From Chrysomallon squamiferum (lineage: Eukaryota > Animalia > Mollusca): DNA of 64,000 nucleotides. Positions within the stretch are counted from its first letter, which is position 1; each line of letters begins with the position of its first letter. Below are positions 1 to 64,000 of the stretch, one piece after another. The DNA lies in NCBI GenBank assembly GCA_012295275.1, contig CM022672.1, positions 20,522,001 through 20,586,000 of the forward strand. The letters are read 5' to 3'. The notes under the pieces are model-generated. The model saw only the letters and a list, made by a program, of their open reading frames with translations. It did not search any database and was not told the origin of the DNA. A program made the translations under genes and the position numbers.

Positions 1-153
1 GGATTCAAAACCATCGTCCATTACATGTTACTCTTATTCATCAGTGAAAACAAATATCAGATTTATAATTTTGTAGCATATTCTTTTTCCTTTAAACCGA
101 ATCCAAATTATAATCTGTATTTATCTGGGACTAAAACAGTTGTGTAATCGTGA

Positions 154-215
154 TCTCTCTCTCTCTCTCTCTCTCTCCCCATCTCTCCCCATCTCTCTCT
201 CTCTCTCTCTCTCTC

Positions 216-305
<90 letters not shown>
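154..305. repeat. (CT)n microsatellite
   Basis: Direct reading. Similar (CT)/(GA) tracts at about 9846-9931, 13418-13462, 28747-28848, 50533-50600 and 51955-52041. Confidence 0.95.
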
Positions 306-308
<3 letters not shown>

Positions 309-1723
309 ATTGTAATAGGTCTAACATGTAAAATAATGTTATGATAGATTTATAATTGTTGACTGAAAGGCAGGGACTTGCACAAATAAAGATAAACCTA
401 AAACAGTCTTATAAAACCTTCAAATAAACAATTCATGTTGCCTCTACAGATTTGTACAATATTTTCCGTTTTAGCTTCATTTGTACTGGTTATGTTTAAA
501 TGTCACATATGACGTCTGCAACAGGAAGAAAACTTAAAGATCGTAATCTTATTTCAATAGCTTGCTAGGATACTTTATTAAAGCTGTATTACCGAAATCA
601 CATTTGGTAGACTGTAAAAGGCATTTTATGTGAAATACAGCACATACCATACATACATATATAGGTTTATATATGTGTTAAAATTTACTTGGATGATGAA
701 TAAAACAAAATATCGGGTGAAGTATTATCTATACAGTGGAATGATGCTATTACTGTAAACTGCACAAATCTGTATTATGTACATCAATAATGCTACTACT
801 ATTACTAAGAAGATGAAGAAGAAAAAGAAGAATACGTTGAATTTATGTTGTTTATAATTTAAGGTTTGCCAAAATCTGAAATAAAACATGAAGAAACTTT
901 AGTTTTTAATCATACAGAAATAGTTGTTTGAAACGTTAAAAAATCTTTAGTTACCAAAATAAATTTTTCATCAAGGTCTAATTTGTGTAATTAGAAATAA
1001 TCTCAGGAATTTGTAGTGAAACGATTTTATAAAATTATCAACGACAAAGTTATGTGTTATCAATTTATTAAAAACAGCGGAAAGCAGCAGAAGTTCAACA
1101 AATAAAACTAACAAATAAACAATATAAAATAATAATTCAGATCAATTAAGCAACAATAACATATAAAATAACAATCTTGTTTCATAAGCAGTCTTCCTAA
1201 CAATGTCTGTAATGAACACATTCCAAGGACAGAATTTAATACACTAACTGACTATGACATATGAAAAATATAGTTGTCAATACAAATTTAAAAATGCAGA
1301 TAAATGCCTTTATTTACATGTACAATAAATATTTCAGTTTTAATTATAACAGAATTATAATGATAAAAGTATTCATGCTAAAATTCAAAAAATTTCATCA
1401 TCACCCATTTTCTACCAAAATGATAAAATAATAAAATGATAATTTTAACTCTACAGAAATACTGACTTAGTAAATTGTACCAAGAGTTCAAAATATCCCT
1501 TTAAAACGTGGGTACGTTCATTATAAAAGGTTGGGCACCATTAACATTTTTGCCATTTAAATTTAACCATATGTATACAAACCCATGCATACACACCATT
1601 TCCAAACATATCTAAATACTAATATTAAAATTTATTAATAACCAATCAAATATTTAGCAATATTAAAAAAAAAAAAAAAAAAAAAATTAATAAAAGTTAT
1701 AACAGGTTATGAATGGAATGCTT

Positions 1724-2692
1724 TTACTGAGTCTTCACTTTAGGGAGTTTCCACCCCATCTCTCTCATGAATGGTTTAATGGTTTTTAGAGAAATTGGAG
1801 GTAAGTAATTTTTAATATGTTTTCTTTTCCACCACTTCCCAGCTTTAGCTTGCTTGCTGCCAATCTTTGTGAACTTGTAGGAATAATGCTCCACCCTTAT
1901 GTAGCTGAAATTAAAACAAAATGCAAAAATAAAAAATAATGCACACACACACACACACCAACACTAACACACAGATACACCCACACAAACACAAACACAA
2001 ACACACACACACACACTAATGTACTTGTACATAAACATACATACATACATACATACATATACATAAATATATAAACATCACAGACACCCAAATATCTATA
2101 CACATATATATATTTTTATTTTAAATGTTATGTGTTTTAACTGACTCATCCATATGTACATACACAAATGCACTAACATATTCACATTTATAAATAAATG
2201 TAGACATATATCCATACGTATATAAATACATGCATAAACATAAATACATACATACATACATACATACATACATACATACAAAGTTGATTATAATAATTTA
2301 TTACTGGTGACTGCTCACCACTAACAATAAAATATAAAAATAATTTTTAATAAAAGTCTTAACAATACTTGAAGACAGAAATTTTATCTTTTTGTTTACA
2401 TTCTTAAAGTTTACCACCGTTCCATTAAGTTTTAGCACCTACAAATAAGATTCAACAAATGTGTATTAAATATATTTAGGTAAAAAAGTAACTAAACAAA
2501 GCTAGGTGAGTTTATTACACATTTTATATTTAAAATTCATTCTATGTTACAAAGTGACAACTTACGTGGGAGGTGTTTTATTCACAAACGGGTTGTGAGC
2601 TATCAGAGAGGTTGTTCCTTCATCATTAGCCAGGAGTTTGACAGCAACATGAACCAGCCATGGGTTATACTGGTAATTCTGCATCACAAATA

Positions 2693-2736
<44 letters not shown>

Positions 2737-2740
2737 TAAG

Positions 2741-2783
<43 letters not shown>

Positions 2784-2944
2784 AAATAAAAAATCTAAAA
2801 ATCTCCAAATATACAAATAGAAAAATCACAAAATATAAAAACAAAAATAAAACCAAAACTTCCCCCAAAACACCCAACATACAAACAAATAGCAAACCAA
2901 AGGAAACCAAATTTTTAAAAAAAAAAAAAAAAAAATAAAATATA

Positions 2945-2976
<32 letters not shown>

Positions 2977-5433
2977 AAAAATTAAATGCTTGAGAAAACT
3001 TTTAAACTTTCTATTAAGCAATTAATCAATCACTAAAATGATAAAACTGCAATAACAACAATAATTATTTGAAGATGGTAATAATGATGATATGATGATG
3101 ATGATGATAAAATCAGTCAATCAAAAATGCATATAGTTACATGTACAATAAGTTGATATTCTTACACAAAAGAAATGCTAGATAACAAAGCAAAACAATT
3201 TGTCTCAGCCAGAATGTGTAATAACAAGAACAGCAACAAGAAGAACAACAACAACATAAAAATGACAAAATTAATAACATAAAAAAACAAATTTATAATG
3301 CTGCTGGTACCTGAAATGCTGCAAACCACAGCAACCAGTCAAGTCTGTAATGATATGGGGAGATGAGACAGGGTCTTCGACTGATGTTGCCTGGTTTACA
3401 TTTGAATTCATATTCCAGCCACTCCGTTTTCGGATCGGAGGGGTCCTGGCTAGAGGTGCCCTGAAATATTACTTCAGTTCGCTTTTTAGTGACACTGAAA
3501 TGAAGGTGCATGGATATTAACTTTGAATGTGTCTCCATTTTTGTTTATTATTATTGTTATTATTATTTTATATATAAATATGAAGTGAACTTGTTACTTA
3601 ACAATCCTAAAGTAAAAATTAAATAATGATAATAATATTAATAATAATAATCAGACTAAAAGAATGAACCATTTGATCATTAAAAATAAACAACTATTTA
3701 ATGTTGTTTTCAAAAAATAACATATTATCCACTGATAACAATTTATCTCCAACTTATTATTATTATAGAAAGCAAATGTTATTCAAAAAACCTTACAATT
3801 GTTTCATGAATATTAACTGAACAAACATTACACTAACTCATTATATATTCGTACACCATTTTCATTTTATACAAACATTTCAATTTCATATCAGCAGAGT
3901 ATGATAATAGCCTGATTGTTATGTGTATGTGTGCATGTGTGTGTGTGTGTGTATGTCTATGCACATTTTTCAAAGCAGATTATATGATCTTTCATATTTC
4001 TTTGATGCAGACATACCAGTAAACTACAACATTCATTAAATATTACATACACTCCATTTATATGTATACAACAAATGTACTAACGAACAAGTTTTATACA
4101 CAATCAAACATGTTATATAAAATATAAAGAAAAATCCTTTCATGGTTTTAAAACAATTTAAATAAAAACATGTATGTCCAACAAACCTTCCAAATGCTCC
4201 ATATGTATTGACCAGTCTGAAGCTGTCAAATGATGTGTTCATGGCTTGACGTGATGAGAATAAATTCTGAACAACTGGAATACTGAGATATGCAAGAGAT
4301 AAGCCTAATGCAATATTGAATACTTTTCTTATGTAACATCCTGCAACAATAAAAACAGAAAAATCTCTACAAGCTTTTTGTAGGCCATGGAAAGATGAAA
4401 AAAAAAAAAGAAAAAAAATTTAAAAAGAAAAGAAAATATAAATATTTTATTTTATGTAACAACACACTAAGACATATTAATTTTTTTTTTAAATTAATTT
4501 TTTATTTTTTAATATTTTATATGTTTGACAGTTTATAGTTTTCAGAAAGAAGCTGTTACATTTTTTTAGAAGTTAGAATTATTCATTTGCAGCATTAAAG
4601 CATTTTAATTGACATGAAAGGTTGTTCTAGTTCATCTGAAGTGCAGTCAGAAGACAATGTAAAGGGAAATAATTCAGACACACAACCCATCATTTTAACT
4701 GCTGTAATAATTCAGCTGCAATCATACACCACTAACATAGAAAAATATATCTTTTGGATTAAGAACAACTGTTTATTTAGAAAATAGAATAATTACATTG
4801 TGTCTTTTTCAACTGTATTTTCAAAATTCTCTGTGGTCATTAAATACCATTGTCAATCCTAACAGAGACATATTTATTTAAGATTCTTAGTTTAAAGAAA
4901 CAAAACTAATTTCTAGATGAGGAGACATTTAGAATGAACATTTAGCATAGCACAGAAATTAAATTTTTTCTTGTCATGAGCTAGAGTTGAAAAGCAGATA
5001 TGAATAATTCTTCTATTATAAAAAATAGATTAAAAATAAAAAAAAAAAAAAAAAGAAAGAAAGAAAAAAAAGAAGAAGATATACCAAGTCTAGGCTTCAC
5101 TCTGCTATGTTTATATTCCTGTTGTAATTCCCACACCTGTTTCTTTATATCCCCAGAAAAGAGACACTCATAAACGGAATCATCAAAACAAGCCAGAGAG
5201 GGCAAAATAGTCAGCCAGTTTAAAAAGCTTAGGTTACCACTAACAATAAGAATTCCCTTAAAAATAATGAAAATAATTAACTAAATTTATTTTTTTTTTT
5301 TTTTTTTTAAATATTAACAATAAGTATTAAATTAAATTAAAATAAAAAATTTTAAAATAATAATAGTAATCACTTAAGTATTCCCTACATACAATAAAAA
5401 TAATTCTAATAATGGTTATAATAATTTTATTTA

Positions 5434-5464
<31 letters not shown>

Positions 5465-6427
5465 AAACTAGTACTGTAACACACTTATTATTTTTTTTTA
5501 AATCTTATTCTCACATTGCTGTAATATAGTGATATTTAATTCTAGAAATATATACAGCAGGGGTGCCCATATTTTTTCAGCTTGCAAGCTACTTTTAAAA
5601 TGACCAGGTTAAAATGATTTACCTGTATTAAAAAACACTAAATATATTTGTTTGTATATGTACCAAATACATTTATATATAAAATTTATGTTGGTGCACC
5701 TTGCTTCACTGCATGAACCCTTACGGCACAATACAATTGAATACATTTATTATCACTACCTTACTCTGAGAGCACTGAATGGTGCGTGAATCTACCTGCA
5801 CTACACTGGCGATCAATGTATAGGGCACCCCTGACATACAGCATTATTCCAGTCATTAGAAACCAAAGCACTGTTTTATTACAAGTAATGTATTTCTTAT
5901 TAAAACTGTAATTTTGACACTATAATATTACAATCTCAAAAAATATAAATAATGAAACTGAAAAAATTAATCTGCCCAAAATTCAAGATTTCACAAACCC
6001 TTAATAATATTAACAACAGGAAAAAATTAAATTATTTTTTAAACTTTAAGTGTTGTTGTTTTGCCATTGTTGTTGTTGTTGTTGTTATTATTATTATTAT
6101 TATTATTATTGCTAACATTAAATTATTATTATTTGCTATTATTAATTTTATTTTTATTTTTATGACAGTGTAGTTTGGCATTGGAGTGATATTAGCAAAT
6201 TTACCTGAAACAGGATTTGAATAATTCCTCCAATTATACACATCTTATGACCCATGAACAAGAAAAATGGTGCTATTAATTCAACAAAGTGATTTGTTAG
6301 TGTTTCAAATTTGTGAAAAAATTCTGGTTCCTGGTGCATGTAGTAACTAATTGGATTTGGAACAGGCTGTGTCTGGAAAAAAATAAATTAAAATAAAATA
6401 AAATAATAACAAAGACGATAACAATAA

Positions 6428-6458
<31 letters not shown>

Positions 6459-9084
6459 AAAAATGATGCTAATGTTCACTGGAAATTTGAAAGTAAGTTT
6501 ACAAAACATTATAATAAATTTAAACAAATATTTGGTTATGAATAATTTTCAGTTACTACATTGATTCTTACATACTTTACAGGAATGATACAGTTTAGAA
6601 ATGGAGACAAATGACAGTATTTGAAACTAACAGAGTTCTGTTATTTTTAGATGTGGAAACTTCTACAAATGGTAGAGCTATAAATATAATGTGATTACCT
6701 CATAGTGGTAATTCATGCAAGTCAAATCTAGCCAACATTTATCTCCCCTTATCTTTATCAAGCCCTGAATTAGCAAAAGCAAAAAAAAAAAAAAAAATTA
6801 AAACATTTTAATTTTACAAATTTCATTTTTAAATTCATACACAAAAATTATGCATTAAAAATCTTGGCAAACAAATGAACAAATACTGATTGCATAACAT
6901 ACACATAAATATTCAAAACATAACAACAACATATTTATGATACTATTAACTTTTATTACTAAATCACTAGTAGAAATAATCAAAATGTCAGTCACGTAAA
7001 GTCTGATGTCACTTTCATATGATGCATATTTGAATAGCATTTGGCTGGTTTAGTACAGGAATAGTTTATTACTTTAACAGATATCTGGGGGGTTTCTCTC
7101 AACTGTCACACTATCCAATTTTTCTATGCACTTTTCATTCATTTATTTAATATTTTTATACCTTGTAGATTATTTATAATTGATGTAAAAATATTTAAGC
7201 ATAAATTAATTTGATTAACCAACAGTTTTTGTTAGTTTTGCAAATCAAATTTTTCATCATGTCCATTTCATGTAATTAAAAACAGAGGCCCCAGGGTGAA
7301 ATTTTGTACTGTGACAGAAGTACGATAAATTAGGTAGTATAGTTATAAAACTTTTTATAAAGACATTATCTCTTCATAGTGTTGTAAGAAGTAGCTAATG
7401 TCCAGGTTGATAATCACTTTAATTTAGATGAAGTTAAAACTGAATATTTCTAATTCTCAAAGAGAAAGTTAATGTACTCACAGCACCCAGCATGATTCTG
7501 AAAATGAGCCAGCGATATCCCCAGACGACAACAAGTGATGTTGGTGTGTGTTTTGGAAACACTGACAAGTTCAACACGGGACACAAGAAAATGGCCAAAA
7601 ATCCAGTTTCCAACACCTGTGATTCCCATCCTGAAATCCACAATCAGTGAAACATATAATTTAATAAATAATTATATACATACATATATACAAATATGTG
7701 TTTGCATACACACACACAGGCACACACTCAGATAAAAATGAATGAATATAAAGAGCAAGTGATTTTATTTACTTCATTATGTATAAATTGTTGACTAATC
7801 TAAGAATTATTTGAGATCAAATTTATTTTCATTAATAATAAAATAATTTTTTAATTATCATAAAGACATTATTTTATATATATAAATAACATAAATTTTT
7901 TATAATTTTAATCAAACACATTTCAGCCTCTAACCTAGTCTTTCATACCAATAAAAAGATTTTAAACAATTTAATAAGTAAATTTATACTTACCAAATGA
8001 ATACCTGTTTAAATTACAGATATGGAATAGATCAAATAATAAACAGAAACATTATATATATTAAAAAATTAATATAAAATTAAAGACATTTTAAAAATTT
8101 TTATTTGTTTATAATATTTATAAAGGTAATTTTTTCTCCTTTTTATTACTTGTTTTTTTTTTTTTTTTATTATTATTATTTTTTTTTAATTGTGTTATTT
8201 TTATTGTTTATTTAGTAAATTTATTATTATTATTTTATTATTATTTGTTGTTTCTGTTGTTTGTGTGTGGGTGTTGTTTTCCTTTTTAGAAATGTTTAGA
8301 ATTTTATTACGTATTATTATTGTGCATGCAGAAAAATGAAACAAACTCACCATCTCTGACCAACATTGACAATGGAATGATACAGGATCCAGAGAATAAA
8401 CATAATAAGCCAATTGCCTGCTCCAAATACAATGAGGTACAATGACAACAATAAACCAGCGTATGCAATGTAATCTAGAATTTGATCAAGGTACTGCTCA
8501 TAGTCAAACAGCCAGATGATGGTCGGGGCATAATTAAAAGCCACCCAGTTGAAGCCGTCTGCCTTCTCCTTGACATAATTGAGATGTTTGGCTGCTGGTA
8601 GCAGACCTTTCAAACCAATAAGCTGCTTATTCTGATTAAGGGCAACAAAAAAAGCAACAACTGAAAAAAACAAATTGAAGTGTATTTGAAGCATGCACAA
8701 AGTAACTAACTGTAGGAGTATTTTTATGCAAATTATTGCTTAGGAAGGTTGTAACAGACATTTACTTTTATTCTTATTATATATTTCCTATTACAAAAAA
8801 CTTACATTTACAGTCAAAAGTTTTTTGTTGTTTTTTAAATAAAAGCTCTTATAATATAATAAATGATGCTAAAGAGTCAATGATACTCTTTTAAAAAAGA
8901 AAGTTAATTTTTTTTTTTTTTTTTAAAGATGGACAAAAACATAACAGAATAATTTTATTAATATTATTTTGTGTTTATTATATAATAATATTGTCTTTGC
9001 TATTAGAATAATAATTTTTATAAAATAAATAATAATTTTTATAAAATAAATGGAATTTTATCATGTTATTATTTGTTTAAGTGA

Positions 9085-9138
<54 letters not shown>

Positions 9139-9462
9139 CAATCAATCAATCAATCAATCAAAAATAAATATATTGAATAATAAAATAATTTTATATCAGA
9201 TATTATTCTTACAATAAATAAACCCAAGATAACGGAGTAAAACAATTCGTGTAAGCCAGTATGTGCCAGTATCTAAATTAATCTCGGATTCCGAGTCGGA
9301 CGTTGTTACAACTTCTGGAAAAGTATCAGTTAAGTCCTTTTCGTTGTTTCTCTCTATATTTGAGTTATCATTCTTATTAGTATCAGTCTCATGTCTGCCT
9401 GATTTTCTGCGGCGAAGGCCTTCTGCATCCGCAACATTAACATCTGTGTCGTCTTTAGCCAT
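1724..9462 (-). CDS. LMF1: Lipase maturation factor 1 (ER membrane chaperone), 11 coding exons, about 585 aa
   Basis: Exons (minus strand): 9213-9462, 8351-8660, 7994-8004, 7482-7630, 6699-6764, 6205-6372, 5085-5256, 4187-4340, 3311-3494, 2566-2678, 1724-1904. All introns are GT-AG, phases are consistent and the total is 1758 nt. LMF1 motifs: TYWLTRIVLLR, QNKQLIG.KGLLP, WYSFGWESQVLETGFL, GLIKIRGDKCW.DLTCM.YHYETQPVPNP, SGNLSFLNWLT, LVNTYGAFGSVT..R.EVI, EYEFKCKPG, CLISPYHYRLDW.LWFAAFQ. Confidence 0.96.
5558..5833. mobile_element. Non-autonomous hAT-superfamily DNA transposon (MITE), 276 bp, in LMF1 intron 6
   Basis: Perfect 11-bp TIRs CAGGGGTGCCC (5558-5568) and GGGCACCCCTG (5823-5833). The 8-bp flanks ATATACAG / ACATACAG match at 7 of 8 positions, consistent with a TSD. 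No ORF. Confidence 0.85.
7994..8004 (-). CDS. LMF1: LMF1 11-nt microexon (exon 3)
   Basis: aaacag|GTATTCATTTG|gtaagt. It joins GQR-W (phase 2) to G-WESQ (phase 1), giving the conserved WYSFGWE and restoring the frame. Confidence 0.92.
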
Positions 9463-9848
9463 TAGCTTCAAATTTTAAGTGTCGAATGATGAATATGTTG
9501 ACACTCTGGCCAAAACTTATATACTAAACGGAACATTTGAAATAGAACAGTGCATAATGTAAAGTAGCCAGTTCTTGTAATGAACGATAACTCGTACTAT
9601 TTTCCATCAAAGAATTTCCTCCCTTCATTAAGCAATTACTTAGATAAATATACATCACGTGCCTCATGTGGGCAATTTAACTCATAACGCATTCGCTAAT
9701 TGTTAAAATACCTACATAAATAAATAAATAGATAGGCAAATAAAAATAAACTCTACCATAATCTATTATCGATAATAATAATAATAATTGTATTAATAAT
9801 AATAATAATTCATAATAATAATGTAATAATAATAATAATAATAAATCT

Positions 9849-9934
<86 letters not shown>

Positions 9935-10077
9935 AACCTCCAACCCCAACACCCAGACATATGTACAAAGTGTCAGATTAAAGCAAAAGATGACGTTGAG
10001 GCCAAAATTTATAGCATAAATTGCTGAAATTATAGCATTAATATATATATATATATCTATTATCTATTTATTTTTTT

Positions 10078-10111
<34 letters not shown>

Positions 10112-10314
10112 CTATATAGCTTTTTTTATTTCAACATTACACAATATCATTGGTTTTATATAATAAAAATCAATTTTTTTTTATTTTATTGTACAAGTAT
10201 ATATTATTATTATTATTAAAATGACATTAAGAAATTCAACCTTTTGGTTTCAAATATTATAAAAATAAAAAATGGTATATATAAATAAAATTAAAAATCA
10301 ATTTCTTTCGAGCC

Positions 10315-10361
<47 letters not shown>

Positions 10362-11565
10362 ACACACACACACATGCATGCAACCACACGTCATCACAAA
10401 TAAGTACACAAATTAATAAATAAATAAAAATAAATAAATAACAAAATTACACACACACACAAAAACACACACTACACGTGCACAAACTTGAATACGTTGA
10501 TTAAATAACGATTCCTAAACTAACTGTTAATAAGAATAACAACAGAGTGGAATGATTCTTTACACAGTCTGTAGTGTGCTTTTGCAGATTTATTTCTTCT
10601 TTGAAGAATAACTTTTGTTTGTTTAACAATGCTTGGCAGATTTTAATTACACTCACTGCTGCTACTGTGTCACCACTACAACTAATCCTATATAAGCATC
10701 TCGACTTAAATATCATTATTTAAAAAGAAACAAAGCAAAAGCGCACCAACAGCTAACTAGATGTATGATGTTAACATTGTTTACATACACTCACTAGACA
10801 AATAATATTATATCAATATATACATTAAAACACACACACACATGCACAACACACATTCACTTACTGGGTTTTCTTTTACGAAGGGATTAACTGTAAGGGA
10901 GGAATTATCTTAATGAATTTCAAAAATTTGATAACGATCCAAATTTCAAATATTCGTAGTTTTTATTAATCACACTTTATTTAGGTTAGTTACTGAACTA
11001 AACATCCGTACGTGTCTGTCACTGGATATTCGGCCTCATGGTTATAAATTTAACTGTGAAAGAAATGCATACAATTAATGTGCGCTTAAGGTAAACACAT
11101 AATAGGACCTTTTGATTATTATTTTTTTTATATATAATTTTTTATTATGTGGATTTTTATCTATAAATACAAGTTAAAAGTGGCGTGTCAAGATGGCAAT
11201 AAACCTGACTCTATTACTCACGGTGAGTGTCACAAATCATTCGTTTTGTAACAAGGAAGCGTAACGCGAAACCAAACGTGACCTGCGACTTACCTTTCGT
11301 CACACCTGAAGAAACAGAGCCAAAAATACAGGCCCCGCTAAACAGATATATGTGTGACAGCGGATCTTTGCTGGTGTGAGCTATATATATATTCACAAGA
11401 AAACTTACAGACGTGGGTTTTTTAACTCAAGACGAGAGTAGAACGTTTCTTCCAGTGTAAATATTTGTCGGAACAGAAGTAAGGGTGAAATACCGGAGTG
11501 AACACCGCTTGGGCTGAACGATAATCGTCAACACAGGTGTTTAAAAAGCAGTTTTTTCGTCCATC
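9463..11565. promoter_or_regulatory. Divergent (head-to-head) promoter interval between LMF1 and tetraspanin A
   Basis: The start codons point away from each other about 2.1 kb apart. There is a CpG-richer stretch at about 11170-11560 with a TATA-like run near 11383. Confidence 0.5.
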
Positions 11566-11916
11566 ATGGGGACCTTACGACGCATACTGACTCCTCGCAA
11601 AAGACCAGATCGAAGTGCGGTGAATCTGTTTTACAAGTATCTCCTGTTTTTCGTCAACTTCATATTCTTAGTAAGTGTAACGTTCATTTTACTTTATTAC
11701 AGTTGGTGTACTCTAAATATTTGTTGGTGGAGTTATTGTTATTGTCTGTTTTTCGGTCGTTTTGTTAATCGCCGAGAGCGGGTTAAGTGAAATAGAATGT
11801 TTTCTTCACACCTATGGCAAACTGAAGTTTTTTTTCGGTGTGTGTGTCTGTTTGTAAATGAATGTATTTATATATAATGTTTTTATGTGTTTCTTTCTAT
11901 CTATCTATCTATCTAT

Positions 11917-11959
<43 letters not shown>

Positions 11960-13413
11960 ACATCATCTTATTTGTGTTATTTGACACCTGTAAGAAAATT
12001 TGTTTTTGACATACATATTATACCTTTGTATACATAGACCCATACGTTCCAAATACAGACACACACATAATTATGCATACATGTTATTACATGAAGGAAA
12101 CATTAACACTAACACTGTTCTATCTCAGTGTCAGTGACAGACACGGGTTATATAAACATTCAAATAACCAGATTCCTGGTTGCTATTACTTTAACTAAGC
12201 CTGACTATTGTTTTAACTGGTGAAGCATTTTGACGTTAAACTGGTCTCAGCAACTGCTATCGATCAGGTCAAGTGTAGCATCAGGCTATGAACACAGCCT
12301 GCCACTGTGATGATAAAAGCACACAGCTCATTTTCTCTTCTCACACTTCAGTTACTGGCGCATCTTGGAATAGTTCCCTTTTCTGCATTATCTCACCGTT
12401 TCTCCCTCTGTAGCCGTCTGTTTACCAAACATTATTAGCTACAGAGTGGGCACACTGCCGAAATATTTCGTGAAGCTGTGGTTAAAACAATGTCGATGTA
12501 TAATAATCATTATTCACTCTGCCAGTACAGGATGTTCCGAAAGTTGGTTTGATAATAATATAAATTTATAGCAGGCCTATAGTGCGTTGGCCTAAAACCA
12601 TCAGCGGACACCTACAATCGTCTTTGTTTATTCAAGTACAAAGTCAGTAATTACCGTCATAGTTTTCTAGCTTTCTCTGTTTATTTATTTTATTTTATTT
12701 TATTTTATTTATTTTATTTTTTTATTTTTTAATTTTGCTGTTTAAGTACTGGAGTATAATTACTTGTCTTGAGATAATGCTTATATCGTCCAGAGGCTGA
12801 ACTAATGGAGAAAAATGTGCAGTATTCTCATTAATGTAACTGCCTGACAGCTGTTTATATTTACGATGTTGCCACTCTGACTGGAAAGTTGTTGTTATTT
12901 CTCGCAATGGAGGGAATTACTCAGCAAGTTGATGTTTCAGGGAGCGACCGAAGCGCCGTGAATCTAATCATAAAATATTTTATTTTCTTCATCAATTTTA
13001 TCTTCATCGTAAGTAATATTTCACCTTATATATTTCTTCTTCTCTCTTTTCTTTGTCTTATTTACTTTCTTACTTTTCCTGATAACAAAGCCGTTCTCGT
13101 CTGCCAGGTGACATAAACAATACAATTATTGATTTTTCCACGTGGCGGCCATCATCAATTGTTGTTGTTTTCTGACTGGAAAGCCTCCAGAAAACTGAAC
13201 TTCCGGTCGATAAACAGTATTTTCCTACGTTCTTTATTATTATTATTATTATTATAAAATTTTGTTTTTAATGATTTAGATAACATATATAAAATATTCA
13301 GCTTATATTGTACTTTAACAGACGTACTGAGAGCTTATAATTAGGAGATATCGCTTAGTATATCAATACTTCTAATATATATATATAAATCCTTTTTTAA
13401 CATATATCCCATA

Positions 13414-13508
<95 letters not shown>

Positions 13509-14743
13509 AATACGTTTCAGTTTATTGTATTATCAAGTCACCGAGTATGAAAATAAAATAGTTAAAATGTCTTTCGTGATTTTAACGTAACTATTTTTAT
13601 TAGGCCTCTGTGTTTACTACTATATTTTACTAGTCATGCGTGAACATTTAAAGAACTAAAAGGTGCAGTCAATGCACGTTTCTCGTGTAAACGGATAAAT
13701 AGTCATTACTTTTCATTAAGATGTTACAGGATGAATCACCAGACTAATTTAGTTTCTGGGGCGTTGTATGTTTTCTTGTAAGAAAACTTGCTTATTTTTC
13801 ATTATCATCATTTTAATAATAATTATGTTTTCTTTTTTTTTTTTTTATACGAACGATGGGGATTTGAATATTATAGTTGAAGTTCGAAACAAAATCAAAG
13901 CTTACATAAGTATAGTTTATGCAGACACATTCGTCGTAATTTAAACATGCACACATAAGCTATATATACACACTCATAGACATACATACTGATAATCAGA
14001 CATATATGCATAAGTTAATGTACTTACATATGTCATTGCATGTGTGTGTGTGTGTGTGTTTTATGGATGTGTCTCCAGAATCGGCCTGCATGTGACCTCA
14101 TATATTATTATTATTGTGTGATATTGTTATTATTATCAGTGGTAAAACTTGATCTGACAACAACAAACTGGAAGTGTACAAAGACATATTTGCACTACTC
14201 TTACCGACTGCAGCAGTCCACAGATTTAATAAAGCTCTCTTCAGATAACACGAAGTATTAACGAAATACGATCTCACCAAAATCACATCTGTGAACTTGA
14301 CTCACCTACTTTGAAACAAATTTATAATATTAAAAACAGCAACAACAACAAAGATGATAATAACAATAAAAACAACAACATTACTAACAACAACAACAAT
14401 CATGGTAATAACACAGATCGTATAACAAATATTTAAAAAATACTTTAACCTCTTACAGTATTTGTAACATTAAACATATTTGCCAGTGTTGTGTAGTTTT
14501 TGATAAATTCGCACACGAATACAACGGGTCATTCGCTTTTAAATACGTGACTTAGGAATGGGTTCACTTAAAATGTTGCTTTGGCGACATTTGATCTCAA
14601 ACGTTTGATTGCCATGTTATGGCTACTCCACGTAGGTTTATATTTAACAACACGATAGTGACTTTATTTATCCTGCAGCGTAATCTAATATCAGTACAGA
14701 GCTTAGAAGATCGATTATTTAATATATACATACAGGCATATCT

Positions 14744-14779
<36 letters not shown>

Positions 14780-14934
14780 TCATGACATCACAGTTTTTAA
14801 AGTTAATGTTAATGATGTTACTATTGCTATAATTACTTTTATTATTATTATTATTATTATTTTTATTTATCATCATCATTATTATTATTTTTATTTTTAA
14901 TAGTTTTTGTTACTGTTGTTATTGTTGTTGCTGC

Positions 14935-14989
<55 letters not shown>

Positions 14990-15509
14990 GTTGTTGTATT
15001 TCTTTGTTCGTTAAGGTAACATCTACCATGTATCTTCATAATTTTATTATTACCAGGAAGATTATAATAAGTATTTAGGCTGTTTGGTCGTCCAAAGAAG
15101 GCACACTTTAAAGAAACATGTCATAACATTTCTTTGATCAGATTCTATACATCCTCATATATTTACTTATAGCAACGACTGACAGCTATGATTAGTATAC
15201 TGAAATAATATATAAAATGCATTTAACCTTCATTTCTTTTTTTTCTTTTTTTTTTTGGTGGGTGGGTGGGGAAACTACCTAAACAATAAAATACGTTTTA
15301 AAATAACTGTTACCACGCGTAACAATGTTTCTGGAAATACACAAATATCATGGAAGTTAATTGATTATTTTATTATTGATATTTTTGTTTTGTTTCCATT
15401 AATTAATTCTTAAAGTACCGTTAATATATCTGGTGGTAACGATGATTATGGATGATGATATTAATGCTTTTATTATCATCATTCTACTTCTTTTTCTTCT
15501 TCTTTTTTG

Positions 15510-15557
<48 letters not shown>

Positions 15558-16888
15558 TAGAATTGTAGAAATGTAGAAATATTTATGAATTACTTCATCT
15601 AGATATCGCCCACATGATGAAAGCAAATACACCACCACGCCTTAACAGCCTTTATTCTCCGTGCCTATACATACAGTACAGAATACTGACATATCTAGTT
15701 TCAGGTAAGTTTCATGGGCGTATCACGCAAATAAGAAAACTAGCGACATCACTGAGGTGACTATGGCTTTCAAGATGGGATGAATTTAATTATAAAAATG
15801 AAATTACGCTTGTTAAACAATATTCCCCCCCCAAAAAAAAAAACCCTCAATAAAAAACAACAACAAAAAAACAAAAAAAAAACAAAAAAAAGGCAAGAAA
15901 AAACCCCAAAAGAAAACAAAAGACGAAGAAAAAAAAAAATCCTCTACACACAAAACTTCCACTCTAGAGCGGTTTTTATTACTCGTATATTTGTTATTTA
16001 TATTATTTAAAGCTAGATTTCATTTTAACCCGCTTTTACCGAAAGAATACTACCTATTTATTTTCTGTTTTCTTTCGCTTTTATATACTTCTTCACTGTG
16101 TCCCATGGGAAGAAACGCATGGTCACATACACGCACACACCAAGTAAACTGTTCTACACGTTTAAATACAGGTTTTGTTTCTAATCTGTAAAACTTTCGT
16201 TAGTTTTGTGAACAGTCATAGTTATTTGCTGTTTCACATGCAGAGACCATCACAAATTGTATACATTTAAAATCTTATTTTGCAGTCTAAAAATGAACAA
16301 TCTTCTTAGTTATTGCCATGCATCTTAAATGTACAGTGATTTCATTTTGAATTTATAATGATAAATTCAGCCAGAGAAGATTATTTAAAAATGCTGTGTT
16401 TTTTTAAGTGTCTGTTATACAACTTACATTCCTGAATACCTACACCTAGAGCAATGTTAATGTTAGCAAATTCAGCCGAGAGTGAGACTAGATTTGATTT
16501 AAAATTTATTGAAATGCCCTGGGAAACAGAGGACATTGAATGATTAATGGTGGATCTGTATGATTCATCTTTTTTCTTCTTTTTCTTTTTTTTCTAAATA
16601 AGTTTATTTCGTATTGAAAAAATAGATAAAACATAACTAAACTAAGCTATATTTTATTAAAAACAAAACAAATTATAGTAATAGCTTAAAACAGATCTCA
16701 TCAAATCGATAATTAGATTTATTAAATATACTGAACTCTCACTCTCTCTCTGCATCTTTTTCCCTCTGCCCCCTTTCTCTCTAATAATGTTTATTATTAT
16801 TATTATAATTTTTGGTTTCGTAATTTAGTTCTGTATATTCTTTCTTTCTAACCATCACCCACACACACACGCACACACATCCACACAT

Positions 16889-16934
<46 letters not shown>

Positions 16935-19099
16935 GCTTTCTCTCCACACTCACATTATAGTAAACAAATATAAAGGACAATACACTTTATTATTGTTGTT
17001 GCATTTCTTCCTCTTTGCTAGTTCGGTGACAAATACTTTCGCATGACTTACGTTCAGATCTAGAGATAAAAATAGCTTCATATCTCTCAGTGATCGGTTA
17101 ACAAGCATTTCTTTACAACAGGCGCTCCTTTCTATATTTTGTACTGGGAATCACGATTGTTATTTGAACAGAGTATAATATTTCACTGTCGTGTTTTAAT
17201 AAAACATTTAATATTTCTTGTTCGTGTATAATGTTGGTGGCGTTAGCCTAAATTCATGACGGTCTCTCTGTGTGTGTGTGTGTGTGTGTGTGATAATCAA
17301 GTATATATGTACACATATAGCAATATATATGTATTATTGATGAATGAATGTGTGTGTGTGTTAATCAAGTATAGATATACACATATGGCAATGTATATGT
17401 ATTATTAATGAATGAATGTATCTGTGCTATGTATTTATCTATAGATGTGTGTGTGTGTGTACTTACGTACTTACAAATGAATGTGTATCTATTGCCCACA
17501 ACTGTTTTATCACAAGCGGTGCTGTGTAACTTTCTGTCAGAAGAGACAAGTAAAATATAACGGCTACTAGCTGACATAACGTGTAGAACAACAAGTTTTC
17601 TAATTCACAGAGTCATTACAAATGTATGACTGACATCTAAGAACCATTAATATCAATATGTCATTAAGCATAATTAAACATATATTAATCATTCTAATGT
17701 TACAAATTATACTGTATGACACTTGACCTGTTAATTAATAATTAATGTATCATTGTTTAATAAACTGTTAGTTGTTGCACGTTACATCGGCATTGTAAAA
17801 TAAAGTGTTATGAGTAGAATGTCAGTGAGTGACATCGTTTATACTTCAGTTGTCTAAATGTGTTAAATGTTGCACATTTTATAATTAAAGATGCTAATAA
17901 CGCATTTTTCTTTATGAATTTTTGTTTTATTAGAATATTAAATATTAACTGGTTATAAAGGTTAAATAGATAGTAATTGTTAATCAGAAATCCTGCACAA
18001 ATTTTGGGTCTTCTGAATAAACATTGTTGACCAGGTTAGTAAAAAATATAAATGAATTCTTCGTTGGCATTGAACCATGCTCTATGCGACATTTAAACTG
18101 GCTTGTTGCTGAATAACTAGTTAACACTGTGTGTGTGCATACAACGACTACAGATAATCTACTTTGTTATTTAAGTATTGCTGAGATAGTCATCTACTAC
18201 AATTTTTTTTTTTTTTTTTTTGTCTTTGTCGAAATGTCAACGTATCGAAAACTGGTTTTGAACTGTGTCTTTGTTTCTCGACTGTCAGGTCTGCATATCA
18301 ACAACAACAACAACAACAACAATAATATTATATCAGTTAGATACATTTGAATTAACAGTTTCTTTAATTTATGTAAAACCTGTATATTTTATTTATCATT
18401 ATATAAACTGCTTTTTCTTTCAGCTGCTGGGTCTGGCGTTGACAGTAAGCGGGACGTACATTTTAATCACAACAAACAAACAGGTTGTCTCATTCATGGA
18501 CTTCGTCTTTGATCCAGCATGCCTCATAACTCTTGCAGGGGCTATATGCACGTTCATTGCATTCTTCGGCTGTGCAGGCGCACTCAGAGAAAACACCGGT
18601 TTTCTCAAAGTGGTAAATATAAAAATGTACATGATACCTGTGTGTGTGCATGCGTGTATGCGTGTATGCATGTATATGTGCATGTGAGGGCATGAGTATA
18701 TGTTTGTGTATGAATGTTTCCTAATGTAAAGTTATTAAATATTTACTGATTAACGTTCTTTTGAATAATAACGGTAATTATAATAATAACCATAATTGCA
18801 ATAATATGTATAAATAACATAGCTTTGTTTCTTTTTATTTTATTTTTTTTATTAATTTGTATTTTATTATGTATTTCGCGTAAGATACAATCTATCGTAT
18901 AAAAATAAAATCGGAATGTACTAAAATATAGCAACCTTTTTAAATCAGATAATGATGTTATGATTTTCCTCTTTATAATACTACTGCTGCCACTACTACT
19001 TCTACTACTGTTTCTTCTGCTACTACTACTACTTCTACTAGTGCTTTTACTGCAGATACTACTATTGATATTCCTTTTTTGTTGTCGCATTAACAACTG

Positions 19100-19170
<71 letters not shown>

Positions 19171-19731
19171 GTTAATACTACAACGACTTGTTCTACTACT
19201 GCAAATACTACTACTGATCTGTTTTTTTTTTTTTCCAGTATAAAATAATTTTGTCGGTACTGTTTATTCTGGAGCTGGCTTTCGTCATCATAATATTTAT
19301 TTACTATTATGTGCCTGACGTGAGAAAAACGCTGAAACTTTATCCCGAGGATTTACTCAAAACGGCTATAGAAAAATACGAGTCTGACGAAAAAGAAGAT
19401 TTGAAAAACGTTTTAGATACCATTCAGAAAACGGTAAGTTAATGAAACTCATTCTGTAATATTTCAGAATATACATTATAGTATAGTATTGTTATCTGCC
19501 GAATAAATTTAAAAAATATACATTATTTAGTGAATTTTAATTAATATTATTTTATTTAAAAAAAAAAGAAAAAAAAAAAAAAAAAAAAAGAAAGGTGTAT
19601 TTATTTTCTTATTTTGTTTTATTAAACAGATTTTTATTTTTAAATTTTATTTAGTTTTTATTTTAGTATAATTTATTATGTATGTTACACATTTATTACT
19701 TCGTATCACTTCACTATACTATTTATAATTT

Positions 19732-19774
<43 letters not shown>

Positions 19775-19902
19775 TATATCCTTTTCTTTTTCTAAATGTC
19801 GTCGTTTCATTAAGAGGAATGTAAAAAAATCCGTGATAGACTGAGGAAACAGAAACTTTTAATACCTTTTATTTCGTCATATTATTACTTGGTCGTCTTA
19901 TT

Positions 19903-19958
<56 letters not shown>

Positions 19959-20413
19959 TAAATAAAAATAAAAAAAAAAAAAATAAATAAATGACAACCT
20001 GATATTATTATGTTCAGTATATTTTAGGACATTTGTACGTATCATTAAGGAGAATAATTTATTTTCGAGACTGTAAAAATGTTATTATATATATATATAT
20101 ATCTTCCAGCTTCAATGTTGCGGTCTAAGTAATAATGAGACAGGTTATTTAAACTGGAATTTAAACAGATATTACTTTTGCAATGAGTCATCAGTCGGCG
20201 TTCTTAGTTGTTCAGTTCCCTTCTCCTGTTGCAAAATAAAACCGGTAGGTGGGGTTGTTTTCATTTATTAGTCCAGACTAACGTGTTAGTAATACTCATT
20301 TTCTGCTGTCTTTCTGCCTCTGTTCTTTTTCTTAAAAAATTTATGAGAATATTTATAGAACAGATTATTTACAAAGTTGTATAAACAAAACAAAATAATA
20401 ACCCCAGAAATAC

Positions 20414-20453
<40 letters not shown>

Positions 20454-20584
20454 ATATATGTATGTATGTGTGTGTATTTATGTATGTATACACACATATG
20501 TATGTGTATATGTATGTATGTATGTATATACACATACATATATATGTATGTATATATATATGTATATGTATATGTATGTATGTA

Positions 20585-20641
<57 letters not shown>

Positions 20642-22122
20642 ATATATATATTTCTGTAAAGCATTATATAATTATTAATAAATCCAAAATAACCCATATT
20701 CATTATGACATTTTAAATATTCTAATACATCAGTAAGTTTTTAAAATATTATTTGTTGATGGTCTTGCTGCATTGGAACACAAAAGCTATTGTATGCGTG
20801 TGTTTGTGTGTGTGTATAGAATATAAAATTGCTATACTTTATTTTCAGGGTGACAATATAAATATTTTATGTGGTGCAGATGTGTTAAAAGAAACTGACG
20901 TAAGTATTCTTAAATAATAATAATACATTCTAAAATAAATAAAGAGAAGCTGCAGTTAAGTTTACAAAATGAAATAAAAATCATTTCGTATGCAGTGGTG
21001 TTTTCAGTTAATTTCAAAAACAATTGTAATATTTTTTTGTGTCTTTGTGTGTTGGTGTGTGAAGAATGTACGAAATGCATACTCAAACATTTTTTTACTA
21101 TTTTCAGCCCAGCATGGTGTCAGACAAAATTTACACAAATGGTTGTTTGCGAGGTTTTCAGCTGTGGCTGGACAGTAATGTGTTTATCTTTGGAGGAATT
21201 ATAATAGGAGTTTTACTTCCACAGGTAGGTTCCAGTAGAGTATTCTTTGTAACATTCTGAAATAACTACAGTGTGACACCAGGCACTATCGTCAGCACCA
21301 CTACCACTACTCTGATATTACCATCCTACATTTACTACCACTACTCTGCTATTACTATACTACTTTTACTACCACTACTCTGATTACTATACTATTTTAC
21401 TACCACTACTCTGCTATTACTATACTACTTTTTCTATCACTCCTCTGCTATTACTATACTACTTTTACTAACACTACTCTGCTATTACTATACTACTTTT
21501 ACTACCACTACTCTGCTATTACTATACTACTTTTACTAACACTCCTTTGCTATTACTATCCTACTTTTACTACCACTACTCTGCTATTACTATACTACTT
21601 TTACTATCTCTTGCTATTACTATCCTACTTTTACTATCACTCCTCTGCTATTACTATCCTACTTTTACTAACACTATCTATCCTTTTTACTATTACTATC
21701 TATTTTTACTATCTCCTTTGCTATTACTATCCTACTTTTACTATCACTCCTCTGCTATTACTATCCTACTTTTACTATCACTCCTCTGCTATTACTATCC
21801 TACTTTTACTATCACTCCTCTGCTATTACTATCCTACTTTTACATCCACTCCTCTGCTATTACTATCACTTTTACTATCATCATCATCATTGTCATTAAC
21901 TTTCTTTGACTTCTTTTTATTATTATTACTATCATTATTACTGTTATGACTTACTTATTTTTAATATTTTACTAATTTAAATGGGCAAATATTTATGATA
22001 CTGTTTAATCACAGTTTTACAATTATCGATTTTTTCATTTACTATCGTTTTTCCAGATTTTCTTGGTTGGTCTTGCACGAACATTGCGTGATCAAGTCTT
22101 GATACAGAGATCAAAATGGTAG
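11566..22122 (+). CDS. Tetraspanin, TspanC8 subfamily (Tspan5/14/17/33-like), copy A, about 285 aa
   Basis: Exons: 11566-11670 (or alternative 12907-13008), 18424-18612, 19239-19433, 20110-20244, 20849-20899, 21108-21224, 22057-22122. All introns are phase 0 GT-AG. Four TM segments; FFGCAGALREN; large extracellular loop with CCG and 8 Cys (LQCCG..WN.NRYYFC..CSVPFSCC..LCG..IYTNGC); ends QRSKW*. Confidence 0.93.
12907..13008 (+). CDS. Alternative first coding exon (1b) of tetraspanin A
   Basis: ATG...MEGITQQVDVSGSDRSAVNLIIKYFIFFINFIFI|gtaagt, phase 0. It is a clear paralogue of exon 1a (…PDRSAVNLFYKYLLFFVNFIFL|gtaagt). Confidence 0.85.
20417..20640. repeat. Compound (TG)n/(TATG)n microsatellite
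   Basis: Direct reading. Confidence 0.9.
21290..21880. repeat. Minisatellite, unit about 34 bp (CTCTGCTATTACTATCCTACTTTTACTATCACTC), about 16-17 copies
   Basis: Tandem units read directly in the last intron of tetraspanin A. Confidence 0.9.
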
Positions 22123-25100
22123 AACAAGAAGTTGATCTACATTCCACTGTCATACAAGCTCAAGATTTTAAAGAAACACCATTTTTTCTTCTTCACCTGT
22201 TTTGAATGTATCTACATACATTTTGCTTGCTCACCCACTCAGATGCTTTTCAGCTACTAACATTTGAAAGAAAATAATATAATGTATTTTACTTTCAACG
22301 GTCAGTAAGAAATTAAGAAACCAGTTGACAATAAATAAATAAATACATTAATTAATTAAATAAACAAGAAAACAAATAAATATAATTAAACAAAACAAAA
22401 CAAAACTAAACTAAACTAAACTAAACTAAACTAAACTAAACTAAACTATATTAATTAATAAATAAAAATAACAATAAAAATATGAATTAAAAATTGTAGT
22501 ATATAAAAATAAAAAAAAAGATTAAAAAAAAGATAAGCAAACTGGAAGAACAAACGAACAAATAAATTAAACAAATAAATATTACCAATACCTTAATAAG
22601 TAATATTAATGATATCAAGACGTCTCTTAGTAACAGTAATGTTTAAGGAATAATACTGCCTCAGTTTTGTTAAAATCCATGAATACTTCAGGGTCAGAAT
22701 TTCTTCTTTTACTGTTACTACTGCTCAGCATTGGATTTAGACATGGTAAGGCCATATTTGTAAAAATCTTAGAGGCACTTGTCTAAAATAATAATTTAAA
22801 AAAAAAAATTATTATTTGCCAAAATATTTATACTGAATTTCACATTATAATACTTATTTTTGGATTGTGAGGCCTTGAGATAATGCTTGTTTCTGGTTTT
22901 GCTGTTTATTTTTAATAATTCTTATTGGAAGCATAATATTTTTCAGTGTTATATTGATACTGAAATTATGTGTTGATGTTACATCCTTGGTCTCTCTGTT
23001 ATATTTTGTTTATTTATTTATTTATTTATTTATTATTATTATTTAAAAAAATTTTTCATAAATGTCTAGGATCACTGGGATGTAAACAGATTTAAAATAT
23101 TATTAACAGAATGTTCAGTGAGGTTATTTTGTGTGAACTGTGATTATTTTAAATCTTTTCTCTTCCTTTCCATCATGATTAATGGGTTTAGATTACACCT
23201 GTATATATGTATGTATTTACCTGTACAGGTATAAAAACTGAAATGTGAAAATGGCTTGAAATATAAAAATGCTCTGCCAGCTGTATCTTTATACGTTATT
23301 TCATATCAAACTAATCATTTAAAAGTAAAATATGATCATTTTCTTTACTTTAAGGTGTATAATGTCACAAAAAATCAGTATATTATTACAGAATGTTTTG
23401 GTTTTTTTTGTAAAAAACTGTGACAACAAATTAGAATATTGTCATTTTATTCAGATTTTTGTTTGTGATATATTTGTGATATGGGTGGTCCCATGTATAC
23501 TTGATATATTGTGATAAACAATGGTCCCTGTTTTATTTTTTTTTACATTGTACTCTGTATTAGATAACATGCAACAAACTTCATTTAGCTTCAGTCACTT
23601 TTTCTAAAATAATTTTTTAGCAAGCTTAATCACCTTTCAAAATTTTAGGATTATTATTATTATTTTCTTTGAAAAATATATTAAATTTTAAATAATTTTA
23701 TTCTCTATGAAAACTATGCAAATTTTATTCCTTCCATTAATCTGACACTAAATTTATTTAGCAGTACTTATTTATTTTTATTTTTTTAACATTTAAGAAT
23801 TTATTACACACAAAATTGATTTTTTTTTTTTAACCATCTAAGACTATATTACAGACTAAACTGAATTTTTTTGTTTTTGGAAGAGTGCTATATTAATTGA
23901 CATAAAAGATGTTGTTTGGTGTATTTCTCTATATATGGTATAAATTTATAAATTTCAAGAAATACATTTATTAGAATTTTAATGATTAGTAATGCTTTAG
24001 AATTTAAAAAAATCAACAAAAAAAAACATGTCACATATTCAGTATTGATTATAATAAACTACGCATTGCATGCATATATAACATATGTGGGTGTACATAT
24101 AGATAACTTTTAAGAAAATTATTTTGAATTCCACAAAATGTTGTTCACCGAATCAGTGTTTATTTTGATTAATATGTAAAGCAAGCACAAAAACAAAATA
24201 TGCAGACCAAGTATGCATGTGATTTAGATAGTTTGTTCCTTTGTTTATACACCACAAGTTTCAATTCACATTTTTATTGTTATTTTTATTTATTAATTAA
24301 TATAGTTTAGTTCAGTTCAGTTCAGTTTGGTGTGTGTGTGTGTCTGTGTGAGAGAGAGAGAGAGAGAGAAATATATATGTGTTTTATCTAACCAGTCAGT
24401 GCCTTAAAACAGTGGTTCACAGATGGTATAGCATTGTGTTATGTGACTATTCATTTATTTTAAATCTTATTCTAACTGGACTAAGTACTTTCAGTATTTA
24501 TTAATCAGAATGAAGTGTAAATGTTCATGTACAGGTTAACAGTTATTTATGAAACAGTTGTTGGGGTTAAATGATGTATTGAATTATTTCTGTGGTCCTA
24601 CTGTGGCTTTTATAATATTTTAATTTGTGGTGTAAGATTTATTTTTGGAAAGAGCCAGTGTATTTTAAAAACGTACTACAAAAAGATATAAAAAGTCAGT
24701 CTGTCACACTCAGACAAACACACACACACATTTAAATACAGACATACACACTGAAATTAGTCAATAAGAAAACTAACCTATAAGGTTATTTTTTTTTATT
24801 TTTTTTTTTATTTTTTACTATTAACAGGAAAAGTTTGGTAAACCAAATTAAAGATTTTACTAAAATTAAAATTTGCTTTTTAGGTATAATTTTGTAATGT
24901 ACCCCTTCTAACATTTTGTTTAATTGTTTTATGTAGTTAAAATTTTTCTGAGCAACCCTTTTTACAGATGTTATTTACTAATATTATTTTAAAAGTTGTG
25001 GATGTGTGTTCCTGTGTGTGTGTGTGCATGTGTGTGTACATGTTTTACTTCTTGTGTATCAGAACTATTTTAATTGCAGAATTTAAAATAAGTTAGTAAT

Positions 25101-26054
25101 TAAATAATTGTATTACACAATAAATTTTCTTAATTTGACTCTTTTGTGAAAGATCCTGTCAAAGAATATCATACAAAATCATCTTCACCCTAACTACTAC
25201 TACTACTACTACGTTTTCATCATTTTCATCATTATTACTACTACTACTACTACTACTACTACTACGTTATCATTTTCATCATTACTACTACTACTACTAC
25301 TATGTTATCATTTTCATCATTATTACTACTACTACTAGTTACTATTATGATTATTATGATTATCATCATTATAATTATTGTTGCTGTTATTATTATTGTT
25401 ATTATTATTATTATTATTATTATTAAAAAAAGTTATTACAATATTTTTATGCAGCCAGTTGAACATTAATCTATATATGTAAGCAGCACTTGTTTTGTCA
25501 TTCTTCATTTTAAGTGAATTATTTATGTAATTTGGTGTTATTTACTTTACATGTTTTTAAATATCTGTGTTCTTTTTACTGTGATTACATGTTTTATTAA
25601 CCTATGTACAGAAATTGATGTTTGTCAGGATTCCAGTTTGATTCAACGGTGACGAGACTTTTTATATGGAATGTGTTTTTAACCTTCATGTTTGTTCTTC
25701 TAAAATATATTTTATTATACATTTTCAATTAAATCAATGTAAATATTTTTACTACTTAAAAAAAAATTCAAGGATGTGTTTTAAAAAAGAAAATAAATGT
25801 TTATATTTGATTGTGTTTTGTATTTGTGTATTGATTTGGAAATGTTTTAGTGAAAATGGTATTGAAAGTAACAGTCTTTACCAGCTGCTGTGAGTGTGTA
25901 TGTGTGCACCTGTGTATTTCTGCAGGTGAGTGTGTGTATGTGTGTTTGCTTCAGATAAAGAGATATTAAATATTAATTACAATATAATTCTAGGATAACT
26001 ACTTGAACCTCATTGTTGGTTTAGGGAGATAAAACTTTTACAATTATATATTTT

Positions 26055-26180
26055 GTTTTTAGTAATTAGTTACTTTTTAGTCTTTTATCACTACTCTGCA
26101 AGTCTTAAAATGTTTTTAGTAATTAGTTACTTTTTAGTCTTTTATCACTACTGTGCAAGTCTTAAAATGTTTTTAGTAAT
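26055..26180. repeat. Direct tandem duplication of about 57 bp
   Basis: GTTTTTAGTAATTAGTTACTTTTTAGTCTTTTATCACTACT(C/G)TGCAAGTCTTAAAAT occurs twice, plus a partial third copy. Confidence 0.85.
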
Positions 26181-27016
26181 TTAAAATGGTAAAGTCACAA
26201 CCTTTAACAGAAATAAGAAAAAAAAAAAAAAAAAAAAAAGGATAAAATATATATGTATTATAATATTTTATTCCATCAAAATTGTATAAAAATAGAGGTA
26301 TTTTTAAATAATCAAGTAAAATTTGATATGTGTATATGTAAAGTTTCACACATTTAACACAAGTAAACGTGTTACCGGTACAAAGCTCAAAGATGAACTT
26401 TTTAAGAAAAAAAAAAAAGGAGTCATTCACCCTTGTTATAATTTCCTGCAGGCGTTATCGCTGAAGAGAAAAATTTAACACCATATTTCAATCCGTTCCA
26501 TTCGCGCACATGTATGCTGCCACTACTTACAGGAAAGACTTGAAATCTTTAAAGATTATATAATTGGAAGCGCGAAGTGTCAGTTTCCGCCTGCAGTAAG
26601 GGGGGAAAAAAAAAAAAAAGAAGAAAAAAAAAAAAAAAAAAAACATCCTCAGAACAATGGACTCCAGATAATTATGATTGTATAATAATTATGTACTCTG
26701 TGTCAACTTCATTGTTGACTTTGTGTTTTATAATAAGCAGAGCTGACTGTTACACGTATGGGATGTTTATAGAAGTGGGAGTTACAGGCGCTGTGTTCAA
26801 ACTCCAGGACTTGTTTTTGATCACGTCAAATCAGTTTGAAAAGGGACGTAACTTGAGTGTCTTGCTTCGTGTCGAAAGTTTATTTAGAAAAATGTGTAGA
26901 CCTCTATGACACATGGGGGAACTCGGATGAAAGACGCTGGTAAACGTGTGTATTTGTGAAGATGTGTGATTAATTTTGACATTATGTATACATGTATACT
27001 GATACATACATTTTAA

Positions 27017-27076
<60 letters not shown>

Positions 27077-27155
27077 AGTGGCCTCTACATACTACGCAGC
27101 CGAACGTTACAGTTTATCTGTCATCATTTCTTTTATCATCATGTATTTATTTACA

Positions 27156-27206
<51 letters not shown>

Positions 27207-27403
27207 TTCTCTTGATATTTAACTCTAATGGCGTCTAGTTATTGCTTTTTTGACTGTTTTAAAATAAATAAATAATAAATAAATAAAATTTAAAAAGTGT
27301 TAAAAAAGTAGATAAATTCAAATCGCTAATAATAGTAATTGATAACCATGCTTCAAATCGAAATCTCAGAACATTCATTGTTTCAAACTGTTTCGTTGGA
27401 AAA

Positions 27404-27434
<31 letters not shown>

Positions 27435-27572
27435 TTTTATTTTATTTTATTTTATTAATTTAATTTAATTTAATTTTTTATTTTTTATTTTTATTTTTTT
27501 TAATATAAATGATTCACAGTTAAGTAGGTATATTGATATAGGAAAGATAATAATAACTAAATATGTGTTATT

Positions 27573-34385
<6,813 letters not shown>

Positions 34386-37300
34386 TGTCACCTCAGAAGC
34401 AATTACTTAACATTCAAACAATGTTCTGATCGATAAAACGTTTTGAAAGTCCACAGCTTTATTTTCCCATTTGAATTACAATCCGATTAAAAACCAGTTC
34501 AGCGCGAATAATTTCAGCCTTTTATTTATTTGTATTTATTTTTGTTTATTTTCATCAACCGTTTGAATCATGTATAATTTATAAGTGAAGCCGTCACGTC
34601 GATGCACCAGTCATTCTAAGTAAACAAATAAAAATAAATAAATAAATAAATAAATTAAAAAAAGAAAACAATAATAAAATTATTTAAATCCACAAAAATT
34701 ATTCACACAAGTGAGATACTGCATGTGTTGTATTCCTGTGTTGAGTACAAGTCTGACAAGCAAGCTGTGACGTATTATTTCCGATATTCGTTTCTCTTAG
34801 ATAACAAACAGGTGACAGGGGGGCGGATCTAATGTAGTCATAGATAACAGTTTAAAGATCGCGTGTATTAACGTTTACAGCCAAGGCAATGCAACAGCTG
34901 TAGCTGTAAATAATAGCCATCAGGACACTTTATTTTTTAATATATATATTTTAAAATAAATTCAGATTTTTAAACGACAACTCTTGTTTGATAAATAGCG
35001 TTAGTGCTAAGGTAACAAGTTACATCGACTTTAGATTTTCTTGACAAGAAAAGAAAAAAAGAGAAAAAAAAAAAAACAAACAAAGGGTGTGGTTTTCTAA
35101 AAGCCTCAGTTGACACGTTAATTAGACGACCACAAATTATCAGGTGTGTTTGAAAACGTCGACAAAGATCAGTGAATATGGAGAGTCGTGCTGTTGTTCA
35201 CCTGGTGATGTTTAACGTCGACTGGTTGACGTTGACGTTGTAAACACAGTGTCCACTTTTGTTAAACAGCTACGGGTTTGGTCAGTGGATCAACTGCTTG
35301 ATCACAGTTTTCTGATTCGCTTAGTGTAACTCAAACAACGTGCAGTGTGTACATTTGTGTACGAGAAACCGACGTTTTATTTGTTTGTTTGTTTGTTTGT
35401 TTGTTTGTTTGTTTGGTTAGTTAGTTAGTTTTCATCTGATCACAGAATACTTAGAATAAATTAGCTAAAAGCGTCTGAGTTAAATATGAGTTGTGGTATG
35501 TCTTATCCTGTCTAATTTCTTCTACCATATTCAGAATCAAGCTCTTTAGCCATATAATTAAATTGCGCAGCTTTATTCATATATTATAACAAAAACTTGC
35601 ATATTATGTTTATAAATTATAGCACCAACTGCACAGTTATGTTAATAAATTATAATACAAACTACATATCTTTCTTAAATTATGATAAAAACTGGATAGT
35701 TAAATTTTTGAATGATAATAAAAATCGCATAATTATATTCATAAATTACAATAAATATAGCATAAAATCTAATAATAGAAACTGCCCAACTATATTCTTG
35801 CAAATTAACACGTCATTAACTTCCAAACAAATATCTCTGGGTGACTGACAGTGTGTGAATTTCGTAACAGGAAAACAAAACGAAGCTGATGCAATATTTA
35901 TTTTATCAATGCTTATTCAGCGTGCAATTGTTTAATTATGCCGACATTAGACAGCGACGTACTAAGTACCGGGATTAACTCAGTTCGATAATGATGTCAA
36001 CAGCTGCATGAGCTAGAAATAAGTAAAATAAATGTTAATTCAGTGATAGAATAAGTTAAGTTAAAATATATATATATATATAAACATCGATTAAAGTGTG
36101 AAGTTTAAAAATTAAAGATAATAATAATATTCACTGAAAGATGTTAAATGATTTTTTTTTTTTTTTTTTTTTTAGATTTTTTTAAATAACTTGAGATGAT
36201 TAAAGTAGTTATTTTAAATCTGTCAAACTTTATACATGGACACATACATATATATACATACATACATACATACATTCGTACATAAACATACACACATAAT
36301 CACATGCATACATACATATATACATGCATGCATACACTAATACATCCACACATACATACATAGATATACGTAAGTGATTGCATCAAATTTTATTTATATT
36401 TTGTATGGATGTTTTTAAATTTGTATTATAATGGTTCACTTGTCTCTTGAAGTTTTGTTAACCAAAATTTTGTTTTGTATATTTCGTTTCTGAAATTCAG
36501 TTATAGTATAAATTAGAATAACCATTACTATATTTTATTTATCTTTTGCCAGTCTATCTGGTATTTTTTGTATGTTTTCACGTACATCAAATAATTGTGT
36601 TATTCTTTTATTGTTTTATTTTTTGTATTTGTATTTCTGAAATGTCACATATGAATGTAATATAGTTCAGCTACGAAAATATACATCTGTCAAGAATTTT
36701 TAAACTGTTGAGTACATTTTGAAAATTAAGTAACTCGAAAAACATGAACAAATATATTAATATTTTTTTTTTTTATATATATGTAAGTTAACTATTTTTT
36801 TCTTTCTTATTATTGTTCTTAGGCCTTTTATCTCAATCTGAGTTAAATATCAGATTACTCAAAGATTTAGACTATGTATTATTCTAGTTCATATAATTAT
36901 AGATCGTCAGACTGATTATCTCAGCGACAAATGAAAACATTAGTGTAAAAAACAGGCTTTTTTTTCTGTGCAGAAAATATTCTTTAGTATTCAGATCTGT
37001 TAAATGATTTCTTCCAGTTCATCATCTATTTTGTTACTCCAAACAAACTATACAATATAGAATCGCCATTGACACAGTGACTGGATGAAATTTAATTCTC
37101 AAGATGTTCAAAACGAACAGTAGAGCGAATGAATATGGCACGGTTACAGAAAAAAACATATTTATTTATTTGCGGAACAAGAAATAATACATTGTAAAAT
37201 AATATTATTTATTTGAAAAAGATTTAAAAAATAGAAGTAATATATTACAAGTTTTATGTACAAATTCGTATCTTACATATAAGAGAGTTTTATTGTCTTT

Positions 37301-37454
37301 CCTTATAATGTTTTCGGTAAAAAATTCAAAAGTTGCTTTAAAAAATACAAAAATTGTAAAATACAAATTATTAAACGATAATTATACAAAAATAAATAAA
37401 TAAATAAATATATATATACCGTGTTACACGAAAGGAAAAACGAAACAAGTAACA

Positions 37455-38582
37455 TTACTGTCTGGGATCAGAAACAACACCATCACTAATGGCGCGAATT
37501 CTTCCATTTTCCTCAATGTGAGTCGTTTCGCCATCGACAGTGGAACACTTAAAACAAGACTTGAGACGAGTCCTTAGACGCTCCACCATGATGCCGTAGT
37601 AGAATGGATTTATCACGGCATTGCCCATGCACACGGCAACAGAGAAGATAAATACTTGCGACGAAATAATCATCTTTCTCTCGGCCACGATGAAAACCAT
37701 TACAATAAATATAGGAGTGTACATAACGAAGAAGAAGATTAACAGCGAAAACAAAGTCTTTACTATCCTGAAATCTCTCTGGTCTCTTCGCTTCTTGAAA
37801 TCTAGAGTGTTTATCAACACCGGCGTCACCGTCGTCTTCGGAGGCTTGATAATGTTCTGACGAATGTTCCAGAACTTTCTGAAAATGTTGACATAGCTCC
37901 ACGTCAACAGTGAAAAAGGAATCAGAAAGCCGCAGATCAGTAAAATGGAGATGAAAACAATGGAAATTCTGATATTTGGATGCTTCGGCCACACCATAGT
38001 ACATATGGTCACTTGAGATTGCCCAAACTGGACATCTTTGGTGTCAAAGTAAAGGACCATCGGCAGAAAACACAGCAGTGCAGAACCCCAGACGATGCAG
38101 AGAATTAACATGGCTGATCTCTGGGTTAGTCTTTTACCTGATCGGTTAACGATACAGAGGTATCGGTCCACACTGATCAACGTCATGGTCCAGATGCCAA
38201 CGAATCCACAGACGAAGTTTGAGTAAACCATCATACTACATGCCCAGCTTCCAAATATCCACGATCCAGTTATTCTTGTCACGGCAATCAGTGGACACCC
38301 TATAGTGAGGAACATGTCCGCTAAGGTCAAGTTGCAGATGAGACTGTTTGTGACTGAACGAAGACGTCTGTTGCAGATTAACTGTGAGAAAACGACGACG
38401 TTGAAGTACAGCGACAGAACGAACAAGAGACAGAAAATGATCGACTCGATGATTCCATAAGCTGAAGAGGATCTGTTAAACTGAGAGAAAAATGAGAAAA
38501 ATGTCGTATTTCCCCAGCCGTGTTTAGTGTCCCTTCCATAGAAATACGAAGAATTGAAGTTGTCATTTTCCTGGTTCCACAT
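37455..38582 (-). CDS. Class A (rhodopsin-like) GPCR, free fatty acid receptor 4 (GPR120)-like, single coding exon, 375 aa
   Basis: Seven hydrophobic segments; N-terminal N-glycosylation sequons (NSS, NTT, NRS); NLTLAD (TM2); WIFG..AC; SVDRY; ECL2 ICTMVWP; GFLIP; DFRIVKTLF..FFVMYTP; NAVINPFYY. A splice acceptor at about 38595, 12 nt upstream of the ATG, implies a 5'UTR intron. The family assignment is from recalled motif similarity to FFAR4. Confidence 0.9.
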   Translation of the reverse strand: MWNQENDNFNSSYFYGRDTKHGWGNTTFFSFFSQFNRSSSAYGIIESIIFCLLFVLSLYFNVVVFSQLICNRRLRSVTNSLICNLTLADMFLTIGCPLIAVTRITGSWIFGSWACSMMVYSNFVCGFVGIWTMTLISVDRYLCIVNRSGKRLTQRSAMLILCIVWGSALLCFLPMVLYFDTKDVQFGQSQVTICTMVWPKHPNIRISIVFISILLICGFLIPFSLLTWSYVNIFRKFWNIRQNIIKPPKTTVTPVLINTLDFKKRRDQRDFRIVKTLFSLLIFFFVMYTPIFIVMVFIVAERKMIISSQVFIFSVAVCMGNAVINPFYYGIMVERLRTRLKSCFKCSTVDGETTHIEENGRIRAISDGVVSDPRQ

Positions 38583-40643
38583 GTTACTGGCAGTCTGAAA
38601 ATATACAGAGTTATAATATTATGTAACATGTTAAAACTTATTGAAAATATTCTTTGTTATTTAAAAACTCACTGTGTGTCATTTGTTTTTCATTTATTGA
38701 TATATGTCAGCTGTATTTAAAAAAAAAATTCTTAAAAATTAAATTGAATTGATAAAATTAAATTGTCGTTTATCATTACCAAAATGAAAATATTTTATTG
38801 AAATAGCAATAGTAACGACAATACACATTGAGTATTCGATGATGATGATAATGTTGATAACATTGATGATGATGATGATACTAATAATGATAACAACAAA
38901 AGCGACGACAAAATTACTTGCTTTTCGTCACCTACTTTAAACATTTCAAACTAAAAATTCGTGTCTTTGGTTAGCAGGTTAGTAGGTTAAAATAATGCAT
39001 CTTTGCACGCATCCTTAGCAACAAAGTCACGTCGACTTTTAATCAACGCAGTTTACAAACTGTACATGTATGTTAGCCGAACCTAAATCCTGCACCATTT
39101 AATTAAATTACACGAGAACGGATGTAAGACGAGTGACACATCTCATTAATGAACTAAAATAATTTGTTTTCATTTATTAAAGTCGCACTCGTCAAATTTA
39201 CATTACCATGGAAAAGGATATTCAGAAAGGAAATTTGACATCATCATGATATTATTACTGTGGGCGTTCGAGTCTCTGATACAGTGTCGAAGAGTTAGAG
39301 AGAATACTAGTCAAGAACGTCAGATGAGCTGTTATAGTATGTCCAGATCATATACTAGTGTTTGGTGTTTATGACTCTTCGAAACCATTTAGTCTTTGCA
39401 AAAATCAACAGTCACAAAATGACGTAATATAATTAAAGTGTAAGTTGAAACTTGTACTATCTTAAAACAGCCAGGCACCGAATTCAGATGCAGATGTTGT
39501 TGAAGCTTCTAGTGCAAAGAAAGAAAATATTTTACTGGCCTGAATTACAGCGGTGTGTTGGTCTAATTTTCAAGGTTGTTGTTGGTCACAAGATTATGTC
39601 TTGGTGGACGACGTGTGTAAGTGTGCGTGTGTGTGTATTTGTGTTTAAGTATCTACATGTATTTTGTTTTTATATGTGTGAGTGTTTGTATGTATGTATG
39701 TATGTATGTATGTATGTATGTATGTATCAAAATGTATGCGTAGATCCATATATATAGGTCCATATATATAGGTAAGTATCTGTATCTGTGTGTCTGTGTA
39801 TGTGTGGGGGTGGGGTGGGGGTGATTATTCTTAATCAAAAAAAATAATAATAATAAAAAGCAATAATAAAACTTAATGCGTAATATTGCTGTAATTATTA
39901 ATATTGTATTTAACAGAGACATTTAATAAGCATCCGTTAAAATCAATTCATAAAGATAAACATTCATATTTAAGTAAGAAAGATAAAGAAAATTATATTT
40001 TAATTTCATTCTATACTTAAATTCTTTAATACATTGTATTTTATTCACAAATTTAAAATTTTTCTTCTCACTAACAGTGCACATAATTGTTCATATGATA
40101 ATTTTATACACATATTTTATATACCGTTAAATCTTAATTTGCATGTATGTCCGTAAATGTTTAAAGTTTAATATATTTACAAATCATAATTTATTTATTT
40201 GCAATAAACTTATAATTTAAAATATACTTTTTAATATATTTACACATTTTAATATGAATACTGACAAATATAACGTAAAGGTTTACTCGAAAGTTTAAAA
40301 CATTTTAATGACAAATTTGAATAGAGATAAATATTTAAACTATAATTTATTAGGCTTTAATCTAAATGCAAATGTTTATTCAGTAACTTACATTGTATTT
40401 TATTCAAAAACTTAATTTGTTAACTGAAAGATATATGCAATGGCTTAATAACAAAATTAACATTTGTCTAAATAATTTTTTGTATTTTAGTATATTCACA
40501 ACCGCATATAATAATAAAATAATATAGTTACAATAATTTAATACCTTCATTTGCAAATTTTATTATATACTGATATTTTAATAACATATGTAAACACTTA
40601 TATTAATACATTTAATGCTTAATTCTTGCATATTTACAATTGG

Positions 40644-40693
<50 letters not shown>

Positions 40694-40837
40694 ACTATCT
40701 ATACAATAATTTAATACTTACATTTCAATATAATTATTTTCCGAATACTAATTTCCATCAGACGCTTCCATTCTAATCGCTGACAAAACAAACACTAAAT
40801 GGTAATAGAGTAGCATGTTATGATAATTTTTGTGTTG

Positions 40838-40869
<32 letters not shown>

Positions 40870-41630
40870 TAAATTCTTGTCAGTGTTTTATCCTAGTGAT
40901 AACAATACTACCAGTTAATGCCTGAAAATACATCTGTATTTGGTAATCATAGTAACAGCTCGCGGCGATTCGAATCGGTTTTTTAATAAGTACCAGCTGT
41001 GTTCACATTAAACACTTGTCCTTGCCGCAATGAAGACTCCTTAACATCGATTGCTGTGGAACCGGCCAGTAATTTTTGTTTACTTGTCGGCGATAAATTA
41101 GAACTATAAGAATAGCAGGTCAAGGCGGATTTTAATTTATTATCTTTTTAACTATTTCAGTATTGAATTCCTTTCTTTAAGGCTGGATGAGTTTGCTTGA
41201 AATTTGTGTCAATCTCAGTTAAGGAATAAATAAAAACAAAAACAGCAGCAACAGCACGGAAACAACAACACTAACAATAACAACCACAAATAACAACAAC
41301 AATAACAACACAACAATAATAATAAAACAAGTGATGCAAAGTAAACAGTATGAAAATTAATTAGTTTATTATTAAATTAATTATATTGAAAAGTTATGTT
41401 TGTGTAAGTGGCTGATATTATTTTCGATTACAGAAAATTTTGAATGGGAATCATAATTTCTAGATAATTTTCTTTCGAGCATTAAAATATTGATATTCCG
41501 GATGAATATTACAATATAAAACTGTTTATTTATATAGTGGTGAAAATTTTAAAATTATTAACAAAAATATTTTTTGTTTCGTTTTTATTTCTAAATAAAA
41601 ATATAGTAATCGAAATAAAATAAATATCTA

Positions 41631-41726
<96 letters not shown>

Positions 41727-42217
41727 ATAAATAAAAAAACAACATAACAAAACGAAATAAATTGTAACAAACTATCCCAATCTAAAACATCAAATCGGAA
41801 ATGTAAATGTTATATCAGCGAAGTTATAACTTACTAATGCAACATATTATAAAGATATTCTGGTTCATACCTCTACATTAGAATAGCATAACGTTATTTA
41901 TCGAGGAACTGTTTAAACAAAACTAACCAAATTATGTTTGCCGTGGCAATCAACGGTAGTAATTTTAATTGGCGTGTGGCACCCATATCCGGAATAGGTC
42001 AAGAGGCTTTTAGCAGTGAAAAAGATTACGATATCAGCACATGCACAATTAGTGAAACCCGACACGGGATATTTAGTAAACAAACGTGTCTTAAGAAGTA
42101 GGCTTACTTGTCAAAAGTTTCATCAGCTCTTTGTTGACATTTCCAACGAACTTTTGCGAATTAACAGAATAAATATGGTAATGAATATACTTATTTTTAT
42201 TAAATAATTAATTTTTG

Positions 42218-42254
<37 letters not shown>

Positions 42255-42335
42255 GGTTATGGTATTATTATTACTGCTGTCGCTTCTACTAAACTACGAC
42301 TGATAGTATTACTACTACTTCGGTTTCTGGTCCAT

Positions 42336-42480
<145 letters not shown>

Positions 42481-44261
42481 TGATGAAGATGATGTTTGCT
42501 TATGTTTGTTATGGAGTGTGTGTGTGTGTCTGTTTATGTGCCTGTCAGTTTGTTAATTAAATAGACCATCATTTACATTACTTTGTCTTTATGGCTTTTT
42601 TTTTTTTTTTTTTTTTTTGGCAGTTATAAGACATCGTAGAATATCAAACACATCAATAATATCATAATTATTGTAATTGAATGGTTTTAAACGGCATCGA
42701 TTACCAAGTATCGAACAAAGTGAATGAAAATTTAATAACTGTTTCCCTTCCTCTAACGGTAGAATAAGGTGATACGCAGGATACACTTAACACTTAAGTA
42801 ATTAATCTGATTTTATGTGTGTTGACAAACCCGCGGCCTCGTTATGATGATGAAATCGACTGTTGCGGAAGCTCATACAGTTCTGTTTTAATAGCACCAT
42901 GATTAATAAACGCAATGAAGATTTTATCAAGCAAAATTAGAAATGCTTATAATTTCGTTCGTTTCTTTATTTATTTACTAATGTGTAGGCTTGTATAGTT
43001 AGAGGATTTTTAGTTTGTTTGTTTGTTTGTTAGTTTATTTATTTATTTATTTATTTATTGCCTTATTTGTTTACAATATTTTATTTCGTATTTATCTGCT
43101 TTCATAATAATATATTATATAAAATTATTTATTTACATGATATATCTATTTCTCTCTTACTACCTCTGTTTCTTCTTCTTCTTCTTGTGTTTGTTGCTGC
43201 AGTGGTCATAATTTTGGGGAGGACTAATGAATTAAAATGTTGTTTTTCGAACAATTAAGGCGAGCTTTCCAGGTGTATATTTTGGATATTCTCATTTGAA
43301 TTATTTTAAAAAAAATTTCCCCCCTTTATTTCAGTCTGTATATTTCAACATTGTTTCGATGTTTATGTTTCTGTATGGGTGTATTTTAAACAAATTAGGC
43401 GCTTTTTAAAGTGATGGCAAGTCGCTGGGTTTAAAATAATATATATATATATAAATTTTATTTATTTATTTATTTTTCTGTTCACCATCTTACGAACTCA
43501 AACGAAAATAATGCATATAAAAAAAAAAAAAGATATGACTGTAACGATCTTTATTACACCTGGGCATTTTGTTCCCCATTGTATTATGTCTTTATAAATT
43601 AAATACCACAAATATTGTAAATGCTAATTTTACTATGTAAAAGAAAAGGAATTAACTACTAGTGAATAAAAAGGAGAATATACAGAGTGATTTAGATGAT
43701 TAGATAGATAAGCAGATAGGTTAATAGAAAGATAGAGAAGGTAAAAGACGAATGAAAAGGTCAGATAAACTGGGACGGGAAGAGACAGAGAACGAGGGAG
43801 ACAGGCAGAAAGGTAGGATAAAACGAATGAAAAAACCGATCGGTGGGACGGGGAGTAAGAAGGAAAGATGGAAAAGCAGATAACAAGAGAGAAAACTTGC
43901 TTACCTTCAGAACCCTTTCTCTCTTTAATGATAATATTGTTTTTAAATTTGTTGTCTTTTCTACGTTGTAGTTTTTTTTTATCAGAGGACAAACATCGTT
44001 TCACCTGTTCTATGTCGTCGCGATGTAGAGAATGCACAAAGCAGGTAAAATAGATAAAAACCGATACCAGTTTTGGTTTTGCAATCAATATAGTGAATTA
44101 GTGCTGCGTACAAAACCGACCAAGTGCTCTTTATTCTGAGAGAAATGACAAAGTGCAGGTCACGAAAAGTGAGTTTTTACTTGCAACAAGGAAATTGTTA
44201 AAGATTTCAGTTGCATTACTTTTATTTTTATTTTTTATTTTGTTTTATTTTATTTTGTTTT

Positions 44262-44292
<31 letters not shown>

Positions 44293-44899
44293 TTTTTGGT
44301 TATTTTATTTTTCAATTTTAATTGTATTATACTATATTTTATTTATTGATTTATTCTTTTCAATATTTTTGTTTTGTTGCTTATTTACTTACTTATTATT
44401 TGAAATACCTGAGGAAACTAAATGAGGCAATTATTTGAAATTTAAATTACATTTTTTTTTTTTTTTTTACCAGACCATAATCTTCAACAAAATAAACTGT
44501 GAATTAATGAAAATTATTTAAGGTCTCAGAGTACTGTAATATTCACCACATAAATGCATTCATTATAGTATTTGAATCATGAGTGAGGTAGCAGTGGTTG
44601 GATTGGGAAATAACTTATACGGTTCACCAAGAAGGGTTGATCCTTCTCATCTGACGTAAATGTTTTTTTTTTGAACTCCTGTTGCCTCAAAAGACAATAA
44701 CTTGTTGAACTAACGAACAATTGCAAAAAATCGAAAGAAAAAAACAGTCGGAGAATCAATGAACATTTCATAATGCCTTTTATTTCGTAAAATCTGTTTA
44801 TTAAAAGCATACATATAAAGAACAGACGAAGAAAAATATTGAGAAAAATAACTGTAAACATTTTAAATGCCGGTCTTTATATAAAGCACAGATTACTTG

Positions 44900-44948
<49 letters not shown>

Positions 44949-47222
44949 TTTTATCAACATGATCCAGCATGCAGCCTATTTAACTAAATATTTAATTAAT
45001 TCGGTGACTCCAAACAGTTTAATTTGTATATCATAGAATAATAAAAAAAACCCATTGAATTTCACTTGTCCAAACTGCTGAATACAATTTTTTAAAATAT
45101 CAGATCTATTATTATTATTATTATTATTGAAATTAGAATCGTGTTTATTATTAATATTATTAGACAGTAAACATTTATAGAATCCAGTATTTATATTAGT
45201 ATATACTTATTGTCCAACAGACAGCACTTTCCAGCTAGATTCATGTATGATACTAAAAAAAACCTGCTATTCCTATTTTGTAAAAATATATTAAATTTAA
45301 AAAAAACATATTGCCTAGTTTATGATATTAAAAACTGATGATATTAAAAACATCAACCATATTTCAGTCTATTTTCAGACATTAGAAATTTAGAAAATGA
45401 AAGCATTAAAATGTTTACATTCAAGCTAAATTTTTATACAAAGTACCAAAACTGTATAGCATTTTCAGTGAGAATCAGATTATATGAAGTTTATACATAT
45501 AAAGATTAAAGTTTTAAATAATTTATAATTTGTTAACCTTGTTACTGCTTCAAACAACTCAATCCCCCTCATTTAAAAAAATAAAATCAAAATTAGTACA
45601 ACACAAATTACACATAAAAAATGCAATATACTGTAAAAAGAAGAAGAAAACAAAAAGGATGGAACACCCCCCAACAACATATGTATGAAATAGCTGTTAG
45701 AAAAATAACTTCTAAAACGATTATTGAATATAACATACATTTTGTCTTGCAGATATATAAATGTGCTATTAGAAATAATAAAAATATATCAAATATAAAA
45801 CAACAGGTACATCACAGATTTTTTGTTAATCTTTGTTCCAGACTCTTGGTAGACTGTTTATTTTGCTAAATAATTGTTATAATAATTCAGCAGTACATCT
45901 CTGACATATAATTATTTTACTTTCACAACTTTCTAAACACAAACAATTCCTTATGTGTTTCTGAAGTAATCTGGTTTTCTGTGCACAGTCCAGTTTGCAA
46001 ACATTTATACCATACAAACATTGGTGTTTACACAGGACTCCATCAGTGGCCTTATTATGATCAAGTACAACAGCATAAATCAATCAGTAAATTTATCAAT
46101 CAATCAATAAATTGATAAATAACTAAAGTGAATACATCATTAAGTTTGAACAAAACTGACAAAAATCTTTATAATCATTAGCAACACGAACAGAAGCATA
46201 AGTAAATAAGTAAGTAAATAATTAAATAAATAAAAAAAAAATACTAATAAAATAAAAAAAATAAAAATAAACAAAATACTACTGTTAGAACAGTCTAACT
46301 CATCCCATTATTTTATTTCATTTTATTCTTACTCTTATTATTTTTTGTTTAAATATATTTTTAAAGTGTTTGTGTGAATTTCAAATGTGGGACTATTCAA
46401 TTCTAGAAAATCAGTGATGTACTTAAATACATTTGAGAACAACACAAGCTTTCTGATTTCAACTAGAATACTAATTTTTATTGTAATAAATTATGTACTG
46501 AAGATAATCAAATCTTTTAGAAGATACATGACTATAATAGGTAATTTACTTTAATAATCAAATGACAATACATGATGAAATCATTTATATATCATTGTTC
46601 TATGATCATAAAGTTCTTAAATGATAACATTGCCGAAAGTCATTAGGTTTTTAATTGGGTTTTTTTCTTCTTCTTTCTTTTTTTTTCAGAATAGCCTCTG
46701 ATTAATCTCTTTGTTAACAAACATTTCACAGAACTTTAGATTTAACTTGATTTTGCAGGAATTATCCAATATTTTTTGTATTGGTTTTATGAAAGAATAT
46801 GGAATATGACTTAAAAATTAAATTTTAACACTGTATGCATTTTTATATTTGTTTTGAATGAAATGTCACCTAAAAGCTTGTTTTCCTACATACATTTTTG
46901 GAATTATTTGATTATATGAAGCATATTTAGAAAAAAGATAAAATCCATCTGAATATGTTGACGCATTGGTAATCTTGTCATAGAAATTTGACATCTAAAT
47001 CTTGTTTGATCATAAAAAAAGAAGAAAAAAGATCTATATGTAAAAACAAAAACACTGAGCAAGAACCGATTTACATAAAATGAGTTAATGACACAAAATA
47101 TTATTTAGATCAGTTCAGTATAAAAATATCCAAACATCTTTATAATAATAATACAAAAAATAATAAAATGTTTTATAATCCATACATTTTTTTTCTTAAA
47201 ATAAATAAATAAATAAATAAGC

Positions 47223-47271
<49 letters not shown>

Positions 47272-47531
47272 GTCCACAAACATGTTTTAAATATATCCAG
47301 ATCAACATATAATAATATGACATATGTATATATATATATATAAAATATATACTACAAAAAGTGTTATAAAAACTATCCAGAAAGTGGTGAAAAAATAAAA
47401 AATAAAAAAAAAAAAGGAAACATTTTAAAATAGAATAAAATTTTAGTTTTCTTTCAGTGCTATAAAATTAGTAAAAGTAAACATTGGTTAAGTAGTTGTA
47501 CATAGTTTGAGATTCGCAGACTGTTCTCTGT

Positions 47532-47755
47532 CTACAGCTTCACTTTGATGATGTCTTCATTTTCCACAACGTATGGCACATACTGGATGTTGGGAGAAAC
47601 GTCGTACAGGGCGTTGCTGACAGCAAATGGTGGTGATTTCTGTAATATGAATAAATAAAACACAGTGTTAATTTATTTATTTATTTTATATATAGATTTA
47701 TTTTATTTATAGATACTATTTTTATTTATTTATTTTTTATTTATTTTATTTTTTT

Positions 47756-47788
<33 letters not shown>

Positions 47789-49735
47789 CTTATTTTCTTA
47801 TTTATTTATTTTATTTATTTTTATTTATCAATGTTTCATTTATTTATTTATTTATTTTTATTTATCTATATTTTATTTATTAATTTATTTATTTTTTTTT
47901 AATTTATTTATTTTTTTATTTTTTTATTTATTTGTTTTTATTTATTTATTTATTTATTTAATTTTTTTTTTTTTTTTTTATTTAGAATTTATTTAATTAA
48001 TGTTTTTATTTTTTATTAATTTGTTTTGTTTATTTTTATTTGTTGTTTATTTTAATTAATTTTTTAAAAATTTATTTATTTGTTTATTTATTAATTTTTT
48101 AAATGCTTTTTTAACTAATTAATTTATTTGTTAATTTATTATTTTAAAAATTTGTTTTTAAATTATTTATGTATTAATTATTTGTCAGTTATTTTAATTT
48201 ATTTTGTATTTTAATTAATTAATTAATTTATTTTACTGTTTATTTTGTTTCTAATTTATTTTATTAATTTATTTTTAATTTTATTTTTTATTTTTTTTTT
48301 ATTTATTTACATAAATGCGTTTTTTTTAATTAATTTATTTAAATATTATCTGTGTTTATTTTAATTAATTTTGTTTTTAAATTTATTTATTTATGTGTTT
48401 ATTTTAATTAATTTTGTTTTTAAATTTATTTATTTATTTGTTTATTTATTATTTTTTTTAAATGCATTTTTTAAATAAATTTTAAATTAATAGTAAAATA
48501 GAAAATGTACCAAAAAATCTGATAATTGATGGCTAATCATAAAGCTTTATGCTCTAGGAGCAGACACATTTTAAACACTAGACTAATCTAACAGCTGGTA
48601 TTTTACTGGAAGGAAACCAGTGTATGGTGACGTTCTGGAAAAGAAAGATATCATTTATACTTGTTGCAATCCTTGTAAAAAACAGTGGGTTTGCTCGGGG
48701 CTGGGAGGCTGGATAAGTGAATTGAACTTTGAACAGATTGACAATGTCTACTATAATGATTTTTCGAAGAGATGGAAAATAATGCCACTGCTATAACAAT
48801 GTCAGTCTTCTGGTTGTTTCTGGGAGAAATACATATTTAAAGGCTCAGCCATTGTAAGACATTCAAGATTTTCAGTTACTTTATAAAGGAATTTATATCT
48901 GGTGTCAGATTAATGTTTTTACCTTTTGTTCAGTCTCATACAGGTTTTCTTGTGAATTCTTGGGCTGACTTCGTCGACAGCAGCACACCTGTGAATATTC
49001 AAAACATTCATTTACAACGCTTTAAATAATTATGAAAAATAATGCATGTCCATGTATCACTGTATGTGTTTGAGTCATTTATGTGTGAATGAGTGTGTAT
49101 ATATTTGTTACTCTCACCAACCGTTGCTAACAATAATGCATAATAACCAGGTGTGCACATTAAAGACAAATTGATGCTTCTTTCTTTTCACGTTTGTAAT
49201 TTTCAGTTATCAAAAAATGTATAATTTTCATAATGTTGTTCTTCATTATATATTTGGTTTTAGTGTCTGTACACGTTTGTGCATGTCTCAGCATGTATTT
49301 GCACATGTGTCTCTATGTCACTGTGTGTATGTGTGGTCCATGTTAATGTATCAGTATGTATGCTTGAGTTTGCATATTAGTCCAGTGTACATTTGAGGGT
49401 TTCTTTGCATCTATATAATGTTAATCTGACCAGTGGAGACATCATAACAGATAATTTATTTATTTGTTTAACAACATGAAATCTGATTATTCTTATAATA
49501 AACTTACATAGGCAATTCCAAAAATGATGAGAAAACCAGCAAACGAGCCCACAGTGGCCAGTATAATAACAACTGTTAGGCTGAGACCTGCATCCTCAAA
49601 GTCTTCTTCTTCAGGATGTGGTGAAGTCCGCTGAGCTCTGAACTGTGCTGCAACTGAAATCTCTTCTTTGTCTGCAGTCCATTCCTCTCCATCCCAGTGC
49701 AGAACAAGTTCTTCATTCTTTACCTAACAGTTCCC

Positions 49736-49771
<36 letters not shown>

Positions 49772-49777
49772 GTAATG

Positions 49778-49811
<34 letters not shown>

Positions 49812-50527
49812 ATGCAATAATAACAATAATGATAATAACTACTACAACAACAACAACAATAATAATAATACATATATAAATAGTTGGATGGATGGATACA
49901 AGTGCATAATATATGCTCCCCTGTATCTTCTTCCATACCTTGCTCTCTCTGTCTATCTCCTCTCACTTGTTATCTTTCTCTGTATTCTCTGACTTTTTCT
50001 CTGCCTTCCTCCTCTTACTTATTTCTATATTCTGATTATATCACAATAAGGACAATTTCAAAAACAGAAACCACTTCATTATTAAATATTAATGCAAATA
50101 AAAAAAAAAATTAACTAAAAATGATAACTACAAAATGAACTTGTTTTATATATTAATGAATATAATTTGAAATAAAAGTAAATGAAAACCAGAGTACTCA
50201 ATTCTACAGTATTCCATCACCAACCTTCTGAATGATGAAATCTGATACAACTGCAATATCTACTGGCTGGTTATAAGCAGGAACAAATGTTATAACACAG
50301 ATAATGCTTCCCTCCTTGAACTGAAAAATAAACAACAGAAAGTCACTGCAGAATCATCTCAAAAATGAACTCCTTAGTGAATTGTTCATTAGAATTAGTT
50401 CAGGGCATAGTCTATAAAACTTTACAATTTCACAGCATTCAAGTCATTTTTTCAGATATTGTCAGGACAAGCTTGATGCTCTCTCTCACTTCCTCTCTCC
50501 CATATCACTGTCACTCCCTCCCTCCCC

Positions 50528-50603
<76 letters not shown>

Positions 50604-51139
50604 CTCTGGCTCTGGCTCTGGCTCTAACATTATTCTCCAGGTGCAGTTCCTGTTTTCTGTTGTCACTGGGTATATCTGTAAGGACAACTCTGAGACGACC
50701 ATTGTCCCAGTTAAAGTCTTTAAATGTGATAATGAAGAATGCATGAGAACATTTGTGAAAGACTAATTCAGTTTAAACTACAGTTTTTAATTGTTACAAT
50801 TTCTCAATTTTATATCAAAGTTCTTTTAACTGAAAGTGCAATGGATTTTAAGAAGAACCAATATTAGATTCAGCATAATGCAGTGAAGTTCTTTGAAAGT
50901 GCAGTGGATTTTAAGAAAAAATGATATTAGATCCAGCATAACGCATTGAAGTCTGAGAAACCTTTTAAATGCTATATACATTGACAATGACACATGAGAT
51001 GGATGAAACTGTTTGTATATATATATATTTTTTTTGTAATCTTTATGTAACAACAACAAGTGTAGAATAAAACACTTACAACAATAGAGTCCAACATTTT
51101 ATCCAGTGAAAACTTTTCTAAAGCTTTTCTCACTTCTCT

Positions 51140-51181
<42 letters not shown>

Positions 51182-51950
51182 GTATATACAACAACACAAA
51201 AAATAATAATAGTTATAACAGTAATAAAAATAACTATAATAATAATTATAATAGTAATAGAAATTAAAATAATATTTAATAACAGTAGTAGTAATAATAA
51301 TATTACACAATATTTTGTAATAGTAATGATAATAATAATAAGAACAGTAAAACAATAGTGATGACAATCATGATGATCATAATAATCGCTCTTCAAATTT
51401 ATAATTTTCTAAACACCATTAACAAAATGTTTATTATAAACATATTTTTAAAAATTTCTTAAAAATATATTAGTTAACTACAAACATTATTATATATTGA
51501 ATATTTCATACTCTTCAAACTCGTCATATCTTCCTTCAATTCTGCTGAATGGTTGGTTGAATTTTATTTTAGCAGTCACTGACACTGTATCATTATTAGC
51601 TGGAAAAAAAGTGTATCACAGGTACATTAATTTCTGTATTACACATACACTTACATTATTTATATCTTTTGACTTAATATTTTGTTGTTAAACCTTTGTT
51701 TTTTGTATGATTTACACTTACAAAACTTTCACAATAATTAAATGCAAACCTGGTCTCCATACTTAAAAATATTTCAAATTTGAAACACCATAAAATAAAA
51801 GTTTATCAATTTTAGTCTGTTTGCATTTTTTTTTTTTTTTGCCTAATCTTACTTTCCTGATCTCTCTCTCTCTCTCTTCCTTTCTATATCTTTTTCTCTC
51901 TTGTGTTCCCTCTCTTCTTGCTGTATTCATATACAGACACAATGGTAGAT

Positions 51951-52043
<93 letters not shown>

Positions 52044-53213
52044 TGCTTGTTTGTTTTTTCTGTACACTCACCACATTTTTCATCAGGACTGACTTCAGTG
52101 GTTTTTCGTCCAAACCCATCAACACACCAGCAGTAATCTCCAACACACTGCCTGGGTTCAAACAAGCCTTTAGTGCAGGTAGGCACAGGCACATCGGAAT
52201 GAGAATACAACATTTCCTCTCTGGCTTTGTCAGAATATTTCCTACAGGTTTCCATTTCGCAGAGTGTATGAGTCACTGAAAGAAAAATAACTGAAGCTAA
52301 CTCAAATTTTGTTTTTGCATTTTCTTCATTTTCTTCATATTTTCTTTATCTGTTTGTTAAATGTTATCATTATTTTTGGTCATGTTTTTGTAAAATAATT
52401 ATAAATACTCATACAAATGTTTTTTTTTTAAGAAATTGTTCTTAAAAGTAAAGAATTAGACAAAATTCTGTAATTTCAGTTAGATCTGTTGTCAAAATAA
52501 TAACAAAAAATTCTTTCTTACACTTCGACCTACTAAGTAAATAAAATAAAAAAAAAATTAAAATTTAAATTCTCTTTCACAAAAAAGAAAAATAAAACAT
52601 AGAAAAAAGAAAAGAAAAGAAAATAAAAGAAAAGAAAATTTCTTTTAAATTAAATTAAATTAAATTAAATTAAATAATTAAATATTTCAGATAGTTACCT
52701 TTGTTGCAGTCAGTGATTTTCTTTTTTGTCAGGAGGTCTACAAACTGGACGCGACAACTGCACGGGTCAACAGTGCACACAGCACATGGGTTGTTAGGAC
52801 AAGATACATCTGAGCATGACCGTGGGTCACACATAGGAGGAACTTGACCACTCGGACACACTGTCTTGGCTGAAGAAAGAAGGAGGCAGAAATAATTTAT
52901 ATGGTTAAGGACTGCTAGCATTATATGGGCTACTCTTTTAGTTTCTTTTTAGCAGCTAGACATCTTTTATTATGAATCTTCACCTACTTAGCAAAACAGA
53001 GGGTATGCTTGTGATGGTATTTAGCTCTCAGATGTGTTATCTAAGCATTAAACATTATTCCAGAAAACACTGGCAAGATTTTAAAACCATTTATTTATTA
53101 ACAACAGCAGTAATAATAAAAACAATAATAATAATATTAAAAAAAAAAAAAAAAAAATTTACCTGGACATTTCTCACTGGGTTCAGCTGTGAGAATAGAA
53201 CAAACATCATCTG

Positions 53214-53251
<38 letters not shown>

Positions 53252-53416
53252 ATTAGTTAACATAATAAATAAAAACACATGTCACTTCACTCCTTTTTTT
53301 TCCCCCATTTATCAGTTTGTTCTTTTTTATTGTTAAACTCTTTTCATCATTTAAGTTACATCAGCTGTTTTTGTTTTTCATAATTATTAAACTCTTTTCA
53401 TCTTTTAAGTTACATC

Positions 53417-53448
<32 letters not shown>

Positions 53449-54918
53449 CATTATTATTAAACTCTTTTCATCCTTTAAGTTACATCAATTTTTTTTTTTT
53501 TTTTTTTTTATTATTACACTTTTTTCATCATTTAGGTAACATCATCTTCGGTACAGCCCATTTCAGAAATTCAGACCATACATCTCAGACTGATTTAAAA
53601 TATCTAGTACCTCCACAGGTGACCCATTTCCCATTCTGGACAAAGCTCACATCACAGTGGTCATCACACAAATCAACAACACATGATGCATGTGGGTGGC
53701 CTGGACAAACTTCCTTTAGACACGAATTCAAACATTTCAGGTTGGGTGTCTTACCATTCGGACAGTTAGCTGAAGATCAAATAATATTTCTCGTCAGTTT
53801 GTTTGTTTTATGTAAATGTGTATTTAATTGTTGATTTTTCTGTGTGTTTCTTTGTTGGCCTGATTATATGTTTATTGGTTGGTTTCTGTATGTATGTCTT
53901 GGTTTGTTGGTTTGTTTAGGTATTTGTAGTATTTATTTCAAATAAAAAAATTTATATTGTTCAGTCATTATTTATTTATTTATTTATTTATTTGAATTCT
54001 GATATATATAAAATTAAAAATATATTTTTAAACTAATTTTTAAAAAATGACTGAATATTTATTTTTTTTATCTGATAATTATTTTCAAAATATATTCATA
54101 AACAATTATATTTTAAATATAATTATAGACAAAATTTTCTGGATTATAAAAATGACTAATCATAAATAAATAAAAATGGGTATAAAAATTAAGTAATTTA
54201 ACAACTGAAATCGCTAATAATAAAAAAAACTTATTAAAATTCAGGTGATAATCCAAAAAGATATAAAAAAAAAAAAAAAAAAATATTCTTTTTAGATTAC
54301 TGTCAGTAGATTTAAGTAGATTTTCAATTATAATTTTTCCCCCACACTCTTTGCTAAGTTTAAAGCATAAAGATATAATACATGATTATGTTCAGAGACA
54401 GCATAATATATTATTTTTTTTCCATGTACCAGGAAATTTAATTCAATGAACTGAACAAAACCCCGAAAGGCTGAGTAAACACATTTTCACCCGTTGAATA
54501 CTCAATCCATTCATAATATTTGCAGTTGATATGAAATGAAGATGAAATGGATTCCTACCTCCAGCCATCCACAAAAGATTTTATTTCGCTCATTTTATTA
54601 GAAGTAAGTATTGCACTTCATGCATGAGTAAACTAATGAAATGGAAGTAAACCTCACAGAATAAATTAACTTACCTATTTTAGAATCTTCATCCATTTTA
54701 TATTTACCTGTATGCAAAAAATATTTTTTAAATAATTATAATTCATAATTATCATCAGTTCAATTTAATTTAAAGATTATAAACAACAACAATAAGCAAA
54801 CAACTTAAGTTCTTTATAATTATAATAATAAATTTTCATTAACCTTAAAATAAACCAAACTGAATTTTAATAATTTACATATTTTTTAATCAAAATGTAA
54901 ATATATATATTTTTGGTG

Positions 54919-54950
<32 letters not shown>

Positions 54951-55403
54951 TTATTTTTTTTTTTTTTTTTATTTGATAAATAAAAGATTTTAATGAAACA
55001 AAATAAATAAATAGCAGTAACAACAACAGCAACTACATGTAATTACTTAATTACTGATAAATAAAGTAATATGCATCTTTTTTTCTCAAGACTTGTTTTT
55101 ACAAAGCAAGAGTAATAAATTAATATTTCAAACCATTGTCATCGCAAACAAGACTGAATCCCTTGGACACACTTCCTTCAACAGGGACGCCATCTTTTGA
55201 AACACACCAGCAGTAACCTTGGTGACACTGTCGCAATGCAAACTGGTCTCTGTTGCACTGTGGTTCATACACTCCACCAAAGTAGAAGTTAGAAATGAAT
55301 CCTGAAAGGACAATTAAAATATTTATTTAAAAATTTAAACAGTATTACTATAAAACAAATTTGTTAAGAAGATTGTAATTAAAATATTTAAATTTGGATA
55401 TAC

Positions 55404-55477
<74 letters not shown>

Positions 55478-58400
55478 CATAGCAACAATAACAATACTAA
55501 TATGAAGAAGAAGAAGAAGAAGAAGAAAAAAAAAAAAAAGAAATTAGCTGAGTAAATAAATATAATTAATGTTAGTATCATTGTTAAAAACTAATTAAGA
55601 CACTTTAAATTTTGAAATACTGTAACAATATATATATATATAAAATAACTAATTAAGACACTTTAAAATTTAAAATACTGTAAAAATGTAAACAAATATA
55701 AAATAATAAAAGTATATATATATAAAATAAACTAGCATCATTGTTAAAAGGCCACATATCAATTTAAATTAAATATATCAATTTCAAAACAATTGTTTAT
55801 TATATTATATTATGTTATTATTATATTATATTAATCATATCATTTCATATTATGTATTATATTATATTATATTATATTATATTATATTATATTATATTAT
55901 ATTATATTATATTATATTATATTATATTATATTATATTATATTATATTATGTATTTAATCAAAGAATAGATGTTTAATCAGATTTAAATGCACATACTTT
56001 TGCAGACAGGGTGAACATTGCATTTTCCATTACTACACGATTCATCTTCAGACAGCACACATTTTTCATCACTCTTGCATTTGTATATCTGAACAATTTA
56101 AAAAATATTTTAATTATTTTAAACTGGCAGTGCAAAAATACTTGAAAATGACCGCTCTTATAAAATATAAATTGAAAATACCAAAAATACAACAGTGCAA
56201 CTGGAATATGATGCTAATGATTTTTAATAATAATAATAACAACAGCACAGTGCAATAATATATATATATTCTTATAATTAGCAAAGTAATGATAATGATC
56301 ATGATAATAAATAAATAAACAAATGAAAGGTTTGCAAAGATGAGTGTTATTTAATATGACAGCCTTAAAGCATCAAATTATAAATAAATATAATAATAAA
56401 GTAACAAAGTATTATTATATAAAAATACAAATGATTAAGTAAATACTTCTTTTTATGGGAATGCTTTTATCAAAATGCACATACTTTTTCTCATTATATA
56501 TTCCTAAATTCTGCACACACAGATTTATTTTATAATATTAAAAATAATTTAGAGTCTAGCAGCAAAAAGAGAACCATTTTTTTATCTCTATTACAGCAAG
56601 TGAATATATAATAATCTACATAAATAAAAACAATTCATTTTTTGGGGGGAATTTAGAAAAGTAACATAATCAATGATGGCTGCCATAGAATTAACTTATT
56701 CATAAATATATTGTGTGAAACAGAAGGGACAGAATTCTGTTTTTATGTGGTTTCCCATATAAGGAATCTGATTATACCATCATTTACTTTATTTATATGA
56801 CAGAGATGAATAACCAGCAATAAAAACCAATAAGCAAACTAGAACTGACAAAAAGTATTAGCATAAATTTGTATGTTCATTGTAAAGTTCTTACCTCACA
56901 GGGACTTGCTTTTTTATTGCCTGAAAATAAACAAGTATATTTAATTATAATTTTTATATAAATAAATAACAGTTTATAAACAACTGAAAAAATAATATGC
57001 AAATTATTTCAGTAATAATTAGTAAAAATGTTTTTATAATGTTTTTGTATAAATATTTATCTAATAATTTGAAAAATGTTTAAAAGCCAACAAATATTTC
57101 AGTAATAAGTAATATAAAAATTTAAAATCTTATAAATGTTTCAATAATAATATGAAAAATATTTAGAATTTTATGAATATTTAAATAATAGTTTTAAAAT
57201 GTTTAAAATCCCATAACTATCTGAATAATGAATAAAACACACTAATAAAAAAGCTACTAAATATTTGTAAAAGGTTTAAAATGTAATAAATTTGGTACTA
57301 ACTTGTTTAAATTTTAAAATGTTATACATATATCAATAATAATAATAATAATTAGCAAAAACAAATTTTGGGAATAATGTATAACTTTTTTTCAGAGATT
57401 TAATAAATATTTTAACAATATTTATTAGTGAAAATATAATAAATATTTAAATAATTGATAAAAACAATAAAAGCAACAAACATTTTAATAATAAAAAGTT
57501 GGAGATCCTATAAATACTGCAATTATAATTTGCAAACATTTTCAGATATGATAAATAATTAAATATACAGTTAATTCTAATAATTCACATTCAGTATTTT
57601 ATTTATTTATGTTTTTTCTAACTGACTGATTTATTTATTCATTCATTAATTAATTCATTTATTTAATTATTTATTTACTTACCTTATACATATTCTTTAA
57701 CTTATTTATTTACTTTTTTACCTATACTTGTATTTTTATTGTTTATAAAATTTTATCTATTTATTTATTTATTTATTTATAATTACTATTGTGGTTGTTG
57801 TTATTATTTGTTTCTTTGCTAAGACTTATAACCACTCATACATTAACAAAACCCATGAACTAGTAAATGAAAAACAAAGTGACCCAGTCTTTGTAATTAC
57901 TTCTAAATACACTCACAATTGCTGTAACATGATTCTGCTGTTTCAAATTTATTTCCATTTGTTTCACATCCTCCGTAGATAAACATTTCACACCTCTGTG
58001 ATGTGGCATTGTAAAACCATGATGGTATGTATGCCCTGCACCTGCCAGTGAATGCTGGTTGTAGACAAACTGCAGGTATTTCTTGCACATCTGATAATAA
58101 TAATAAAAAAAACAACATTATTGTCTTTGAGCATTTCTTCACCAACTCCAAATTAGAAATTAAATATTGTGATCACATGAAAGTCCTTTTATGAACAGCG
58201 AAACAATACTGAATTAATTTATCAGTAACTGATTTGTGAATTTGTTAAGAATATTTTATCATCTGGTTGTCAAATAATGCTTTTTATACTATATTGAAAT
58301 AAATTATGAGTAAAGATGTGAATTTTTAACCTAAAATCATGAGTAAGTTTGTTCTGAATTTCTTGAGTATTTTTTATCATCCACAAATATTACTAGTAAA

Positions 58401-59927
58401 ACTATACTGTATTAAATTATGAGTTCGTGTTTTGTGAATTTCTTACATATTTTGTATCACCCATCTTATACATTATTATTAAAACTGTAGTGAATTAAGT
58501 TATTATGAGTAAGTGTAGTTGTGAATTCATCACACAAGCATGTACAATATTTATTTTCAGCAAAGATTTACTTCATGCATTAATTATCTGTTAATTATAA
58601 AAATTGATTCTGCAGTACATACATTTTAAATTAGTATCACAAGTGTAAGTGGCTTAATACTTGAGTATCTAATATGCCTCTGCCGATGTTAATAATACAA
58701 TGAGATTAAAAATATTGACAACTAATAAATAAAGGTAGCAACCTGAAGATGAATGAAGAGAACTGCTGTCGGCTGAGGACTTGGGTTTCAGAGGCATCCT
58801 GTTGATAGCATGCTGCAGACGATATGTGTGAGCTACATTCTTATCCTTCTGACATTTTGACAGACCTACAGAATAAAACAGAAAGAAAATAAAGAAGAAA
58901 TAATATATTTAAATATTGATAGTTATTGACTTAACAATTTTATGATTTTTGCATAATAATAAAATGACAAACAAGATCTGAAACTGCTGGAGTTCTGTTA
59001 TATATTAGCAGCAAGGAACCTTTTATATACACCTTCCCATAAACAGGAAAAAATGCAAATCATAACTTTAGATCTTATGTTAACACTTTGAATTCTCCTA
59101 TAAAGTCTAAAACAGACAAAAATAGATAAAACAGGTTTGTGTGAGAAAACTGCAAAAGTCTGTATTTAACTCACAGATGAGGAATTTATTATTTGTTTGT
59201 TTAATTAATTAATTTAATTTAATTTAATTTAATTTTACTTTACTTTAACTTACTTTATTTATTTATTTTTTGACTTACAGAATAATAATAACAAAAAATA
59301 CTGCTTTTCTGGATAGATCAATAAAAAAAAGAAAAATATTTTAATTCTAATTAATTCAGGTTATACAAATTAGGCAAAATATTTTACATTAATGCCATCA
59401 CAGAAAAACCTTCAGAAGTTTTACACTGAATTTCACTCTGTTCATAGAAAAACCTTTGGAAGTTATACAGTGAATTTCACTCCGTTCACAGAAAAACCTT
59501 TACAAGTTATACACTGAATTTCACTCTGTTCACAGAAAAACCTTCAGAAGTTATACACTGAACTTCACTCTGTTCACAGAAAAACCTTCAGAAGTTATAC
59601 ACTGAACTTCACTCTGTTCACAGAAAACCTTCAGAAGTTATACACTGAACTTCACTCTGTTCATAGAAAAACCTTCAGAAGTTCTACACTGAACTTCACT
59701 CTGTAAGGTTATTGCTACAGAAATGAAAACTCACCTTCGCTGCAGTTAACGATGTTGTTGTCATGGTCACGGAATTCCACTCGACAGCCTCCACATGGGT
59801 TAATGCGTGAAACAGCTGATGGTTGAGCAGGACAAGATTTCAGGTGACTCATTGAAGCATTGCAGCAATGTACTGCAACTCCTTTGGGGCATACTGTAAA
59901 TATTGAAATGACATTGTTATTGCTGTC

Positions 59928-59966
<39 letters not shown>

Positions 59967-62418
59967 GTTGCTGTTGTTGTTCTTGTTGTCATCATTATTA
60001 CTATATCAATTATTATTATTATTATGATTATTATTATTATCATCATCATTTCTTTAGGGGTTTTCTGTTTGTTTCATAATACTTTTTTTATGTATTTTTG
60101 GTTTCTTTTAAATTCTTTCACAAGATTTAAAATTTATTTCAAAATTGAATCAGGAAAATTAAAATAATTATTACCTAGATATTGTGTTTGAACAGAATAT
60201 TATGTTTTTTCATTATTGTTTAATATTTTAAAACAATTTTTTAATTTAAAAAAAATATATAAATAAATGAATAAAATAACAAGAAGAAAATTGGAAATGA
60301 TAAACAGTTATATAAATATTGAAAAAGAAAATAAATTTACTTTCAAAATTGTCCTTGATGACATTTGGTTCATTCACAGGTGAATAGTGATCTGGTGCTG
60401 AAAAAGAAAATAGAAAATCACACAAGTTTTGACACTGAGCTAAACACCAGCATAGGGTTACTTTATTGTACAGTACCACCATCACTAGTCTGGTAAGAGA
60501 AATATATTTCAATCACTAATTTACTGCTTTGTCAGTAATCTTTTGACAGGTTCAGAAACAAATGTGGTTGAAAATAATCTTGTTTAATTACTCTAATCAG
60601 TAATCTAATTCAGTACCCAGTCTGGCAAGAGTTATCTGGTTCAGTCACTAATCTGGCATCAGCATCCAAATCAGTCACTAATCTGGCATCAGTAATCCAG
60701 TTCAGTCAGTAATCTGGCATCAGTAATCCAGTTCAGTCATTAATCTGGCATCAGTAATCCAGTTCAGTCATTAATCTGATATCAGTAATCCAGTTCAGTC
60801 ACTAATCTGGCATCAGTAATCCAGTTCAGTCACTAATCTGGCATCAGTAATCCCTTCCCATATCTAAATTGTCACAACTTAGCATGAGTAATATGAATGT
60901 GCAGTTCCCAAATCTCTTTATTTATTTAATTTATTTAATTTTTTAATGTGCTATTTTTAGTCAGACTATTATGTCAAAACATTTAAATAAATTATCAGTA
61001 ACTGGAAAAACAAAAGTGTAAATGTACAATAGAAAAAGTTATGATTTGTGCTATCTATAATGTTGAAAGTTTTATACTTATATTGTATTTATCTGTAATG
61101 TTAATTTTACAATTACATATTGAACCTATTTCTAATGTCAAATTTTGTAAATATCTGTAATGTTGACAGTTTTACAGTTACCTTTTGTAAATATCTGTAA
61201 TGTTGACAATTTTACAGACAAATTTTTCAAATAATTGTAACGTTAACAGTTTTACAGTTAAATTTGGTAAATATCTGCAATGTTAAATTTTGTAACTTAC
61301 TTTTGTCACAGTTAGCAACACCTCTGGTTTTGGTGCCTGGGATCATTGTTCCATATTTGTCCACACACCAGCAGATTCCTAGAGCATCCTGACACTGTTG
61401 TTTTTTCCAGCTTCCATCCTTGTTACATCTGGGGAAAAAAAAAAAAAAAAAAAAAAAATTCAGTGACTTATCAACACATTATTTCTAGTATGAAGTACTT
61501 AAACAATGAGATGTATAAAAACTGGAACGATAAAATCTGGTATGTACCCTTTTCTTTATATTCATATAAGTAATTATCAGCAAGCAGTATTTGAAGCTTT
61601 AGCAATCCCAGTAAACTGGGTTTTTATATTATGACAGAATATCTGGTTATCTATGTTTTGGTGGGTTTTTTCAGTCCAGTATGATTCCTGGATATCATCT
61701 ATTTCTGTCATAGTTCAAATTTTTGTCATTAATCTAGGATATCCTTCTTGTCATTGAAAAGATTACAAGACATATTTATAGTATATCTGTTAAATGGATA
61801 CAATGATAAGTAAGTACAGTATTATGGTGTAGAAATATTTATATTTCGTACACTCCTGGGGACTGTCTACTTCTAATTTCTTAGTTTAACCCACCTTCCT
61901 GCTAAACTGAATAGATGAATAATATTTAAGTTTTGCTGTGTAGAAATATTTGTATTTTTACCACATATTTTACACCCACCCTGATAGATTAGATGTTAAC
62001 TAAGCTGAACAGATAGGTAGTATTTAAAAACTTATATTAAATACACCTGGGTATTTTCTGTATTTTCCACTTAGCCTAAGTTATATCCACCACCTTAGTA
62101 AAGAGATTAAACTAAACAAAATGAGTAGTTAATGTGTAAGTTTTACAGAGTAGGCATATTTTTATTTTATGCCACCTCACTTATGCCCACCCTGATAATG
62201 AAGACATTAACTCAGATGAGTTTGTAGATAAGTTTTTTATTTGTATTTCATACACACCTTGGTATTGCTGCTATGTTGCAGGTACCCGTTTCCAAATACA
62301 TTAGTTTGGAAGCAGTTTCCTTGGCCTCAAAACAGTTGTATTTTGAATCAGCTGGAATAGGATTAAAAAAAAAAAAAAATTATTATGTTATTAAAAAAGA
62401 AAGACTAAATTATTATTT

Positions 62419-62464
<46 letters not shown>

Positions 62465-63066
62465 ATAACACAACTAAATTGTAATGTTATTAATAAAGAA
62501 AGATTAAATTATTATGCTATTAGAAAAAGAAAATTAAGGGAAACCTTGACTGAACTACATCATAAATAAATATTATTTATTTATTTGTTTTGTTCATTTG
62601 TTTTTATTATTTTATTATTTATGGATTATTTTATTTATTCATTTATTACCAGTTCACACAGTTAGAAATAAATAAAGTGAATATATAATATACAGGTTTT
62701 TTTGTTATTTTTTTCTTTAACTTTGGGTAAATAACAAAAAAAAAAAATCCCTCCCAAAACAAAACAATTTTTTTTCAATAAAACAGACATAAAACAAACA
62801 AACAAAAAAAAAAAAAGAATGAGAAAAAGAAAACTAAAAAACAAACAAATAAAACTTACTTTGTAGATTAACAAAACTAACAAATTTATTTTCTGGATAA
62901 ATATAAGTAACACACTTACTTTCTGGATAAGGACTTGTGCATTTTTTGCTACATCCATTAAAACAACATGTCTGTCTGCCATGACAGTCAGCATCCCCTT
63001 CACAGTCTTTAGAACAACTTGCAAAATAGTTCTTAGGCTTAGGACATCGGCCTCTCTTGCATCGAG
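47532..63066 (-). CDS. Mosaic type I membrane protein (5' truncated by window): WAP, 3x thyroglobulin type-1, Kunitz, follistatin-N-like, 3x Cys-rich repeat, SEA, TM
   Basis: Exons (minus strand): 62920-63066, 62258-62351, 61301-61428, 60341-60397, 59735-59893, 58743-58865, 57917-58090, 56895-56920, 55998-56088, 55134-55301, 54675-54707, 53611-53769, 53163-53210, 52699-52869, 52072-52275, 51512-51599, 51080-51137, 50225-50320, 49508-49723, 48923-48988, 47532-47639. All introns are GT-AG with matching phases, giving about 803 aa of open frame. Three CWCV motifs, a Kunitz F.YGGC..N.N.F motif, the WAP Cys pattern, FKEGSII and one TM helix. Confidence 0.88.
47670..48490. repeat. Extremely T/A-rich low-complexity tract ((TTTA)n-derived) filling much of the last intron of the mosaic gene
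   Basis: About 800 bp with almost no G or C. Confidence 0.85.
49508..51599 (-). CDS. SEA-like domain and transmembrane helix exons
   Basis: VSVTAKIKFNQPFSRI...FEEEVRKALEKF...SIVFKEGSIICVITF... matches the SEA beta-alpha pattern with an F.xGS(V/I)(V/I) motif. It is followed by the TM helix LSLTVVIILATVGSFAGFLIIFGIAY. Confidence 0.72.
53325..53545. repeat. Tandem repeat of about 55-70 bp with a variable poly-T tract
   Basis: TTAAACTCTTTTCATC.TTTAAGTTACATCA(T)n, about 4 copies. Confidence 0.75.
55855..55950. repeat. (ATATT)n pentanucleotide microsatellite
   Basis: Direct reading. Confidence 0.9.
57917..58090 (-). CDS. Kunitz/BPTI protease inhibitor domain exon (P1 Arg)
   Basis: VCLQPAFTGRCRAYIPSWFYNATSQRCEMFIYGGCETNGNKFETAESCYSN(C). 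The last Cys codon is split across the intron (T|GC). Confidence 0.93.
58985..59047 (+). repeat. Probable short fragment of an interspersed (SINE-like) repeat
   Basis: ATTAGCAGCAAGGAACCTTTTATATACACCTTCCCATAAACAGGA resembles, from memory only, an abundant gastropod interspersed repeat. A possibly related fragment lies on the minus strand at about 35492-35512. Confidence 0.35.
59399..59703. repeat. Minisatellite, 44-bp unit (CACAGAAAAACCTTCAGAAGTTATACACTGAACTTCACTCTGTT), about 7 copies
   Basis: Near-identical tandem copies with no spacers. Confidence 0.92.
60638..60852. repeat. Minisatellite, 31-bp unit (TTCAGTCACTAATCTGGCATCAGTAATCCAG), about 7 copies
   Basis: Near-identical tandem copies. 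Confidence 0.92.
61085..61290. repeat. Degenerate tandem repeat of about 38-40 bp
   Basis: AAATATCTGTAATGTTGACA(G)TTTTACAG recurs about 5 times next to an exon donor. Confidence 0.7.
62920..63066 (-). CDS. WAP four-disulfide-core domain exon
   Basis: RCKRGRCPKPKNYFASCSKDCEGDADCHGRQTCCFNGCSKKCTSP matches K.G.CP...C...C..D.DC.....CC..GC...C..P. Confidence 0.9.
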
Positions 63067-63071
63067 CTGAA

Positions 63072-63410
63072 AATACAATATTTTAAATAGACATAAAAAT
63101 ATGTAATATTTTAAATAGACATAAAAATATAATATTTTAAATAGACATAAAATATAACATTTCAAATAGACATTAAAATATGTAATATTTTAAAGAGACA
63201 AAAAATATAATATTTTAAATAGACATGAAAATATAACATTTCAAATAGACATTAAAATATGTAATATTTTAAAGAGACAAAAAATATATTTTAAATAGAC
63301 ATAAAAATATTTTCAAATAGACATAAAAATATGTAATATTTTAAACAGACAAAAATAAAAATAAATAACATAAAAAATATAATATTTCAAATAGACATTA
63401 AAAAATAATA
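63072..63410. repeat. AT-rich tandem repeat, unit about 26-28 bp (AATATTTTAAATAGACATAAAAATATGT)
   Basis: About 12 degenerate copies directly at the WAP exon acceptor. Confidence 0.8.
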
Positions 63411-63534
63411 TATTAAATATATTTTATTTTTTTATTTTTTTATTTATCAATCTGTTTAGGCCATCATAATTCATGTTATTCTTATTATATTGTTATTATT
63501 CTACTACTACTACTACTATTAGAGTTATTATTAT

Positions 63535-64000
63535 TAGTAATAGTAGTAGTAGAAGTAACAGTAGTAGTAGTAGTAATAGTAGTGGTAGTAGAAATAAAGG
63601 TGGTACAAGCAGCAGTGGCAGTAGCAGTAGTAATGGTAGTAGTAGTACTAATAGTAATGGTAGTAGAAGTAATAGTAGTACTGGTATTAGCAGTAGCAGT
63701 AGTAATGATAGTAGTAGTACTAATAGTAATGGTAGTAGAAGTAATAGTAGTACTGGTAGTAGCAGTAGTAGTAATGGTAGTAGTAGTACTAATAGTAATG
63801 GTAGTAGAAGTAATAGTAGTACTGGTGGTAGTAGTAGTAATGATAGTAGTAGTACTAATAGTAAATGGTAGTAGAAGCAATAGTAGTAACTGGTATTAGC
63901 AGTAGTAATGATAGTAGTAGTACTAATAGTAGTAATGGTAGTAGAAGTAATAGTAGTACTGGTATTAGCAGTAGCAGTAGTAATGATAGTAGTAGTACTA
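63535..64000. repeat. (AGT)n-derived compound minisatellite, higher-order unit about 65-70 bp
   Basis: GTAGTAGTACTAATAGTAATGGTAGTAGAAGTAATAGTAGTACTGGT recurs at least 5 times. Confidence 0.85.

What the first reader, a model, noticed from the sequence alone, without database searches (positions are those of the whole stretch)
55134..58865. Kunitz inhibitor plus follistatin-N-like cassette nested inside a thyroglobulin type-1 domain
Seen in sequence: exon 58743-58865 encodes the N-terminal helix and first Cys of a Tg1 domain (GLSKCQKDK...) followed by a Ser-rich linker. The rest of that Tg1 (GVYEPQC..QC..YCWCV..DG..C) appears only in exon 55134-55301. Between them lie a complete Kunitz domain (P1 Arg, GRCRA) and a 6-Cys module (SPCEIYKCKSDEKCV..C..C..PVC). 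The insert is 291 nt and bounded by phase-1 introns, so skipping it keeps the frame (G|GA = Gly). Established: Tg1 domains (thyropins such as p41 Ii and equistatin) can inhibit papain-family cathepsins, Kunitz domains inhibit trypsin-like serine proteases, and Tg1 loops tolerate insertions in thyroglobulin. Inference: exon shuffling has placed a serine-protease inhibitor in loop 1 of a Tg1 fold, and splicing might switch it in or out.
Basis: partly seen in the sequence, partly recalled or inferred. Interest (0 to 1): 0.8.

Follow-up and report, generated by a model that had tools for sequence, protein, structure and literature searches.

The report
Kunitz inhibitor nested inside thyroglobulin domain
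In a likely mollusc cell-surface protein, a spliced Kunitz domain predicted to block trypsin-like proteases sits between the two halves of a thyroglobulin type-1 domain, likely as a loop held shut by one disulfide; related animals fill the same slot with other inhibitor-type modules, and prawn and crayfish gene models show theirs both included and skipped.

Summary
The five exons are GT-AG, the insert is 291 nt between phase-1 introns, and one RNA contig in each of 4 of 4 runs (one study) joins them in order. The abalone orthologue has the same nest, with 18 of 18 Cys aligned. Nesting rests on comparison. Coral paralogues have the same helix-Cys start 17-24 residues before the Tg1 core. Of 21 long-loop relatives, 20 put an even number of Cys between the two host cysteines. 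The fold model did not resolve the pairing. Skipping is unsupported in molluscs: 0 of 4 runs and 0 of 28 abalone and scallop isoforms. Seven of 8 introns here are phase 1, so a kept frame proves little. The wider picture is a loop-1 slot filled by Kunitz and follistatin-N-like modules in molluscs and by WAP domains in arthropods and a tardigrade. Gene models of five decapod species show the WAP both included and skipped. With a 148-residue loop the host Tg1 is likely a scaffold rather than a cathepsin inhibitor. Large loop-1 insertions are known in thyroglobulin. New variant of a known kind; interest 0.5.

The parts
59735..59893 (-). Exon for an unnamed Cys-rich module that directly precedes the host Tg1; in coral paralogues the same module precedes unsplit Tg1 domains
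   Evidence: no Pfam family; model pLDDT 85
58743..58865 (-). Host Tg1 N-half: helix with first Cys (codon 58854-58852), then a Ser-rich linker
   Evidence: RNA joints; Cys invariant in alignment A1; adds about 5 bits to a Tg1 profile when placed before the C-half
57917..58090 (-). Kunitz domain exon, phase 1-1, P1 Arg (GRCRA); sixth Cys codon is split across the next intron
   Evidence: PF00014 65.4 bits; PDB Kunitz hits; RNA; Cys positions
56895..56920 (-). 26-nt exon: end of the Kunitz domain and first Cys of the 6-Cys module
   Evidence: RNA joints on both sides
55998..56088 (-). Rest of the 6-Cys module (follistatin-N-like by recalled Cys pattern)
   Evidence: RNA; 15 of 39 identical to Haliotis, all Cys kept; no Pfam match above cut-off
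55134..55301 (-). Host Tg1 C-half: second Cys (codon 55257-55255), QC, CWCV, last Cys
   Evidence: PF00086 positions 20-65 of 67, 41.7 bits; RNA
62920..63066 (-). Upstream WAP domain exon of the same gene (context)
   Evidence: PF00095 40.7 bits; collinear with Haliotis P0008; not covered by the RNA lay
61301..62351 (-). Upstream unsplit Tg1 domain on two exons, 62351-62258 and 61428-61301 (context)
   Evidence: PF00086 49.5 bits for the second exon; not covered by the RNA lay
52699..54707 (-). Downstream linker exon (54707-54675), two more copies of the unnamed module (53769-53611, 52869-52699) and a 48-nt exon between them (context)
   Evidence: RNA joints
52072..52275 (-). Membrane-proximal unsplit Tg1 exon (context)
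   Evidence: PF00086 34.7 bits
49508..49723 (-). Exon with a hydrophobic, predicted transmembrane segment; the protein is likely type I membrane (context)
   Evidence: translation, borders; a similar hydrophobic C-terminal segment in seven relatives; junctions not tested with RNA

Best explanation
The five exons are spliced into one transcript of a large, likely type I membrane protein, in which the thyroglobulin type-1 domain likely folds from two distant halves and acts as a disulfide clamp that displays a Kunitz domain predicted to inhibit trypsin-like serine proteases. Shown: the splicing, the domain content, and conservation in abalone. Inferred: the SKC cysteine pairs with the PQC cysteine (the C1-C2 bond of Tg1), closing a 148-residue loop 1 that holds a Ser-rich linker, the Kunitz domain and a 6-Cys module, each with its own paired cysteines. 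Inferred: the cassette is constitutive in molluscs, and the host Tg1 is a scaffold rather than a cathepsin inhibitor because loop 1 is part of the thyropin binding wedge. Inferred: if the linker is cut, the C1-C2 bond would keep both chains and the inhibitor tethered to the membrane, as in EpCAM. The same loop is an old insertion slot that different lineages have filled with different inhibitor-type modules.
For: One contig per run carries all joints in 4 of 4 RNA runs. Haliotis XP_048244920 is 44% identical over 384 aligned columns, same order, P1 Arg kept, 18 of 18 Cys aligned. In 9 of 10 cnidarian rows the same module is followed by a helix-Cys start and a Tg1 core only 17-24 residues later; the tenth row is a pattern slip into the next domain. 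In 21 long-loop rows the spacing is 41-295 and the Cys between are even in 20 (0, 4, 6, 8, 12, 16, 22); the exception is a hemichordate with 1. Decapod skip isoforms, a millipede and one unnamed Logan protein have no Cys between C1 and C2 over 41-190 residues, leaving no closer partner. C1 and C2 are invariant in the six-sequence alignment. The first 14 residues of exon 58865-58743 placed before the C-half score 45.1 bits against 39.7 alone; 0 of 200 shuffles reach it (mean 40.2, max 44.4). The rival PVC cysteine gives no gain (42.3-42.4 against 42.4). The Kunitz part of the abalone model matches BPTI (Z 8.5, rmsd 2.2, 58 aligned). Precedent: residues 378-615 of human thyroglobulin form an insertion in loop 1 of repeat 1.5 (PMC8748809, passages). 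Only TY domains with short loops inhibit cathepsins, and cleaved EpCAM stays tethered by C66-C99 (PMC7349879, passages).
Against: No structural test of the pairing succeeded: the AlphaFold model of the abalone stretch had mean pLDDT 59, with the Tg1 C-half blocks at 33-59 and an over-long helix at 57-92. The profile gain is small (about 5 bits) and comes from an artificial short fusion. The real skip form scores only as a C-half (35.5 bits), and 195 of 200 shuffles of the first exon score at least as high. The PVC-to-PQC spacing of 16 residues is within the usual C1-C2 range. Constitutive inclusion rests on assembled contigs from one study, which drop rare forms, and on database gene models. 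The chiton and one unnamed relative have degenerate Kunitz inserts, so inhibition is not needed in every lineage. No activity was measured. The transmembrane exon was not checked with RNA.
Confidence: 0.65

Rival explanations
1. The cassette is an alternatively spliced switch in this animal: some tissues skip the Kunitz plus 6-Cys block (291 nt) or the Kunitz exon alone (174 nt), turning serine-protease inhibition off.
For: Both skips keep frame and an even Cys count. The equivalent nested WAP is present in some and absent in other gene models of five decapod species: Macrobrachium rosenbergii 2 of 4 listed skip, M. nipponense 1 of 5, Palaemon carinicauda 2 of 6, Panulirus ornatus 1 of 4, Cherax quadricarinatus 1 of 3 (Pfam counts 4 against 5 WAP).
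Against: No skip joint in 4 of 4 runs. 0 of 16 Haliotis and 0 of 12 Pecten isoforms skip, although those clusters hold isoforms lacking up to 271 and 445 residues elsewhere. 7 of 8 introns are phase 1.
Confidence: 0.12
2. The unit is a two-headed inhibitor: the host Tg1 still blocks papain-family cathepsins while the nested Kunitz blocks trypsin-like enzymes.
For: The host keeps six Cys, CWCV and a Gly and Pro at the end of loop 1 (GGVYEPQC). Conserved Gly and Pro in loop 1 were proposed to matter for protease recognition (PMC10889554, passage).
Against: Loop 1 is one of three binding loops, and a larger loop 1 is said to hinder binding (PMC10889554). Long loops prevent inhibitor-style binding (PMC7349879). 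Here loop 1 is 148 residues, or 51 if skipped.
Confidence: 0.13
3. There is no nesting: the Tg1 core takes its first cysteine from the nearby PVC motif or lacks the helix, and the SKC cysteine bonds elsewhere, so the domains lie simply in series.
For: PVC to PQC spacing is 16 residues, a normal C1-C2 distance. The fold model did not show the long-range pairing with confidence. Interdomain disulfide swaps exist in a tick thyropin (PMC10889554).
Against: It would leave the 6-Cys module and the SKC Cys each unpaired. Relatives without the 6-Cys module (chiton, decapods, millipede) keep the same helix-Cys and PxC anchors. PVC gives no profile gain. Coral paralogues show the helix-Cys start as part of compact Tg1 domains.
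Confidence: 0.08

Closest known systems
Human thyroglobulin type-1 repeat 1.5 (and 1.3, 1.7, 1.8) with non-homologous insertions (PMC8748809, passages)
   Same: A Tg1 fold closed around a very large loop-1 insertion (residues 378-615); the insertions expose proteolysis-prone segments.
   Different: The passages describe those insertions as non-homologous sequence with at most two extra Cys. Here the insert is two Cys-rich modules, one a recognised inhibitor family, and the protein is predicted to be membrane-anchored.
EpCAM / Trop2 (PMC7349879, passages; PMC8042651, search listing)
   Same: Type I membrane proteins whose TY loop 1 protrudes, is cleaved, and stays tethered by the C1-C2 disulfide. 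Their order of small Cys domain, TY, Cys-free domain and TM resembles the membrane-proximal end of this gene.
   Different: Their loop is short and holds no domain. Homology of the flanking domains was not shown.
Arthropod Thy/WAP/antistasin/Kunitz multidomain proteins, including Drosophila CG5639 (PMC3407033, passages and supplement 3)
   Same: Same broad family: the window's relatives in crustaceans, scorpion and millipede carry Tg1, WAP, Kunitz, antistasin and lustrin domains.
   Different: That supplement draws the domains as a simple series, with no nesting that its text shows. The mollusc proteins carry Kunitz rather than WAP in the slot. I did not fetch CG5639 itself.
Thyropins (p41 invariant-chain fragment, equistatin, saxiphilin, IrThy; PMC10889554, passages)
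   Same: Tg1 type 1A Cys pattern and CWCV core.
   Different: They have compact loops forming a three-loop wedge; the host here has a 148-residue loop 1.
BPTI/Kunitz inhibitors, including membrane-bound HAI-1 and HAI-2
   Same: Six-Cys pattern, basic P1, and sequence and fold matches to BPTI, TFPI, HAI-2 KD1 and SmCI.
   Different: From recall, those Kunitz domains lie in series with their neighbours and not inside another domain's loop.

Membership tests
Thyroglobulin type-1 domain (PF00086, type 1A) | PxC..QC..CWCV..C core | tested here: met
   PF00086 41.7 bits over positions 20-65, cut-off 20.6
Thyroglobulin type-1 domain (PF00086, type 1A) | N-terminal helix carrying C1, six Cys in all | tested here: met
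   Exon 58865-58743 aligns to profile positions 2-14; 0 of 200 shuffles reach the fused score; paralogue and orthologue anchors. The signal is weak on its own (3.7 bits).
Thyroglobulin type-1 domain (PF00086, type 1A) | C1-C2 disulfide formed across the insert | tested here: inconclusive
   Abalone model is low-confidence in the C-half; only Cys parity supports it
Thyropin (MEROPS I31) | Short loop 1 that fits a three-loop wedge | tested here: not met
   148 residues between C1 and C2, 51 if skipped, against 17-24 in coral paralogues; criterion from PMC7349879
Thyropin (MEROPS I31) | Inhibits cysteine cathepsins | not testable with these tools
   needs an assay
Kunitz/BPTI (PF00014) | Six-Cys pattern and profile match | tested here: met
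   65.4 bits, cut-off 21; six Cys, the last split by an intron
Kunitz/BPTI (PF00014) | Basic P1 for trypsin-like targets | tested here: met
   Arg follows the second Cys, as in TFPI (alignment), and is kept in three Haliotis species; the P1 position itself is recalled
Kunitz/BPTI (PF00014) | Inhibits a serine protease | not testable with these tools
   needs an assay
Follistatin N-terminal-like (FOLN) | Profile match and 4-Cys pattern (pattern recalled) | tested here: inconclusive
   No match above cut-off for the 30-residue exon scanned alone; 6 Cys here and in abalone, 4 in scallop and oyster
Alternatively spliced cassette | Frame kept on skipping | tested here: met
   291 nt, no stop; uninformative because 7 of 8 introns are phase 1
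Alternatively spliced cassette | Skip junction seen in transcripts | tested here: not met
   0 of 4 runs (contigs drop rare forms); 0 of 28 Haliotis and Pecten isoforms
EpCAM/TROP family | EpCAM-type N-terminal domain and SEA-fold C-terminal domain flanking TY | tested here: inconclusive
   Weak Trop2 rows only (Foldseek E 7.6; phmmer E 0.024); home-made SEA profile scores at most 2.9 bits

The most novel reading that the evidence does not exclude
Loop 1 of one particular Tg1 domain in a conserved bilaterian surface protein is a plug-in slot for protease-inhibitor modules. It holds Kunitz plus a 6-Cys module in gastropods, two Kunitz with or without a WAP-like module in bivalves, one or two WAP domains in arthropods and a tardigrade, and a module-free loop with a dibasic site in hemichordates. 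The C1-C2 disulfide tethers the cargo to the membrane even after the loop is cut, and decapods switch their cargo by splicing.
Probability: 0.55. Interest if true: 0.62.

Novelty: new variant of a known kind. Interest (0 to 1): 0.5.

Why it matters
Profile searches see only the C-half of this Tg1, so automatic annotation draws the domains in series and misses the nesting in a whole family of invertebrate surface proteins. If the reading holds, it is a natural series showing one small disulfide-clamped fold accepting 40-300-residue inserts with whole domains, swapped between lineages and skipped by splicing in decapod gene models. That is a testable case of domain insertion, a candidate scaffold for protein design, and a lead on how invertebrate epithelia control surface proteases. 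It does not overturn a principle, since large loop-1 insertions are known in thyroglobulin.

Tried and rejected
No whole genome is held for the window. A word-based search with the Tg1 C-half exon found nothing, so the window's own spliced protein could not be folded; the abalone orthologue stood in. Its model from six sequences was low-confidence in the Tg1 C-half. The 50 Foldseek rows shown were all Kunitz-domain entries, and the wide VIA search listed no Tg1 structure, which says nothing either way. A deeper-alignment fold of the nested unit was not obtained, so the C1-C2 pairing stays untested by structure. A two-chain prediction of the two host exons gave 'no answer' (score 0.03, controls not folded) and is not used as evidence. 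ESM Atlas gave only a 0.77 hit for the unnamed module. A third homologue search added mostly cnidarian paralogues. An EpCAM/Trop2 link for the unnamed module and the C-terminal region was not confirmed: no such Pfam family appeared, there was no PDB sequence hit, and Trop2 was absent from the VIA rows at Z 2 or more. The C1-C2 spacing range (15-28) is bounded by my search pattern and is not a free estimate. Tegillarca P0058 has a Kunitz directly before a Tg1 C-half, but its partial model lacks the N-half anchor, so it is not among the 31 rows. Literature: searches for a nested Kunitz-in-Tg1 gave 0 papers; some searches gave background papers; one search gave 0. Novinec et al. 2006 on the Tg1 superfamily is not held and may already mention such inserts. 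Earlier scan findings: none.
Full report
Observation. The window is AT-rich animal DNA (27.5% GC). The finding lies in a minus-strand gene. The insert is 291 nt between phase-1 introns, and skipping it keeps the frame. Four RNA runs of one study each hold one contig (3.6-6.6 kb) that carries every junction from exon 59893 to exon 52699. The exons therefore belong to one transcript. Pfam finds a Kunitz domain (65.4 bits) and only the C-terminal two-thirds of a Tg1 domain (positions 20-65 of 67); the first exon and the 6-Cys module match nothing above cut-off. The sixth Kunitz Cys codon is split by an intron, so skipping only the 6-Cys module would create a stop.

The gene. Upstream lie a WAP exon and an unsplit Tg1. 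Downstream lie two more copies of an unnamed Cys module, another Tg1, a Cys-poor region and a hydrophobic segment. A search with the unnamed module gave 72 proteins. The best full match is Haliotis rufescens XP_048244920 (3525 aa), 44% identical over 384 columns and collinear with the window's exons. The window is therefore likely a mollusc, probably a gastropod (inference). The family includes the arthropod Tg1/WAP/Kunitz/antistasin proteins catalogued in PMC3407033 (passages and supplement 3 read).

Is it really nested? The structural test was inconclusive: the abalone model had mean pLDDT 59 and a poorly resolved Tg1 C-half. The comparative evidence is consistent. In cnidarian paralogues the unnamed module is followed by the same helix-Cys start and, 17-24 residues later, by the Tg1 core (9 of 10 rows; one row is a pattern slip). 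In 21 other rows the same two anchors are 41-295 residues apart, and the number of Cys between them is even in 20; a hemichordate has one. Decapod skip isoforms, a millipede and one unnamed protein have none between, so their first Cys has no nearer partner. Both anchors are invariant in a six-sequence alignment. Placing the first 14 residues of the window's first exon before the core lifts a home-built Tg1 profile score from 39.7 to 45.1 bits, above 200 of 200 shuffles, whereas the nearby PVC Cys adds nothing. Against: the gain is small, the real skip form is still scored as a half domain (35.5 bits, matched or beaten by 195 of 200 shuffles), and PVC sits at a normal C1-C2 distance. I put nesting at about 0.9.

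What fills the slot. Abalone (three species): Kunitz with P1 Arg plus a 6-Cys module, 18 of 18 Cys aligned to the window. Scallop: two Kunitz plus a 4-Cys module. Oyster: a WAP-like module, two Kunitz and a 4-Cys module. Chiton: a degenerate Kunitz. Scorpion, isopod and decapods: a long linker plus WAP. Tardigrade: two WAP-type modules. Millipede: a short loop. Hemichordates: a long loop with a dibasic site. Apart from the Kunitz and WAP matches, these module labels come from reading Cys patterns. An RxxR-type motif occurs in 5 of the 21 long loops; I see none in the window's.

Splicing. There is no skip joint in 4 of 4 runs, and all 9 H. rufescens, 4 H. cracherodii, 3 H. asinina and 12 Pecten isoforms include it, although they differ widely elsewhere. 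Contigs and gene models miss rare forms, so low-level skipping is not excluded. Seven of 8 introns here are phase 1, so a kept frame is expected by default. In decapods the 52-residue WAP in the same loop is present in some models and absent in others within five species (2 of 4, 1 of 5, 2 of 6, 1 of 4, 1 of 3; 15 of 19 members of the Macrobrachium-Palaemon cluster were listed). These are database models whose read support I did not check.

Mechanism. Most likely the Tg1 is a clamp. Its C1-C2 bond would close a 148-residue loop and present a trypsin-type Kunitz inhibitor on the cell surface. Loop 1 is one of the three loops by which thyropins bind cathepsins (PMC10889554, passages), and a review states that only TY domains with short loops inhibit (PMC7349879, passages). 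Even the skip form leaves 51 residues. The host is therefore probably not a thyropin. The same review notes that EpCAM cut in this loop stays joined by C66-C99, which suggests how a cleaved loop could stay tethered here (inference). No activity has been measured.

Novelty. Large Tg1 insertions are known: residues 378-615 of human thyroglobulin sit in loop 1 of repeat 1.5 (PMC8748809, passages; also bioRxiv 10.1101/2025.06.18.660348, passages; its supplements are closed). I found no paper on a Kunitz or WAP domain nested in a Tg1, but the library lacks most subscription papers, including Novinec et al. 2006. Verdict: a real feature and a new variant of a known kind. The value lies in the cross-phylum slot rather than in a splicing switch in this species. 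Interest 0.5.

Noticed in passing
window 59893-59735, 53769-53611, 52869-52699 (-): The unnamed Cys module has no Pfam family. Its model (pLDDT 85) best matches the Nerita carboxypeptidase inhibitor NvCI (Z 4.4, rmsd 2.4, 43 of 51 aligned; next row Z 2.4). A lead only; an internal copy would lack the free C-terminus that such inhibitors use (recalled).
   Followed up: partly
window 59893-59735 (-): This copy has Ser at two positions where relatives have nearly invariant Cys (alignment positions 15 and 28). Their joint loss suggests that these two normally pair.
   Followed up: no
window 52869-49508 (-): The membrane-proximal order (small Cys module, Tg1, Cys-poor domain, predicted TM) resembles EpCAM/Trop2. 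Only weak hits support it, and VIA did not list Trop2.
   Followed up: partly
window 62351-61301 and 52275-52072 (-): Both unsplit Tg1 domains carry a seventh Cys. The upstream one is kept in Haliotis and could pair with the extra Cys of the CC pair in the following module.
   Followed up: no
window 58042 and 56052: RNA contigs differ from the window at 15 listed exon positions between 53611 and 59893, 6 non-synonymous. One run has Met two residues before the Kunitz P1, as abalone does; P1 is unchanged. All four runs read Ala for Ser at 56052.
   Followed up: partly
P0107, P0114 and other decapod proteins: The WAP domain nested in the same Tg1 loop is included or skipped among gene models of five decapod species.
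   Followed up: partly
window 38618-37458 (-): Single-exon 387-codon open frame that looks like a rhodopsin-type GPCR (label recalled, not tested).
   Followed up: no
window 18262-20268 (+) and 30737-29325 (-): Exons of what look like two tetraspanin genes facing each other (label recalled, not tested).
   Followed up: no
window 4419-3274 (-): Exons resembling a lipase maturation factor gene (label recalled, not tested).
   Followed up: no
window 59700-59440: Short tandem repeat array in the intron just before the host Tg1 N-half exon, seen by eye.
   Followed up: no
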